64,000 nt of DNA. It comes from Candidatus Binatia bacterium (GTDB taxonomy: Bacteria > Desulfobacterota > Binatia > Bin18). Below, piece by piece: positions 1 through 64,000 of this stretch; the first letter of the stretch is position 1, and every line of letters starts with the position of its first letter. The notes under the pieces were generated by a model. That model made no database searches, was not told the origin of the DNA, and saw only the letters and a program-made list of their open reading frames with translations. Both the position numbers and the translations under genes were made by a program. Location: NCBI GenBank assembly GCA_963664395.2, contig OY761159.2, positions 1,248,001-1,312,000 of the forward strand, in the 5' to 3' direction.

Positions 1-203
1 TGACACCAGACCTTTGTCCGCCAGGGGTCGAGTTCCAGGGTCTCAGCTAATTCTTCAGCCGAGACTGTGCCGCCGCGCCGCCGCATCTCGGAAAAATAGC
101 CCAGCCGCCCGCCAATGTCGGTAATATGCGTAGCGTGCAGGCCGAGCATCCAACTCCGTATCATCCGAGCCTGGCTATTTTTTGTTATTTCTTTGTTGGA
201 CAT
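1..203 (-). CDS. Partial CDS running off the window edge; probable SAM-dependent methyltransferase with N-terminal winged helix
   Basis: Read by hand from ATG at 203: MSNKEITKNSQARMIRSWMLGLHATHITDIGGRLGYF...VSAEELAETLELDPWRTKVWC. Resembles the wHTH that precedes class I methyltransferases. Starts 9 bp after the hydrolase stop. Confidence 0.45.
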   Translation of the reverse strand, partial: MSNKEITKNSQARMIRSWMLGLHATHITDIGGRLGYFSEMRRRGGTVSAEELAETLELDPWRTKVWC

Positions 204-212
204 AGTTGATCC

Positions 213-1016
213 TTAGTTCTTGTGTTTCTGCAAAAATGTTACAATCGCCTCTCCCGACCGTGCCGGTTGTTCCACCCAAAACACATGACCGGCCGGTTCC
301 AGGAGCACGAGTTCGGAATCGACAATATTTTCAGCCAGAAGTTTTGAATTCTTCCAGGCTATCAAGGCATCGTCTTTCCCCGTAATCACCAAGGTCGGAC
401 ACGTAATGTGGGATAGACGGTCGAACGTATTATGCGCATAGGCCGCTTGCATGCGACGCGCAAACCCGACCGGGTCGAGTGGCTGCTTTTTACGGGCTTC
501 AATCAATGCCGGGATAAGCTCAGGATGTTGTTCAATATAGCCCTTCGTAAATGCGGTTTCGGCCAGCGCCCGACCACGCTCTTCCGCGGAGAGCGCGGCT
601 GTTGAATGGGAACTCTGGATAGCCCCCCCCTCCAGACTGATGGCTTGGGGGCCACCGGGGGTGGTGCAGCCCAGCACCAGGGAGCGGACAGCAGCTCCGT
701 GCCGAATGGCCAGTTCCTGGGCAATCATACCGCCCATTGAGACGCCATACACATGCGCGGACGAGAAACCAACATGCTCCATGAGCGCGGCGGTATCATC
801 GGCAATCATACCTATCGTATATTCGATGTCCGGCTTTTCACTCTGGCCTGAGCCGCGTTGATCGAAGATGAGGACCTGAAATTGATCCATGAAATCCGGC
901 AGCAGATTGGCAAAGATGCTCCGGTCGCTTTGCGCCCCGTGGATGAGAACAAGTGGTTGGCCTGCCCCGTGGAGTTCGTAGGCCAGGTTGACACCATTGA
1001 CCCGTGCAGCGTGCAT
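213..1016 (-). CDS. Alpha/beta fold hydrolase
   Basis: LIHG motif, FDQRGSGQS, nucleophile GVSMGG, C-terminal AGH. Confidence 0.9.
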   Translation of the reverse strand: MHAARVNGVNLAYELHGAGQPLVLIHGAQSDRSIFANLLPDFMDQFQVLIFDQRGSGQSEKPDIEYTIGMIADDTAALMEHVGFSSAHVYGVSMGGMIAQELAIRHGAAVRSLVLGCTTPGGPQAISLEGGAIQSSHSTAALSAEERGRALAETAFTKGYIEQHPELIPALIEARKKQPLDPVGFARRMQAAYAHNTFDRLSHITCPTLVITGKDDALIAWKNSKLLAENIVDSELVLLEPAGHVFWVEQPARSGEAIVTFLQKHKN

Positions 1017-1036
1017 AACACCTCCTGATTATCCGG

Positions 1037-2335
1037 CTAGGGCGTCTGGGGGAACGCCGCCGGTTTTTTTATAAAACATAACAGAACCGCGCCTAAAAGA
1101 TTGAAGAGCGCACTCATGAGAAAGGCGATTTCGTAACTGCCGTACACATCGTGCAGATAGCCTGCGGCTATGGGGCCAAACGCCGCCATGGAACCGGCCA
1201 AGGAAAAAATGAAGCCGACGATCGCCCCAACCGCCAGACGCCCGTAGAAGTCGCCGACGATCGCCGGGAACAGCGCCGTTGTCCCACCATACGAAAAACC
1301 GAACAGCGCGGCAGACGGGTAGAGCAAAGAGAGGCCGGCGCTGATCGCCAGGCCGAAGAACGCCACGGCTTCCAAAGTCAGACAGATTCCTAGCGTCAGC
1401 AGGCGGCCATAACGGTCGGACAGCGGTCCGGTAATCAGGCGTCCGGCGAAACCGGCCAAGCCGATAACGCTGATCAACGTTGCGGCGGTCACCTGCGATA
1501 TGCCCAGGTCTACGGCAAAGGGTACGATGTGGACCACCGGCATGAAAACAACCAGCCAGGTCATCGTAAAAACAGCGACCAGCATCCAGAAGGACACAGT
1601 CCGGCGAGCGGATGCAAGCGTCCATTCATCGCGTGGGTCGAGTGAGGGACGTGGACTGGAGAGCGCCTCCCCTGATAATAAAACGGGTTGGAGGCCGTCC
1701 GGGTAAAGGCCCAGGCGTTCAGGGTCACGTATAGTGAAGAAGGCACCCAACACAATGAGCGCCATCCCGCCGAGCCCAAGGAGCAGGTAGGAGGTCCGCC
1801 AGCCATAGAGCGTAATCAGGGTTGCGGCCAGCGGCGGAATTAAGAAATTGCCAAAGCTCGCCCCACTCGTACTCATGCTGAGCGCCAAACCGCGGCGCTG
1901 AGTAAACCACCGCACCACGGTCGCATTACACGGCACAAAGGCGGCACTCATGCCGAGCGCGGCAATACCGCCGAGAAAGACGTAGAGTTGCCACAGGGCG
2001 TGAACCTGACTCATCAGCATCACCCCGCTCCCCAATAAGACGCCCCCGACCCCAACCACCAGACGCGGCCCCCAGCGATCGGTACACACGCCGGTTACAA
2101 TCCCGAGGCCGCTATAGATAAACACGTACACCGAATAGGCGAGAGACAAACTCGTCCGTCCCCAACCCATCTCCGCTGAGATTTCCGGCATGAAAACGCC
2201 GTACGAAAACTGAATCCCGTACGCGGCGGACAACACCGTGAAAGAACACGCGACGATCACCCAGCCATAAAAGAATTGCGGCTGGCTGGCCGGCACGAGG
2301 TCGGCTGGGAGCTTCACCGGTTCAATGACGCGCAT
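1037..2335 (-). CDS. MFS transporter (OFA/MCT-like)
   Basis: FFYGWVIV start, about 12 hydrophobic segments, DRWGPR and DRYGR loop motifs. Confidence 0.9.
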   Translation of the reverse strand: MRVIEPVKLPADLVPASQPQFFYGWVIVACSFTVLSAAYGIQFSYGVFMPEISAEMGWGRTSLSLAYSVYVFIYSGLGIVTGVCTDRWGPRLVVGVGGVLLGSGVMLMSQVHALWQLYVFLGGIAALGMSAAFVPCNATVVRWFTQRRGLALSMSTSGASFGNFLIPPLAATLITLYGWRTSYLLLGLGGMALIVLGAFFTIRDPERLGLYPDGLQPVLLSGEALSSPRPSLDPRDEWTLASARRTVSFWMLVAVFTMTWLVVFMPVVHIVPFAVDLGISQVTAATLISVIGLAGFAGRLITGPLSDRYGRLLTLGICLTLEAVAFFGLAISAGLSLLYPSAALFGFSYGGTTALFPAIVGDFYGRLAVGAIVGFIFSLAGSMAAFGPIAAGYLHDVYGSYEIAFLMSALFNLLGAVLLCFIKKPAAFPQTP

Positions 2336-2432
2336 TGCCTCGCAGTATCCGGGGCGGGCGATGCCGGGTCAAGAGAGCGCTGGCTAGCGCCAGGCCGCGA
2401 GGCAATCTGACAGGGGGGGGACGGCAGGGCGA

Positions 2433-3647
2433 TTACAGCCCTAACGCTTTGGCAATGTTTACGCGCTGAATTTCATCCGTGCCACCGGGAATACGCAGGT
2501 TACGCGCAATACGGAATATTTTTTCAATCCCGGACTCTTTCATCAAGCCATGCGCCCCGTGCAATTGGACGGCTCTATCGGCCACACGATACAGCGCTTC
2601 GTCGCAGAAGACTTTGAGCGCACACACCGTTTTGATGAGTTGTGGATCGACCTTGAGCGCCCACAAATTCCCCTGGTCGGCCTGCCACAGACTTTGGAGC
2701 GACAGGCTCCGCATGGCTTGGACGTCCAAGTAGGAATCGACCACCATCCACTGTAAGGCTTGAAACCGACTCAGCGGTCCACCGAACGCGTGCCGGTTCT
2801 TGATATAATCGCTACAGCGGTCGAGCAGGTATTGTCCCAGTCCGGTACACATGCCCCCACGCCGGACGCGAATCCAGTTGATCATCCCCATGCTGAGGTA
2901 AAAGCCCTGACCTTCTTCCCCCCACATCTGGTCCGCTGAGAGCTGGCAGTTCTCGAACCGGAGTTCACCGGTCATGCCGTCATCCATAATGGTCCGGTAC
3001 GTCCGGCCGCTGGTCAGCCCAGGGTTGTCTCGTTCAACGATAAAGGCCGTTGCGCCGGCTCCCCCTTTGCTCGGGTCGTGCAGCGCACAGACAAAGATCA
3101 GGTCGGCGTACTGCGCATTGGTAATATATGCCTTGGTGCCATTCACCACCCAGGTGTCGCCGTGTCTTTCGGCCCGGGTCTGCATGCCAAGCACGTCGGA
3201 TCCACCTCGGTATTCGGTGATGGCATAGGCGCCGGTTGTTTCGCCTCGGACCAGAGGCAACAGGTATTTCTGCTGCTGCTCCTCAGTCAGAAACATCAGC
3301 ATATGATTGGGTCCTTCTGTCCAGGACAACATCCACTGCGCGACCCCAATGCCATGCTGATAGACGGCCTCATGAACAAAAAACATGTCGGTCAGACTCA
3401 ACCCACCACCGCCGACTTCTTTGGGCATATGCAGCGCATAGAATCCCTGCTCCGCGGACCGTCTGCGAATCGTCTGCTGGGCGGTCAGCACTTCGGGAGC
3501 AAGCCGGCCATCTTCACGCAGATAGAGATGCTCGTTGGTGAGGTGCGCGGCAAGACTGTGCTCAATGGGAGTGATATCGTTTTCAATAAAGCGGTGAATA
3601 TCACGCACAGTCTGCTCGACGTGGGCTGGCGGGGAGAAATCAATCAT
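2433..3647 (-). CDS. Acyl-CoA dehydrogenase family protein
   Basis: AITEYRGGSD, NGTKAYITNA, R..FG..L..FQ, QLHGAHG, GGTDEIQR motifs. Confidence 0.92.
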   Translation of the reverse strand: MIDFSPPAHVEQTVRDIHRFIENDITPIEHSLAAHLTNEHLYLREDGRLAPEVLTAQQTIRRRSAEQGFYALHMPKEVGGGGLSLTDMFFVHEAVYQHGIGVAQWMLSWTEGPNHMLMFLTEEQQQKYLLPLVRGETTGAYAITEYRGGSDVLGMQTRAERHGDTWVVNGTKAYITNAQYADLIFVCALHDPSKGGAGATAFIVERDNPGLTSGRTYRTIMDDGMTGELRFENCQLSADQMWGEEGQGFYLSMGMINWIRVRRGGMCTGLGQYLLDRCSDYIKNRHAFGGPLSRFQALQWMVVDSYLDVQAMRSLSLQSLWQADQGNLWALKVDPQLIKTVCALKVFCDEALYRVADRAVQLHGAHGLMKESGIEKIFRIARNLRIPGGTDEIQRVNIAKALGL

Positions 3648-3724
3648 ACGCCCGTTCGTAATAGATTCCGGTAGGAAACGCTATCCCGTCCCAGGACAGC
3701 AAATAGCAAAGAATAAAAAGACGC

Positions 3725-3750
3725 AAAAAAAGGGGGCCATGCGGCCCCCG
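3725..3750 (-). terminator. Rho-independent terminator of groEL
   Basis: Minus strand GGGGGCC-GCAT-GGCCCCC hairpin followed by T7. Confidence 0.75.
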
Positions 3751-3805
3751 GCGGATCGATTTTCAGCAGGCGGGGAATATAGCATCCCCCCTGCAGCGTT
3801 CCAGC

Positions 3806-5437
3806 TTAGTAGTCATCCATGTCGTGATCGTGGTCATGACCATCCATCCCGGCCTGGGGCCTTTCGGGTTTCTCGGCAACCGCCGCTTCGGTGGTCAACA
3901 TCAAGCCGGACACGCTCGCCGCATTTTGGAGCGCGATCCGGACAACCTTTGTGGAATCAATCACACCGGCTTTGAACAAGTTCTCGTACTCACCTGATGC
4001 AGCATTAAAGCCGGCATCACCGGTCTTATTTTTGATCTGAGCAAGCACCACCGGAGCGTCCAGGCCGGCATTGCTAACGATTTGTCGAATGGGCTCTTCA
4101 ATCGCTCTGCGCACGATCTTCACGCCCGCGTCCCGGTCATCGTTGAACGCAAGTTCGTCCAGTTTGGATTGCGCCCGAATCAGCGCAACGCCCCCGCCGG
4201 GAACGATCCCTTCTTCCGCCGCCGACTTGGTGGCATGCAGGGCATCGTCCACGCGCGCCTTGCGTTCTTTCATCTCGACTTCAGTTGAAGCTCCGACCTT
4301 AATAATCGCCACCCCACCGGAGAGCTTGGCGAGACGTTCCTGGAGCTTTTCCCGATCATAATCTGACGTCGTTTCCGCAATCTGGGCACGAATCTGATCC
4401 ACGCGCGCGGTCAGGTCCTTTTTCTTGCCCGCACCATCCACAATGGTGGTATTGTCCTTGTCCATAATGACGCGCTGACAGCGACCCAAGTCTGCCAGAT
4501 CAAGGCTTTCGAGCTTCATGCCCAACTCTTCGGCAACCACCCGTCCGCCGGTGAGGATGGCAATGTCCTCCAACATGGCTTTCCGCCGGTCCCCAAAACC
4601 CGGTGCTTTCACCGCAGCGCAGTTCAGGGTCCCCCGAATCTTATTCACCACCAGGGCCGCCAGCGCTTCGCCTTCAATATCCTCAGCAATGATCACCAAC
4701 GGTTTACCGCTCTGCGCAATTTTCTCCAGCAGAGGGACGAGTTCCTGCATATTCGAGAGTTTTTTCTCATGGAGTAAAATGTAGGGATCTTCGACTTCTC
4801 CAACCATCCGCTCTTGATCCGTAACGAAATACGGGGAGAGAAAACCACGATCAAACTGCATCCCCTCAACAACGTCCAGAACCGTTTCCAGCCCTTTGCC
4901 CTCTTCAATAGTGATGACGCCCTCTTGGCCAACCCGCTCCATGGCTTCGGCCATGATATCGCCTATTTGGGTGTCACCGTTGGCCGCAATCGTTCCGACC
5001 TGAGCTACTTGCTCTCTTCCTCTGACCTTACGGCTCTGTCCTTGTACACCCTCGACGACTTTTTCGACTGCGGCATCAATACCACGCTTGAGGGACATGG
5101 GGTCAAACCCGGCCACCTCGAGACGCAGCCCTTCGGTGAGAATGGCCCGAGACAGGATGGTCGCCGTCGTTGTTCCGTCCCCGGCCGTATCAGCGGTTTT
5201 GGTGGCAACCTCGCGGATCAGCTTGGCTCCCATATTTTCAAACTTGTCCTCGAGTTCGATCTCTTTCACAACGGTCACACCGTCTTTGGTGACAACCGGC
5301 GCACCAAAACTTTTCTCCAACAGGACGTTGCGCCCCCGGGGGCCGAGGGTCACTTGCGTTGCATCCGCTATCAGGTTGACACCCCTGAGAATCCCTTCCC
5401 GGGACTTTTCATGTAAATGAACTACTTTACTCGCCAT
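3806..5437 (-). CDS. groEL: Chaperonin GroEL with His/Asp-rich C-terminal tail
   Basis: [42 protein letters not shown]. Ends [12 protein letters not shown]. Confidence 0.97.
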
Positions 5438-5544
5438 ACAACCGATCTCCTTTCATGCATCTCGTGGTCAGTGTTTCGTATTACGCAAGGGAAACGTAAG
5501 CATCTTTCCTCGAAATGCAAGCATGTGCGACGAGTTCTACGCTG

Positions 5545-6711
5545 TTATCGACGGGTGTGCGCCCATTGAGCCTGAGGGATATCATCCGGACTGACTGCCG
5601 GGATTGTCGCTAAGGTCTGTTTCCCACGGCGGACAACGACCTCGCCAAGGACTTGATTGCGAAGAATCGGGGCTGCTACTTGTGTGGGCAGTTGGAGGGA
5701 AATGGAAACGGCTTCAACGTCGTCTTTTCGTACCAACGGTGCCGCTGTTGCTGCGGCAACTGGCTGAAAAGCTGACAGGCTTCCGTTCTCGACCCGCACC
5801 TCAACCCACAAAGGAGATCCACCTTCGATCAGTGGCAGTCGTGTAAAATTTGCGAATCCCCACTCAAGCAAATCCTCTGCAACGCGAAATCGCATTGCAC
5901 TGGTTTTCCCGCCGAAGACAATGGCAATAAGACGCAGTGAGCCCCTTTGAGCCGTAGTGACAAGATTAAAGCCCGCCTTTCTCGTAAAGCCGGTCTTGAG
6001 TCCATCGACCCCATAGGTGCGCCCAACCAGTCGGTTGGTATTCGGCAAATGCTTACGGCGCTTGCCGAATGGCATAGATGACTGCGAAGTCCACGTTAAA
6101 ACATGTTTATGACGCAAAAGTGCCCGAGCGAGAAGAGCGATATCGTCAGCCGGCGCTTTATCCGGAGCGCGATTGGTTTTGGTCGGCATTCCATTGACCG
6201 TGCGGTAGCGCGTCTGCCCCATCCCTAACTGCTGTGCGCGGGCGTTCATCCGCTGTACACATTGACTGACAGAGCCACATACGTGTTCGGCTATGGCAAC
6301 AGCAGCATCATTCGCGGAGGTGACAAGGACCGCCCGGAGCAGCTCTGCAAGTCGAAAGACTTGACCAGCCCGTAGGGAGATCGTTCGCCCTTTTGTCCGA
6401 CTCGCCCGCCGGCTAATAGTGACCCGGGTCTTAAGGCTGACCCGTCCTCTTTCAATTTCTTCAAAAACAATAAGCCCTAACATCATCTTTGTGAGAGAGG
6501 CTTGGGGCCATATTTTTTGGCTATTGTAGGAAAATAGCACTTGACCGGTCTGCGCGTCTTGTAAGAGAGCCGCTTCAAAATTTTTGGCAGCGGGCAGTTG
6601 AGGAAAGCGTTCGCTCCCTCCAAATGCGAGCGCTTTTTGTAGAGGGCCGCTCAGGAAGCTGCCGACACTAATGCAGACAAAAATACACCGCGCCCACCTG
6701 TATGATTGCAT
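5545..6711 (-). CDS. dacA: D-alanyl-D-alanine carboxypeptidase (peptidase S11, PBP5/6-like)
   Basis: SxxK (ASLTK), SxN (SANDA), KTG (GLKTGFT), signal peptide. Start uncertain (6711 or 6756). Confidence 0.88.
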   Translation of the reverse strand: MQSYRWARCIFVCISVGSFLSGPLQKALAFGGSERFPQLPAAKNFEAALLQDAQTGQVLFSYNSQKIWPQASLTKMMLGLIVFEEIERGRVSLKTRVTISRRASRTKGRTISLRAGQVFRLAELLRAVLVTSANDAAVAIAEHVCGSVSQCVQRMNARAQQLGMGQTRYRTVNGMPTKTNRAPDKAPADDIALLARALLRHKHVLTWTSQSSMPFGKRRKHLPNTNRLVGRTYGVDGLKTGFTRKAGFNLVTTAQRGSLRLIAIVFGGKTSAMRFRVAEDLLEWGFANFTRLPLIEGGSPLWVEVRVENGSLSAFQPVAAATAAPLVRKDDVEAVSISLQLPTQVAAPILRNQVLGEVVVRRGKQTLATIPAVSPDDIPQAQWAHTRR

Positions 6712-6899
6712 CCACCCCTCCTCATCCCCCGCGCATGGTCCTATATGTGGGGACATGGGCCTTTCTGGCCCATGAAAAAGTTCTAGTAGCCGATGCTAAC
6801 ATGTCGTCTAAGATACCGTCAACAAAAATCTTTTTCTTTCTCCCCGATGCTCGTCGCAGGCGGAGAGTAAAGCGAATTTCGGTACACAAGATGTTGTAC

Positions 6900-7289
6900 T
6901 TAGCGTATTTTAGCACTCAAGAGTTTGTGTAGGGATAGAATATCTCCATGAATGGCTGTCAGAACTTTTCGTTGATCTGAGCGGATGGGAAGGGGCACTT
7001 CGAGGTTCGCCTGGGAGAGAAGAAGAGACTCGCCTTCTCTCTCACCATCTTTTAGCCGCCTTTTGGCTCCTGCAATGGTGAACCCCTCTTCATACAGGAG
7101 ACGCTTAATATCGAGGAGGGTTTCGACATCACGACGGCGATATAATCGGTGGCGAGAAGGGGTTTTTCCAGGCTTGAGAATAGGGAATTCCGTTTCCCAA
7201 TACCGCAAGACGTAGGGCTTCACGCCAATAATCTTGGCGACTTCACCGATGCGGAAATAGAGCTTATTCGGGAACTCAACCGGGTCCAC
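6900..7289 (-). CDS. MerR family transcriptional regulator (conserved ihfA neighbour)
   Basis: [10 protein letters not shown]...VLRYWETEF...EGFTIAGAK; directly downstream of ihfA. Confidence 0.92.
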
Positions 7290-7296
7290 GATACGC

Positions 7297-7584
7297 TCAG
7301 TCTTGGAGGAATAGGTTAATCGCCTTCTTCAAGACGGGGCTGGGTTTAAACGACAACACACGACGGCCAGATATAATAATTTCTTTACCTGTTTGCGGAT
7401 TTCGTCCTTTACGAGGATGTTTCTCGTTAATGACAAAATTCCCAAAGCTAGAGATTTTGACCTTCTCTCCCTTTTCAAGGTGACCCTTGATGATTTCAAA
7501 AATCGATTCAACCACGTCGGTCGCTTCTTTTTTTGAAAAGCCGACCTGCTCATAAATACGCTCAACAATGTCTGCTTTTGTCAT
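7297..7584 (-). CDS. ihfA: Integration host factor subunit alpha
   Basis: MTKADIVE...VKISSFGNF...GRNPQTG; ATG at 7584. Confidence 0.93.
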
Positions 7585-7881
7585 GGGAGTACCTCGCCAT
7601 AATCCTCCATCGGTAGGAGGCAAGGGGGCTTTCATCTGAAATCACACAGGCAAGCATCCATTGGTGTTCACCAGTCGCATATGCCGTCCCTCAGGCAGAG
7701 GATAAGAGACGCAAGATTGTGTAACACCAAGACAATACTACAAACGACAACGCTGCGAACATAATGGAGCTTCGTCTTGAAGTCAAGTTTGAGCGCTCTT
7801 TGAAAATAAGCAGGGTCGGGCTTTCAGCAAAGAAGAACCAACGATAGGATAAAGAATAAACACAGAGAAGGAGGGCAGACC

Positions 7882-8895
7882 TTGCAGGAGATTCGTACTC
7901 AGTTGAGTGAAGACCTGACCGCCGCTACAACAGGCCAGGACCTCGAAGCTGTTCGTGTTCGCTATCTCGGACGGAAAGGAGCGATCACCCTGCTGCGAAA
8001 AAACGCTGACTTCTCAGCAATGTCAGCGGATGAAAAGAAACGCTTTGGACAACAGTTTAATGAACTGAAACGCTTTGCAGAGCAGCAGATTGCCGACGCC
8101 CAAGAGCGGCAGAAAAGCACGCTGCTCGACACAACTACCATCGATATGACACTTCCGGGTCTCAACAACCACCTCGGCCACCTGCACCCCATTTCTCTTG
8201 TCCAACTGGAGCTCGAAGAAATCTTTCAATCTCTGGGATTTATGATCCTTGACGGATACCACGTTGAGACGGACTTTTATAACTTTGAGAGCCTGAACAT
8301 CCCCCCTGACCACCCCGCACGAGACATGCAGGATACGTACTGGCTCAAGAATGGCTTGCTGCTCCGGACGCATACATCAGCCAATCAAGTCCGTGCGTTA
8401 GAGTACTACGGTGCCCCAGTTCGGGCTATCTTTCCAGGTCGTTGTTTTCGGAATGAAGCCATTGATCCAAGCCATGAGAATACGTTCTATCAGCTCGAAG
8501 GCTTGATGGTAGACAGGGAGATCTCTGTCGCTAATCTGATTGCCGTTATGCGCACGTTGCTGACTGCGGTTTTTCACCGAGAGGTCACTGTTCGCTTACG
8601 TCCAGGTTATTTTCCTTTTGTCGAACCCGGCTTTGAGTTAGACATCCAATGTCTGCTGTGTGAAGGCACGGGCTGTGCGACCTGCAAAAAATCCGGCTGG
8701 ATTGAATTGCTGCCGTGCGGCCTGGTGCACCCTCGGGTACTCGAATTCGGTAAGGTTGACCCAGATCACTATAGCGGGTTTGCCTTTGGCTTAGGCCTCA
8801 CCCGACTGGCCATGATGAAATATAATATTCCAGATATTCGGCTCCTGAACTCGGGCGATCTTCGTTTCTATGAGCAGTTTCCAGCAGCCGTTTGA
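7882..8895 (+). CDS. pheS: Phenylalanine--tRNA ligase alpha subunit (inverted relative to host operon)
   Basis: HPARDMQDT, LLRTHTS, FPFVEP, GFAFGLG. TTG start after GGAGG. Confidence 0.97.
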   Translation: MQEIRTQLSEDLTAATTGQDLEAVRVRYLGRKGAITLLRKNADFSAMSADEKKRFGQQFNELKRFAEQQIADAQERQKSTLLDTTTIDMTLPGLNNHLGHLHPISLVQLELEEIFQSLGFMILDGYHVETDFYNFESLNIPPDHPARDMQDTYWLKNGLLLRTHTSANQVRALEYYGAPVRAIFPGRCFRNEAIDPSHENTFYQLEGLMVDREISVANLIAVMRTLLTAVFHREVTVRLRPGYFPFVEPGFELDIQCLLCEGTGCATCKKSGWIELLPCGLVHPRVLEFGKVDPDHYSGFAFGLGLTRLAMMKYNIPDIRLLNSGDLRFYEQFPAAV

Positions 8896-8908
8896 GTAGG
8901 AGTCATGC

Positions 8909-11287
8909 ATGAAGATCTCTCTTGACTGGATCGCCCAGTATGTAGACCTCTCAGACCTCTCGCCACAAACAATTGCGCACCGGCTCACCATGGCAACGGC
9001 TGAGGTAGAAGGGATGGAAACACTGGGTCGCACACTCGATGGGGTCCGCATCGGTCATGTCCTCTCAGTTGAACCTCTTGGCGACCGGCAGACGTTCGTT
9101 TCCGTTCAGTGTGGAGCAGAGCAGTTTACGACGGTATGTGGGGCGCCCAATGTGCGGGAGGGGATGAAATCAGCCTTTGCCTCCGTTGGAGTGACGATTG
9201 CCGGGGGACAGACTATTAAAGAAAGGCAGGTTGGTGGGAAGATGAGTCAGGGCATCTTGTGCTCGTCTGAGGAATTAGGCATGGGGGGCGGACATTTCGG
9301 TATCCTTGACCTCCCCGAGTCTCTTGAGAATGGGGCCGCTCTGGCCGACTTCATTCCGTCTTCAGACACCCTGCTCGAAATCGACAACAAGAGCCTGACC
9401 CACCGCCCCGACCTCTGGGGTCACTACGGGATAGCACGTGAAGTTGCTGCCATTTTTGGGCGACCAGTACGCCCTCTCCAACTGGTAGATGTGGAGCAGT
9501 ATAACGACTTACCAGCCTATCCACTGACCATTGATGATCCCGAGAATTGTCCCTGTTATTGCTGTATCGAGATGACAGGGGTGGCGGCAATTCCCTCGCC
9601 ACTGACGCTACAGTACCGGTTGCACGCGCTTGGACAGCGAACATTCAATATTCTGGTCGACCTCACCAATTACATCATGCTCGAGCTCGGTCAGCCCATG
9701 CACGCATTCGACGCTGGCCGCCTACAGACCGTCCGTGTCGCCCCGTTTGGAACAACCAGCCGTTTTACGACTCTTGATGGACAAGCGCGACAAATGGCCC
9801 CAGATGATCTGATGATCTGGAATGAACACGAGCCGGTTGCCGTGGCTGGTATTATGGGAGGGCTGAATAGTGAGGTCAGCGAGAGTACCACCGGTCTGCT
9901 TCTTGAGAGTGCAAATTTTAAGGATGCGCGGATTCGCCGGACAGCCACACGGCTGGGTATTCATACCGACGCGAGTCAACGTTTTGAGAAGCAACAGCCG
10001 CCCGTAAATACAAAAATTGCCACCGAGCGCTTTCTCTCCCTGCTGCTCGAATCAGGCCTCCGGCCTCAGGTCCTTTCCCGGTTCACCTCTCGTGGAGCGT
10101 TGAAAGAGCATACCCGGTATCTCGATATTCCGACCGACTTCTTTGACCGGCGGATAGGCAACCCGATTGCGCCAGACAAGATTGTGTCCATACTGACCTC
10201 ACTAGGTTTTGAAGCCAGTGTTACGAACAACACCCTCTCTGTTGGAATCCCCTCGTTTCGGAGCGAGAAAGATATCTCCTTACCAGTTGATATTCTGGAA
10301 GAAGTCACACGCATTCAGGGCTATGACAACCTGGAGCCGAAGATGCCAAATTTCTCGGTGGAGCGTGTTGCCTTTCATGATCGTCTGCGGGCACAGCATA
10401 AAGCTCGTCGTATTTTAGCTCAGGCTCACGGATTCTCGGAGGTTCACAATTATAGCTGGTTTGACGAAACATGGCTCAAGACGCTCGGCTACGAGCCTGA
10501 AGCAACGCTGGAGATGGCCAATTCCAGCGCAGAACACAATGTGCGGCTGCAGACCACACTGCTACCCAATATTTTTGCCGTTGTTAAAAAAAATGCGGCA
10601 CTGCGAGACCATTTCCGAATCTTTGAGCTGGGGCGGGTCTACTTGCCTGCGGGCGAACAGGACCGTACAGAGAAGAATGTACTGTCCGGAGCAAGCCTTC
10701 AACAAGAACGCCTGGAGAGCCTGGAAGAGCATTTTCGCAAGATCAAGGGTGCCCTTGAGGCTCTAGCCAAACAGTTAAGCCTCGGCGCAGTGGCGTTTGA
10801 GCCTGCCACGACAACGACTGCACCGTGGCAAACTCCTGACAAGTATGTTGAAGTGGCATGCCAAGGTACAGGGGTCGGACACCTTGGCCTTTTGTCCGGC
10901 CCCTTATTGGCTGAAATTGCACCCAAAGCCCAAGTGGTCTGGTTCGAGCTGAATTTCGATATGCTTGAAGGGCCGCTATTTCCGGCAACCAGCTATGCCC
11001 CGGCATCCCGCTATCCTGGCTCGTGGTTTGACTTCTCTATTGTGGCCAGCGCTCAGGCGGGTTTTGCCGAGCTGGTCCGCACACTCGACAAGTTTTCTCA
11101 TACACTGCTCAAAAAGAGAGAATTTATTACCCTTTATAAGGGTAAGGGGCTTGAGGAAGGAGCAGCCAGCTACACCTTCCGTTACTGGATTGAATCCCAG
11201 GACAGCACACTCACTGGAGAGCAAATAGAAGCATTCCAGCAGGAGTATATCGCCTTCCTCCGGTCGAAAGGTCTGAGCCTCCGTTAA
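8909..11287 (+). CDS. pheT: Phenylalanine--tRNA ligase beta subunit
   Basis: MKISLDW, VCGAPNV, NKSLTHRPDLWGHYGIARE, GQPMHAFD, LESANF, DILEEVTRIQGY. Confidence 0.96.
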   Translation: MKISLDWIAQYVDLSDLSPQTIAHRLTMATAEVEGMETLGRTLDGVRIGHVLSVEPLGDRQTFVSVQCGAEQFTTVCGAPNVREGMKSAFASVGVTIAGGQTIKERQVGGKMSQGILCSSEELGMGGGHFGILDLPESLENGAALADFIPSSDTLLEIDNKSLTHRPDLWGHYGIAREVAAIFGRPVRPLQLVDVEQYNDLPAYPLTIDDPENCPCYCCIEMTGVAAIPSPLTLQYRLHALGQRTFNILVDLTNYIMLELGQPMHAFDAGRLQTVRVAPFGTTSRFTTLDGQARQMAPDDLMIWNEHEPVAVAGIMGGLNSEVSESTTGLLLESANFKDARIRRTATRLGIHTDASQRFEKQQPPVNTKIATERFLSLLLESGLRPQVLSRFTSRGALKEHTRYLDIPTDFFDRRIGNPIAPDKIVSILTSLGFEASVTNNTLSVGIPSFRSEKDISLPVDILEEVTRIQGYDNLEPKMPNFSVERVAFHDRLRAQHKARRILAQAHGFSEVHNYSWFDETWLKTLGYEPEATLEMANSSAEHNVRLQTTLLPNIFAVVKKNAALRDHFRIFELGRVYLPAGEQDRTEKNVLSGASLQQERLESLEEHFRKIKGALEALAKQLSLGAVAFEPATTTTAPWQTPDKYVEVACQGTGVGHLGLLSGPLLAEIAPKAQVVWFELNFDMLEGPLFPATSYAPASRYPGSWFDFSIVASAQAGFAELVRTLDKFSHTLLKKREFITLYKGKGLEEGAASYTFRYWIESQDSTLTGEQIEAFQQEYIAFLRSKGLSLR

Positions 11288-11292
11288 GATAA

Positions 11293-11320
11293 GGCAGGGC
11301 GACATAGACGGCGCCCTGCC
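11293..11320. terminator. Hairpin between convergent pheT and rplT
   Basis: GGCAGGGCG-N10-CGCCCTGCC; no strong U-tract. Confidence 0.5.
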
Positions 11321-11365
11321 CCTCATTCAGTAGACAAAGGATACGCAAAAGCGCGAAGAGACCTG

Positions 11366-11725
11366 CTAGGCTGCAAGACGCTGCTTCGCCAAGCCTGTGA
11401 CTACGGAAAATGCTTGGGGATCTTGCATGGCCAGGGCGGCCAGAATCTTGCGGTCGATTTCGACACCAGCCTGAGACAGGCCATGAATGAGCCGGCTATA
11501 GCTCAGCCCATTCAGTCGCGCGCCCGCATTAATCCGGACAGTCCATAAACGCCGGAAGTCACGCTTTTTATTCCTTCGGTCTCGGTAAGCGTAGACCAGG
11601 CCCCGTTCGACGGTTTCACGTGCCTGACGATACTGGCGACGACGTCCACCGGTAAACCCTTTGGTAAGTTTGAGAATCCGCTTTCTGCGCCGCCGTGCCT
11701 TAAAGCCGCGTTTTGCGCGTGGCAT
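11366..11725 (-). CDS. rplT: 50S ribosomal protein L20
   Basis: [34 protein letters not shown]. Confidence 0.98.
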
Positions 11726-11746
11726 ACTAACTACTCCTCTTCGTCT

Positions 11747-11944
11747 CTATAAGTAGGGAATCAGTTTTTTGATCGCCTTGGCCTCGGATTTTGCGACGAG
11801 TGCTGGCTGACGGAGATTCCGTTTCTGTTTTCGCGTTTTAGTTGAGAGGATATGGCGCAGGTAGGCGCGTCGGCGACGCACCTTGCCGGTTCCTGTGATC
11901 TTAAACCGCTTCGCCGCTCCACGGCGCGTTTTAATCTTGGGCAT
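11747..11944 (-). CDS. rpmI: 50S ribosomal protein L35
   Basis: [21 protein letters not shown]. Confidence 0.98.
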
Positions 11945-11946
11945 AG

Positions 11947-12462
11947 TTACCTCGGAACAACAAGAATTGACATATTTCGCCCCTCCATGCGAGGCTGTGC
12001 TGTCTCAAGAGAGGCGACATCTTCGACCTTTTCATACACACGGTTGAGTAATTCTTTTCCAATCTCTGGGTGGGTGATCTCTCGTCCTCGGAAAAAGACA
12101 GAGACCTTGACCCGATGCTTTTTCCCGATAAAGCGACGGATATGGTTAATTTTGAATTCGACGTCGTGCTCACTGGTACGCGCCCCAAGCTTGACTTCTT
12201 TGAGCATCACTTGGGTCTGGTGCTTCTTGGATTCCTGCACCTTCTTTTTCTGCAGATAGCGGTACTTGCCGTAATCCATAATGCGACAGACCGGCGGAGA
12301 AGAACTCGGAGCAATTTCAACAAGGTCAAGCTCTTGGCCGAACGCTGTGCGAAAGGCCTCGCCTAGCGGCTGAATCCCAACCTGCTCCCCATTTGCGTCA
12401 ATGACCCGGACTTCCCGAGCGCGAATCTGCTGGTTTATCCGAGTGCCCGTTTCTCTAGCTAT
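11947..12462 (-). CDS. infC: Translation initiation factor IF-3, non-canonical ATA start
   Basis: The frame extends upstream of the track ORF: ATA GCT AGA GAA...[15 protein letters not shown]...DLVEIAP...[15 protein letters not shown] at 12462-12460, 6 nt after GGAGG. Confidence 0.93.
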
Positions 12463-14315
12463 GATGCACCTCCCGGGATACGTTCATGGTTCAAACGCTC
12501 GACAAGAGCGTGCACGGACAGCGGTGCGATTTTTGCCCGCTTACGCGCCCGTAGAGCGACCGTACCAGATTGCACTTCATTATCCCCAATGACAACAGTG
12601 TACGGGATTTTCTGCATTTCCGATCCTCGGATTTTGTACCCTAGTTTCTCATTCCGCAAGTCCAGCTCACAACGGATCCCGGCCTGTCTGAGCTGTTCGT
12701 CGACTTGCCGCGCATAGGCGTCTTGATTATTTGTCACCGTCACAATCTTCACCTGGACCGGAGCCAACCACAACGGGAAATCTCCACCACAGTGTTCGAT
12801 CAGGACACCCATAAAGCGTTCGATGGAGCCGAGGACGGCGCGATGGATCATCACAGGACGGGCTTCCTCCCCGTGGGTTGTGACGTAGGTCAAGTCAAAG
12901 CGTTCAGGCAGCATAAAGTCGAGCTGAATCGTTGCAAGTTGCCATTTACGGCGTAGGGCGTCGAGTACGATGAAGTCAATTTTTGGTCCGTAAAAGGCGC
13001 CATCCGCCGCATTGACTTCGTAGGGAATCTCATTTGCCTTGAGGGCTCCATCCAGGGCCGCTTCCGCCCTATCCCAGATTGCATCGTCGCCCAGCCGTTT
13101 TTCCGGTCGCGTCGCAAGATAAAAATGTACCTCCTCAAAGCCAAAGGTCCGATAGACTTCGTTAATCATGCGCAGGACGCCACCGACTTCAGCCTCGATT
13201 TGTTCCGGAGTGCAGAAAATATGAGCATCATCCTGAGAGAATGAACGCACCCGAGTCAGGCCGGCTAAGACACCCGAGCGCTCGAAACGATGCAGGCGGG
13301 CAAAGTCCGCATAGCGCAGCGGTAGGTCCCGGTATGAGTGCTTCTTGGCTGCATAGATATAGGTATGACCGGGGCAATTCATGGGCTTGACGCCAAAGCC
13401 GCGCCCTTCAACCTCAGTAAAGAACATATTTTCTTTGTAGTTATCGTAGTGGCCGGAACGGTGCCATAGATCAACATCAAAGATCTGTGGGGTTATTACT
13501 TCCTGGTAGCCATAGCGCTGGTAGAGCCCCCGGATATATGAGACCAGTTCATTATAGATAAAGGCCCCTTTGGGGTGAAAAAATGGACTCCCTGGCGCAA
13601 CTGGATGAAAGCTAAAAAGATCAAGTTCCTTTCCTACGCGACGGTGGTCACGCCGTTTGGCTTCCTCAAGCAATGCGAGGTGTTGACGGAGTTCTTTTGG
13701 CGTGGCAAAGGCAGTCCCGTAGATGCGTTGGAGCATCTCGTTTTTTTCGTCTCCCCGCCAGTACGCCCCGGCTACGCTGGTGAGTTTAAACGCCTGGATG
13801 CTGCCAGTTGACGGAACATGCGGGCCGCGGCACAGGTCAACGAACTCACCCTGGCGATAAAGCGAGAGTATTTCATCCTCCGGGATGCCTTCGATAATCT
13901 CAGCTTTATATTCTTCGCCCATCTCCCGGAATAAACGAACCGCATCATTGCGAGGCACTTCTTCACGGGTGACCGGGAAGTTTTCTTTGACAATAGCCTG
14001 CATCTCCGCTTCGATGCGTTCTAAATCTTCCGGTGTGAAGGAACGCTCGTGCTTAAAGTCGTAGTAGAATCCACTCTCGATAACGGGGCCAATCGTTATT
14101 TGAACTTCAGGAAAGAGGCGTTTGACTGCTTGCGCCATGAGATGGGCAGTCGAATGGCGCAAGACTTCGAGCCCTTCAGGAGAGGAAGGAAGAATAGGCT
14201 CGGCCTCATCAGGGGCCAGGAGGGATGACACGTCAACGACTTTTTCATCCACTCGTGCGGCAATTGCCTTTGAGAAACGCCGGCTTAAGTCTTTATGTTG
14301 AGCAATTTCATTCAT
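12459..14315 (-). CDS. thrS: Threonine--tRNA ligase
   Basis: RHSTAHLMA, DLCRGPH, LQRIYGT, KPMNCPGH, GAFYGPKID, IHRA. Start ATG 14315 or GTG 14342. Confidence 0.97.
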   Translation of the reverse strand: MNEIAQHKDLSRRFSKAIAARVDEKVVDVSSLLAPDEAEPILPSSPEGLEVLRHSTAHLMAQAVKRLFPEVQITIGPVIESGFYYDFKHERSFTPEDLERIEAEMQAIVKENFPVTREEVPRNDAVRLFREMGEEYKAEIIEGIPEDEILSLYRQGEFVDLCRGPHVPSTGSIQAFKLTSVAGAYWRGDEKNEMLQRIYGTAFATPKELRQHLALLEEAKRRDHRRVGKELDLFSFHPVAPGSPFFHPKGAFIYNELVSYIRGLYQRYGYQEVITPQIFDVDLWHRSGHYDNYKENMFFTEVEGRGFGVKPMNCPGHTYIYAAKKHSYRDLPLRYADFARLHRFERSGVLAGLTRVRSFSQDDAHIFCTPEQIEAEVGGVLRMINEVYRTFGFEEVHFYLATRPEKRLGDDAIWDRAEAALDGALKANEIPYEVNAADGAFYGPKIDFIVLDALRRKWQLATIQLDFMLPERFDLTYVTTHGEEARPVMIHRAVLGSIERFMGVLIEHCGGDFPLWLAPVQVKIVTVTNNQDAYARQVDEQLRQAGIRCELDLRNEKLGYKIRGSEMQKIPYTVVIGDNEVQSGTVALRARKRAKIAPLSVHALVERLNHERIPGGAS

Positions 14316-14323
14316 ATGGAAAA

Positions 14324-14356
14324 GGAAAGAGGCATCAGTCACAGATGCCTCTTTCC
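14324..14356 (-). promoter_or_regulatory. Perfect 13-bp stem-loop immediately upstream of thrS (tRNA terminator and/or translational operator)
   Basis: Minus strand GGAAAGAGGCATC-TGTGACT-GATGCCTCTTTCC, then TTTTCCAT and the ATG. Confidence 0.6.
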
Positions 14357-14442
14357 CCTCTATTCACACATAAGAGGGGTCTCTTTACCTCGGTGTCATA
14401 GATATATGCATACGCTCTGATTTGTACGATATTTTATAGGCA

Positions 14443-14514
14443 TAGGCACGGGCGGGATCGAACCGCCGACCCCTTCCGCGTCAAGGAAGTGCTCTCCCAC
14501 TGAGCTACGTGCCT
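14443..14514 (-). tRNA. tRNA-Val (GAC)
   Basis: AGGCACGTAGCTCAGTGGGAGAGCACTTCCTT-GAC-GCGGAAGGGGTCGGCGGTTCGATCCCGCCCGTGCCTA; CCA not encoded. Confidence 0.95.
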
Positions 14515-14591
14515 GCAGCTCGCCCCACTGTTCAACATGTCAATATGCGCTTGGTGCGTACCAATTTTCCTAGAGTGTGTCAAGAAAATGA

Positions 14592-15044
14592 TCAATCCGC
14601 ACTTTCCGGATTGATCCGAACGGTGACACTAGCTCCAACGCCTCCACCGAGACGAATAGGCACGGTATAGGTACCAAGCTGTTTAATGGGCTCTGCAAGG
14701 ATGATTTTTCGTCGGTCTATGGTCACGCCTTGTTTCCGGAGCGCCTTTTCAATATCGATGTTCGTCACAGAGCCAAATAGCTTGTCTTCTTCTCCAGCAC
14801 GCGCGGCGATAGCCAAGGTGAGGCTGGACAGCCGCTCACGTACGGCGTTCGCGTTCTCTTGCGCGCGTTCTCTTTTCGTTGCAGCGAGACGTTTTTGGTG
14901 CTCTAAGACCCGAACGTTACGCCGGCTGGCCCTAAGCGCAAGGCCGCGTGGGAGCAAATAGTTCCGAGCGTATCCATCTCTGACTTTGATAATGTCGCCG
15001 ATTTCTCCAATATTTTCGACGTCTTCTTGTAAAATAATCTCCAT
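14592..15044 (-). CDS. rplI: 50S ribosomal protein L9
   Basis: MEIILQEDV...VRDGYARNYLLPRG...KLFGSVT. Confidence 0.97.
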   Translation of the reverse strand: MEIILQEDVENIGEIGDIIKVRDGYARNYLLPRGLALRASRRNVRVLEHQKRLAATKRERAQENANAVRERLSSLTLAIAARAGEEDKLFGSVTNIDIEKALRKQGVTIDRRKIILAEPIKQLGTYTVPIRLGGGVGASVTVRINPESAD

Positions 15045-15110
15045 ACTGGCCCTTACTTTACGGGAGCATAGGTTAAAACACAACTAAACGGAGGACATCA
15101 GGAAGACGGC

Positions 15111-15386
15111 CTATACCTGCGCCGAAACGTAGGGGAGTAAGGCTATCGCACGCGATTGTTTAATCGCCAAGGTGAGTTTCCTCTGATGCCACATGCAGGT
15201 ACCGGTGATGCGACTCGGGATAATCTTTCCACGCTCAGTAACAAAATCTTTGAGTGTGGCGGTTTCTTTGTAGTCAATGAAATCACGTTTATCTACGCAG
15301 AAACGGCAGACTTTACGCCGCATACGTCGGGGATATCGGTCATCACCGCCTCGTCGGTTAAATGTCCCTCTGGGTGGTCTTGCCAT
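15111..15386 (-). CDS. rpsR: 30S ribosomal protein S18
   Basis: RRKVCRFC...IDYK...[12 protein letters not shown]...ALLPY; ATG at 15386. Confidence 0.97.
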
Positions 15387-15435
15387 AGCTACTCCCTCTA
15401 CTCTTTCGCTCGTGGTCCGCAGGATGCAGTGTTCT

Positions 15436-15750
15436 TTATTCCTCAAGAATACGGATCGTTGTCGCGTGCACTTCATACACTCTTTGTCTTGCACCTGCCG
15501 CTTTATTCCCCCGATATGCTGCAAGCATCCCCTCTACCAAAACGGCCTGTCCAGTTGTCAACACCGGACAATACTCCTCTGCAAGCGTCCGAAAAGCAAC
15601 AATGTCAACAAGTAAATCTTCTTCTTTCTCTCGACTTTTCGGTACGCATAAGGAAAACGCACCAACGGCAACGCCCTGTGGTGTACGACGCAGTTCCGGA
15701 CTTCTCTCAATCCGTCCGGCAAAGATCACTTTATTATAGCCTTTCCTCAC
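15436..15750 (-). CDS. Short single-OB-fold ssDNA-binding protein (PriB-like or divergent SSB)
   Basis: [37 protein letters not shown]. 104 aa, no DDIPF tail, located between rpsF and rpsR. Confidence 0.75.
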
Positions 15751-15759
15751 TCAAGCAGC

Positions 15760-16299
15760 TCATTCCTCGTCCGTCTTTTCCTCCGAATCAGTCTGCGCCT
15801 CGGTCGTTTCCGAACCCTCTCCCTCTTGGGCCTCCGCCTGCGCCTCGGTCGCCGTCTCTTCTGCATTCGCTACGGCAGCACTTAAAGCAGAGCTGGCAGG
15901 GCTGACAGGATTGGCAGCCCCCGCTGGCGTCGGATCCGTATCCGCCTTAAGTGGACGGCTTGCAGGCCGGTCAGTTAAGCCACCCGGAGGAATGGGAGAC
16001 TGTCCGTCCGAGGGAGCGGAGCGCGCGACGGATAAAAAGCGCATTGCGTCTTCACTCAACCGTAAGCCTCGCTCAAGATCTTTTACCGCTTGGGGGAGAG
16101 ATTCATACTCCAAACGCACATAGTAGCCGCGTCTCTGCTTTTGAATGTCGTAGGCTAAATTCCGCAGCCCCCACTCTTCAACCTGCAACAGACTCGCCTG
16201 GCTCTCCTCCAAAGTCTTTTGCAGCCCTTCAATCACGTCCTTCACCCGTGCTTCAGACAGTTCTGGGTGGAGAATGCATACTGTTTCATAAATCGGCAT
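15760..16299 (-). CDS. rpsF: 30S ribosomal protein S6 with long low-complexity acidic tail
   Basis: YETVCILHP...EEWGLRNLAYDIQK...GYY...MRFLSV. Confidence 0.95.
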   Translation of the reverse strand: MPIYETVCILHPELSEARVKDVIEGLQKTLEESQASLLQVEEWGLRNLAYDIQKQRRGYYVRLEYESLPQAVKDLERGLRLSEDAMRFLSVARSAPSDGQSPIPPGGLTDRPASRPLKADTDPTPAGAANPVSPASSALSAAVANAEETATEAQAEAQEGEGSETTEAQTDSEEKTDEE

Positions 16300-16367
16300 G
16301 AACTCCTCCGATGGACTTCTCTCAATCTTCGTGCGCCTCTAACGCTGAGCGGATGAGGCTGGATTTT

Positions 16368-16970
16368 TCAACTCGCCTCCTGCACGGATCGTGCGAGCGT
16401 CACAGAAGCCACGCTATTACACGACGCCATAGCACGCTCGAGCCCGTCTGTAAGAATAATCTCAACTGCGCCAGCTGCACGTTGTGCCGCCGGGAGAATA
16501 AAGGCTTCTTCCTCCTGAGTAAAGGGCTGAAGAACAAAGTCGGCGGTATCAAGCCCTGCAGGAGGACGGCCAATTCCAACCTTTATACGGGCAAAGTCCG
16601 GGCTTTCCAGAGCTGTAATAATCGAGGCCAAGCCACGATGTCCGCCTGAACCGCCAGTCCGTTTAATACGCAGGTGACCAAGCGGAATGTCTACATCATC
16701 ATACACAACTATACAATCTGTTGGCTGCAATTGATATGTTTCACACACGCACGCAGCGGTCTGTCCACTGTAGTTCATAGAAGTCTGCGGCTGAATAAGG
16801 CCAACCTCTTTTTCGTTCCAATGCGTCCAGGCTACCCGGGAGGAGCACGCAGACTGAGACAGCTGAGTCCACCAGCGTTTCGCCAGGATCTCAATTACCC
16901 AAAAGCCAATATTATGGCGGGTTTTTTCGTAGTCCCGGCCAGGGTTTCCGAGCCCAATAATCACGGACAT
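16368..16970 (-). CDS. pth: Peptidyl-tRNA hydrolase
   Basis: IGLGNPG..Y..TRHNIGF, GGSGGHRG, IKVGIGRP. Confidence 0.96.
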   Translation of the reverse strand: MSVIIGLGNPGRDYEKTRHNIGFWVIEILAKRWWTQLSQSACSSRVAWTHWNEKEVGLIQPQTSMNYSGQTAACVCETYQLQPTDCIVVYDDVDIPLGHLRIKRTGGSGGHRGLASIITALESPDFARIKVGIGRPPAGLDTADFVLQPFTQEEEAFILPAAQRAAGAVEIILTDGLERAMASCNSVASVTLARSVQEAS

Positions 16971-17017
16971 GGACCTATAGTGAGGAGTGCCACATGCGCC
17001 TTATCTGCAGCTCCCCC

Positions 17018-17674
17018 TCACTCAGCCGGTGCATCGCCACTCGGGGTCGCACCTTCTGCCGGCGCAACTCCGTCCTCGGCTACGCCTGCTTCATCCTCTT
17101 CTGGCTCTAGTTCCGCAACCGGAGCAGCTACAGAGGCAAGCATGAGCTGAGCGTCCTCAAGAGTTGAGACTCCAGACGGTAATTTCAAATCCTCAACCCG
17201 AATAGCATCGTTGATCTCGAGGGGCGTCACATCAATCTCAAGACTCTCAGGGATATCAAGCGGAAGGCACTCCACCATGATTTCACGGCGGAGGTGATGT
17301 AAAAATCCGCCGGCAGTGACGCCCTCCGCTTTGCCAGTAAGGTGGACGGGCACACTGACTTGAATCGGCACGTTGACATCAATCTCATAGAAGTCGATGT
17401 GAAGTGGGGCTGTGGTCACGGGGTGATGCTGGACATCCTTGAGTAGTACGATTTTCCCATTGAGGTCTGTGGTCTGTGAGAGAAATTCAATAAGCTGAGA
17501 CCCCTCTAAGCCTTCAACTTTATATTGGAATTCCCGAGTATTCACACAGACTGAAACTGTATTTTTTCCTGGACCATAAAAGACGCCAGGAACGCTACCG
17601 CTTCGTCGGAGCCGGCCCATTTGCCCTTTGCCTTTTTCTTGTCGTTGTTCAACACTCAGCTTTATGGTTGCCAT
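17018..17674 (-). CDS. rplY: 50S ribosomal protein L25 / CTC
   Basis: RLRRSGSVPGVFYG, DVQHHPV, HIDFY, C-terminal TL5 domain. Confidence 0.95.
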   Translation of the reverse strand: MATIKLSVEQRQEKGKGQMGRLRRSGSVPGVFYGPGKNTVSVCVNTREFQYKVEGLEGSQLIEFLSQTTDLNGKIVLLKDVQHHPVTTAPLHIDFYEIDVNVPIQVSVPVHLTGKAEGVTAGGFLHHLRREIMVECLPLDIPESLEIDVTPLEINDAIRVEDLKLPSGVSTLEDAQLMLASVAAPVAELEPEEDEAGVAEDGVAPAEGATPSGDAPAE

Positions 17675-17697
17675 TGTTTCCCTTCTCTCTCAACAGC

Positions 17698-18663
17698 TTA
17701 CACGAACAAGGAGCTAATGGATTCTTCATTGTGAATCCGGCGGATAGACTCTCCGATCAGGGTGGCAAGTGAGAGGACACGGACTTTTCCAGTCCCTAGC
17801 GCCTCTGGCGTAATGGGGATGGAATTGGTAACCACCAACTCTTCAAGAGTAGAAGTCCGCACTCGCTCTATAGCCGGGCCGGATAGCACGGCATGCGTAC
17901 AACAGGCGATCACAGCTTGTGCCCCAGCATCTTGAAGCCCTTTTGCCGCTGCGGTTAACGTTCCGGCTGTGTCCACCATATCATCGACGAGAATAGCGAT
18001 ACGACCATCGACTTCACCGATCACATTCATCTCAACAACATCACGGTTCGCCTTCCCTCCACTCTCGCTTTCATCCTCCTGCGCGCGGCGCTTGTCAATA
18101 ATGGCGAGTGAGGCACCCATACGCTTCGCAAACGCACGTGCGCGCTCCACTCCTCCCGCATCAGGCGACACCACGCTGACAGGTTCATCGCCAATGCGAG
18201 AACGCAAATACGGCAATAAGACCGGGGCAGAAAAAAGATTGTCTACTGGAATATTGAAAAACCCCTGTATTTGCCCCGCATGAAGCTCTGCCGTGAGCAC
18301 TCGTGAGGCCCCCGCCGTGGTCAGCAGGTCAGCGACCAGTTTGGCGCTGATAGGAACCCGCGGCGCAACCTTCCGATCCTGGCGGGCATAGCCGTAGTAC
18401 GGAATCACTGCCGTGATTCGGTTGGCGGACGCCCGTTTAAAGGCGTCAATCATCAGCAGGAGTTCCATCAGATTATCGTTTCCTGGCGTACAGATGGACT
18501 GGACAACAAAAATATCCCCTCCACGTACATTCTCGGTAATCTCAACCGCAATCTCGCCATCGCTGAACGTACGAATGTCAGCCGCCCCGAGCGAGGTTCC
18601 CAGATAGGCGCATATTTCTTGTGCAAGCGGACGATTTGAGTTCCCGGAAAATATTTTTAGCAC
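17698..18663 (-). CDS. prs: Ribose-phosphate pyrophosphokinase
   Basis: [50 protein letters not shown] start inferred; the track ORF runs on into the tRNA. Confidence 0.95.
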
Positions 18664-18729
18664 GGCGGGGTATCTCACATGGATGGGGGGATGAACATCG
18701 TCATTTTGTGATCGTGCCCGGAAAGGGAG

Positions 18730-18803
18730 CTGGGGAGGCAGGATTCGAACCTGCGAGTGCCGGGACCAAAACCCGGTGCCTTGCCTGACTTGGCGACTCC
18801 CCA
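18730..18803 (-). tRNA. tRNA-Gln (UUG)
   Basis: TGGGGAGTCGCCAAGTCAGGCAAGGCACCGGGTT-TTG-GTCCCGGCACTCGCAGGTTCGAATCCTGCCTCCCCAG; usual ispE-tRNA-Gln-prs position. Confidence 0.95.
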
Positions 18804-19026
18804 CCAGGATAGCAGTGACAGCCGTATTTCTCTCGGTCGCTCAGCTTCTCTTTTCTTCTCGTATGTCGGTGTTCCACCACTATAACTGCCAGCTGTATTG
18901 GACAAGCTTCTGAAGAATCCGATTGTTTAGTGAAATCAAGAGATTATAGACTTTTCCGCATTTGCTCAAGGCTACGATCCTTAGCATCCTTCTCTGGAAA
19001 AGTCTACCTGGCCCTGCGGCCATGGA

Positions 19027-19914
19027 TCAACTGTTGTCTTGAGTGGAAGCATTCTCCAACAGTGTCACAACAAATATGTTTTCCGAGCCAGCCAAGGCTG
19101 CCGCAGCTTGCGTAGCGTCCTCCTGCTTCGCGAAGACACCAAAGACGGCAGATCCACTCCCAGACATCAGCGCCACTTCTGCACCAAGTACGGAGAGTTG
19201 CTTTTTTCTGTCCGCAAGAAGGGGATACTCCGGCAGGACAGCCTGTTCAAGGTCATTAACCAAGAGGGCCGTATCTGGCCATTGCTTCGCGCCGACTGGT
19301 GGAGTCCAGTCGATTTCACGAGACTTCAGACCTGCTGAGTCCAGCTGAAGCTCATCGAAACGTTGATACGCCCACGGAGTTGAAACAGAAAAGGCTGGGA
19401 CCACAATGACGAGCCAGCGTTGCGGGGGAGGTGGAAGCGGCGTTAAGACTTCCCCAATCCCCCCCACCCGAGCCACCTCACACGGCACGAAAAAGGGAAC
19501 GTCTGCACCAAGTTGGGCGGCAAGCCGACACAAATGGACAGTGTTGAGTCCGAGTGATAATTCCTGGTTGAGCGCTTTCAGCACAGCCGCAGCATCGCTA
19601 CTGCCGCCGCCTAATCCTGCACCAGCAGGGATGTTCTTCTGCAAAGCAATCGTGATGTGTACACCTATGCCAGCTTCTTGACAGAGCAGGGAAGCCGCTC
19701 GATAGGCGAGATTCGATTGATCGGTAGGAATTGTTGGATCATCACACGTCACCCAAATGTGTTGCTCCGTACCCCCCGTTCTGCCAGTTGTGATTTCAAT
19801 TTCGTCATACAGGCTGACGGGAGCCATCAGGGAATCGAGCAAGTGGTAGCCATCGGCTCGCCGGCCAACAATGCGTAAAAAAAGATTGACTTTTGCGGGC
19901 GCAAGAACACGCAT
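19027..19914 (-). CDS. ispE: 4-diphosphocytidyl-2-C-methyl-D-erythritol kinase
   Basis: APAKVNLFL, KNIPAGAGLGGGSSDAA, LGADVPFF, MSGSGS. Confidence 0.96.
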   Translation of the reverse strand: MRVLAPAKVNLFLRIVGRRADGYHLLDSLMAPVSLYDEIEITTGRTGGTEQHIWVTCDDPTIPTDQSNLAYRAASLLCQEAGIGVHITIALQKNIPAGAGLGGGSSDAAAVLKALNQELSLGLNTVHLCRLAAQLGADVPFFVPCEVARVGGIGEVLTPLPPPPQRWLVIVVPAFSVSTPWAYQRFDELQLDSAGLKSREIDWTPPVGAKQWPDTALLVNDLEQAVLPEYPLLADRKKQLSVLGAEVALMSGSGSAVFGVFAKQEDATQAAAALAGSENIFVVTLLENASTQDNS

Positions 19915-19974
19915 GACTTTTTCCCTGTCTGGCTTTATAGTGCAGACCACAACTGCACTTGCCACAATACCGAT

Positions 19975-20778
19975 ATGCAAGACTTCATAACAGCCGCCCA
20001 AGAGGTTGCGTTGGCTATTGCCCAACAAGCTGGGGAGTTTCTCAAGGAAAACCGGCTGAAGACAAAACAGGTCAGTGTGAAAACCGATATGGTCGACTTA
20101 GTCACCAATGTGGACAGAGCGGCCGACCGGCTGATTACCGAGCAGCTCCGCGCCCGCTTCCCCCTCCATACCATTATCGCCGAGGAGTCCGCTCAATCTG
20201 GTCCTGAGAGCCCATATTGTTGGTATATTGACCCCCTGGACGGCACAACAAACTTCGCTCATACCTATCCGCATTTTGCCGTCTCTCTGGCCCTCACGCA
20301 TAAGTCCGAAGCGATCATTGGCGTTGTTCATGACCCCATTCGGAACGAGACGTTCAGCGCGCGGCGTGGGAGGGGAGCGCAACTCAATGGAAATCCGATT
20401 CGTGTTTCCCCAGCATCCCGGCTTGACCAGAGTCTCCTGCTCACCGGATTCCCTTACGACCGCCGCAAACACAGCGCCTTTTATTTGCGTTACTACGAAG
20501 CCTTTATGCTGCGAACGCATGGGGTAAGACGGAGTGGGTCGGCCGCGCTGGACTTGTGCTATGTGGCGTGTGGTCGAGCCGATGCCTTTTGGGAATGGCG
20601 ACTCCATCCGTGGGATATTGCCGCAGGCGCGCTGATTGTCGAAGAGGCAGGAGGGCGGACCAGCGATTTCTCCGGCCATACGCTCGATCTCCATGGCGAA
20701 CAAACCCTGGCCTCAAATGGCCACCTGCACAGCGCGGTTCTGGACGTCCTGAAGCAACTCCCCAGCAGCCCTGCCTAA
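19975..20778 (+). CDS. suhB: Inositol monophosphatase
   Basis: WYIDPLDGTTNF, GSAALDLCYVACG, WDIAAG. Confidence 0.93.
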   Translation: MQDFITAAQEVALAIAQQAGEFLKENRLKTKQVSVKTDMVDLVTNVDRAADRLITEQLRARFPLHTIIAEESAQSGPESPYCWYIDPLDGTTNFAHTYPHFAVSLALTHKSEAIIGVVHDPIRNETFSARRGRGAQLNGNPIRVSPASRLDQSLLLTGFPYDRRKHSAFYLRYYEAFMLRTHGVRRSGSAALDLCYVACGRADAFWEWRLHPWDIAAGALIVEEAGGRTSDFSGHTLDLHGEQTLASNGHLHSAVLDVLKQLPSSPA

Positions 20779-20868
20779 AACCGTTCTGTTCTGGAGCAGC
20801 AGCGGACAAAATGTGCGGCTGGGGTTGTGCTCAATGAGCAGCCGGGTTATCGATAGAAAAATCCGTGC

Positions 20869-21435
20869 GTGGTGGTAATGATGAGGCGGCTACCTATAAT
20901 TTTTATTCTCGTTCTTCTCTTTCCTCCTTTCTGTTACGCGCAAGACTTATATGTGAGTGGCTATCGTGAGCTCATGCTGCGAACGGGACCGAGTCAGGAC
21001 AACAAAATCATTGCTGTACTCAAGACCGGCCAGACCGTTAAATTAATCAGCGAAGCTGGGAAAGACTATTACCGTGTCGCCCTGTCCGACGGCCGCCAGG
21101 GCTATGTTCTTAAAAGGTATGTGACCGAGCGAATCCCAGCAGCACATCGAGTGCGTATTCTCGAGGATCAGGTTGCCAAACAAACCCAGGAGTTGAACCG
21201 TCTTCGAGAGGACAATACCCGGCTTCAAGCCGCGCAGGAAGGAACGCAGCGCAGTGCAGCCGAACAGGAAGCACTGCTCCAGACCATCACGGCGGAGCGG
21301 AATCAACTCCGGCGTGATACCGAGATATCGAGCTTTCTTGCCGGGGCAGGCGTACTGCTTATTGGCTGGCTCTTAGGCTGGACACGTCTCAGGCTGCGGC
21401 GCAAATCACAGCGCCGCCCCGGGTTGAGCCTCTAG
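20869..21435 (+). CDS. TIGR04211-type SH3 domain protein (signal peptide, SH3b, coiled coil, C-terminal TM)
   Basis: LMLRTGPS...IIAVL..G...GYV, followed by a coiled coil and FLAGAGVLLIGWLLG. Confidence 0.8.
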   Translation: MVVMMRRLPIIFILVLLFPPFCYAQDLYVSGYRELMLRTGPSQDNKIIAVLKTGQTVKLISEAGKDYYRVALSDGRQGYVLKRYVTERIPAAHRVRILEDQVAKQTQELNRLREDNTRLQAAQEGTQRSAAEQEALLQTITAERNQLRRDTEISSFLAGAGVLLIGWLLGWTRLRLRRKSQRRPGLSL

Positions 21436-21509
21436 CTGGTGTTCGCTGGATTCCGAGAAGAACAGAAAACGTAAAATTGAGGAATGAGCACGTTGGCTGC
21501 GAGGCAGCC

Positions 21510-22694
21510 CTACGCGGCTTGGGCCCACTTCTCCTGCATACCCTGAAACTCTTTTTTCAAATAGGGCATGACTTCGGTGGCAAAGAGTTCCATATTTTTA
21601 ATCGTCCGGTGGTGGGGCATATCGCCAATTTGCAGCAGGGACAGCAAAATGCCATAGCCCAGCTTGCCGATCGATTCGGCCAGTCGTTGCTTGACCGTCT
21701 CGACACTGCCCACCACGCAATAGCCCCGCGCGTTCAAATCGTCAAAGGACAGCTTCGCATAATCAAGCTCGTCCGCAATGCTGAGAATATGCCGCATGGA
21801 TTGCTGGGTGACGTAGCCCGGTGGGAACAGCATATTGAGCGGGATACGCAGCCCTTTGTGATAGAGCCAGAGCACATGCTGGGCGGCTTCTTCCCGGGCG
21901 CGTTCGTCCGTTTCCGCCACATAGATGGGCAGTAAATGGCCCATCTGGTAGGGCGAGGCGCTATAGCCGAATTCTTCCGCCGCGGCGCGATACTGATCAA
22001 AATACATCTTGACCAGATCGTCAGACATATACACGGCCAGATAGGGATACTTGCGGGCCGAGTCGGCACACCAGCCTATCGTCTCCTTACTCCCAAAGCC
22101 GGGAATCCAGATTTGCGGGTGCGGTTTTTGGTACGGACGGGGCCAGACGTTCACATAGCGGACTTGGTAGTGCTCCCCATCAAAATTAAACGGTCCCGTC
22201 TCCGTCCAGGCGCGAATAATCAAATCATGCGCCTCGCGGAAGCGCGCCAGCGAATGGGTCGGATTGACGCCCATCGAATAATACTCACAGCCAATACCAC
22301 GCACGAAGCCGGAGATGATCCGGCCGCCACTGACCACATCCAGCATGGCGATTTCTTCGGCAACCCGGATGGGGTGATCCCGCAGCGGCAGCCCATTGCC
22401 CACCATGGCAATTTTGACGCGGTTGGTGCGCCGAGCCAGCAGCCCGCCAACGATATTCGGCGAGGGCATGGTGCCATAGGTGTTCTGATGGTGCTCGTTC
22501 ACACACACGCCGTCAAAACCGAGGGTTTCCGAATACTCCAGCTCATCCAGATAGCGATTATAGAGGTCACGGCCTTTTGTCGGATCATAGTGTGCATTCG
22601 AGAAGGTGACCCAGGCCGAGGGGTATTTCGAGGTATCGTCGAAGTCTTCGGGAACGTGCGGCCACGGCATCAGATGAAAGTTAAAGAACTGCAC
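21510..22694 (-). CDS. LLM-class flavin-dependent oxidoreductase
   Basis: GFDGVCVNEHH, PIRVAEEIAMLDVVSGGR, PRPYQKPHP. Confidence 0.92.
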   Translation of the reverse strand: MQFFNFHLMPWPHVPEDFDDTSKYPSAWVTFSNAHYDPTKGRDLYNRYLDELEYSETLGFDGVCVNEHHQNTYGTMPSPNIVGGLLARRTNRVKIAMVGNGLPLRDHPIRVAEEIAMLDVVSGGRIISGFVRGIGCEYYSMGVNPTHSLARFREAHDLIIRAWTETGPFNFDGEHYQVRYVNVWPRPYQKPHPQIWIPGFGSKETIGWCADSARKYPYLAVYMSDDLVKMYFDQYRAAAEEFGYSASPYQMGHLLPIYVAETDERAREEAAQHVLWLYHKGLRIPLNMLFPPGYVTQQSMRHILSIADELDYAKLSFDDLNARGYCVVGSVETVKQRLAESIGKLGYGILLSLLQIGDMPHHRTIKNMELFATEVMPYLKKEFQGMQEKWAQAA

Positions 22695-22814
22695 ACACGC
22701 ATCCTCCTTTATGAATCTGCCCTTCGGAACGGGAGGGGCTCCCCCGGAATTATTTCCCGTCCCCCTGTTTACTGCTTTGCTATGCTAGAGGTCAAGCGTC
22801 ACACGTGGGCTTTT

Positions 22815-24086
22815 CTAGCTTGTCTGTAAGGCGACTTGCGGCACTGGCAGCCGCGCTTCTCGTTTCGGAGAGGGTAACGTGAGGGCGAGAATCGCAGCAA
22901 TCACTCCGGTACTCGAACTCGTTAAGAACGGGACCGTGTAGTTCCCAAACAAATTATACAGCACACCACCCATCATGCCGCCCGACCCCATGCCTATGGA
23001 CGCCACCATAAAGAAAACACCCAGGATGGTCCCAATTGCCCGCGTGCCGAAATATTCTCGAAAGAGCATGGCATAGACCGGCATCGGTCCACCAAAACCC
23101 AGCCCAAACAGGATGGCCCACGAGTAGAAAGAGGGCGCTTGGCGGGCCTCGATAAAAAATGGAATCATCACCGCCTGAAGACCGAGAAAGAAGGCAATGG
23201 CCCACTTCGCTCCAATCCGGTCGGCTAACAGCCCGTTCACGATTTTCCCGAGCATGCCAAACACAGCCATCAGCATGACTACCCGGGCCGCGACCGATTC
23301 CAACATACCTACGTCAGTCATATGACTGAAGCCGTGCAACAAAATAGACGAGTGACACATGCAGCAGCCCAGCACCATACAATTCAGCGTCCAAAAGGTA
23401 CGCGTCCGCATGGCCTCACTCAGCGTCATCTCAGGTCCCGGCGCGTGAACAGCCGCATACACTCGGCCTGTTTTCTGAGCCCCGGTCGATTCGACTTTCT
23501 TGTCCCGTATGAGCAGAGAAAGGGGCAGCACCACCAGGGTGATAATCCCGAGCCAGATATACGACCAGCGCCAGTCATTATGGGCAAGTAAGAAAACAGC
23601 TAACGGCGCAAACACAGCCGAGCCCACATTTTGTGACTGGGCAAGGGCCAGCGCCAGCCCCTGGCGCTTCACGAACCACTTTGTCACCAGGGCCACCATG
23701 GGGACGCCGGTCGCCGAGCGGCCGATTGCCAGAATAACGCCAAAATACAAGTAGAGTTGCCACAGCGATTGTACCTGGCTCATCAAAAACGTGCCGGCGA
23801 CAAAGAACAGACTCCCGGCAATAATCACCCACTTGGAACCAAAACGATCACTCAGTCGGCCACACACAAGGCTGGAGAGACCGAAACTGATCCAGCTTAT
23901 CATCGACGCGACCGAAACGGTGCCGCGATCCCATTCAAACTGCTCGGCAATAGGCTTGAACATAATGGCGAAAGACTCGATGACGCCGTACATGCACAGG
24001 CTGATGACAAGTCCGGCAGAGACGATGACCCACCCGTATGAGGGCTGTTGTTCTACGGGTCGTTCCAATTGTTCGGCGGGCTGCAT
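22815..24086 (-). CDS. MFS transporter
   Basis: YGWVIV, GRLSDRFG, LADRIG, 12 TM pattern. Confidence 0.9.
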   Translation of the reverse strand: MQPAEQLERPVEQQPSYGWVIVSAGLVISLCMYGVIESFAIMFKPIAEQFEWDRGTVSVASMISWISFGLSSLVCGRLSDRFGSKWVIIAGSLFFVAGTFLMSQVQSLWQLYLYFGVILAIGRSATGVPMVALVTKWFVKRQGLALALAQSQNVGSAVFAPLAVFLLAHNDWRWSYIWLGIITLVVLPLSLLIRDKKVESTGAQKTGRVYAAVHAPGPEMTLSEAMRTRTFWTLNCMVLGCCMCHSSILLHGFSHMTDVGMLESVAARVVMLMAVFGMLGKIVNGLLADRIGAKWAIAFFLGLQAVMIPFFIEARQAPSFYSWAILFGLGFGGPMPVYAMLFREYFGTRAIGTILGVFFMVASIGMGSGGMMGGVLYNLFGNYTVPFLTSSSTGVIAAILALTLPSPKREARLPVPQVALQTS

Positions 24087-24116
24087 GTCACCTGCTTTCT
24101 TCAGGAGGAAGTGCCA

Positions 24117-24512
24117 CTATTCCAGATAGGCGGTGCATTTAATCTCGACAAAGAGGCCGGGCATCGCCAGGGCGGAAGTTCCTATACCCGTCCAGGTCGG
24201 GAGCCGGTCAAGATTCGTAATGTAACGATCCTTGACTGCGATAAAGAGTTCCAAGTCGCGCAGGTCGGTATGGTACGTGACCATTTCAACGACATCGTCA
24301 AACGTCGCGCCGGCTTCGGTCAGCACTTTTTTGACATTTTCAAAAGCCTGCACAAACTGTGCTTCCTTATCCGCCACAACCTGCAAGCTCTCATCCCGGC
24401 CTACTTGCCCGGCTATATACAAGAGATTCCCAGCCCTCACGCCAGGAGAGTAGCGGAAGCGTTCTCTGATATTCTGCATTGCGGGTGGGGTAACATCTGT
24501 ACGTGTGGACAT
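24117..24512 (-). CDS. RidA/YjgF family protein
   Basis: YSPGVRAGNLLYIAGQVG, VEIKCTA. Confidence 0.9.
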   Translation of the reverse strand: MSTRTDVTPPAMQNIRERFRYSPGVRAGNLLYIAGQVGRDESLQVVADKEAQFVQAFENVKKVLTEAGATFDDVVEMVTYHTDLRDLELFIAVKDRYITNLDRLPTWTGIGTSALAMPGLFVEIKCTAYLE

Positions 24513-24642
24513 AGAGCAGTTCCTTCCCTTCGCCTTCGCATAACAGTCGAGAGGACGGAAAGATAGAGGAAAGCCTGATGGGCGATCTCCCTTCTCATTT
24601 CCCTTTGCCTTTGTTACGAGGAAGTATCAGGAGGAACGTATT

Positions 24643-26106
24643 ATGGCTGACCAACTCGCCCAACTCGACGCACTGGCGCAAGCCGCTCTGGTACGCGCAG
24701 GAGAAGCAACTCCACTCGAACTGGTAGACGCCGCCATTGCACGGATTGAGACACTCAACCCGCGGCTCAACGCCGTGATCACGCCTCTTTTTGAGAAAGC
24801 GCGCGATCAGGCTACATCGCCGCAGTTGCCCGACGGGCCGTTCAAAGGCGTCCCGTTTCTCCTCAAGGACTTTGGCTGTCATTCCGCCGGCGATCCCTAT
24901 CACCAAGGCAGTCGCTTTCTGAAAGACCTCGGCTGGACGGCAAAAGAAGACACCTATATGGCCGCCAAACTCAGGGCCGCGGGCTTCATCTTCCTGGGCA
25001 AGACCAATACGCCCGAGTTTGCGACCATGCCGACGACCGAACCGGAAGCCTACGGCCCAAGTCGGAATCCCTGGAATACGGAGCATTCCACCGGCGGTTC
25101 CAGCGGCGGCGCCGGTGCGGCCGTGGCCTCGGGCATGGTCCCGGCGGCCCATGCCAACGACGGCGGCGGTTCGACCCGCGTACCGGCCAGCGAGTGCGGG
25201 CTGGTCGGGCTCAAATCCACCCGTTCGCGCGTCTCCCTCGGCCCGGAATACGGCGAGGTCTGGCAGGGCCTGGTCAACGAACACGTTGTGACACGGAGTG
25301 TGCGCGATACGGCCGCTATTCTGGATGCGATTGCCGGCCCCATGCCGGGCGATCCGTATTTTGCCACCCCGCCGACGCGCCCTTTTCTCGCAGAGGTCGG
25401 TGCCGACCCGGGAGTATTACGGATTGGCGTCTTGGCGGACTTCCCTGGGCAGGCAACCCCGCTGCACCCGGACTGCGTCGCCGCCGTCCACGCCACGGCC
25501 CAGCTTCTGAGTGCCCTCGGCCATACGGTTGAGGAATCCTCCCCCAGCGCGCTGAACGACGAGCAAGAACGCCGGCGGCAGGTGTGGGCGATTTTGACGA
25601 GTGCCATCGCCTCTCATATCGACACCTTGGGCAAGCAGACAGGGAAAGCCGTCACCCAAGACGATGTGGAGATTCACACCTGGGCCATGGTGGAAATCGG
25701 TCGGGCGCGCACCGCGACGCGCTATATCGAAGCCCTGGAGTGGCTCCAGGCCGACACGCGCCGGCTCGCCCGCTGGTGGCAGCCCGAAGACGGTACGGCC
25801 GGCTTTGACATCCTCGTCACTCCAACCATTGCCGAGCCCCCGCCCCGCTTGGGAGAGTTTGTCTCCACACCGGAGAACCCCCTTGGGGGAGCGCGACGTT
25901 CGGCCACCCTCATGCCGTTTACTGTGCCATTTAATGTGACCGGCCAGCCAGCCATCTCGCTGCCGCTGCACTGGAACGACGCGGGGTTGCCGATCGGCGT
26001 TCAACTCGTGGCCGCCTATGGCCGAGAGGACATCCTCTTTCGCCTGGCCTCACAGCTTGAGCAGGCCAAGCCATGGGCTGACCAATGGCCAGCGGTGCGT
26101 GCTTAG
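24643..26106 (+). CDS. Amidase signature family enzyme
   Basis: GVPFLLKD, GKTNTPEF, GGSSGG, DGGGSTRVPA. Confidence 0.93.
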   Translation: MADQLAQLDALAQAALVRAGEATPLELVDAAIARIETLNPRLNAVITPLFEKARDQATSPQLPDGPFKGVPFLLKDFGCHSAGDPYHQGSRFLKDLGWTAKEDTYMAAKLRAAGFIFLGKTNTPEFATMPTTEPEAYGPSRNPWNTEHSTGGSSGGAGAAVASGMVPAAHANDGGGSTRVPASECGLVGLKSTRSRVSLGPEYGEVWQGLVNEHVVTRSVRDTAAILDAIAGPMPGDPYFATPPTRPFLAEVGADPGVLRIGVLADFPGQATPLHPDCVAAVHATAQLLSALGHTVEESSPSALNDEQERRRQVWAILTSAIASHIDTLGKQTGKAVTQDDVEIHTWAMVEIGRARTATRYIEALEWLQADTRRLARWWQPEDGTAGFDILVTPTIAEPPPRLGEFVSTPENPLGGARRSATLMPFTVPFNVTGQPAISLPLHWNDAGLPIGVQLVAAYGREDILFRLASQLEQAKPWADQWPAVRA

Positions 26107-26192
26107 GCGATTTTTTTGGAGGAGGGACACGCCTTGTGTCCCCTCCTGCACTCTATCTTTTCCCCAAAGTGGCTGATAGCTCAGAAGGCACA

Positions 26193-27386
26193 ATGAGTGG
26201 GCCGCTTTTTGTTCTCTCTCTTGCGCTGTTTGCCACCATGCTCGGTAACGGGGTGGTGATTCCCTTCATCCCCATCTACGCTCAGGAGTTCGGAGCGAGC
26301 GGCGTGGCCGTCGGCATCCTGTTTGGGGCGCACTCGGCGTCTCGGACCTTTCTGCTGCCCCTCATCGGTCGAGCCTCGGACCGGCGTGGCCGCAAGGCAT
26401 TTTTACTCTGGGGGCTGTTCTGCTACGCCCTCACCTCTGTTGCCTACCTGCTCGCCAACAGCCTGCTGACGCTCATCTTGGTCATGGCCCTGCAGGGGAT
26501 AGCCACAGCCATGGTTCAGCCGGTTTCGATGGCGTATGTGGGCGACCTGACCCCCAAAGGCAAGGAGGGGGCGTATGCCGGCTATGTCAACACGGCCTTT
26601 CTGGGCGGTGTGGCCGGGGGACCGATCTTGGGCGGAGTGATTAAAGATCTGTTCAATATGCAGGCCAGCTTTATTCTCTTGGGGGTCCTGAGCCTGTTGT
26701 CTTTACTCCTGCTGCTCTTCTTCTTACCCGAAGTCCAGAAACAGCATGTGTCAGGGAAAAAAAAGGAAGCTTCCTGGCGCGAGATTTTATCCTTGCGGCC
26801 CATTCTTGGAGTCGTCCTCTTTCGAGTGGCGTATGCGTTATCCAACACCCTCATTTGGGTCTTTGTGCCCCTGCTGTCGGCCTCCCTGCTACCGCTGACC
26901 ACCTCGCAGGTGGGAGCGCTGATTTCCCTGAATGTCTTGATCAGCGCCGTCCTTCAGGCGCCGTGCGGACGTCTGTCCGATCACATGAATAAAGCGGTCC
27001 TGATCGGTATTGGTGGCCTGATCAGCGCCGTTTCCCTGGCCGGTTTTCCCCTAGCCTCAACGTTCTGGCATTTACTCGGCCTGAATGCCTTGGTCGGCGC
27101 GGGATTCGGGCTGGCCTATCCAGCCCATATGGGGCTGGCCATGGAGCACACGCCGGGTTCGAGTATGGGAACGGTGATGAGCATTCTTTTGACGGTCCAT
27201 AGCTTTGGGATGACCATTGCTCCACCTATTTTTGGTATAGTGGTTGATTATTATGATTTGAGCAGCCTGTTTTATAGTGCGGGGCTGCTGTGTGTCGGGT
27301 GTACAGTGGCGTGCTATTACCTCACCCATGACGCTGACGTGCTCTTGCAGACTACCCGCGCTAAAGAGCCGGCTGTCGTCGATTAA
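26193..27386 (+). CDS. MFS transporter (DHA1/TetA-like)
   Basis: GRASDRRGRK, GRLSDHMNK, 12 TM; ATG at 26193. Confidence 0.88.
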   Translation: MSGPLFVLSLALFATMLGNGVVIPFIPIYAQEFGASGVAVGILFGAHSASRTFLLPLIGRASDRRGRKAFLLWGLFCYALTSVAYLLANSLLTLILVMALQGIATAMVQPVSMAYVGDLTPKGKEGAYAGYVNTAFLGGVAGGPILGGVIKDLFNMQASFILLGVLSLLSLLLLLFFLPEVQKQHVSGKKKEASWREILSLRPILGVVLFRVAYALSNTLIWVFVPLLSASLLPLTTSQVGALISLNVLISAVLQAPCGRLSDHMNKAVLIGIGGLISAVSLAGFPLASTFWHLLGLNALVGAGFGLAYPAHMGLAMEHTPGSSMGTVMSILLTVHSFGMTIAPPIFGIVVDYYDLSSLFYSAGLLCVGCTVACYYLTHDADVLLQTTRAKEPAVVD

Positions 27387-27405
27387 AACCAGGGAGAGAA
27401 GAACA

Positions 27406-28584
27406 GTGCGCAAGGCGTGGATCTTCGTCAGTGCTGCGTTTGTCTGGCTCGGCATAGGGTTGGCCTTTGCCCAGTCTGGGCCACTTGGCCTTCAGAAAGT
27501 CCAACTCTCAGTCAACGGGAATCGTCGCTCTGTCCTCTTTCAGTTCTCGCGTCCACCGGACTCCATCAACTCGTTTACCCTCTCGTCCCCCTCCCGTTTG
27601 GTCATTGACGTACACGGTCCGCTTCAGGGCGTACCAACAGCAGCATACCGGGCAGATGACGAGCTCCTTGCCCAAGTCCGCCTCGGTACGCATCCGGGCT
27701 ATCTCCGACTTGTCCTGGACCTCAAAGAGACCGAGGTCCCGCCCTTTACCATGGAACAACGCACTGATCGGGTCGTCATTGTCTTTGTCCACGAAAACGG
27801 GGCGGGAGGAGAAGCCTACTCGCAGATACTTTTTTCGCCTAAGACTGCAAAAGCGCTGCCCAAGCGCACAGTTGCCCTCTCTCGGCCCGTCAGTCCAACG
27901 ACTCCCGTACCACCTGTGCCACCACCGCTCCCGCCACCCTCTCCGCAGCCCGTCGCTCAGCCGCCCGCTCAGCCACCCACCCCCGACCCGTTGCCGCAAC
28001 GGTCTTTATCGTCCCAGGCACTTGTACACTTGCAGCAGGGACAGGAATTTTACGATAAAGGGGAGTTGAATAAGGCGATTTTTGAGTGGCGCGAAACCGT
28101 TCGCTTAGCTCCGACCAACGCCAAAGCCCATCATCTGCTCGGATTGGCGCTCGGGGATAATGGGGCGCGTGACGAGGCGATTGGCATGTTGCAAACATCA
28201 CTTCGGCTCGACCCCCACAATGCTATGGCTCACGTGCATCTTGCCCGCACGCTAGAAGCCAAAGGCGATATCCAAGAAGCAGTGATCGCCTATCGCAAAG
28301 CGCTCCAGCTCGTTCCCACCTCGGCGTATATTCATGACCGCTTGGGCCATATCTTTGCCGCTCAGGGAAATACCCAAGAGGCAGCGCACGAGTGGCAACG
28401 TGCGATCGAGTTAGACGCAGACTATGCGTATACCCATGCCAATCTGGGTGAGGCGTTTGAAAGCTTAGGGCAAAAGGCACAGGCGCTGGCCGCCTACGAG
28501 CGCGCGCTCAAGCTCGACCCACAGGCGTCTTTTGCTCCCGAAGTGAAGAAGCGGATTGCCCGTCTCCGCTCCTCGGGATCCTAG
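27406..28584 (+). CDS. Exported AMIN domain + Pro-rich linker + TPR protein (paralog 1)
   Basis: Signal peptide ending AFA; AMIN-like FTLSSPSRLVIDV...VRLG...RLVLDL; poly-Pro linker; about 5 TPR repeats. GTG start at 27406 inferred. Confidence 0.85.
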   Translation: MRKAWIFVSAAFVWLGIGLAFAQSGPLGLQKVQLSVNGNRRSVLFQFSRPPDSINSFTLSSPSRLVIDVHGPLQGVPTAAYRADDELLAQVRLGTHPGYLRLVLDLKETEVPPFTMEQRTDRVVIVFVHENGAGGEAYSQILFSPKTAKALPKRTVALSRPVSPTTPVPPVPPPLPPPSPQPVAQPPAQPPTPDPLPQRSLSSQALVHLQQGQEFYDKGELNKAIFEWRETVRLAPTNAKAHHLLGLALGDNGARDEAIGMLQTSLRLDPHNAMAHVHLARTLEAKGDIQEAVIAYRKALQLVPTSAYIHDRLGHIFAAQGNTQEAAHEWQRAIELDADYAYTHANLGEAFESLGQKAQALAAYERALKLDPQASFAPEVKKRIARLRSSGS

Positions 28585-28603
28585 GTCGGGTGGTGCCGAA
28601 GGA

Positions 28604-30202
28604 CTAAAATTGAAAGATGGCGCTGAAAACACTCTCGTGGCGACTATCGCGGGGGCGACCATACAGGTCCCCAATGGCCCAGGGGCCCGGGTCGTGCCCA
28701 CTGACCCGCCAGAAGAAATTCTGCTCGAATCGAAAGACAATATAGTTTGACCACAGGTAGTCCATAGCGAACTTATTATATGCCCCGGTCGAGAGCGGAT
28801 CGAGCGCAAACACAAACAACGGCTGCCAGAGTCCGGCTGGCCCGTAACTGGTGGAAGCGGAAAAGGTAATGACAAACTCGTTTTGGTCGATTTTGTCTGC
28901 ATTCGTGCTGATGAATCGGCCCGGTACGACCTCGCCGTCAAGGTGGGCACGCCGGACGGACGGAATGCCGCGGTAGAGCCGACTGTAATCCAGATATCGC
29001 CGCCAGAAGAACTGCGCGGAAAGAAAAAACGTCCGCATATTATTCAGCGGGCGAATCCAGGTCGGGCGGTCGATGGCCAGCATGACGACCGAGCGGCTGG
29101 CCGTGTCGAATTGATTCCCATCCGGGTCGATCCGGCTTGACGCGTTCGGAGCAAGCGTGACCGGCACACCCGTCGTAAAAGTCGTTTCCGCCCGGAAAAC
29201 CGACTGCGTATATTTTTCCTCCGAATAATTGGCCGCAATGCCGACAACGTGGGAGCGCGGATGCTCGGTTTCGAGCACGGCACGCAAGGTATTGCCCTCA
29301 AGACGGGCTGAGCGAAACTTGAAGCCGGCGTCGGCGGAAAAGCCGTAGAAATAGTTGAGGCTGAAATCGATCCCGCCCCAGATAGCCTTGAGCCGCACCC
29401 CGGCCTGACCATTCTTGAGTTTTTTGCTCGGCTTGCCGTCTCTGACCGTGAGGTCAAGATCACGGAGTTCCCCCCCAATCAGGGCGGAATTCGCAACCGC
29501 AGACAGGCCGTCGCCGATAAACCCCCACGGCCGGCGGGGGTCCGCAGCCACCTTATTGGGCTGAAAATCCCACGGAATCCAGACCGCCTCGACAAAGGAC
29601 TCTTCGAGCGGACCGAATTTGCCGATGTCGTAAATCGCCCGCGCCATCCACAGCGGGATGCGGATATCCTCCCAGGGCTCCCAGTTGGCGTGCCAGCGCA
29701 GATCAAGCGGATTGATGACATCCAGCGCCCGAAAATTATCGGTTTCACCCCAGACGACTTGCTGGCGGCCCAGCCGGAGTGTAAACGGGGGTAGCACCAT
29801 ATCGACAAAGGCTTCACGGAGTTTGTACTCGAACTGCCGGTTGAGCCGCTCATCCTTGCCGAACGCTTGGCTATAGGTGTGCCGAATATCATAAATCGAG
29901 TCGTACACGCCGCGACCGGTAAGGGTCAGCGTGGCCTCTTCAAGCGGGCCGGTGCCGAAACGACCAAAGGCCAGACCCTCCCGCAAAAAATAATACTTGC
30001 CCTCCAGTTGCGCCGTATTGCGCTGCATGATGAGTTCCGCATCCCGAAACATCGGGGTACGGAGAGTGTTTTGGGTTTTCACAAACCCTTCGAGCTCAAT
30101 GTCGTCGGTAACATTAATAATGCCCCACGACGGTGCGGGCAGCACGGCCAAGCAGAGGAGGAGGGCACAAGCGGCGAAGCAGATACGAAGGCGCATGTTC
30201 AT
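28604..30202 (-). CDS. DUF1302-type outer-membrane beta-barrel protein
   Basis: Signal peptide; LREAFVD, LRLGRQQVVWGETD.FRALDVINPLD, RIPLWM; terminal Phe. Confidence 0.82.
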   Translation of the reverse strand: MNMRLRICFAACALLLCLAVLPAPSWGIINVTDDIELEGFVKTQNTLRTPMFRDAELIMQRNTAQLEGKYYFLREGLAFGRFGTGPLEEATLTLTGRGVYDSIYDIRHTYSQAFGKDERLNRQFEYKLREAFVDMVLPPFTLRLGRQQVVWGETDNFRALDVINPLDLRWHANWEPWEDIRIPLWMARAIYDIGKFGPLEESFVEAVWIPWDFQPNKVAADPRRPWGFIGDGLSAVANSALIGGELRDLDLTVRDGKPSKKLKNGQAGVRLKAIWGGIDFSLNYFYGFSADAGFKFRSARLEGNTLRAVLETEHPRSHVVGIAANYSEEKYTQSVFRAETTFTTGVPVTLAPNASSRIDPDGNQFDTASRSVVMLAIDRPTWIRPLNNMRTFFLSAQFFWRRYLDYSRLYRGIPSVRRAHLDGEVVPGRFISTNADKIDQNEFVITFSASTSYGPAGLWQPLFVFALDPLSTGAYNKFAMDYLWSNYIVFRFEQNFFWRVSGHDPGPWAIGDLYGRPRDSRHESVFSAIFQF

Positions 30203-32816
30203 CCTATCCTGAGGGGGCTTTTCCTAGCGCCGCCCGCTGACCATATTGCGGACGGAGTAGAATTGCTTCGCCCGCCCCGGGGAGAAATGTCTCGTCATGA
30301 CATAACAGTGCATATACGTAGCGTGCGGCTTTTTGGCGTTAATATCGGTCTCTCCCAGATGGTAGAATATCCGCTCCCCGACATTATTCGAGAAATCCAG
30401 CTTCATATACGGCGCTTGGGCGGAGGTCTCGTGGGCATAGCCTTCGGAATACTTGAGAAAATGCTGGTTCATGCGCAAGAGGTGATCGTCCTGCCGGTCA
30501 AAGCCGAACATCCACAGCGTCCAGAACGTCTCGGTGTCGACAAAGATGATCTTATGACTATACGGGTGGTTTGCGGCTTTAGGATCAATCAAGAGCACAT
30601 GCGCCTCGCGTACCTCCCAGCGCGCGTTCTTCGGTACCCACAGGTGCGGACCGCCGGCTTCCGGATTAGTCTCGACATTGATCGTGGCGATCACTCGCCT
30701 CTTTCCTAGATAGGTCCAGTTGTGCTCATACACCTTGCCGCCGAAGCCTATGAAGTCTTCCATGGTGAAATCCATGCCCATGACCTCGCTCGTGCGCTCG
30801 GAGGCCAGCGTTCGCCGCGGCTTGCGCTGCGCCGGCACATACATCCAACCGTCGTCCTCTTTGTAGTGATCCACATAGGTTTTGGTCAGCATTTTCGCCC
30901 CGGCCATGTCACGTGGCGAGCGGAATTCCATCAGTTGCTTGGTTTTCACTTCTTCATAGCCCGGCACCAAGCAGTGGTCCCCCTGGGCATAACGGGAAGC
31001 GACCGCGGTAAACTCAAACTGTCGGTCCAACTGTCCGTTCGGACTCCGCGACCAGGCCACCATAGGCATGACATAGTCCTCGCCCCCAGGTCGCCACAAC
31101 ATATTCCAGACAACTTTCTGCGCCGCCTGCGGGTCGTCGGCGTCGATATCCGGGAAAGGAAAGCCCCCGCCTTTAAATCCGGTCAGCACGCCCCCCTCAT
31201 CCAGTTTATACCCGGACGGGACATTCTTGCCCCAATCTACCGGGGGCGGGTAGGTTCCGGTTTCTGCAATCTCCATATCCATGCCGTCATAGAAGTAGTA
31301 TTCCCAGGCCGGCTGGGGAATGAGCGGCTCCAGTATGGCGCGATCTTTGAGGGTGAGATGCTGTCCGGGGGTCAGTTCAACCTCTGGACGGGAGTGCTCG
31401 ATCCAGTTCCGCAGCGTGTCATAGCTCTGGTCCTGGTTGGCAAGCGCGGTTGTGGGTGGCACCCAGAGGCCGCTGAGCACCAGCGCCAAGGCGAGGAAGA
31501 GGACACACGAGGCGAAGCAGGTACGAAGGCGCATGTTCATCCTATCTTCCTAGCGCCGCCCGCTGACCATATTGCGGACGGAGTAGAATTGCTTGGCCCG
31601 ACCCGGAGAGAAATGTCTCGTCATGACATAACAATGCGAGAAAGTCGCGTGCGGTTTCTTGGGGTTAATATCGGTTTCTCCCAGATGGTAGAATACCCGC
31701 TGCCCGACATTATTCGCGAAATCCAGCTTCATATACGGCGCTTGGGCGACGGTCTCGTGGGCAAAGCTTTCGGAATACTTGAGAAAGTGCTGGTTCATGC
31801 GCAAGAGGTGATCGTCCTGCCGGTCAAAGCCGAACATCCACAGCGTCCAGAACGTCTCGGTGTCGATAAAGAGGATCTTGTGGCTATACGGGTGGTTTGC
31901 GGCTTTGGGATCAACCAAAAGCACATGCGCCTCGCGCACCTCCCAGCGGGCGTTGTGCGGCACCCACAGGTGCGGACCGCCGGCTTCCGGATTGGTCTCG
32001 ACATTCATCGTGGCGATCACTCGCCTTTTTCCCAGATAGGTCCAGCCGTGCTCATATACCTTGCCGCCGAAGCCCATGGCGTCTTCCATGGTGTAATCCA
32101 TGCCCATGACCTCGCTGGTGCGCTCGGAGGCCAGCGTTCGCCGCGGCTTGCGCTGCGCCGGCACATACATCCAGCCGTCGTCCTCTTTGTAGTGATCCAC
32201 ATAGGTTTTGGTCAGCATTTTTGCCCCGGCCAAGTCACGTGGCGAGCGGAATTCCATCAGCTGCTTGGTTTTCACTTCTTCATAGCCCGGCACCAGACAG
32301 TGGTCCCCCTGGGCATAACGGGAAGTGACCGCGGTAAACTCAAACTGTCGGTCCAACTGTCCGTTCGGACTCCGCGACCAGGCCACCATAGGCATGATAT
32401 AGTCTTCGGCTCCGGGTCGCCACAACATATTCCAGATAACTTTCTGCGCCGCCTGCGGGTCGTCGGCGTCGATATCCGGGAAGGGAAAGCCCCCGCCTTT
32501 AAATCCGGTCAGCACGCCCCCCTCATCCAGTTTATACCCGGACGGGACATTCTTGCCCCAATCTACCGGGGGCGGGTAGGTACCGGTTTCTGCAATCTCC
32601 ATATCCATGCCGTCAAAGAAGTAGTATTCCCACGCCGGCTGAGGAATGAGCCTCTCAAGGATGGCGCGGTCTTTGAGGGTGAGATGCTGGCCGGGGGTCA
32701 GCTCGGTCTCCGGACCGGCGTGCTCAATCCAATTCCGCAGCGTGTCATAGCTCTGGTCCTGGTTGGCAAGCGCCGTCATGGGCGACATCCAGAGGCCGCT
32801 GAGCATCAGCGCCAAG
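30147..32816. repeat. Tandem direct duplication, about 1.33-kb unit
   Basis: GCCAAG at 30147, 31485 and 32811 delimits two units of 1338 and 1326 bp. The 12-bp difference equals the intergenic indel (21 vs 9 bp). Confidence 0.9.
30224..31540 (-). CDS. DUF1329 periplasmic protein (LolA-like fold), copy with chimeric signal peptide
   Basis: GFPFPDID.DDPQAA.K.WN, SPRD.AG, WMYVPAQRKPRR, HPYS.K.F.D.ET. Confidence 0.85.
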   Translation of the reverse strand: MNMRLRTCFASCVLFLALALVLSGLWVPPTTALANQDQSYDTLRNWIEHSRPEVELTPGQHLTLKDRAILEPLIPQPAWEYYFYDGMDMEIAETGTYPPPVDWGKNVPSGYKLDEGGVLTGFKGGGFPFPDIDADDPQAAQKVVWNMLWRPGGEDYVMPMVAWSRSPNGQLDRQFEFTAVASRYAQGDHCLVPGYEEVKTKQLMEFRSPRDMAGAKMLTKTYVDHYKEDDGWMYVPAQRKPRRTLASERTSEVMGMDFTMEDFIGFGGKVYEHNWTYLGKRRVIATINVETNPEAGGPHLWVPKNARWEVREAHVLLIDPKAANHPYSHKIIFVDTETFWTLWMFGFDRQDDHLLRMNQHFLKYSEGYAHETSAQAPYMKLDFSNNVGERIFYHLGETDINAKKPHATYMHCYVMTRHFSPGRAKQFYSVRNMVSGRR

Positions 32817-32875
32817 ACGGTCACCGGGAAATACGATAAAAAACAGACGGGCCCCTGTAGCGCTCGCTTCTCCAT
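31550..32875 (-). CDS. DUF1329 periplasmic protein, first gene of the operon
   Basis: Same motifs; near-identical to 30224-31540. Start ATG 32875 or TTG 32902. Confidence 0.85.
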   Translation of the reverse strand: MEKRALQGPVCFLSYFPVTVLALMLSGLWMSPMTALANQDQSYDTLRNWIEHAGPETELTPGQHLTLKDRAILERLIPQPAWEYYFFDGMDMEIAETGTYPPPVDWGKNVPSGYKLDEGGVLTGFKGGGFPFPDIDADDPQAAQKVIWNMLWRPGAEDYIMPMVAWSRSPNGQLDRQFEFTAVTSRYAQGDHCLVPGYEEVKTKQLMEFRSPRDLAGAKMLTKTYVDHYKEDDGWMYVPAQRKPRRTLASERTSEVMGMDYTMEDAMGFGGKVYEHGWTYLGKRRVIATMNVETNPEAGGPHLWVPHNARWEVREAHVLLVDPKAANHPYSHKILFIDTETFWTLWMFGFDRQDDHLLRMNQHFLKYSESFAHETVAQAPYMKLDFANNVGQRVFYHLGETDINPKKPHATFSHCYVMTRHFSPGRAKQFYSVRNMVSGRR

Positions 32876-32930
32876 ATATGCGCCTCTCTTGTCTGAAAGC
32901 AAAGAGAACTTTACTTTTGTGTAGATTTCT

Positions 32931-32943
32931 TTACTCGTAGTAA
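32931..32943. promoter_or_regulatory. Candidate TetR operator palindrome
   Basis: TTACT-CGT-AGTAA in the AT-rich divergent intergenic region. Confidence 0.4.
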
Positions 32944-33002
32944 GTATTGTACATATTCCTTTCAGTCAAGGGAAAGTTCTCATCTTTATCTAAGAGGTAG
33001 GG

Positions 33003-33713
33003 ATGGCAAAAAGACGACAGCTCATAGAAGAAGAACTCCTCCGCATAGCCACGGCATGCTTTACGCAGCGTGGTTATAACGAAACAACGCTTGATGACAT
33101 AGTCTCTTTGGTCGGAATTTCTCGGGTGACGTTCTACACCTACTTTGAGAGTAAGGCCGCTCTGCTGACAGCGCTCTTTACCCGTTCCCTCAAAAACTAT
33201 CGTGCAACATTGGAAGAACTCCTCGCTCGACCGCTATCACGTCCGGAGAAGATTCGACAGGTGATGGCTCATCAGATCGCCTCTCTCACTACAGACCAGC
33301 CTCTGGTTCGTCTCCTGTTTCGCGAGGAAGCAAACCTCCCTCCGGAAACGGTCCGGGTCGTTGAAAAAATGCAGCAAGAGATCGATCTTCTCCTCGAGAA
33401 TGAAATTCGGAACGGTATCGAGAGAGGCGAAGTCATCAATGAAAATCCCCGGCTGCTGATGCACGCCTTTACTGGCATGTGCAACTGGTTATACCGTTGG
33501 TATCAGCCCGGGGGTGAGATTACTCCTGAGGAAATCGTTCGGGTCTTTAGCCGTCTGCTTGAATCCGGAGGGCTGACACCTGAAACGCGTCCAGACAGTG
33601 GCGCGATTATGCGATCGCTGCAACACGTAGAAGCCCATCTCACTGACGTACAGCAAGAACTGGCAACAGTCTCCCAGCAGCTTCGTCTCAACAACGACCC
33701 CTCACGCGCATAG
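33003..33713 (+). CDS. TetR/AcrR family regulator (KstR2-like C-terminal domain)
   Basis: F..RGY.ETTLDDI....GISRVTFYTYFESK; GMCNWLYRWYQPGG. Confidence 0.92.
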   Translation: MAKRRQLIEEELLRIATACFTQRGYNETTLDDIVSLVGISRVTFYTYFESKAALLTALFTRSLKNYRATLEELLARPLSRPEKIRQVMAHQIASLTTDQPLVRLLFREEANLPPETVRVVEKMQQEIDLLLENEIRNGIERGEVINENPRLLMHAFTGMCNWLYRWYQPGGEITPEEIVRVFSRLLESGGLTPETRPDSGAIMRSLQHVEAHLTDVQQELATVSQQLRLNNDPSRA

Positions 33714-33718
33714 GCAGG

Positions 33719-34975
33719 ATGGGTATCTGGGCAAGCAGCGCCATGCAAAGAAAACGAACCGGCTTCAATGTCTTAGCTGCCGTACAGATCGGGATCGTGT
33801 TGCTCTGGCTCGTGATGACATCTTCATTTGTCCAGGCCGCTTCGCTCCACTTACAAGAAATACGCCTGGCGACTGAGGGGAGGACGCGGAGGGTCCTGTT
33901 TCATTTTTCTCATCCGCCTGACTCCATCCAATCTTTCTCCTTATCCTCGCCCTCACGCATAGTAATTGATGTGCATGGTCCTGTGCGAAAATTGCCGTCT
34001 CGTACCTATCCGGCAGAGGATGCACTACTCATGCAAGTACGCACCGGATCACATCCACAGCGCCTGCGCCTTGTCCTGGACCTGAACGGCCAAACAGCTC
34101 CGGTGCATTCGGTTGAACACCAAGCGACCAAGGTCATCCTCAAACTTGGAGAACAACCTGGAGAACAACCTGGAGAACAACTTGAAGAGCAAGACGGCGG
34201 CTCTCCACCGGTTCGTACCCAGGTACTCTTTTCACTGTCTCATACCACGCTGGCCTCCCAGCGCGGACTCAAGAGTCCGGCTCCAATCCCAGCTTCGCTC
34301 CCCCCTGCGTCTCCGCCTTCCCCTCCGATTGAGGTGAAGCCAGCCCCCTCTCCAAAGCCCATATCCCAACAAGCCCGTTATCACCTTGAACAGGGACAAA
34401 TTCTCTATGATGCCGGCAAGGTTGATAAGGCCATCGTTCAGTGGCGAGAGACCCTGCGCTTGGCTCCGCATACGGCACAGGCACATCACCTGTTAGGCAT
34501 TGCATTTCGAGACCAAAAAGATCACACCCAAGCGGCGACCGCCTTTCAGCAAGCGCTCCAACTTGAGCCGGATAATGCCACTGCGCACGTCCATCTTGCC
34601 CGAGCGTTCGAAGCGCTCGGGAAGGAGCAAGACGCATTTGAGACCTATCAAAAGGCCTTGCAATTGGTCCCCTCCGCACCGTACGTCCACAATCGGCTGG
34701 GATATCTATTAGCCGAGAGAGAGGATTGGCAGGGTGCGGCAAATGAATGGTACCAGACCATACAATTGGCCCCTCGTTATGCCTATGCCTATGCCAACTA
34801 CGGCGAAGCGCTCGAGAAAATGGGCAGGAAGAAAGACGCGTTAGCGACATACAAGAACGCCGTCCCAATCTGCGTGCGCTTTACGCAAGCGTTTGAGGAT
34901 CGGAGAAAAAAAAGCAACGCAGAGACCCTGTGCGCGGAGATACGCAAACGTGTGACGCGCTTACAAGGGACGTAG
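33719..34975 (+). CDS. Exported AMIN + Pro-rich + TPR protein (paralog 2)
   Basis: FSLSSPSRIVIDV...VRTGSHP.RLRLVLDL; TPR array. Start 33719 or 33743. Confidence 0.85.
   Translation: MGIWASSAMQRKRTGFNVLAAVQIGIVLLWLVMTSSFVQAASLHLQEIRLATEGRTRRVLFHFSHPPDSIQSFSLSSPSRIVIDVHGPVRKLPSRTYPAEDALLMQVRTGSHPQRLRLVLDLNGQTAPVHSVEHQATKVILKLGEQPGEQPGEQLEEQDGGSPPVRTQVLFSLSHTTLASQRGLKSPAPIPASLPPASPPSPPIEVKPAPSPKPISQQARYHLEQGQILYDAGKVDKAIVQWRETLRLAPHTAQAHHLLGIAFRDQKDHTQAATAFQQALQLEPDNATAHVHLARAFEALGKEQDAFETYQKALQLVPSAPYVHNRLGYLLAEREDWQGAANEWYQTIQLAPRYAYAYANYGEALEKMGRKKDALATYKNAVPICVRFTQAFEDRRKKSNAETLCAEIRKRVTRLQGT
34148..34183 (+). repeat. 12-bp in-frame tandem repeat x3 (GEQP)
   Basis: GGAGAACAACCT twice, then GGAGAACAACTT. 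Confidence 0.85.
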
Positions 34976-35002
34976 CTGCAAGCCATCGGAAAGCCATCAG
35001 CG

Positions 35003-36388
35003 ATGAAGAACAATCCAGCTTTCAGCTTACTCATAGTGACTTGGATCGGGATGGGTCTGATAGCCCCCTGGCAGAGTGTTGCCCAATCTCTTGCTCGGCC
35101 CTCGGGATTGTATGTGCAGGAGATACAGCTCGCTCAGGGCAGAAACCAACGGACCCTCAGCCTACACTTTTCCCAGCCGCCGGGCTCTGTCCACGCCTTT
35201 GCCTTACTCTCACCGGCCCGCTTGGTCATTGATGTCAGAGGAGAAGTCGAGCGCTTAGCCTCAGCCACGTATACCGTAGCCGATGCGCTGATTACACGGG
35301 TTCGGGCTGGCTCCCATCCTCACTACACCCGTTTCGTGCTTGACCTCAAAGCGAACCAGATTCCGCCTTTTTCGGTTGAACAACAGGCACATGTGGTGAC
35401 TGCTATCCTGAACAAGCCGGACAAACCGTACGCTTCCAATGACAACGCTGAACAAGCTGATGGTCCTCAACAGGGCAACACGCAGGTGCTCTTTGCCCGC
35501 GCCCCAGAGACCAACTCTCAGCGCGTTCTCCCCAGGCCAGCCCAGGCGCCCGCGTCTCCCGCTCCGACGGTCTTCGCGAAAAAAGTGATAAAAAATCTCC
35601 CTCTGCCCCCACTCCGCCGAGCAACGCCTCCTGTCCCCGCACCCCGTGTGACGCCTGACAGAGAAGTTCCGGCGCAGGCCGCCCCCTTACCGACATCTTC
35701 CCAGGGACTGAGAGCGGCTGTCCCGCTCAAGGACACTCCCCCATCAGTCCCTGAGCTGCCAGCGCCCGCCCCGGTCATCTCGTCTCAGGACACCCCGCAA
35801 CCACCGCCTGTGTCAGCCACCGCCTCGCAGCATCTCAGACAAGGCTATACCCTCTATAATCAAGGAAATTTAGATGAGGCGATTCGCCAATGGCGCGAAG
35901 CCATACACCAGGCTCCCAGCCATGCTGAGGCGCATTATCGGATAGGAGTAGCCCTGCAAGAACGCGGAGAGTTGGCCCAGGCAATTACGGCATTTCGCGA
36001 AGCCGCGCGTCTCAATCCGGATGACGCGACCACCCATATTCATCTTGCCCGGGCATGTGAGGCCGAAGGGAATACCCAAGACGCGCTGGCAGCCTATCGC
36101 AAAGCCTTGCAGTTGATCCCGACTTCAGCCCATGTGCATCATCGCGTTGGGCATTTACTCGCGGCAGAAGGTGATCTGACGGGGGCTATGCACGCGTGGC
36201 GGCAGACGATCCATCTTCAGCCCGATTACGCCTATGCCTATGTGAGCCTTGGGCAGGCCCTGGGGCAAACCGGCCACAAGGACGAGGCATTAGCCGCCTA
36301 TGAGCAGGCTCTTCGATTAGACCCCCGAGCGCCTTTTGTCGCCGAGGTACGTCAGCAGATTGCTCGGCTGCGGGCGGCTGAACTGTAA
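35003..36388 (+). CDS. Exported AMIN + Pro-rich + TPR protein (paralog 3)
   Basis: FALLSPARLVIDV...VRAGSHP..TRFVLDL; TPR array; C-terminus PFVAEVRQQIARLR matches paralog 1 SFAPEVKKRIARLR. Confidence 0.85.
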   Translation: MKNNPAFSLLIVTWIGMGLIAPWQSVAQSLARPSGLYVQEIQLAQGRNQRTLSLHFSQPPGSVHAFALLSPARLVIDVRGEVERLASATYTVADALITRVRAGSHPHYTRFVLDLKANQIPPFSVEQQAHVVTAILNKPDKPYASNDNAEQADGPQQGNTQVLFARAPETNSQRVLPRPAQAPASPAPTVFAKKVIKNLPLPPLRRATPPVPAPRVTPDREVPAQAAPLPTSSQGLRAAVPLKDTPPSVPELPAPAPVISSQDTPQPPPVSATASQHLRQGYTLYNQGNLDEAIRQWREAIHQAPSHAEAHYRIGVALQERGELAQAITAFREAARLNPDDATTHIHLARACEAEGNTQDALAAYRKALQLIPTSAHVHHRVGHLLAAEGDLTGAMHAWRQTIHLQPDYAYAYVSLGQALGQTGHKDEALAAYEQALRLDPRAPFVAEVRQQIARLRAAEL

Positions 36389-37330
36389 TCCGTGCGGTTC
36401 ATGCGCGAGAGCCACATCAGTCCGGGGACGGCGGAGGGCAGCCTGAAAATTCGGGAGAGACAGAATACGACCAACCGTACGACTGAGGGTCAGCGTGAGA
36501 GCATCGTCAGCCGTGCGATAGCGGTGTTGCGCGCTCCCTCGCGGCGGGTCGTGGACAACGTCCCAGACCTGCTCCTGCCATACTACCCGACCGGACGGTA
36601 ACTGATACAGGGAGAGCGTGAGTGACACCGCGGCGCGTGTGGGCCCGCGTACCGGCAATTCGAGCCGGCGTGACCCGACGCGGACCTGTTGGTAGCGGCG
36701 CAGGCTGAACAGAGAAAACTCGTCTATCGTGCAGCCCAGAGCATATGCCGCCCGCTGATTTTCCGCTACCAACGGCTCCGGAAAGGGAAACGGCAGCATT
36801 TCCGTTTCAATGCCAACCTCGCGAAAGTGCAAGGTCAGGGCGTATTGTACGGTCTCGGGAAGCCGGGCGAGGGTAAAGAAGGTCTTGGGGATATCCGGGA
36901 GCTGCGGCATCCCCGCGTCCATGTGGCGCAATGTTCCGAGATCGGGGACGCTGCCAGCTGGAGCGATGGTCACTTGTCCTTCTTCAAAATTCAGACCGGA
37001 GAATCCAATGAGAGCGCCCTTTTCATCAGGCAGCGGGATGTTTTTCTGTCGAGTTTCGTGGATTCGCACAGACGAGCGGCGATCAAGCGGGCGTAGGACG
37101 AGTACATACAGCGGTGGGAGCAGAGGAGGCTTCCGCCGCGTCAATCCAGGAATATATCCAACGCTTACAGAGTGGACTTTCGGGGGGCGCTGTACACGGC
37201 GCAATATTTCCGTCAGCCATACGCCGTCATCAATCACAGGGCCACATCCAACCAGACCCCCAACGAGCAGCAGGCCAAGGAGCAGCCACGAACGGGAGCG
37301 TTGAAAAGGGAGTGTATGACCTCTGCACAT
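36317..37330 (-). CDS. Putative lipoprotein of unknown function
   Basis: Lipobox LLLVGGLVGC; C-terminal LSLYQLPSGRVVWQ resembles CsgG/YajG-like lipoproteins. Overlaps paralog 3 by 72 bp. Confidence 0.6.
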   Translation of the reverse strand: MCRGHTLPFQRSRSWLLLGLLLVGGLVGCGPVIDDGVWLTEILRRVQRPPKVHSVSVGYIPGLTRRKPPLLPPLYVLVLRPLDRRSSVRIHETRQKNIPLPDEKGALIGFSGLNFEEGQVTIAPAGSVPDLGTLRHMDAGMPQLPDIPKTFFTLARLPETVQYALTLHFREVGIETEMLPFPFPEPLVAENQRAAYALGCTIDEFSLFSLRRYQQVRVGSRRLELPVRGPTRAAVSLTLSLYQLPSGRVVWQEQVWDVVHDPPRGSAQHRYRTADDALTLTLSRTVGRILSLPNFQAALRRPRTDVALAHEPHGLQFSRPQPSNLLTYLGDKRRSGV

Positions 37331-37453
37331 GTTTTGGATTTCGACCCTCCGAGGCTAACAGGAGACCCGTGGGACGCCTGCACGCACTGTACTATGCCAG
37401 TGCATCAGTCGCTAGGGGGATGCACAGGCCAAGCGATACAAAACTTACGTCCG

Positions 37454-37623
37454 CTAGCGCGTTTCACGATAAGTTGTAGCCGTGCCGTTACGCTCTCGTC
37501 ATGCCGGACGTGATCCGGCATCCAGAGGCCGGGGGGTCGGGAGCCTGGAGCCGGCTTGCGCAGGAATGACGGGCGGCTACACAGCATCGTCGGGTGGCTA
37601 CACAGCATCGTAATGTGCGTTAG
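37454..37623. mobile_element. About 170-bp palindromic MITE/REPIN-like element with CGTC-type internal hairpins
   Basis: Left end CTAGCGCGTTTCACGATAAGTTGTAGCC and degenerate right end GGCTACACAGCATCGTAATGTGCGTTAG (19/28 match). Internal CGTCATGCCGGACGTGATCCGGCATCCAG...GGAATGACG. A 21-bp tandem duplication lies at 37571-37612. Confidence 0.65.
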
Positions 37624-37684
37624 CCAGGATGATGAGAGACCCGCGGTGGAGGAGCGCCCCGCAGGACCGGGGTGGGTCGCTCCC

Positions 37685-39021
37685 CTACTCCACATCCGTA
37701 ATCACAAAGTTCTGACTATTCTGTTGCCACTCCAAGGTGACGGTCCGGCCCATGTCCGGGAAGTCCTCGACCATACACTCCCCCTCCACATCCCGCAGAA
37801 ACTCCGCGCCCAGCGTCGTCACCCGCACCGTGGCCCGGCCCAACTCCTGCGCGTCTGCATAGGCCACCACCGCATGCTCGCCCTCGCCCAGCAGATTCCA
37901 GTTGAACAACAACCCAAACCCATTGTCCGTGTCCCCACACACCCCGGCCGTATCCAGGCGCTCGGTGCCATACGCGGCCGCCTGCCGCCCGGCGGCCCCA
38001 ATCTCAAGCTCGACCGCTTCGGCCTCACACACCCAGCCCGAAATCACCCCGATGCCACTCTGGAAGGAGTTGGGTCCCGGATTCTCCAGATACCCCACGC
38101 CCGCCGTCCCGGTCCGAATCGGGCCGCGCGGAACGCTTCCCTCCGCGATCACGAAATTCTGCTTGCTCTGCTGCCACACCAAGGTCACCGTCTCGCCCAT
38201 CTCCGGGAAGTCCGCCCCCTCACACGTCCCCTCCACCTCCTGCACGAACTCCGCGCCCAGCGTGGTCACCGTCACGGTCGCCCGGTCGAGTTCCACACCG
38301 TCCACGAAGGCCACCACCTCATGATCTCCGTCCCCCAGCAGGTTCCAGTTGAAGAGTAAGCCAAAGCCGTTGTCCGTGTCCCCACACACCCCGGCCGTGT
38401 CTGCCCGCGCCGTCCCATACCCCGCAACCTGCCGCACGACCGCCCCCCCCCCTCTCTATCTCTCTGTCTCTATCTCTATCTCGACCTCCTCCCCCTCACA
38501 CACCCAGCCCGAGATGACCCCAATGCCGCTCTGAAACGAGTTCGCGCCCGGGTTCTCCAGAAAGCCCAGCAGTAACGTCACCTGGAGGCGATACGACCCG
38601 GTTTGCTGCCCATTGCCTGCCACCGCAATCACCACCGGCCCCGGCGCGACCCGTGCACTGAGCCGGAAGTTCCGCCCCGCGCCCCCACCGGCGGCCATGG
38701 CCAACGCCTCTCCGTTCTGCCACAGCCGTCGAACGCGACGCTCGCCGCGTTGGAATAATGGTCTCCGGTAAAGATTTCGATGCTGCTCAGTGTGTAGCCG
38801 CCTGAATTGAGCCCCGGCCCCGTGGTGAAACGCTGTGCCCGGTCAATAGAGGCACCGCTGGTGTTCCCTCCCCTGATGTTGCTGACCAGGGTTCTGGCCC
38901 TCTGCGCGTCGGCCTGCTGCGGGGCGGCGAGCAACAGCACGGCGAGCAACAGCAGGAACCCGGTAGCCGCGCGTCGGGAGGTGGGTGGCACATCTGCTCT
39001 CGCCTGGTGTTTGTTCTGCAT
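37685..39021 (-). pseudogene. Decayed secreted protein gene: signal peptide, choice-of-anchor-R-like N-terminus, two tandem C-terminal repeat domains
   Basis: ATG 39021 (MQNKH...LLLAAPQQADA-QRARTLVSN..AQRFTTG..GYTLSSIEI); frame change near 38735; in-frame TAG at 38458-38456; two LENPG..SFQSGIGVISGWVC...QNFVI repeats. Confidence 0.75.
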
Positions 39022-39153
39022 CGTGTGCTCTTGTTGGAGCGGTCGCCCGCAGCCCAGGGCTGCGCGGCCGCTCCGTTTCATCTGATAATCTTCGATTCCT
39101 ACTGTACGTCTGTGCATGCGGTTGATATCCTTACCGGACAGACTCGACGCCCG

Positions 39154-39379
39154 GGTAGTGTCTCAGTTTGAATCCTTTGGATTTCGCTCTCGTATGGCGG
39201 ACCTTAACTCCGCCTGCCGCAGTGTTTTGGCCTCACTGATAAATAGGGATACTACGCATAATTTGCCGCCCTTGTCCCTACCAAAATTGGTAGGAAATGA
39301 AAAAAAATGACGAGGGCGTCGAAAAAGATGGGCAGGCAATCAGCGGCGAGGAGAAGCAATTTCAAAGTGAGACACTACC
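39154..39379. mobile_element. 226-bp MITE with 19-bp TIRs and 8-bp target-site duplication
   Basis: TIR GGTAGTGTCTCAGTTTGAA / TTCAAAGTGAGACACTACC (1 mismatch). GACGCCCG duplicated at 39146-39153 and 39380-39387. Confidence 0.9.
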
Positions 39380-39670
39380 GACGCCCGGAACAGCATAAGG
39401 ACGCCGGGCCGGTGTAAAGACCATACGCAGATGGAGTGAGGCCCTCCCTATTCCCCCCGCCCCGGATCGCGACTCCCAGGGCATAACAGGGATGTTCTAT
39501 TCGGCAGGCAACCCGACAAGTTGTCTGCGTGGCCCTTTACAAGGCCGAACCTTAGCCGGGAAGAGAAAATGAAGTCAAAGGCCGGAACGAGCAAAACCCA
39601 CGCCGTCACGGGGTGCCGCGCGCGCGACCCCGATAGCAGCCCTCCGCCCGCACGGACAGACCGTCCGGGC

Positions 39671-39720
39671 TCACTCGGTCTCGGTAATCACAAAGTTCTG
39701 ACTCGTCTGCTGCCACTCCA
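39671..39720 (-). pseudogene. 50-bp 3' remnant of a paralog of the repeat-domain gene
   Basis: Encodes EWQQTSQNFVITETE*, versus EWQQNSQNFVITDVE* ending at 37685. Confidence 0.8.
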
Positions 39721-39774
39721 CCGGCATGACGAGCGCGCAATGGCATGGCTACAGCCTAGCGTGAAACGCTCTGG
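39721..39774. mobile_element. Half copy (one arm) of the 37454 element, inverted relative to its left arm
   Basis: Reverse complement matches 37454-37507 at 45 of 54 positions. Confidence 0.8.
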
Positions 39775-39849
39775 TGATAGGGTCAAGCGATCTCTCGCAC
39801 TGGCATATAGTGTGCAGTGACAGTAAGAAAGGGCCAGAGGATTTCTAAA

Positions 39850-40395
39850 ATGTCACATTCCCCTACGACTGATCCGTTTGCGGATATCTTGAGTACCACG
39901 AACACACACCGTGCCCAGCATGGCTGCGGGGCCTACCCGTATGATAAGGGCACATTACTTGGAGTCCTTGCGGCGGCAGTCAAGGCTACTCGGATTATCG
40001 AGGTGGGGACCGCCCTCGGTTACAGTGCCCTCTGGCTTGCCCACGGCGCTCCAAATGCTCAGGTCGATACTATTGAGAGCGATCCTGAGCACGTTCGTAT
40101 CGCCCGTCAACACTGCATTGACTATCAGATGAGCAACCGCGTCCACGTCCACCATGGTGATGCCCCGGCAGTCCTCGGCGGCCTTGGCTCTAACGTCTAC
40201 GATCTCGCATTCTTCGACGGATTCGCGCCAACACCTCAGTTGGTCGCAAGTCTATATCAACGGCTACGAACCGGCGGTGTTCTGGTATGTGCGAACCTCA
40301 CACTCGGCCCTCACAACGCGGACGATCTCCTCGCTGATCCAGACGCCTGGCTGGTGCATTCATTTGGTGAGACTGCCATTGCGGTGAAGCGTTGA
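39850..40395 (+). CDS. O-methyltransferase (Methyltransf_3-like)
   Basis: IIEVGTALGYSALWLA, YDLAFFDG, LRTGGVLVCAN. Confidence 0.88.
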   Translation: MSHSPTTDPFADILSTTNTHRAQHGCGAYPYDKGTLLGVLAAAVKATRIIEVGTALGYSALWLAHGAPNAQVDTIESDPEHVRIARQHCIDYQMSNRVHVHHGDAPAVLGGLGSNVYDLAFFDGFAPTPQLVASLYQRLRTGGVLVCANLTLGPHNADDLLADPDAWLVHSFGETAIAVKR

Positions 40396-40396
40396 T

Positions 40397-41465
40397 TCAG
40401 TAGCCGCGCTCCCAGTCCAAGACATTCAGGAGGGCTTGGCCGCTGACGTAGCGTCGCAGATTCTCGCAGAACAACTCCAGGCCCTTGGCCTGCTGCACAT
40501 CCGTTCCACCCGACGTATGCGGAGTAATGACAACATTCGGTAGTTGCCAGAGTTCCTTCGGTGGCGGCCCGGTGAATTCTCCAGTGTAGACATCCAGACC
40601 AGCCCCGGCGATCCAGCCTGCCTGCAATGCCTGGGTGAGTGCCGATTGGTCAATGATTTCACCCCGGGCCACATTGATGAGATACGCACCCGGTTTCATC
40701 TGGCGTAGTTCAGCTTCACCAATGAGTCCGTCCGTTTCTGGTGTCCACTGTGTACTCACCACAACGAAATCACTCTGCTCAAGCAAAACAGACGAGTTCT
40801 GAGGGCGGCAGTAGTTGGTCGATGCCCTGCGTCTGACTCTGCGAGGTGGTTACTGACCGCCGGGTTGCCACGACACGCATCCCGACTGCTTTGGCGAGAC
40901 GCGCAACAGCACTCCCAATACCACCCAGGCCGATAATGCCGACGGTTTTTCCCTGGACCAGTATGGGCCGATAGGCGCGACGTTCGAACGCCTGCTTGTT
41001 CTGATCATGAAAAGCTTGAGGCCACGACTTCGCAAAGAGAAGGATCGTGGACAACACATATTCTGCAATAGGCAAAGAGTTATTCAGCCCGCGCGACGTG
41101 GTCACAACGACGTTGCTGCCCCAGATGTCGCACATGCGCAGATTCGAGGCACCCGCCGGTGTTTGGTGGAGCCACTTGAGGCGGGGCGTCCGAGCACGTA
41201 GATCGAGCGGGAAAGGGAATCGAATACAGATGACCTCGGCTTCAGCCAGCAGGGCATCCCGCTCGGCGCGGGTCGAGGTGTTTGCCGCGACGAGGGCCTG
41301 TGGGACGTAGCGACGAACAGATTCCGCCGGCCAGGTCTCAGCGTACTCAACCTCGAACTTGCCGCGTGCATCGACAACCCGAATGCGGGCATCAACGGCC
41401 GCTATCTTTTCTATGACGGCGTCTCCCACCGCACCGAGGAGCAGGATGTTGAGAGGCGGGGCCAT
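40397..41465 (-). pseudogene. D-2-hydroxyacid dehydrogenase, frameshifted near 40787
   Basis: N-terminal part with GIIGLGGIG in one frame; C-terminal part LEQSDFVV..INVARG..AGLDV..TPH in another. One extra base around TGTTTTGCTTGAG. Confidence 0.8.
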
Positions 41466-41485
41466 TCGGGTTGCCGGCAGTCTGC

Positions 41486-41896
41486 CTATTCGGCGCCGAG
41501 GGCATCGAGCGCCGCGCGGGCGCATTCGATGTCTTCATCTTCCGTTCCGCCGCTGGCTCCAACGCCGCCGAGAAATTCGCCATTCACCGCGAGCGGCAAA
41601 CCACCGCCGGCCAAGAGCAACGGCCGGCCGATAATCCCGGCCACACTCGTGAACAACTGCGAGCGAGATTCCGCCAGTTCGGCCACCTCGCGCGAGGTGC
41701 GACGAAAAGTCGCTGCGGTAAACGCCTTGCTCTGGGCCACCCCGGTTGTCAGCCAGCGGGCGTTATCCATACGGGCCAGGGCGACCAGATTCCCGGCCGA
41801 GTCTGTGACCGCAAAGCTCATATCCCAGCCTTTTTCCTGGGCCTTTTGTTTGGCGGCGGCGATAAATTGTTCTGCCAGCGCTAATGTGAGTGACAT
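41486..41896 (-). CDS. GlcG/HbpS family heme-binding protein (cytoplasmic)
   Basis: AVTDSAG...RMD...KAFTA...GGGLPL...GGVGASGG. Confidence 0.9.
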   Translation of the reverse strand: MSLTLALAEQFIAAAKQKAQEKGWDMSFAVTDSAGNLVALARMDNARWLTTGVAQSKAFTAATFRRTSREVAELAESRSQLFTSVAGIIGRPLLLAGGGLPLAVNGEFLGGVGASGGTEDEDIECARAALDALGAE

Positions 41897-41929
41897 AGTC
41901 TTCCTTTCTTTTTTGCTGAGTGGACTCTT

Positions 41930-42895
41930 TTATGGTGTCAGTACCAGCTTGCCGAAAACTTTACTCGCAAGCAGGTCATTCAGGGCTTGAGCCGCCTCAG
42001 CCAACGGATACGTCTTACTCACCAAGGCTTTGAGTGTTCCAGCGGCAAACAGCGGGGTGAGCGTGGCCGCCATCTCCGGGATGACCTGGTCAGCATTAAT
42101 GAGGCTCATGCCATAGAAGGTGATATCTTTGATGAGGGCCGGCAGCACGCCGAACGTCGCGTCCGGAGCCTTGCCGGTGCCCGTGCCGATTAAGACAATG
42201 CGGCCGGACTTGGCAACGGCCGAGCAGTCGGCAGCCAAGTTATCTGTGGCGACATTCTCAATGATGACATCCACTCCCTTGCCCTGGGTCAGCTTGAGAA
42301 CCTCTGCCGCAAAATCCTGCTGTTTATAATTCAGCGCGACCTCAGCACCCAGTGCGCGTGTCCGGTCTGCTTTTTCCTGTGACCCAACGGTCGTAATCAC
42401 CCGAGCGCCCGCGGCTTTGGCCAGCTGGATAGCCGCGACGCCAACGCCACCGCCACCGGCAGAAATCAGGACCGTTTCTCCCGCCTGCACCCCTGCTTTA
42501 TGATGCAAGGCATAATAGGCCGTATAAAACGGTATCGGGATCGCCGCCCCCTCAGCAAAAGAGAGCGCGGACGGCAGGGGTATTGCCTCGCGGGCGAGCA
42601 GACACGCCTTTTCCGCATAGCCGGCACTGATCGCGCGGCCAAATACACGGTCGCCGACCTGAACCTGCGTAACCCCCGGACTCACGGCTTCGACCTCACC
42701 AGACACGTCCGTACCAGTGATATAGGGAAGTTTCAGCGGGGCAAGCTTGCCGGACAGCCGGACTAAATCGGCGGGGTTGATACCAATCGCCCGGACTCGA
42801 ATGAGGACCTGGGCCTCCCCCAACTCGGGGTCGGGGGCATCCTCATAGCGGAGTTGCTCCGGTCCTCCAGGTTGATGCGCTCGCATTGCCTTCAT
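41930..42895 (-). CDS. NADPH:quinone oxidoreductase (zeta-crystallin/MDR family)
   Basis: MKAMR..PGGPEQL, GINPAD, GETVLISAGGGGVG, GKLVL. Confidence 0.9.
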   Translation of the reverse strand: MKAMRAHQPGGPEQLRYEDAPDPELGEAQVLIRVRAIGINPADLVRLSGKLAPLKLPYITGTDVSGEVEAVSPGVTQVQVGDRVFGRAISAGYAEKACLLAREAIPLPSALSFAEGAAIPIPFYTAYYALHHKAGVQAGETVLISAGGGGVGVAAIQLAKAAGARVITTVGSQEKADRTRALGAEVALNYKQQDFAAEVLKLTQGKGVDVIIENVATDNLAADCSAVAKSGRIVLIGTGTGKAPDATFGVLPALIKDITFYGMSLINADQVIPEMAATLTPLFAAGTLKALVSKTYPLAEAAQALNDLLASKVFGKLVLTP

Positions 42896-42911
42896 AGCCC
42901 ACCTTCTCCTG

Positions 42912-43820
42912 TTAGCGCTGATGGTAGAGCGGATGGCCGGTGTAGGGCGTCTTGACGCAACTGAAGTGATCGCCTTCGAGATTGGCGATATACAGCGTCT
43001 GCAAGTCCGGCCCACCAAAGGCACAGTTGGTCGGGAAGTTGAGCTTCTTGCCTTCAGCCGAATCATCGATCAGCATGCTCCAGTTGCCGTTGGTATCAAC
43101 GGCGATGACCTGATGGGCCGGCACCATCTCCCCGCCCGTCACCACCGCCGGCAGCGTGACGTACATATTACCGTCTACGTCAAAAGCCATGCCATCCGGC
43201 AGGGCCGGAAAATCCTTGGAATATATCTCGGGCTTCCCAAACGTGCCATCTTTCTTGATCTGAATGCGCAGACAGTCGTTCCGGGTGCTTTCCAGCAGGT
43301 AGACCGCGTCTTCTTTCGGGTCGATCGCGGTGCCGTTGGCCAGATAAATACCCTCGGCCACGATTTCACTCTTCCCGTTCGGGCGGATGACGACCAGCGC
43401 CCCTTTGGCTGAGGGGGTAGCCAACTCGGCCAGGACATTCTCAATACTCGACGTACTCGAATTCGAGACGTAGAGATTGCCCTCGGCATCATAGCTGGCA
43501 AAATTCGGGAGGGTCAGTTTGAGTGCGCCAACCTGGTCGGCAATCAGCGACACTGCTCCGCTCTGGGTCACGCGCATCATGGCCTGCTTGCCCAGATCGC
43601 AGTAGACCAGATCGCCATTGCGGTCCATGGTCACCCCATTGGGGATAGAACCCTCGGGCAGGGTGACTAATTCACTCACGGTGCCATCGGGTGTGACCTT
43701 ATACATAATGCCGTTCCGGCCACCGCCAAAGACGTTGCCCTCTTTATCAACAACTACGCCCTCGGCCTGCAATACGCCCTTGCCAAAAATATCAACCTGA
43801 TCAACTGAAAATGTTGCCAT
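42912..43820 (-). CDS. SMP-30/gluconolactonase/LRE family beta-propeller
   Basis: AEGVVVD, PNG, ANG, PDGMAFDVDGN, PTNCAFGG. Confidence 0.9.
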   Translation of the reverse strand: MATFSVDQVDIFGKGVLQAEGVVVDKEGNVFGGGRNGIMYKVTPDGTVSELVTLPEGSIPNGVTMDRNGDLVYCDLGKQAMMRVTQSGAVSLIADQVGALKLTLPNFASYDAEGNLYVSNSSTSSIENVLAELATPSAKGALVVIRPNGKSEIVAEGIYLANGTAIDPKEDAVYLLESTRNDCLRIQIKKDGTFGKPEIYSKDFPALPDGMAFDVDGNMYVTLPAVVTGGEMVPAHQVIAVDTNGNWSMLIDDSAEGKKLNFPTNCAFGGPDLQTLYIANLEGDHFSCVKTPYTGHPLYHQR

Positions 43821-43849
43821 GGAAGGTCCTCCTTTTTCTCGGTCGAGAC

Positions 43850-44320
43850 CTACGCCTCGACGCTGGCCGCCTCAGCCGTCTCGCTCTGTTTCGTAAACGT
43901 CACCTTGCCAACTTCCGAGCCGCTCAAGACAACCAGAAGATTCGCTTCCTGGTCACCTATATTCCGAAACCCTTCGGATGTTCCGGCCGGAAAGGAAATC
44001 GTATCCCACGGTCCGAGGACGACCTCATTTTCGCCCTTGTCTCCCCAGAAAAAGGCGCAGGTGCCGGACAGCACCACAAACACCTCGGGCTTCGGATGAC
44101 TATGCAACGGGGCTCCTTTTCCCGGACTGACCTTATTGATGGCCATGGTAAAGCCGTGGTCACCCTTGATCGCCGGACTGGTCTTTCCCGCCCGACCAAT
44201 CAACGCATAGCCCTGGGTGCCGTCAGGTTTGTAGTTCTTGATAAAGCTCGCGTAGTCAATCGGTTTGAGGTCTTCAAACCGTGCAACGCTGGTCTGCATA
44301 CCTTCTTTTCCGTATGCCAT
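43850..44320 (-). CDS. Cupin domain protein
   Basis: PGKGAPLHSH..PEVFVVLSG...LGPWDTISFPAG. Confidence 0.88.
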   Translation of the reverse strand: MAYGKEGMQTSVARFEDLKPIDYASFIKNYKPDGTQGYALIGRAGKTSPAIKGDHGFTMAINKVSPGKGAPLHSHPKPEVFVVLSGTCAFFWGDKGENEVVLGPWDTISFPAGTSEGFRNIGDQEANLLVVLSGSEVGKVTFTKQSETAEAASVEA

Positions 44321-44349
44321 AGTCCCTCCTGTGGTAGTTTGCAATGTAT

Positions 44350-45513
44350 CTAAATCACCCCGGCTTCCTTCCACCCTTCTATATCTGCTTCACTATGCCC
44401 CAGCCAGTCTCGATAGACCTCATGGTTATGTTCGCCCGGTTGTGGAATCGGACCAATTTTTCCTGGTGTATCGGAGAACTTGACGGTGAGACCAGGAACA
44501 TACGTGTGCCCTTTTTCTTTATCCTCAATTTCGACCAGCATCTCGCGTTCCCATAAGTGTGGATCTCGGGCCGCTTGCGGCACGGAGTGCACCGGCCCAA
44601 CCGGCACCTCAGCCTGTTCCAGTATCTGCACCACCTCAGCCACCGTCTTATCTTTAATCCAATCAGTCACCAAGGCGTTGACCTCGTCCGCATGAGACGC
44701 CCGGCCTGGAATGCTCGAAAAACGTTCGTCATGTATTAAATCTTCCCGACTTATACCTTTACAGAACCGCCCCCACATATGTTGCGGCACGGCCAGAATA
44801 TACACCCAGCCGTCTTTCGCCTGGTAGGTGTTACACGGGGCAATACCGCCGGGGGTATTGCCCCGTCGCTGCGGTTCCTTGCCAGTAAGAAGGTATTGGG
44901 CAATCGGAATTTCCATCAGCGTGTAGCCGGTGTCGAGCAGACACACGTCAAGGGACTGTCCCTCTCCGGTGACATCTCGACGGTGGAGGGCACCCAACGC
45001 CCCAATAGTGGCATGCAGCGCCGTGATCCGATCAATGATAGGCGAATTGGTCATGATCGGCGGACCATCCGGAAATCCGGTGTGGCCCATGAGACCGGAC
45101 ATGGCTTGGCCAATCGGATCGTAGGCTGGCCGGTCCCGGTACGGCCCCACCTGCCCAAAACCAGACACGTTAATGAGAATAAGCCCAGGGTTGAGCTGTT
45201 TGAGTGTCTCATACCCCAGGCCCATCTTATCCATGACACCAGGCCGAAAGTTCTGGAGCAGCATATCGACTTTGGGCACGAGTGATTTGAGGAGAGAAAT
45301 GCCCTGCCCGCTCCGCAGATTCAGCGTAATACTCTTCTTCCCTCGGTTGTACGCCGACCAGTATACGCTGCCTAAGCCGCGCGACTCATCCCCACCCGGC
45401 GCTTCGACTTTAATAACCTCCGCACCAAGATCGCTGAGAACCATCGCACAGCGTGGACCGGCCTGATAGCGTCCGAGATCAAGGACTTTGATGCCGTCGA
45501 TACAACCAGTCAT
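44350..45513 (-). CDS. CaiB/BaiF class III CoA-transferase
   Basis: GIKVLDL, LSDLGAEVIKVE, NRGKKS, NFRPG, SGFGQ.GPY. Confidence 0.93.
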   Translation of the reverse strand: MTGCIDGIKVLDLGRYQAGPRCAMVLSDLGAEVIKVEAPGGDESRGLGSVYWSAYNRGKKSITLNLRSGQGISLLKSLVPKVDMLLQNFRPGVMDKMGLGYETLKQLNPGLILINVSGFGQVGPYRDRPAYDPIGQAMSGLMGHTGFPDGPPIMTNSPIIDRITALHATIGALGALHRRDVTGEGQSLDVCLLDTGYTLMEIPIAQYLLTGKEPQRRGNTPGGIAPCNTYQAKDGWVYILAVPQHMWGRFCKGISREDLIHDERFSSIPGRASHADEVNALVTDWIKDKTVAEVVQILEQAEVPVGPVHSVPQAARDPHLWEREMLVEIEDKEKGHTYVPGLTVKFSDTPGKIGPIPQPGEHNHEVYRDWLGHSEADIEGWKEAGVI

Positions 45514-45565
45514 ATCCGTCCATCCTTTTAGCCCTCAAGTCCATACAACCGAGCCGCCTGAGAGG

Positions 45566-45607
45566 AAAAAAAACGGGGAACCGGAGAGCGATTCTCCGGT
45601 TCCCCGT
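45566..45607 (-). terminator. Rho-independent terminator of the amidohydrolase gene
   Basis: 15-bp perfect stem ACGGGGAACCGGAGA / TCTCCGGTTCCCCGT, with T8 on the minus strand. Confidence 0.85.
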
Positions 45608-45650
45608 CTGGTTGGTTACGATTCGTGGTGGAACGCGCTAAGCGGGTTGC

Positions 45651-47393
45651 CTAGCGGGCCGCACCGTTGCGGAGTAGCGCGCCCGAGATATTCCCAGTGC
45701 ATTCACCATTCCGGAAAGTCTCTTCACCGTTGACCAGGATGTTCTTATAGCCTTCGGCTTTTTGGACCCGCCGCCATTCGTTAGCCGGCAGATCGTGCGC
45801 AATCTCGCCCGGCAGAGCCTTAACGGTATCGGCGTTGTAGACCACGATGTCGGCCGCTTGGCCTACACGTAGCGTCCCTCGATCCGTGATACCCGCCGCC
45901 CAGGCCATAATCCCACTCAGGCGGAAGTGGGCTTCTTCCAGGCTCAGGATGCCCTGCTCCCGCACCAGCCAGGACAGGACTTCGGTCGGGTAGATGGCAG
46001 GCGTAATGAACTTCACGTGCGCGCCGCCATCCGACACGCCGGGCAGCGTGTACGGCGAGCTCATCAGCTCCTTGTAGCCCTCGATGTTGGAATTGGCCAC
46101 CGGACCGGCCCACTCGGTGCGCAGATCATCGGCCACGGACAGGTCGAGCATAGCGTCGATGACATGCTTGCCTTCCTTTTCGGCAATTTGCTCCACCGAC
46201 ATACCTTCGTATTGGAGTTTGAGGTCGGTATTGCGAACCTTGCGCGCGATGAACTTGTGGAACTCACCAAAGATGACATTCATAGTGTCCATGCCGCCAA
46301 TGTCGTAGTCCTCGCGCATTTCCTTGCGCAGCTCAGGCTTCGACAGTTTGGCTTTGCGCTCTTCGACCGTTCCGAGCGTGGCTTCCTTCCAGGCCGGCAT
46401 ACCATCAAACAGGTTCCAGTCTTCCAGGGTCATCCGCACTGGGGCCCGAGCGGTGACGCCCTGTCCGAACACGCGAGCGCCGCGTTCGTTCGCCGCATTG
46501 ACCCAATTCAGCTGGGCCCGGTGGGATTCAGGATGCTTGTCACTGATTAAGAGCGCGTTGTACAGCAGCGGACGGCCGGCTGTCTTGGTCATCTTTTCCA
46601 GGAATTTGAAATCATCCTCAACACCAAAAGAACTTTCACTTGCACCGGACTGGGTAAACTGAATACAGCCCTCACCCACTTCGCTCATGGCTTTGGCCAT
46701 ATCCATATAGAACTCATCCGGCAGGATGTCGGTGATCATCGGCGTGCCATCATAGTCGCGCTGCACAGACACCCGGCTCTCGGGCACCAGACGCTGGGCG
46801 GACCAACCCGCGGCGCCAGCCTTCACGGCTTCCTTGTACAGGCCGGTAATGGTGTCCATCTCTTCTTTATTTGGGAAGCGCTTCTTGGCATCATCAAAGC
46901 CACCCATCACATACGCCACTGCAGGGGCAAGCGGGAAGAGATGAGAAACGTTGACGCCCAAGGGCATACGGGACAGACGATCCATGTATTGGGGGAAGGT
47001 TTCCCAGTCAACCTTCATCGACACCCGCATGGGCTCCAGGGGAATCGCTTCGGTACGGGACAAGGCCAGCATGGCCCGGTCGGCGTCTTGCGGTCGCAGC
47101 GGAGCAAAACCAAACCCGCAGTTTCCAATGGTGACGGTGGTCACACCGTGCCAACTGCCAATCGTGCAGTACGGGTCCCAGTGCAACTGGGCATCGTAGT
47201 GGGTGTGCAGATCAATGAACCCAGGCGCGACGATATGCCCGCTGGCATCAACCTCTTTTTTGGCATCGCTGCTGCTGATTTTCCCGATCTCAGCAACTTT
47301 ACCGTCCTTAATACCAAGGTCGGCTTGGTAGCGTGGTACCTTCGTTCCGTCAACGATCATACCGCCTTTGATAACTGTATCAAACTGTGGCAT
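45651..47393 (-). CDS. N-acyl-D-amino-acid deacylase-like amidohydrolase
   Basis: APGFIDLHTHYD, HGVTT..GNCG, SDGGAH, ADIVVY. Confidence 0.9.
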   Translation of the reverse strand: MPQFDTVIKGGMIVDGTKVPRYQADLGIKDGKVAEIGKISSSDAKKEVDASGHIVAPGFIDLHTHYDAQLHWDPYCTIGSWHGVTTVTIGNCGFGFAPLRPQDADRAMLALSRTEAIPLEPMRVSMKVDWETFPQYMDRLSRMPLGVNVSHLFPLAPAVAYVMGGFDDAKKRFPNKEEMDTITGLYKEAVKAGAAGWSAQRLVPESRVSVQRDYDGTPMITDILPDEFYMDMAKAMSEVGEGCIQFTQSGASESSFGVEDDFKFLEKMTKTAGRPLLYNALLISDKHPESHRAQLNWVNAANERGARVFGQGVTARAPVRMTLEDWNLFDGMPAWKEATLGTVEERKAKLSKPELRKEMREDYDIGGMDTMNVIFGEFHKFIARKVRNTDLKLQYEGMSVEQIAEKEGKHVIDAMLDLSVADDLRTEWAGPVANSNIEGYKELMSSPYTLPGVSDGGAHVKFITPAIYPTEVLSWLVREQGILSLEEAHFRLSGIMAWAAGITDRGTLRVGQAADIVVYNADTVKALPGEIAHDLPANEWRRVQKAEGYKNILVNGEETFRNGECTGNISGALLRNGAAR

Positions 47394-47464
47394 ACTCCCC
47401 CCCTTTTATAGTTTTATGGGCATTCTATCGTCGGCATACTCTCGGAGTAATCTGCTGTCAACCT

Positions 47465-47800
47465 TCAGGCAGAAAAAACAATGCTCTTGAATGCTCTTGT
47501 CTGTGGGAAACCTCTCCCGTGCCCATCATAATGATAGCCCAGACGTGCGGCGCGCTCGACCGCTTTCTTGACACGGGCACCGATCCAAATCGGCGGGTGC
47601 GGCTGCTGGACGGGGCGTGGCGTGAGACGGGCCTTTTTGAGATGATAATAGTTGCCCTCAAAAGAAAATGCCTCGTTTGTCCAGAGTCCCTGCAGAACAG
47701 CGAGGTCTTCTTCCAGACGCGCATCGCGCTGCTCACGGGGAAAGCCGAAGGCAGTAAATTCTTTAGTGCGATAGCCTTTGCCCACACCAAGATCGAAGTG
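47465..47800 (-). pseudogene. Internal fragment of an LLM-class oxidoreductase
   Basis: FDLGVGKGYR..EF...PRPVQQPHPPIWIGA...AVERAARLG, with no N- or C-terminus. Confidence 0.75.
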
Positions 47801-47884
47801 GATAATACTGCTGAAAGAGACTCACCGCATTCTGATCACATTGTCACGCGGGCGATCGGCCCAGCCCGCGCCGAGGAGGCTCCC

Positions 47885-48608
47885 ATCGCCACGATCGAGA
47901 TTATTGGCCCCACGGTGTCACCGTTCGTCGTCAAGATTCTTGCAGCCGCCGACTACAAGCGGCTCTCATACACACACACGGAGCAGGTGAGTATACGGGA
48001 GCTGAAGAAGTACAATCCGGCTACCAGGAAGGTACCGATAGTCCTTTTCGATGGAGAGGCGGTCTACGACTCGACTGTGATCCTGCGGCGCTTCGACCAA
48101 GTGCACCCCACTGCAGCCCTCTTGTCCGAAGATGCACATAGCGCAGCAGCGGATGCTCGAAGACTGGAGCGACGAGTCGCTCTATTGGTATATGATGGCG
48201 CTGCGCTGGCATCCGAAGAACGAGCACCGCACGATTGCGCAGAATTCCCAGTTCGTGCCGGCCCCGGTCCGTCTGTTCGCGAAGCCACTCCTGCGTCGTT
48301 TGGTCGGGAACCTGGCCAAGGCCCAGGGAATGGGCCGCCTGCCCTACGACCTGTTGATCGCGGCGTTGGGGAATCGGCTCGATGATCTGGTGCGACTACT
48401 CGGGAAGCAGCCCTTCTTCTACTCGGATCGACCCAGCGTGGCGGATTTCGCGATCTACGGCCAATTCGCTACCGGCTGTACGGGCGGGGTGACGCCGGAC
48501 TTCGCCGAGCAAGTCTCCCAACGCGCGGCGCTGGTCGATTGGCGCAAGCGCGTGGAGGAAGCAATCGTCCTGAAAGAGCCGATGGAGAAGCCTTTGAAGT
48601 ATTCGTAA
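47885..48608 (+). pseudogene. Glutathione S-transferase family gene, frameshifted, start codon apparently ATC
   Basis: SPFVVKI...KVP...DST.I in one frame; LEDWSDE...PSVADFAIYGQF in another, with the shift near 48140. GGAGG is followed by ATC, not ATG. Confidence 0.75.
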
Positions 48609-48874
48609 AAGAGTTGCTCTTTATCAAATGTAACGTACGATTTTCCCATATCTGTTTCTCAAGTTCTGAACGAGTTACGTTTTGTATCACCGAGTTGAGG
48701 GGCGCTTGATAATGACCGACCGAAGCGGTGGCGAAGGGAAAGCCAGCGTCAACGCGCCCGTGCCCGTTTCACTTTCTTCCGGGGGCCTCACCCGCTGCAC
48801 CGCCTTATCCGAGTGTATTCACCGCAGATGGAAACGTGTTGATCCCCAGCGATTCCCGAAAATCCGCGGTGGGT

Positions 48875-48961
48875 TTCACGATCAACGACAACGCCTTCCG
48901 GACCTTTGGGTCCAATAGCAGCCGTTTCCACTTGGTCCGGACTGAGCTGTTGGTAGGCCAT
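48875..48961 (-). pseudogene. N-terminal remnant of an SMP-30/gluconolactonase gene
   Basis: GGAGG then ATG 48961: MAYQQLSPDQVETAAIGPKGPEGVVVDRE, similar to MATFSVDQVDIFGKGVLQAEGVVVDKE of 42912-43820. Similarity then stops. Confidence 0.6.
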
Positions 48962-48993
48962 GGTGTACCTCCTGAGGGATGTAACAGGGGTTG

Positions 48994-49479
48994 CTATCTC
49001 CCCATTTTGAGCCGGTTCTCTTGCGCCCAGCCCTCTTTGAAAGGAACGGTAAAATACGGGGTGAGCGACATCTTCTTAAACTTCCACTCGCCGTTCTGTC
49101 TGACATACTCGTCGTCATAGCGAGCGGCCACGAAATACGCCTCCCCTTTTGAGATGGTCTTTGCTTCGAGGTAGGCATAGCCCTTGCCCGTATCCCCCTG
49201 CACATCAACCGCGTGGTTATGCATAAACTGTTTCACAAAAGACAGCAGGCTTTCGACTCCTTGAAAAAACTTTGTCAGCTCGGCCCGACCGGTAGCTTTG
49301 CCCAGATAGTCAAAATCGAGGACAGCATCCTCAGTGAACAGATCGGGAATAGCTTCCAATTCCCCCTCGTTGATGCACTCGTGATAACGAAACCGTAGCG
49401 AGCGAATAGCTTCGCGGTCACTCAAATCCTGAATCTTTGCTTCCAGGGCCTGCAAACGGGCTTCCATATCCTGAGACAT
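48994..49479 (-). CDS. SnoaL/NTF2-like protein
   Basis: L.DREAI..L..RY...LFTEDA...Y.DEYVRQNGEWKF. Confidence 0.88.
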   Translation of the reverse strand: MSQDMEARLQALEAKIQDLSDREAIRSLRFRYHECINEGELEAIPDLFTEDAVLDFDYLGKATGRAELTKFFQGVESLLSFVKQFMHNHAVDVQGDTGKGYAYLEAKTISKGEAYFVAARYDDEYVRQNGEWKFKKMSLTPYFTVPFKEGWAQENRLKMGR

Positions 49480-49498
49480 TGTTTCCTCCCTTTTAGCT

Positions 49499-50596
49499 TT
49501 ATTCTTTCGGTTCCAAACCTTCAAACCACGGCAGCACCAGGGTTTCATTGATGGTGTAGGTCAAAGCGTGGCTCCAGTCGGGCAGCTCGGTGTACTTCAC
49601 CTTATAGCCGATGTGTTCGAGCAGTTCATTCGATGAGCGAACGGCTTCGACCGGAAAAATGAAGTCATGCACGCCGTGAATCACATGGATCGGCACATTG
49701 AGGCCTTGCTTTTGGCGCAGCATCCCATCCGTGGCGGGGCTCAGTTCGCCCGCAATGGGCGCCAACCCGGCAAAGAGTTCAGCCTGGTCCAGTCCCAGCA
49801 AATACGTGTAGGTCCCACCATCAGACAGACCGGACAGATACACCCGCGACCGATCAACGCGATAGGTCTCACACACGCTGTCAAACATGGCCCGGATTGA
49901 CCGGCTATCAACCGGCGGTTGCAGGACGGACCACGTCGGACCCAAGGACTTTGGCGACAGCAGCAGATAGCCCTTGCTCTTGGCCGGCCGCAGCCACGTC
50001 CAGATGTAGTCATCACCCCGGCCATACCCACCGTGGAGACAGACGATGAGCGGCCAGTCTTTGTCAGGGCTATAGTATTCCGGGACATATAATGAGTACT
50101 CGGCGTGTGCCTGAGTCTGTTGCTGATGGAGCATACCGACCGGTACCGCCACACCGTCAGCCCGCGTCTCCAAGGCGTCGCGCTGGGACACAGCCTCCGG
50201 CAGCAGCCAGTATTGGGAGAGCGTCGGGAGATGCGCGCGTTGGTTGTATAACAGATCCAGTCCTCGACACAGCGAGAAACGGCTATTGACAAACGCGCCA
50301 CCGAAATTTGGTCCGGGCAGCCCTCCAAGAAAAGCTGTGCTGGAATTGTTGAGATGCGTCAGCGCGGCAGAGAATGCAGCCTGAAACCCGGTGAGTTCTT
50401 CGGGCGGTTCGAGTGCAACACATGTGGACAGGGCCGTTTCAAAAAAATCACCAATAGTGTCTCGCAGCCGTCCTTGCGCCTCTGGAATCTTCCCAAAGTG
50501 CAGATTCTCCTGAATGTCTTCAAACGTCCGTAAAAAGAGCAGGATCTTTTCTTCCAGCGGCCGAATAGCCGCCTGATAGTCTGCCTTACTCGTCAT
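49499..50596 (-). CDS. Esterase/phospholipase-like alpha/beta hydrolase with helical N-terminal domain
   Basis: WPLIVCLHGG, RVYLSGLSDGG, HG..D..FP, H. Confidence 0.8.
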   Translation of the reverse strand: MTSKADYQAAIRPLEEKILLFLRTFEDIQENLHFGKIPEAQGRLRDTIGDFFETALSTCVALEPPEELTGFQAAFSAALTHLNNSSTAFLGGLPGPNFGGAFVNSRFSLCRGLDLLYNQRAHLPTLSQYWLLPEAVSQRDALETRADGVAVPVGMLHQQQTQAHAEYSLYVPEYYSPDKDWPLIVCLHGGYGRGDDYIWTWLRPAKSKGYLLLSPKSLGPTWSVLQPPVDSRSIRAMFDSVCETYRVDRSRVYLSGLSDGGTYTYLLGLDQAELFAGLAPIAGELSPATDGMLRQKQGLNVPIHVIHGVHDFIFPVEAVRSSNELLEHIGYKVKYTELPDWSHALTYTINETLVLPWFEGLEPKE

Positions 50597-50727
50597 GCTT
50601 CCCCCGGCTCCGCTTCGACTCTCTCTATCTCTTAATCTCTGGCCTTCTCTCCTCTGTACAATCCTTTGCATCTGCTTGCAAATTGACCTATTCTCCTCAG
50701 GAGTTAGCTGTACACAAGGAGGGGATT

Positions 50728-51354
50728 ATGAGCACAGCAACGGCCCAGAGTGTCCCGCAGAGTACGCATGAGTTAGCCGGGCGCTTTGGCGATCCGGATC
50801 AACTCGCCGTCAAGCATAAGCTGCCCTATATCGATGAGGCTGCCGCGCGGTTTCTTGAGCAATGTCCGTTTGTGATTGTCTCAACCGCAGACACTCAAGG
50901 GCGGTGCGACGCCTCACCCAAGGGCGATCCGCCGGGGTTTATCGTAGTCGCAGACAAACACACCCTCTACCTCCCGGACCGGGCCGGTAACAAAATGTTC
51001 CAGAGTATCAGCAATATTCTGGAGAACCCGCACGTCGGCCTACTCTTTCTCATTCCCGGCGAGGAATGGACCATGCGCATCAACGGCCGCGCCCGGATTG
51101 CCGACGAACCTCAGCTCTTGGAAAAACTCAGCGCCCGAGGACGTCCGGCTCAGCTTGCCATCGAAGTCAGCGTCGAAGAATGCTACTTCCACTGCCCCAA
51201 GTCGTTCAAACGCGCCGAGTTGTGGAATGCGGATAAATTTCACAGCTACCAAGGCGACTCGTGGGGCGCCATCCTGGCGCAACGGACAGAGATGGAAAAA
51301 AGAAAAGCCGCGGAATTGGATACTCTGATTGAAGAGTCGGTCAAGAATTTGTAG
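50728..51354 (+). CDS. Pyridoxamine 5'-phosphate oxidase-like FMN-binding protein (MSMEG_1061 type)
   Basis: DASPKGDPPGF, PDRAGN, NPHVGLLFLIPG, YFHCPK. Confidence 0.88.
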   Translation: MSTATAQSVPQSTHELAGRFGDPDQLAVKHKLPYIDEAAARFLEQCPFVIVSTADTQGRCDASPKGDPPGFIVVADKHTLYLPDRAGNKMFQSISNILENPHVGLLFLIPGEEWTMRINGRARIADEPQLLEKLSARGRPAQLAIEVSVEECYFHCPKSFKRAELWNADKFHSYQGDSWGAILAQRTEMEKRKAAELDTLIEESVKNL

Positions 51355-51393
51355 CGGCAATCGACCCGATTGCCCTGCTCTGGTGAGGAAAGC

Positions 51394-52197
51394 ATGCCCA
51401 CGCTGCGCATCGATGAGTCCCTCGATCTGCACTACGAACTCGACGATTTTACCGACCCCTGGACCGCCTCGGAAACCATTCTGCTCGTACACGGCGTTGC
51501 CGATACGAGCCTAGCCTGGTTCGCCTGGGTGCCTCGTCTGGCACGCCAATTCCGGGTGCTGCGGCCAGACCTGAGGGGTTTTGGGCATTCTTCCGTTCCG
51601 CCCGCAGACTATGACTGGTCTCTGCCTGGCTTTGCCCAAGACCTCCGGGCTCTGCTCGATCAACTGGAGATTGCGACCGTTCACGTGGTAGGGCAGCGTG
51701 TAGGTGGAAGCGTCGCCATGCAATTTGCGCATGACTATCCCGGCTGTGTCACAAGCCTGACCGTCATTGGTGGGCCGGCGACGCTCTCCAAAAGCTCCCT
51801 CAACCCGGACGCCTGGCTCACCCAGGTCCAACAGGACGGGGTCGAAGCCTGGGCGCGTAGCACAATGGATCGTCGTTTGGGCAACGTGAGCCCAGCGATG
51901 AAGGAATGGTGGATTACCGCCATGGGCAAGGCATCACCCCAGGTGATGGCCGGCATCTTTCGCTATGTCAGGAATATGGACATCACCGCATTGCTCCCCC
52001 AGATTCAGGCTCCAACCCTGGTGATCACCAGCGACCGGAGTGCGCTGGCTTCGGTCGAAACCGTGCGTGACTGGCAGACGCGTATTCCGAACTCTCAGCT
52101 TTTGGTTTTACCCAGTGCGGCCTATCATCTGGCGGCGGCTCTGCCGGAAGAATGTGCCGAGGCAACACTCAAATTTATTGCGGGTCTGGCTGATTGA
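51394..52197 (+). CDS. Alpha/beta hydrolase fold protein lacking the nucleophile Ser
   Basis: LLVHG, PDLRGFGHS; elbow reads GQRVGG. Confidence 0.85.
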   Translation: MPTLRIDESLDLHYELDDFTDPWTASETILLVHGVADTSLAWFAWVPRLARQFRVLRPDLRGFGHSSVPPADYDWSLPGFAQDLRALLDQLEIATVHVVGQRVGGSVAMQFAHDYPGCVTSLTVIGGPATLSKSSLNPDAWLTQVQQDGVEAWARSTMDRRLGNVSPAMKEWWITAMGKASPQVMAGIFRYVRNMDITALLPQIQAPTLVITSDRSALASVETVRDWQTRIPNSQLLVLPSAAYHLAAALPEECAEATLKFIAGLAD

Positions 52198-52295
52198 ACG
52201 CTTTTCCCCACCTGTGCTGACAGGCAACCGTCTGCGACATATTCTCCAGCGATACAGGCAGGGCGGCCAGGGCAACGCCCTGGCCTCTCTCAGTG

Positions 52296-52604
52296 CTACT
52301 GCAGGGGCGAGAAGCTGGCCGGGGTCAGGATTTTGTTGTACTGGCTGACAATCATGCCTTGGGCCTTAGGACGAAACACCTGCATCTGAGGGTCTTCCGC
52401 CTGGGCTGCACGGGCTTGCGCCCGGTGATTCATATCCTCATAGGCCCAAATGTGGACGACCTCGTTTAACGGACCGACCTCGGTTGACCACCAGCCGACC
52501 AGTTTGGAGTATTTGCTGATGACTGGCAGTCCTTCTTCTATGAGCGCCTGAAACTCCGGCACCTTACCCGGTTGTAGCGTATATACACGCATCTCATACA
52601 CCAT
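52296..52604 (-). CDS. NIPSNAP family protein
   Basis: YEMRVYTLQPG...EVGPLNEVVHIWAY...P..FSPLQ. Confidence 0.92.
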   Translation of the reverse strand: MVYEMRVYTLQPGKVPEFQALIEEGLPVISKYSKLVGWWSTEVGPLNEVVHIWAYEDMNHRAQARAAQAEDPQMQVFRPKAQGMIVSQYNKILTPASFSPLQ

Positions 52605-52723
52605 AGTGTGATCCTCCCTGTTTTTAAGATTTTCAACTCCCAACACAGGTCTTTAGTGCCTTTCGGATAGTAGTGTCAAAGTCCGCATTCATTGAAGTGG
52701 GAACGCAGAGACCTGAAAGGGTC

Positions 52724-53653
52724 TTACCCAAACTCCGGCGCGACCTTGGTAGCAAACAGCTCGATGTCTTCGAGGAGTTGGTCTTGTGGTTCGAGACCGT
52801 TGTAAGCGACCAGGGAGAAATACTCGAACGGAATCTCCTCATAGACCTCGGCCACCTGGCGTTTGACGTCATCGACTGTGCCCGCCACGATCAGCCCCGT
52901 GTTGAGCACCCGCTCAAGCATGGACCCACTGCCTTCGCTGAGTAAAACCGGGAAGAAGTGCGAGGCAAACTCCGAGAAAAACGGCACGATACATTTTTCC
53001 ACTTCTTCGTAGGCTGCTTCTCGCGTCTTACTGACATACAAGAAGCGCAACAATCCCTGCCCCTGTCCTGGGCTGAGGGTGCGACCTAGCTGGGCCGCGC
53101 CTTCCCGGTAGGCGACATCCTGGATACGTGCCCCGGCCATGGGCGCAAAATAACAACAGGTGAATCCTTGCTCACCCGACCAGCGCGCCGAGTCCGCACT
53201 GCCCGATGAACTGATAAAGACGGGTGGATGCGGCCGTTGGTAGGGCGCCGGCACCACGCTGATCTGGCGTACCCGATTCTGCTCGTCTATTTCTCCGGGC
53301 GCGCCATACTCCTGAGCACACGGATAGGCCGGATAGTCTTCGATGCCTTCGTGCGGGAACGGCACTTTGAAGAAATCGCCGTTATACGAAAAGCTCGGTT
53401 CGGTCCAGGCTTTTTTGACAATGGTGACCATCTCACGAAAGATCTCCTGGTTCACATCATCCGCGGTGGCTTGTTGCGCAGACTCGCGGTTCGACAAGGT
53501 TGGTAAGGTTTTGTACTGCTGCCCCAGCGTTCTGACCCAACGCGCCTGATAGCCGCGGGCAAAGCCGACAAAGAACCGACCCTTGAGAATATGATCCAGC
53601 ACCGCGGTCTCTTCCGCCACGCGCAACGGATTTTGCGTGCCCATTTGAATCAT
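52724..53653 (-). pseudogene. LLM-class oxidoreductase, apparently 5'-truncated
   Basis: Begins at NPLRVAEETAVLDH, which lies near residue 105 of the full-length LLM at 21510. The EHH motif region is absent and only about 136 bp separate it from the next gene. Confidence 0.65.
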
Positions 53654-53789
53654 TGTTTTCGTTACTAAGCTCTTCTGATTGGCTCTCCTGCCTTATCCGC
53701 CGGTGTCCTCTCTCGTCAAGCGTCCGAGCGTCGCACGACTTGCACTCTCACCCAGGCTTCGACTACGCTCCGAGCCGGAGGGCCAAGGT

Positions 53790-54926
53790 ATGGGGCTTCA
53801 GGAACTGTGTGACACCGTCTGCATTGTTGGTGTGGGTGATACCAAACAAGGCGCAGTCCCGGACAAGACTGGCGACGAGTTAGCCATAGAAGCGGCTCGG
53901 GCCGCGTTAGAGGATTGCGGTCTGAAAAAAGACGATATTGACGGCTTATTTGTTCAGCCCAGCTACGGCAGGCAGGGCGATTATCTCAAAGTTGGGCTGA
54001 TGCTCGGCTTGAATCCAAAGGTCGGCGGCGCGGTCGAGGCATCAGGGGCAACCGGCTGTTATATGATTCAGCATGCCGCCCTGCTGCTCAACGCCGGCAT
54101 GGCTCAGTACATCCTGCTGGTGTACGGCACGAACCAGAAGACGAATCGGAATAGATTCGGTGGGGCCCTGCTCGAAGAACACGCTCCCTACGGCGCCTTT
54201 AATCCATCCGGACCGTTTGCGTTTGCCTTTCGGCGTCACATGCATTTGTACGGGACAACCGAAGAGCAGCTGGCCACGATTGCGATTAATCAGCGCACGC
54301 ATGCCAGGCTGAATCCCAAAGCCGTCCAGCAAACACCGCTCACGCTCGACGATTATATGAGTGCCCGTTACATTGTGGAGCCCCTCAGATTATTTGACTA
54401 TTGCTATATCACCGACGGCGGGCACGCCTTTATCCTGACAACGGCGGACCGCGCTGCAGATCTGAAAAAGCCACCAGTCTATATCCGGGGGATGGGTCGC
54501 CAGGAGGCTTTTCGCGCGTATGAAACGCCCGACCTGGTGATGCAGAGTTTTCAGCAGGAAGCGGTCGCCAAGATGGTCTTTGATATGGCTGGCTGCACGC
54601 CACAGGACATGCAAGCATTATATGTCCAGGATGCGTACAGCCCGGCCGTGATCGCAGCCTTGGAAAATTACGGCTTTTGTCCGCGGGGTGAATCCGGCCG
54701 CTGGATTCAAGACGGGCGGATCGCTCTGGGCGGCGAACTGCCGCTGAACGTCAACGGTGGGCAATTGTCTGAAACCTATATGGTCGGCTGGCAAAACACC
54801 TGTGATGCCGTTCGGCAGTTGCGAGGCGCATGTGGCGAGCGACAGATCAAGGATGTGGAACGCCTCATGTGTACGTACACCGGCGGCTTGCGCGAGCATG
54901 CCGGCGCATTGATTTTGCGGAACTAA
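53790..54926 (+). CDS. Thiolase-superfamily protein (SCP-x/Ltp2-like)
   Basis: IVGVG, HARLNP.A, PLRLFDYC.ITDG, LPLNVNGGQLS; paired with a DUF35 gene. Confidence 0.88.
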   Translation: MGLQELCDTVCIVGVGDTKQGAVPDKTGDELAIEAARAALEDCGLKKDDIDGLFVQPSYGRQGDYLKVGLMLGLNPKVGGAVEASGATGCYMIQHAALLLNAGMAQYILLVYGTNQKTNRNRFGGALLEEHAPYGAFNPSGPFAFAFRRHMHLYGTTEEQLATIAINQRTHARLNPKAVQQTPLTLDDYMSARYIVEPLRLFDYCYITDGGHAFILTTADRAADLKKPPVYIRGMGRQEAFRAYETPDLVMQSFQQEAVAKMVFDMAGCTPQDMQALYVQDAYSPAVIAALENYGFCPRGESGRWIQDGRIALGGELPLNVNGGQLSETYMVGWQNTCDAVRQLRGACGERQIKDVERLMCTYTGGLREHAGALILRN

Positions 54927-54941
54927 ACCGGAGAAAGACCC

Positions 54942-55364
54942 ATGCCCGACTACAACAAACCCCTGCCCGTGATCGAAAAATGGAACGAACCGTATTGGCA
55001 AGCCGCCAAACGTCATGAATTTCTTGCCCAACACTGCACAGCCTGCGGCTATATCCACCTGCCACCCGGACCGGCCTGCACGAACTGCCTCAGCCCGGAC
55101 CAGGACTGGGTTCAACTCAGCGGCAAGGGCACAATTTATTCGTATGGCATTTACCACCAGCAATGGCACCCCGGCTTTGCCGACGCCATCCCCTACAACG
55201 TCGCGCTTATCGATCTGGATGAGGGGCTCCAGATTATGAGCCAGGTCGTTGAGTGTGAGAATGATGCCCTTGGCTGTGGTCTGCCGGTTGAAGTCACCTT
55301 TGATGATGTGACTCCAGAAATTACGTTACCAAAATTCCGTCTCGTAGGGACGAAGCAAGCCTAG
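54942..55364 (+). CDS. DUF35 Zn-ribbon/OB-fold protein (ChsH2-like)
   Basis: CTACG...P..ACTNC, SGKGTIYSY, PY.VALIDLDEG. Confidence 0.92.
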   Translation: MPDYNKPLPVIEKWNEPYWQAAKRHEFLAQHCTACGYIHLPPGPACTNCLSPDQDWVQLSGKGTIYSYGIYHQQWHPGFADAIPYNVALIDLDEGLQIMSQVVECENDALGCGLPVEVTFDDVTPEITLPKFRLVGTKQA

Positions 55365-55388
55365 GCGTTTGCCAAAAGGAGGAATCAG

Positions 55389-56285
55389 ATGCGCATAGGA
55401 TTTATTGGACTCGGCAATATGGGCGGCCCGATGGCCTCGCATATCATCGCGGCCGGACACGAGGTGACCGTCCACGACCTGCGTCAAGAAGCGGCGCAGT
55501 CCCAGCTTGAACACGGCGCCACGTGGGCCGACAGTCCCCAGGCCGTTGCGGCGGCGAGTGAGATGACCTTCACCTCGCTGCCCGGCCCAACCGAGGTTGA
55601 AGCGGTCGCTTTAGGTGAAGCAGGAATCCTGCGCGGGTCGTACCCCAACTCCGTCTATATCGATCTCTCGACCAGCTCGCCGACACTCATTCGAGAGATT
55701 CACGCCACCTGCCAAGAGCAAAACGTCCATGTCCTTGATGCCCCTGTCAGTGGCGGACCGGTCGGAGCCCAAGCCGCCACGCTGGCGGTCATGGTCGGCG
55801 GTGACCAAGCCATCTATGAGCGAGTCAAACCGGTCCTCGACGCGATTGGCAACAAGGTTTCCTACGTCGGCGGGATTGGCTGTGGTCTGATTGCCAAGAT
55901 TGTCCATAATATGGTCAGCAACGGGTTTCGCGCCCTCCTGGCGGAGGGACTGACCGTCGGCGTGAAGGCCGGGGTTGAACCCGAGGCTCTCCGCCGCGCC
56001 ATTGCAGACGGCGCTATGGGCCAGGGACTCACCCTGAACCACACCCTGCCGCAACGCATATTCAAAGGCGATTTCGATACCGTCCGCTTCGCTTTACGTC
56101 TCGCCCGCAAGGATGTCGGGCTGGCAACAAGCTTGGGGCGGGAGTTTGACGTGCCAATGAAAATGGCCAACCTGTTGGAGCAGGAATTCATCGAGGCCCT
56201 GGCCCGCGGCTGGGGCGAGCGCGACTCGACCTCAGTGTTTCTATTGCAAGAGGAGCGGGCCGGCGTGAAAGTCCGCTCTTCATAA
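55389..56285 (+). CDS. NAD(P)-dependent beta-hydroxyacid dehydrogenase (3-hydroxyisobutyrate dehydrogenase family)
   Basis: IGFIGLGNMGGPMA, DAPVSGG, KIVHN, KD. Confidence 0.92.
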   Translation: MRIGFIGLGNMGGPMASHIIAAGHEVTVHDLRQEAAQSQLEHGATWADSPQAVAAASEMTFTSLPGPTEVEAVALGEAGILRGSYPNSVYIDLSTSSPTLIREIHATCQEQNVHVLDAPVSGGPVGAQAATLAVMVGGDQAIYERVKPVLDAIGNKVSYVGGIGCGLIAKIVHNMVSNGFRALLAEGLTVGVKAGVEPEALRRAIADGAMGQGLTLNHTLPQRIFKGDFDTVRFALRLARKDVGLATSLGREFDVPMKMANLLEQEFIEALARGWGERDSTSVFLLQEERAGVKVRSS

Positions 56286-56999
56286 CACTGGCTCCGCCCC
56301 TATGGCGTCCAGACCAGCTTGGGCGCAGTCGATGTCCTCAGCCTCAGTGCCGCCACTCGCCCCAACACCGCCGAGCAACCTGCCCTCAACAATAATCGGC
56401 AGTCCTCCGCCGGCGAGGAGCATGGGTTCATCAATCAACTGGGTCAGACTCTGAAATAAGTCCGGGCGTTGCTCGGCCAGCTCTTCCACCGCTGCCGAAG
56501 GGCGCCGGAACGTTGCCGCAGTAAAGGCTTTTGCCTGGGCGACCCGGGTCGTCATCCAGCGGGCCCCGTCCATACGGATCAGCGCTACCTGGCGCCCGGT
56601 CGCATCGACGACGGCAAAGCTCATGGCCCAGCCTTGTTTTATCGCTTCTGCCTTGGCCGCTTCAAGAAACTGCTCGGCCAAGGCTAACGTCAAGGTTGTC
56701 GGTCGTTCTGCGTGTCCGGCGGGTTTCGCCGTTTGTTCAGATGATTCCACCGCCTCCACCGCCTCCACCGCCTCCACCGCCTCCACCGCCTCCACCGCCT
56801 CCACCGCCTCCACCGCCTCCACCGCCTCCACCGCCTCTTGGCCAGACGGCTGCGCTGGGCGCGGCTCCGGCTTGGCATCTTCAGCCGCCTCTGGTACGAC
56901 TCCTTGTCCTTGCTCCTGTGCCTGCACCCAAAGGGACGTCAGACCCATGCTCAAGACCAGACCCAGGACAACACCAACACCTCGTATTTCTTTACCCAT
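56280..56999 (-). CDS. Exported GlcG/HbpS family protein with (EAV)10 linker
   Basis: Signal peptide ending VQA; GlcG domain closely similar to 41486-41896. Confidence 0.85.
   Translation of the reverse strand: MGKEIRGVGVVLGLVLSMGLTSLWVQAQEQGQGVVPEAAEDAKPEPRPAQPSGQEAVEAVEAVEAVEAVEAVEAVEAVEAVEAVESSEQTAKPAGHAERPTTLTLALAEQFLEAAKAEAIKQGWAMSFAVVDATGRQVALIRMDGARWMTTRVAQAKAFTAATFRRPSAAVEELAEQRPDLFQSLTQLIDEPMLLAGGGLPIIVEGRLLGGVGASGGTEAEDIDCAQAGLDAIGAEPVL
56746..56835. repeat. Perfect 9-bp tandem repeat x10
   Basis: (TCCACCGCC)10; encodes (EAV)n on the minus strand. Confidence 0.95.
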
Positions 57000-57151
57000 C
57001 TCCCTCTCCCTTCCACATGGCGTCGTAGCATCGGACAGATCTATGATAGCAAATAGAATCGGCAAACAGAAGCTCACAGGAGCATTTCTTGTCACCGAGC
57101 GTAAGGCTTGCTATGGCAAATGCTCCAGAAATCTTTTCGGAGGAATACACT

Positions 57152-57562
57152 ATGACACCAGATGAGTTGACTCGTGAAAAAGCAGCTATTGCCGAGCTTA
57201 TTGCACGCTACAACTTTGCCATCGACCACAATGACTTTCAGGGCTGGGCCGACTGCTTTACCCCGGATGGTATTTTTAACGGTGTGATTGGTCGGTTTGC
57301 CGCCCACCGCGACCTCGACCGATTTATCGCTGAGGTCAAACGCCTGACGGCCGACACGCCCAACCTCCGCCATCACATCTCCAACATCCTCACCGAGGTT
57401 GACGGAGAGACCGCCCACTCCCGTTGCTTCCTCATGATGACATCGACAACGCAAGAGCACGGAACGAAAATCGCGATTGCAGGAGAATACGAAGACCGTC
57501 TGGTCAAACACGAGGGGCAGTGGCGATTTGCCGAGAGAACAGTCTCCGCGGACGGCGCCTGA
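57152..57562 (+). CDS. SnoaL/NTF2-like protein
   Basis: AIAELIARY..AID...FTPDG...RHHISN...G.YEDRLVK.EGQWRF. Confidence 0.88.
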   Translation: MTPDELTREKAAIAELIARYNFAIDHNDFQGWADCFTPDGIFNGVIGRFAAHRDLDRFIAEVKRLTADTPNLRHHISNILTEVDGETAHSRCFLMMTSTTQEHGTKIAIAGEYEDRLVKHEGQWRFAERTVSADGA

Positions 57563-57667
57563 TGCCTCATTCGACCGTTTGACTTTCGTAATCGGACAGT
57601 TCCATGTTCTCAAAATTCACAGCGGAGTGGGCAGGTCCGCTTTTGATACCATCCTCGCGTTTCTTTT

Positions 57668-57762
57668 AAAGGAATATATCGCCGAACACTTCGCCCCAGC
57701 GCCGGAAGATGTGATAGCAAAAGTCGGCGGCGGGAATGCGGCCGAACTGTACGGTATTCAAG
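57668..57762 (+). pseudogene. C-terminal remnant of an amidohydrolase_2 family gene
   Basis: KEYIAEHFAPAPEDVIAKVGGGNAAELYGI matches the typical K..GGNAA.LY terminus. Confidence 0.5.
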
Positions 57763-57798
57763 CGGTATTCAATAGGAAAAAGAATAGGCAACGCCGTG

Positions 57799-57856
57799 TT
57801 GACATCAATAGTCGGCCTATGGCATGGTTCGGTACACAGACTGAGTGAACGTTCAA
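57799..57856 (+). promoter_or_regulatory. Candidate sigma70 promoter with downstream operator palindrome
   Basis: TTGACA at 57799; perfect palindrome TGAACGTTCA at 57846-57855, before the RBS. The -10 box is weak. Confidence 0.45.
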
Positions 57857-57884
57857 TTTTTTCGATCAATTAGGGAGGGCACAT

Positions 57885-59609
57885 ATGGCTGAATATGACG
57901 TACTTATCCAAGGTGGTACCGTCGTCGATGGTTCCCGCACCCCACGCTTTATGGGTGACGTTGGGATCAAAGATGGCAAGATTGCGAAGATCGAACCGAA
58001 TGGCAAGCTCAATCCGAGCGATGCCAAAAAAACGCTGGACGCGAACGGGTTGGTCGTCGCGCCGGGCTTTATCGATCTACACACCCACTACGATGCCCAG
58101 ATTAACTGGGACCCCTACGTCACGCTGTCTGGCTGGCACGGGGTAACCTCGATTGTGCTCGGCAACTGTGGGTTTGGTTTCGCTCCGATGAAACCCGAGA
58201 TGCGCGAGCGAGCCATGCTGACCATGTCACGTGTCGAAGCTATTCCGTACGAGTCCATGAAAGCCGGCATAAAGTGGGACTGGGTCACGTTCCCAGAGTG
58301 GATGGACTTCCTTGACCAAACTCCCAAAGGGGTAAACGTCCTGAGCTTTGTTCCCATTGCACCGATTATGATCTGGACCATGGGGCTCGAAGCGGCCAAG
58401 AGTCGTCCGGCTACAGACAAAGAAAAACAAACCATGTGCCAGATTCTGAGTGAATCCCTGGACGCCGGTGGTTGTGGATTCTCGGCTCAGCGTCTGGGTG
58501 ATGGCTTTGTGTCTGTCCAGCGCGACTACGACGGCACCCCGATGGTGACGGACACCATGGCGGACGAAGACATGCTCGCCTTTGGGCGGGTGTTGAAGGA
58601 ACGGGGAGAAGGTTTCATCCAGCTCACCCAATCCAGCCCCGATTTTGAAGCTGATATGAGATTCTACGACCGTCTGGCCGATGACTGCGGTCGACCGATT
58701 CTGTTTAATGCCACGGCCACGCGTGACGACCGACCGAGTATCCATCGCCGTATCCTGCGTTGGATGGAAAAGACCAACAAAGCCGGGCGCAAGATCTACA
58801 ACCAGACTGCGGTCATGCGCCAGGGGTTGTACTTCAGTTTTGCCGATATGTCAGGATTGTTCGACGGGAATGATGTCCTGCGTGAAGTGACCATGGGCAC
58901 GCCAGCCGAACGGCTTGAAAAGCTCAAAAACCCCGCCATTCGCCAGGCTTTGGTCGCAGAATATGATACCGGACATACGCCGGTCGTGACCGGATCGCTC
59001 AAAGACTTCACGGTTGAAACCGTGAAGAGCGAGAAGTTCGAAAAGTTCATTGGCAAGACGGTCGAAGAAGTCGCCAAGATGGAGAACAAGCATGTCATAG
59101 ACGCGATGTTCGATATTGCGGTTGAGGAGAATCTGGAAACCGAATTCTATACCCCCGCTCGCAACGTCCGTGAGGACTATGTGTCCGAGCTGATGTCTTC
59201 CCCGTACAGTATGGCTGGGGTGTCAGACGGTGGTGCGCATACCAAGTTCATTACCCTTGGTGCCTACCCGACTGATATGTTGAGCTGGATGGTGCGCGAC
59301 GCTGGCTTTATGAGCCTCGAAGAAGCCCACTATCGCCTGAGCGCTATGCCGGCCCAGTGCGCCGGCTTCCAAGATCGTGGCGTCCTGAGCGAAGGTGCAC
59401 GGGCAGATGTGGTCGTCTACGATCTTGAGAACTTGAAGCTCACCCCGGAGAAGCCAAAGGTCGTTCACGACTTTCCAGGGGGCGAGTGGCGGCGCGTCCA
59501 GTACGCCGAAGGCTATCGCTGGATTATGGTGAATGGCGACGTCACCTTTGAGGACGGCAACTGCACCGGCGCGACCCCGGGCCACCTGCTGCGCCACGGC
59601 AGAGACTAA
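57885..59609 (+). CDS. N-acyl-D-amino-acid deacylase-like amidohydrolase (paralog of 45651-47393)
   Basis: APGFIDLHTHYD, SVQRDYDGTPM.TD, SDGGAH, EWRRVQ.AEGY. Confidence 0.9.
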   Translation: MAEYDVLIQGGTVVDGSRTPRFMGDVGIKDGKIAKIEPNGKLNPSDAKKTLDANGLVVAPGFIDLHTHYDAQINWDPYVTLSGWHGVTSIVLGNCGFGFAPMKPEMRERAMLTMSRVEAIPYESMKAGIKWDWVTFPEWMDFLDQTPKGVNVLSFVPIAPIMIWTMGLEAAKSRPATDKEKQTMCQILSESLDAGGCGFSAQRLGDGFVSVQRDYDGTPMVTDTMADEDMLAFGRVLKERGEGFIQLTQSSPDFEADMRFYDRLADDCGRPILFNATATRDDRPSIHRRILRWMEKTNKAGRKIYNQTAVMRQGLYFSFADMSGLFDGNDVLREVTMGTPAERLEKLKNPAIRQALVAEYDTGHTPVVTGSLKDFTVETVKSEKFEKFIGKTVEEVAKMENKHVIDAMFDIAVEENLETEFYTPARNVREDYVSELMSSPYSMAGVSDGGAHTKFITLGAYPTDMLSWMVRDAGFMSLEEAHYRLSAMPAQCAGFQDRGVLSEGARADVVVYDLENLKLTPEKPKVVHDFPGGEWRRVQYAEGYRWIMVNGDVTFEDGNCTGATPGHLLRHGRD

Positions 59610-59636
59610 GCCTCACCTACCAATAACGCACTAACC

Positions 59637-59670
59637 AAAAAGGGGCAGGATTTTTCCTGCCCCTTTTTTT
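59637..59670. terminator. Bidirectional rho-independent terminator
   Basis: AAAAAGGGGCAGGA-TTTT-TCCTGCCCCTTTTTTT between convergent genes. Confidence 0.88.
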
Positions 59671-59692
59671 ATTTCGACTTTCCAAAACCCTA

Positions 59693-60829
59693 CTAATCCT
59701 GCGCTTGAGAAGGCCGTGGAAACCCCTGAATAGCAACAACCGTCCTATCCGCGTCCTGCCAACGCGGATGAGCAAAACCCAGATTCGCCACATAGAGTAT
59801 GCCCGCGCGGATCACCAGGCTGGCATTGCCGTCCAGCGGTGCGGAGTGCTTATTCGCGACGACCACCCGCCGACTGCCGTCAGGCGACAGGCCAATAATT
59901 TCGTTCCGAAAAATCTCTGAAATGTAAATATTGCCCTCCTCATCCAGGGCAATACCGTCGAGAAGGCTATGTCCACGGGATACGACAACCGGCTCTCCAG
60001 CACTGCCATCCGGCTGAATGGGAATCCGGAGGACGAGCGGGTCGCCACTTGTGGCCGCGTAAACATTCCGCTGCCCTGCGTCAAGGACAAGGACATTCAC
60101 CCCAAGCGGGAAGCCGGAATACGGCGCTGCCGACCAGTGGAGAAGCGGATGTTCCGACCACAATGTGACCGTACCGTCCAGCCTAATTTTCCAAATCCCG
60201 GCATACGTCAAATCAGCCAGGTAGATGTTCCCCACGTCATCAATGTCAACATCATCGGGAAAGCAAAATGGCCAACCGTCTCCGCGGGTGGCCACGGGCG
60301 TGACTTCGCGCGTCTCGGCATCAATCCGATAGACCCCACTCGTCACATCGGTCGCATCCCGGCAGGCAGGGTGGCGCGGGTCGCCGACACGGTCGTACTT
60401 GGAGCGAGCTTTGTACGCCACGTATAAGTTGTCATCTTTGTCTGAGGCAATACCGAGGACGTGCCCCTTCCCACTGTCCGCTTCAGCGGGAACCCAGGCA
60501 ATGTGGACGTATTGCCCGTCCTCTTTGAGTTGCACGATCTCACCGGTATGGAACAGCGAGGCATAGAGATTCCCTTGGGTATCCACCCCGATTCCCTCCG
60601 GGGTATCGGGCAACTGCGTATACACCCTGGCATTAAAGGCTTCAGTAGACGCTTCCGCCACGGCTTGCGGCACGCCGTCCTCTACCGCTTGGATTTCCTG
60701 GATTTCCTGGATTTCCTGGATTTCTTGCGCCCCTAAGTCTACCGCTTGGATTTCTTGCGCCCGCACGTCGTGAGCTACAATCCCAACTCCCAGCAGCAGT
60801 ATGCTCAGCATGTCCAGTGTTTTTTGCAT
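59693..60829 (-). CDS. Exported SMP-30/gluconolactonase-like beta-propeller
   Basis: Signal peptide; PEGIGVD..GN, FPDD.DIDD.GN, DGIALDEEGN. Confidence 0.82.
   Translation of the reverse strand: MQKTLDMLSILLLGVGIVAHDVRAQEIQAVDLGAQEIQEIQEIQEIQAVEDGVPQAVAEASTEAFNARVYTQLPDTPEGIGVDTQGNLYASLFHTGEIVQLKEDGQYVHIAWVPAEADSGKGHVLGIASDKDDNLYVAYKARSKYDRVGDPRHPACRDATDVTSGVYRIDAETREVTPVATRGDGWPFCFPDDVDIDDVGNIYLADLTYAGIWKIRLDGTVTLWSEHPLLHWSAAPYSGFPLGVNVLVLDAGQRNVYAATSGDPLVLRIPIQPDGSAGEPVVVSRGHSLLDGIALDEEGNIYISEIFRNEIIGLSPDGSRRVVVANKHSAPLDGNASLVIRAGILYVANLGFAHPRWQDADRTVVAIQGFPRPSQAQD
60681..60762. repeat. 9-bp in-frame repeat x4 (QEI) inside a duplicated AQEIQAV unit
   Basis: (GGATTTCCT)3 + GGATTTCTT at 60691-60726; TCTACCGCTTGGATTTC at 60681 and 60738. 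Confidence 0.85.
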
Positions 60830-60852
60830 TGTGGTGCGTCGCCTCTCAATCG

Positions 60853-63597
60853 TTATACCAACTCGGCAAGAAGGGCTTGGGCGGCTTGAAAGTCCCGCAT
60901 CGTACGCCCTTCAGTAAACCAATCGGCGGTCTCTGTCAGCACCCGCCGCGCACTCTCTCGTTTGCCCTGTTTGGACCACTGCTGAGCCAAGCTCGTCGCC
61001 GCCCGCAACTCCCACGACTTGGCGCCTTGTTGACGAGCAACAAAAAGGGCCTTCTGAAAGCAACTTTCTGCCTCACTGTTTGATCTGGGAGTGCTCGTCT
61101 GGGCCGAGGGCCTGTTTGCGTCCCGCACCAGCAGCAGCTCCCCCCGCAATCGATATAATTCCGCTTCCGAGAAACGCTCTGCACTGGTGTTGACAACCGC
61201 CAGCGCCTCATCCAGGAGGGCTAAGCCCTTTTCAGTCCGTCCGAGCTTTCCGTACTGCTCGGCCAGAAGCCCGAGGAAGTAGGGGCGGAGGAGTTCCGCT
61301 CCGGTGGCACACCAGGCGGCAATCACCTTTTGCAGTTGCTCAACCGGCGCTTCGTCGTGCGATTGGGCGGCCGTAGCCCAATCTCGGAAGATCGTCCCGA
61401 TCATCTCCCAATCGGGGAAGCCGCACTGTTGGGCGAGTGCAATCCCGGCTGCGGCACGCTCATATGTCACCTCTGCTTCGCGCCGGAGCTGATGGAGAAA
61501 GCCCGTCCAGTTCAAGGCCACCGCCAGACTGAGACTCTGCTGGTGGGCTTCCTCTTCTGCCCGTGCCAGCGCCTCTCGGCTCTTCTGCAGGGCCTGTTCC
61601 GGATAGCCCAGGACCCATAAGGCCAGCGTCTCATATAACAAGCAGATGGTTCGTGGGTCTGTGCCGTATTGAAACGCCAGGGCTTTGTGGTGTTCTGGAT
61701 TATGCAGGGCAACGGCTTTTTGTAAGTGCTCTCGCGCATGGGGGAGCACTCCTTTTTGGAAGATCAGCTCGGCCTCCACGAGTTGAGCCAGACCCCGTGC
61801 GAGCCGCTGTTCATCAGACGGCCAGACCGCCCGGATCAGTGCATACGAAAAGGCCCGACCAAGCACGGCGCCGACTTGGGCAACATCCCGGGCGGTGTTG
61901 CTGAGTTGGTCAAGCCGGGCCATTAATGAATCCTGAAGCGTGCTAGGAATAGCGCCGGTGGGCGAAGGAGCCCCTCTCCCACCGTTTTCGGACAGGCCGG
62001 CCTCGATAATGGTTTTGGTCAGCTCTTCAACAAAGAGCGGGACGCCATCAGTCTGAGCTGCGATATGTTCCACCATGGGCTGGGGAAGTCGCTGGTCGTG
62101 GGCGACGTAGGCAATGAGGTCCTCAACTGGCCGACGCTCCAGACGGTTCAGCGTCAGCAAGTACAGAGAGGGCCGAGGGGGCCACGGAGAAATAAATTCC
62201 GATGAACGAAAGACCAGGAGTACGAAGAGATGGAGCGCGGCGGCCCGCTCGATGAGCATCTGCACAAGATCAAGCGTCGAAGGATCAGTCCAATGCAGGT
62301 CTTCCCACACAATGAGGAGAGGCCGCTCCTCCGATTCTTCAGCCAGCCACGTAACCAAGGCTTCCTGCGTCTTTTGTCGCTGTTGCTCCGGACTCGGCTT
62401 GAGCGGAGCGTAGCGTTCGGGCAGCGCCAAGGCCAATAAAGACGCAAACAGGGCCACACTCTCCTGCGGCAGACGGCGATAGCCTTCCAGGGCGGTCTCT
62501 AAACGGCGAAACTTTTCTTCTTCGGGTTCATCTCCTTGGAACTGCAACCAGCGTTGGAGATGGTCGATCACCGAATAAAAGGCCGTGTTGCGCGCATAGG
62601 ACGAACAGCGGAATTCTCTGCGCGCCTCGCCCGCTTTGGCGACCTGCTCTTTGAGTTCTTGGACCAGGCGAGATTTACCAATGCCCGGCTCTCCACTCAG
62701 CAGCACGACTTGTCCCTCTCGGACCTTGGCCTGCTCCCAACGTTGCTGAAGGAATTCGAGTTCTTCCGCGCGGCCAACCAGGGGAGTCAATCCCGCTGCA
62801 AGAGCCACTTCAAACCGGCTTTGCGCGCCTTCTTCTCCAATGACTTGGTAGACCGAGATGGGAGTCGCCTTGCCTTTGAGCGCATGCGGCCCGAGCGTGT
62901 GGCACTCAAAAAAGCCTTCCACGAGTCGATAGGTTGCCGCACTCATCACGGCGGTATTTGCTTTGGCAATCGATTGGAGGCGCGCAGCAATATTCGGAGT
63001 CTCACCGAGCGCGAGGTGTTCGTGCCGCTCGCCGGCACCCATGTCGCCCACCACGACCTGTCCGGTGTGAATACCAATCCGCAGCCGAATCCGCGGCGCG
63101 CCTTTTCCATTCTTACGGAGAGACGGCAAGCGCCCTGTTTGCCGGAGCTGGCTATTCATATGATTCAGCTGCGCAAGAATGCCCAAGCCTGCTTTCACCG
63201 CACGTACAGCAGCATCTTCGTGGGCAATCGGATAGCCAAAATAGACCAGAAGCCCGTCGCCAAGATATTGGGCGATATAGCCGTCGAAACGTTGAATAAC
63301 TCCAGCGCAGGTATCTTGATAGGTCTGAACAATGTCTCGCCACTCCTCGGGGTCAAGTTGGCCGGCGAGTGCCATTGATCCCACAATGTCGCAGAACATG
63401 ACCGTCAGCTGTCGCCGGCCGGCATGCGGGTCAGGCGCGGGTGGTCGATTTTGCTGAGGTGGCTCTGGCGTTGACTGCGCTGACGACAAGGCGGCCGTTT
63501 CACCAACCGGACGGACCGGCAGAGGAATTCCACATTCGTCACAAAACTTTGCTCCCGTACGGTTGGCTTGCCCACAATTCGGGCACTGCATAGACAT
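60853..63597 (-). CDS. Zinc ribbon + class III adenylate/guanylate cyclase + STAND AAA ATPase + TPR protein, with probable internal in-frame deletion
   Basis: CPNCG..CDECG, RRQLTVMFCDIVGS, YLGDG, GETPNIAARLQ, GEPGIGKSRL, EDLHW.D. The F.HAL region is absent. Confidence 0.88.
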   Translation of the reverse strand: MSMQCPNCGQANRTGAKFCDECGIPLPVRPVGETAALSSAQSTPEPPQQNRPPAPDPHAGRRQLTVMFCDIVGSMALAGQLDPEEWRDIVQTYQDTCAGVIQRFDGYIAQYLGDGLLVYFGYPIAHEDAAVRAVKAGLGILAQLNHMNSQLRQTGRLPSLRKNGKGAPRIRLRIGIHTGQVVVGDMGAGERHEHLALGETPNIAARLQSIAKANTAVMSAATYRLVEGFFECHTLGPHALKGKATPISVYQVIGEEGAQSRFEVALAAGLTPLVGRAEELEFLQQRWEQAKVREGQVVLLSGEPGIGKSRLVQELKEQVAKAGEARREFRCSSYARNTAFYSVIDHLQRWLQFQGDEPEEEKFRRLETALEGYRRLPQESVALFASLLALALPERYAPLKPSPEQQRQKTQEALVTWLAEESEERPLLIVWEDLHWTDPSTLDLVQMLIERAAALHLFVLLVFRSSEFISPWPPRPSLYLLTLNRLERRPVEDLIAYVAHDQRLPQPMVEHIAAQTDGVPLFVEELTKTIIEAGLSENGGRGAPSPTGAIPSTLQDSLMARLDQLSNTARDVAQVGAVLGRAFSYALIRAVWPSDEQRLARGLAQLVEAELIFQKGVLPHAREHLQKAVALHNPEHHKALAFQYGTDPRTICLLYETLALWVLGYPEQALQKSREALARAEEEAHQQSLSLAVALNWTGFLHQLRREAEVTYERAAAGIALAQQCGFPDWEMIGTIFRDWATAAQSHDEAPVEQLQKVIAAWCATGAELLRPYFLGLLAEQYGKLGRTEKGLALLDEALAVVNTSAERFSEAELYRLRGELLLVRDANRPSAQTSTPRSNSEAESCFQKALFVARQQGAKSWELRAATSLAQQWSKQGKRESARRVLTETADWFTEGRTMRDFQAAQALLAELV

Positions 63598-63658
63598 GCT
63601 CCCCTGTCCCTGGCTTTTGCTGATGTATCCCGAGAGGTTGACGAAGCCGAGTTCCCCC

Positions 63659-64000
63659 TTACCACTCAATAGTCGCTGGACCTCCCTTGTATAAGGTCCG
63701 GACATAGGCGATTACTTTCCAGGCTTCCTCTTCGGTGATCACCCCGCCGTAACTGGGCATTTTATTGCGCCCGGTCATGACCTGCGACATCACCCGGATA
63801 TCACTGCCCGTGCCCTCTTTCCACGCCTCATCCGTTAAGTCAGGTCCCATCCCTCCCCCGCCCCGTAAGCCGTGGCAGCTATAGCAATTCAGCTCCTTGT
63901 AGAGTTCTTCGCCCTCGATGATTGCCTCTGGATTACCCGTATACGGATTGAGCTTTGCCAGTCCGCTGGCCACTGCTTGCCCAGCCTCACCCCGGGCCTC
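63659..64000 (-). CDS. Class I c-type cytochrome (cL/c550-like), 5' end outside the window
   Basis: NPY.GN.EAI.EG, CYSCH, GGGMGPDLTD..W, MPSY. Confidence 0.85.
   Translation of the reverse strand, partial: EARGEAGQAVASGLAKLNPYTGNPEAIIEGEELYKELNCYSCHGLRGGGGMGPDLTDEAWKEGTGSDIRVMSQVMTGRNKMPSYGGVITEEEAWKVIAYVRTLYKGGPATIEW

Follow-up and report, generated by a model that had tools for sequence, protein, structure and literature searches.

The 64-kb stretch of DNA analysed here (the window) belongs to a Candidatus Binatia bacterium and carries pheS-pheT on the plus strand, flanked by thrS-infC-rpmI-rplT and ihfA-merR on the minus strand. The locus raises the question whether these PheRS genes are foreign or are the lineage's own genes turned around in place. 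An earlier note argued that a foreign PheRS had replaced the native genes in situ, in inverted orientation, which uncoupled PheRS and IHF from the ribosomal operon. Gene calling by NCBIfam and Pfam profile searches confirmed the opposite strands of pheST and both flanks (Table 1). The conserved co-directional cluster invoked in that argument is seen in E. coli K-12, where thrS-infC-rpmI-rplT-pheM-pheS-pheT-ihfA all lie on one strand. In the window, the seven genes thrS-infC-rpmI-rplT-pheS-pheT-ihfA are likewise adjacent and in canonical order but are not co-directional, and flipping positions 7585-11365 restores the exact E. coli order and orientation. With its opposite orientation, pheST must have a transcript of its own, separate from those of the rplT operon and ihfA. 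The reversed position within the canonical slot and the uncoupling thus stand; replacement in situ by foreign genes is not supported, as detailed below.

Table 1 Positions of genes and sequence elements at the pheST locus, numbered from the first nucleotide of the window.
Feature	Position	Strand	Evidence or remark
merR-family regulator gene	6900-7289	-	Pfam MerR_1, 74 bits; directly downstream of ihfA
ihfA (integration host factor alpha, 95 aa)	7297-7584	-	NF001401, 124 bits vs cut-off 111
Divergent spacer, ihfA to pheS start codons	7585-7881		297 bp, from sequence
Sigma-70-like promoter match TTGACT-17-TATGTT	7758-7786	-	Consensus scan, 9/12 positions; points towards ihfA-merR
Perfect 5-2-5 palindrome CTTGA-AG-TCAAG	7776-7787		From sequence; overlaps -35 element
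Conserved block GGGCTTTC ... TAGGAT	7818-7850	+	About 30-60 nt upstream of pheS start
GGAGG ribosome-binding site	7870-7874	+	7 nt upstream of pheS TTG start; invariant in 15-relative alignment
pheS (PheRS alpha subunit, 337 aa)	7882-8895	+	TIGR00468, 270.1 bits vs cut-off 237.45
pheT (PheRS beta subunit, 792 aa)	8909-11287	+	TIGR00472, 545.1 bits vs cut-off 402.65
Codons for PheT motif EIDNKSLTHRPDLWGHYG (residues 157-174)	9377-9430	+	Between tRNA_bind and B3_4 domains
G+C-rich hairpin	11293-11320		Within 78-bp pheT-rplT spacer, between convergent stop codons
rplT (L20)	11366-11725	-	TIGR01032, 153 bits
rpmI (L35)	11747-11944	-	TIGR00001, 90 bits
infC (IF-3)	11947 to about 12462	-	TIGR00168; non-canonical start after GGAGG
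thrS	12459-14342	-	TIGR00418, 734 bits; 49% identity to E. coli ThrS

PheS and PheT both score above the curated equivalog cut-offs for bacterial-type PheRS, whereas the archaeal PheRS models give far lower scores (177.8 and 76.6, both below cut-off). PheS contains the tRNA-synt_2d and Phe_tRNA-synt_N domains and PheT all five bacterial domains, tRNA_bind (B2), B3_4, B5, tRNA_synthFbeta and FDX-ACB, each above its Pfam gathering threshold. Sequence identity to the E. coli proteins is 38% for PheS and 29% for PheT, and PheS is 78-97% identical to its Binatia relatives. From this homology, and because the 7882-11287 pair is the sole pheST copy within the window, the two proteins are predicted to function as PheRS. 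The pheS start codon is TTG. The ihfA reading frame extends to 7635, yet the HMM match begins only at residue 17-18; with the ATG at 7584 as the start, the protein still spans the entire Pfam model (Bac_DNA_binding, residues 1-90) and is 46% identical to E. coli IhfA. The merR-family gene, whose weak NCBIfam matches are CarH, HspR and MlrA, adjoins ihfA in 21 of 26 related loci. The candidate start codons of infC are ATA at 12462 and ATC at 12465; the alignment with E. coli InfC reaches up to 12444, and from the preceding stop codon to the start of this alignment the reading frame contains no ATG, GTG or TTG.

A PheT scan yielded 27 loci, 26 of which are Binatia-like, with PheT identities of 67-90%. 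The comparison of synteny in related genomes that the earlier note had proposed revealed an identical layout in 21 of these 26, groEL-dac-merR-ihfA (minus), pheS-pheT (plus) and rplT-rpmI-infC-thrS-rplI (minus). Fourteen of the 21 loci reside on contigs of 3.8-6.0 Mb. With 21 independent assemblies showing it, the layout cannot be put down to chance or to an assembly error. The notion that a mis-join at the two spacers flipped the segment draws on the unusual orientation and nothing more; it is vanishingly improbable given that both junctions are common to all these assemblies and that the sequence blocks adjacent to the junctions are conserved. In the remaining five Binatia loci pheST lies elsewhere, and PheS and PheT are 78-82% and 67-71% identical to those of the window. 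Four of the five (L011, L023, L024 and L026) share the order pheS-pheT-trpS, in which trpS follows pheST amid metabolic genes; TIGR00233 confirmed trpS in L011 and L024, and PF00579 did so in L011, L023 and L026. When the layout states (22 in-slot inverted, five elsewhere) are mapped on a Thermogutta-rooted PheS+PheT tree with 27 Binatia rows, a single change is enough.

Three features would fit a foreign pheST cassette that replaced the native genes in situ and landed inverted between rplT and ihfA: pheST runs against its neighbours, it has an upstream region of its own, and its PheT motif differs from the E. coli one. However, PheS and PheT cluster with their counterparts from every other Binatia sampled, and their divergence parallels that of the two flanks. 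Over the 231 pairs formed by the window and the 21 loci of the same layout, p-distances of PheS+PheT correlate with those of ThrS+InfC+RpmI+RplT (r 0.955; none of 2000 Mantel permutations as high) and with those of IhfA+MerR+Dac (r 0.968). The PheST and flank trees have 12 of 19 bipartitions in common, every deep one among them, so that the comparison with the flank containing ThrS and RplT, within Binatia, gave concordance instead of the conflict expected of foreign genes. The seven bipartitions that disagree are shallow and could reflect noise or recombination among close relatives. Composition is also normal. GC3 is 0.552 for pheS, 0.568 for pheT and 0.552 for thrS (z-scores of -1.0, -0.75 and -1.0), with a window mean of 0.617 (sd 0.065); the codon-usage deviation of pheST is below the window mean, and its codon composition matches that of thrS. 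No inverted or direct repeats of at least 12 nt bracket the two junctions. A single repeat pair (I21, 12 nt) links the upstream spacer with sequence beyond the other junction, and one of its arms lies inside rplT. The signs of xenology sought within the host lineage, namely discordance with the flanks, atypical composition and junction scars, mobile-element remnants or repeats, are thus all missing. Moreover, the Binatia with pheST elsewhere possess the same PheRS type, so that any transfer would be older than the rearrangement and unconnected to it. Replacement via homologous flanks would have kept the orientation, and an inversion would be needed anyway.

The PheT motif was the other argument for a foreign origin. 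As the earlier note observed, PheT lacks the usual TPNR-type motif; it carries EIDNKSLTHRPDLWGHYG where E. coli K-12 PheT has SVTPNRADCLGIIG. This difference is no sign of foreignness, since the DNKSLTHRPDLWGHYG motif is the hallmark of a very large multi-phylum PheT subfamily. The pattern DNK[ST].T.RPDLW.H occurs in 117 of the 120 best PheT homologs. Among the 150 best-scoring representatives of 50%-identity clusters, 144 have a motif of the DNKS-T-[HN]R-D-LW type, with identities as low as 30-32%. Five of the other six representatives are fragments or unmatched by the pattern, and in one the pattern match is misplaced in a C-terminal fragment. Named carriers include Clostridia, Phycisphaerae, Myxococcales, Planctomycetota, a Thermodesulfobacteriota MAG, Omnitrophota and KSB1. 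The DNKS-T-[HN]RPDLW motif should therefore no longer be taken as a sign of gene transfer. Layout recurrence, co-divergence, motif breadth and the one-change layout tree together largely refute replacement in situ by foreign genes, which is considered very improbable. A search of PDB chains with the DNKS-T-HRPDLW segment matched only a fragment of the archaeal-type beta chain 2cxi (TNRPDLWS, E 0.25). On this weak match the motif resembles that of the archaeal-type PheRS beta chain, and this bacterial PheT subfamily seems to have no solved structure in the PDB.

A transfer at or above the class level, long before the inversion and independent of it, is a separate matter. The Binatia ancestor might have exchanged its entire pheST operon, in either direction, with Planctomycetota (Pirellulales), KSB1, Omnitrophota or another lineage. 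All ten organism-named PheS matches at 67-71% identity are Thermogutta, Planctomycetota or Planctomycetia, and the nearest named PheT proteins outside Binatia, at 51-56%, are from KSB1 (one), Thermoguttaceae, Pirellulaceae, Thermogutta or Planctomycetota (five) and Omnitrophota. By comparison, the named ThrS matches at 67-68% are Methylomirabilota and Zixibacteria, and Planctomycetota, KSB1 and Omnitrophota are absent from them; these are top-match lists with sparse organism names, not phylogenies. Set against 38% identity to E. coli PheS, the ~70% seen between phyla is high for PheS and would fit an ancient transfer of pheST from one phylum to another. Binatia PheT falls within a well-supported clade of 30 rows (99) together with Planctomycetota, KSB1 and Omnitrophota. 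PheT clearly moves between phyla: Planctomycetota PheT proteins occupy scattered places in the tree (P0413, P0407 and the Thermoguttaceae clade), and in the Planctomycetota MAG L027 PheT is of the canonical TSNRSDCL type and lacks the tRNA-binding domain. Nonetheless, the Binatia PheT proteins make up a clade of their own (SH-aLRT 100) apart from the Thermoguttaceae/Pirellulaceae clade (99), and FastTree trees agree. Nested inside no donor phylum, the Binatia clade joins those of KSB1/Omnitrophota and of Planctomycetota in a polytomy. The branching of the deep PheS tree is unresolved. The next PheT sister of Binatia is a cluster representative whose cluster includes a Thermodesulfobacteriota MAG, and a Myxococcales MAG carries the type as well; these lineages are classically grouped with Binatia. 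The exact ancestral slot is also kept, which is simpler if the genes never left. An exchange of this kind is considered unlikely. A more specific version, in which a complete pheST operon spread early among Binatia, Pirellulales-branch Planctomycetota, KSB1 and Omnitrophota (PheS ~70%, PheT ~53%) and took the Binatia ancestral slot, with the flipped or relocated position as its lasting trace, is decidedly doubtful.

The most probable explanation, held with good confidence, is that native pheST was turned by one ancient inversion inside the classic cluster and that this arrangement is clade-wide in Binatia. Parsimony, with E. coli alone as the reference, suggests that the direction of change was from a co-directional ancestor. 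The 3.7-kb pheS-pheT segment would have been inverted once, with breakpoints in the rplT-pheS and pheT-ihfA spacers, and the inversion would have been fixed in the common ancestor of a whole clade within Binatia, the PheRS being the lineage's own. Thereafter, pheST may have functioned as an independent two-gene operon that diverges from ihfA-merR and converges on rplT.

The spacers on both sides of pheST are in accord with such an operon. The divergent upstream region has exactly the length first described and ranges from 210 to 343 bp across the 21 related loci, with conserved blocks at both of its sides in 15 of 15 aligned loci. On the ihfA side, AAGTCAAG, which covers the -35 hexamer of the sigma-70-like match and forms the core of the palindrome, does not vary among the 15 aligned relatives, of which L025 is the most distant. 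Four of the six bases of the -10 hexamer (AACATA on the plus strand) are also invariant among the aligned relatives and the other two are at least 90% conserved. Judged by consensus and conservation alone, this element is a putative promoter for ihfA-merR. On the pheS side, GGGCTTTC and TAGGAT are both invariant in the 15 aligned relatives; the block agrees poorly with the sigma-70 -35 consensus and is regarded as a candidate pheS promoter. If pheST is read from it, the 5' UTR would be only about 25 nt, too short for an attenuator or T-box. Consistently, an Rfam search of 6500-15000 (E<=1) detected no T-box, leader or L20 leader, and small ORFs in the 297-bp spacer contain at most two Phe (in an ORF of 26-31 aa). 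No Phe-responsive leader, whether a pheM attenuator or a T-box, was thus found upstream of pheS. Together with the repeat search, these results bear out the earlier note's report of no flanking repeats, T-box or Phe-rich leader.

The hairpin facing rplT was confirmed. Its fold energy is -19.9 kcal/mol on the plus strand (z -3.9, 0/200 shuffles as good) and -22.0 kcal/mol on the minus strand (z -3.0, 1/200). Comparable stems fold in about 11 of 16 relatives with pheT-rplT spacers of 65-78 bp, and compensatory changes are seen at three of the six consensus pairs. Six of the 21 relatives, whose spacer is 13 bp (L017-L020) or 36 bp (L005 and L021), lack the hairpin, while the 237-bp spacer of L025 adopts a different fold. 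Its conservation suggests that the hairpin is probably a terminator, mainly for rplT, and it would end transcription between the two convergent stop codons.

As a finding the rearrangement is fairly unremarkable, a stable inversion that defines a clade of the uncultured class Candidatus Binatia. As only one change is required on the tree, the in-slot inverted and pheS-pheT-trpS layouts could be useful as a rearrangement marker for separating Binatia lineages. The layout also predicts a natural case in which expression of PheRS and IHF-alpha is unlinked from the L20 operon, with no Phe-sensing leader. Aminoacyl-tRNA synthetases are well known for horizontal transfer, and movement of this PheRS type among Binatia, Planctomycetota, KSB1 and Omnitrophota is therefore a question of ordinary interest.

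Compared with the E. coli cluster (NC_000913.3, 1795253-1802570), the window has the same gene content minus pheM and the same gene order, and ihfA is directly beside pheST in both, although the cluster proteins are only 29-55% identical to their E. coli counterparts. The infC gene starts with a non-AUG codon in both; in E. coli the start is AUU. The window differs in that pheS-pheT is on the opposite strand, the pheM leader peptide and attenuator are absent, and ihfA, which has the merR-family gene after it, cannot share a transcript with pheT. The pheS-pheT-trpS loci of other Binatia encode the same PheRS type and are likewise detached from the rplT operon, but there pheST lies outside the slot, whereas in the window it is flipped and kept between rplT and ihfA. 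Solved bacterial heterotetrameric PheRS structures (such as 2rhs, 3pco, 1b70 and 4p71) align with window PheT over its full length (residues 1-792, E 5e-96 to 4e-78) and have the same five-domain beta subunit. At the motif site, compared among solved chains in 3pco only, E. coli PheT has the form TPNRADCL, unlike that of the window.

Open reading frame (ORF) listing combined with family scans placed pheS-pheT on the plus strand of the window, between minus-strand rplT and ihfA. These gene calls agree with the inverted position described in an earlier note made from the sequence alone, and the length of 297 bp that the note gave for the divergent upstream region is exact. A PheT scan with one genome per species matched 35 stretches, 31 of them encoding a relative, which fall into 27 distinct loci. 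Of these, 26 are Candidatus Binatia-like, with PheT identities of 67-90%, and one (L027) belongs to a Planctomycetota MAG, with an identity of 30%. A tblastn comparison of 13 window proteins against the retrieved loci showed a layout identical to that of the window in 21 of the 26 Binatia-like loci, in which one strand carries groEL, the D-Ala-D-Ala carboxypeptidase gene, merR, ihfA and, past an oppositely oriented pheS-pheT, rplT-rpmI-infC-thrS-rplI. The pheST layout is genuine. A mis-assembly can be ruled out for practical purposes, since these 21 loci share the layout and 14 of them lie on contigs of 3.8-6.0 Mb. In PMC9727166, the conserved neighbourhood infC-rplT-pheST is mentioned for two FCB phyla; the literature searched, mainly abstracts, yielded nothing on an inversion of pheST or on the DNKS-type PheT subfamily described below.

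Features of the window locus and of related loci
Feature	Position	Strand	Remark
thrS	12459-14342	-	ORF and family scan
infC	11947 to about 12462	-	ORF and family scan
infC start region	12459-12470	-	no ATG, GTG or TTG
rpmI	11747-11944	-	ORF and family scan
rplT	11366-11725	-	ORF and family scan
pheT-rplT stop-codon spacer			78 bp; contains hairpin
Hairpin	11293-11320		
pheT	8909-11287	+	ORF and family scan
pheS	7882-8895	+	TTG start, GGAGG 7 nt before
ihfA-pheS start-codon spacer	7585-7881		297 bp
Candidate pheS promoter block	7818-7850		invariant
Palindrome	7776-7787		invariant; candidate operator
ihfA	7297-7584	-	ORF and family scan
merR-family gene	6900-7289	-	ORF and family scan
tRNA-Val(GAC)	14443-14514	-	
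rpsR	15111-15524	-	137 aa
rpsF	15760-16299	-	179 aa
pheS-pheT-trpS, L011	8973-13420		three-synthetase cluster
pheS-pheT-trpS, L023	8983-13369		three-synthetase cluster
pheS-pheT-trpS, L024	370-4776		three-synthetase cluster
pheS-pheT-trpS, L026	8983-13400		three-synthetase cluster
PheT of L027	9815-11902		695 aa

Three of the relatives' MAG records look taxonomically mislabelled. Of L019, L020 and L007, two are titled 'uncultured Enterobacteriaceae bacterium' and one 'Thermodesulfobacteriota bacterium'; all carry a Binatia-type locus with a PheT identity of 75-87% and identical synteny.

The earlier note had read the inverted segment as a foreign PheRS that replaced the native genes in situ. 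Over the window and the 21 same-layout loci (231 pairs), the PheS+PheT distances correlate with those of ThrS+InfC+L35+L20 with an r of 0.955, a value reached in 0 of 2000 Mantel permutations, and with those of IhfA+MerR+carboxypeptidase on the other side with an r of 0.968. In maximum-likelihood analysis, the PheST tree and the tree of the seven flanking proteins have 12 of 19 bipartitions in common, including all deep ones; the seven discordant bipartitions all fall among closely related genomes. In GC3 and codon usage, pheS and pheT resemble thrS and lie well inside the window range. Within the clade of these loci, PheRS is not foreign relative to its neighbours, and replacement in situ is not supported, the same PheRS type also being present in Binatia that carry pheST elsewhere.

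These are the five other Binatia-like loci (L011, L022, L023, L024 and L026), in which PheS is 78-82% and PheT 67-71% identical to the window proteins, and in whose retrieved flanks tblastn found neither rplT nor ihfA. In four of them trpS directly follows pheT, identified by TIGR00233 in L011 and L024 and by PF00579 in L011, L023 and L026; the sequence of L022 stops shortly past pheT. The neighbours of the pheS-pheT-trpS clusters, which belong to a sister group of Binatia, are metabolic, for example a luciferase-like monooxygenase and Rieske dioxygenase subunits. On the PheS+PheT tree rooted with Thermogutta, a single change separates the in-slot inverted layout from the layouts elsewhere. 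Binatia thus share one PheRS type irrespective of where pheST lies, so that an acquisition, if there was one, would be older than the inversion and independent of it.

The PheT motif, also put forward as a mark of foreign origin, does differ from the E. coli form but characterizes a very large subfamily. Residues 157-174 of the window PheT are EIDNKSLTHRPDLWGHYG, and their E. coli K-12 counterpart is SVTPNRADCLGIIG; the solved E. coli PheT (3pco) has the TPNRADCL form, unlike the window protein. The pattern DNK[ST].T.RPDLW.H is present in 117 of the 120 best PheT homologs, and a DNKS-T-[HN]R-D-LW-type motif in 144 of the best 150 cluster representatives from a set of 1.84 billion that was searched exhaustively, down to 30-32% identity. 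Five of the other six are fragments or unmatched by the pattern, and one is a C-terminal fragment with a pattern match at an unrelated place. Organism-named members of the motif clusters include Clostridia, Phycisphaerae, Myxococcales, Planctomycetota, a Thermodesulfobacteriota MAG, Thermoguttaceae, Omnitrophota and KSB1. The sole PDB match of the motif segment alone is the PheRS beta-chain fragment 2cxi (TNRPDLWS, E 0.25), which we take to be an archaeal (Pyrococcus) entry; in that case, RPDLW is probably an old form and not an exotic one. The PheT of L027 has no tRNA-binding (B2) domain, and its motif is the canonical TSNRSDCL; other Planctomycetota have full-length DNKS-type PheT.

Past Binatia, the best organism-named PheT matches, few in number, are KSB1 and Thermoguttaceae, Pirellulaceae or Thermogutta at 51-56% identity. 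At 67-71%, all 10 PheS matches with organism names come from Thermogutta, Planctomycetota or Planctomycetia, and an identity of ~70% to Planctomycetota is notably close, given that window PheS and E. coli PheS share only 38%. The few named ThrS matches just beyond Binatia (67-68%) are Methylomirabilota and Zixibacteria. In an IQ-TREE analysis of PheT under a site-heterogeneous model (41 rows), Binatia form their own clade (support 100) and Thermoguttaceae/Pirellulaceae a separate one (99), both inside a 30-row clade (99) where they and KSB1/Omnitrophota make up a polytomy; a representative from a cluster with a Thermodesulfobacteriota MAG comes next as sister. FastTree runs with 109 and 160 rows concur. 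Binatia PheT is therefore not nested in any donor, and Planctomycetota PheT is scattered over the tree. In the 128-row PheS FastTree, the 30 Binatia-like sequences do not form a clean clade, the group taking in 7 extra tips at a support of 17; PheS lacks the length, and the set the depth, for this tree to carry a conclusion. The clusters nearest to PheT in an ESM Atlas search are generic PheT ones with the labels Bacillota and Spirochaetota and are phylogenetically uninformative. This PheRS type may have been exchanged between phyla in ancient times, in either direction; this older history of the subfamily is of only moderate interest.

An alignment of the divergent spacer across 15 loci, among them the most distant of the same layout, contains three invariant blocks. 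The first comprises AAGTCAAG and most of AACATA, and gives on the minus strand a TTGACT-17-TATGTT promoter match toward ihfA-merR. Overlapping the -35 of this predicted promoter is a perfect palindrome, CTTGA-AG-TCAAG, also invariant, which could serve the adjacent MerR-family protein, or IHF itself, as an operator. The second block, GGGCTTTC ... TAGGAT, lies about 30-60 nt ahead of pheS; as a candidate pheS promoter it matches the -35 consensus poorly and would give a leader of only ~25 nt. The third is the GGAGG ribosome-binding site of pheS. Sites in a generic promoter/terminator scan were no commoner than in shuffles (4 vs 3.3; 8 vs 5.6), and the sole promoter match kept is the one coinciding with an invariant block.

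The absences listed in the earlier note were borne out. Beyond tRNA-Val, Rfam (E<=1, 6500-15000) returned just two microRNA matches, both ascribed to chance, and no T-box or leader; the 297-bp spacer holds no Phe-rich small ORF; and a repeat search over 7200-11800 gave only short, chance-level pairs, none bracketing the pheST segment. The reported hairpin facing rplT was likewise found, with folding energies of -19.9 kcal/mol on the plus strand (z -3.9) and -22.0 kcal/mol on the minus strand (z -3.0). The generic scan did not call it a terminator because no T run follows; a weak U-rich stretch is present on the rplT side only. A comparable stem occurs in about 11 of 16 relatives with a 65-78 bp spacer, with compensatory changes in three of six consensus pairs. 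Relatives with a 13- or 36-bp spacer lack the hairpin, and the 237-bp spacer of the relative L025 has a different fold.

The plus-strand GC skew is -0.049 over the whole window and negative in every 8-kb bin (-0.026 to -0.085). This suggests that the minus strand is leading, with pheST head-on to replication and the other cluster genes co-directional, a reading given little weight because the gene strand bias is weak (22 plus vs 26 minus). At the infC start, GGAGG is followed by ATC ATA, the ATA codon overlapping the thrS stop codon TAG; in E. coli infC, a non-canonical start of this kind is known from autoregulation. The tRNA-Val(GAC) gene lies between thrS and the ribosomal protein genes rpsF-rpsR-rplI. 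The S6 model covers only residues 3-92 of the rpsF product, which is 61-90% identical to its relatives, suggesting a variable C-terminal tail. The S18 model matches only residues 68-134 of the rpsR product, consistent with either a later true start or an N-terminal extension.

The locus is best explained by a single ancient inversion of native pheST inside the canonical cluster, fixed in one Binatia clade. From the conserved spacer blocks and the hairpin we infer that pheST and ihfA-merR would form two independent divergent transcription units, that pheST and the rplT operon would have a common convergent stop, and that pheST would operate without a Phe-sensing leader. In E. coli the same cluster genes are all co-directional, whereas in the window pheS-pheT is on the opposite strand.
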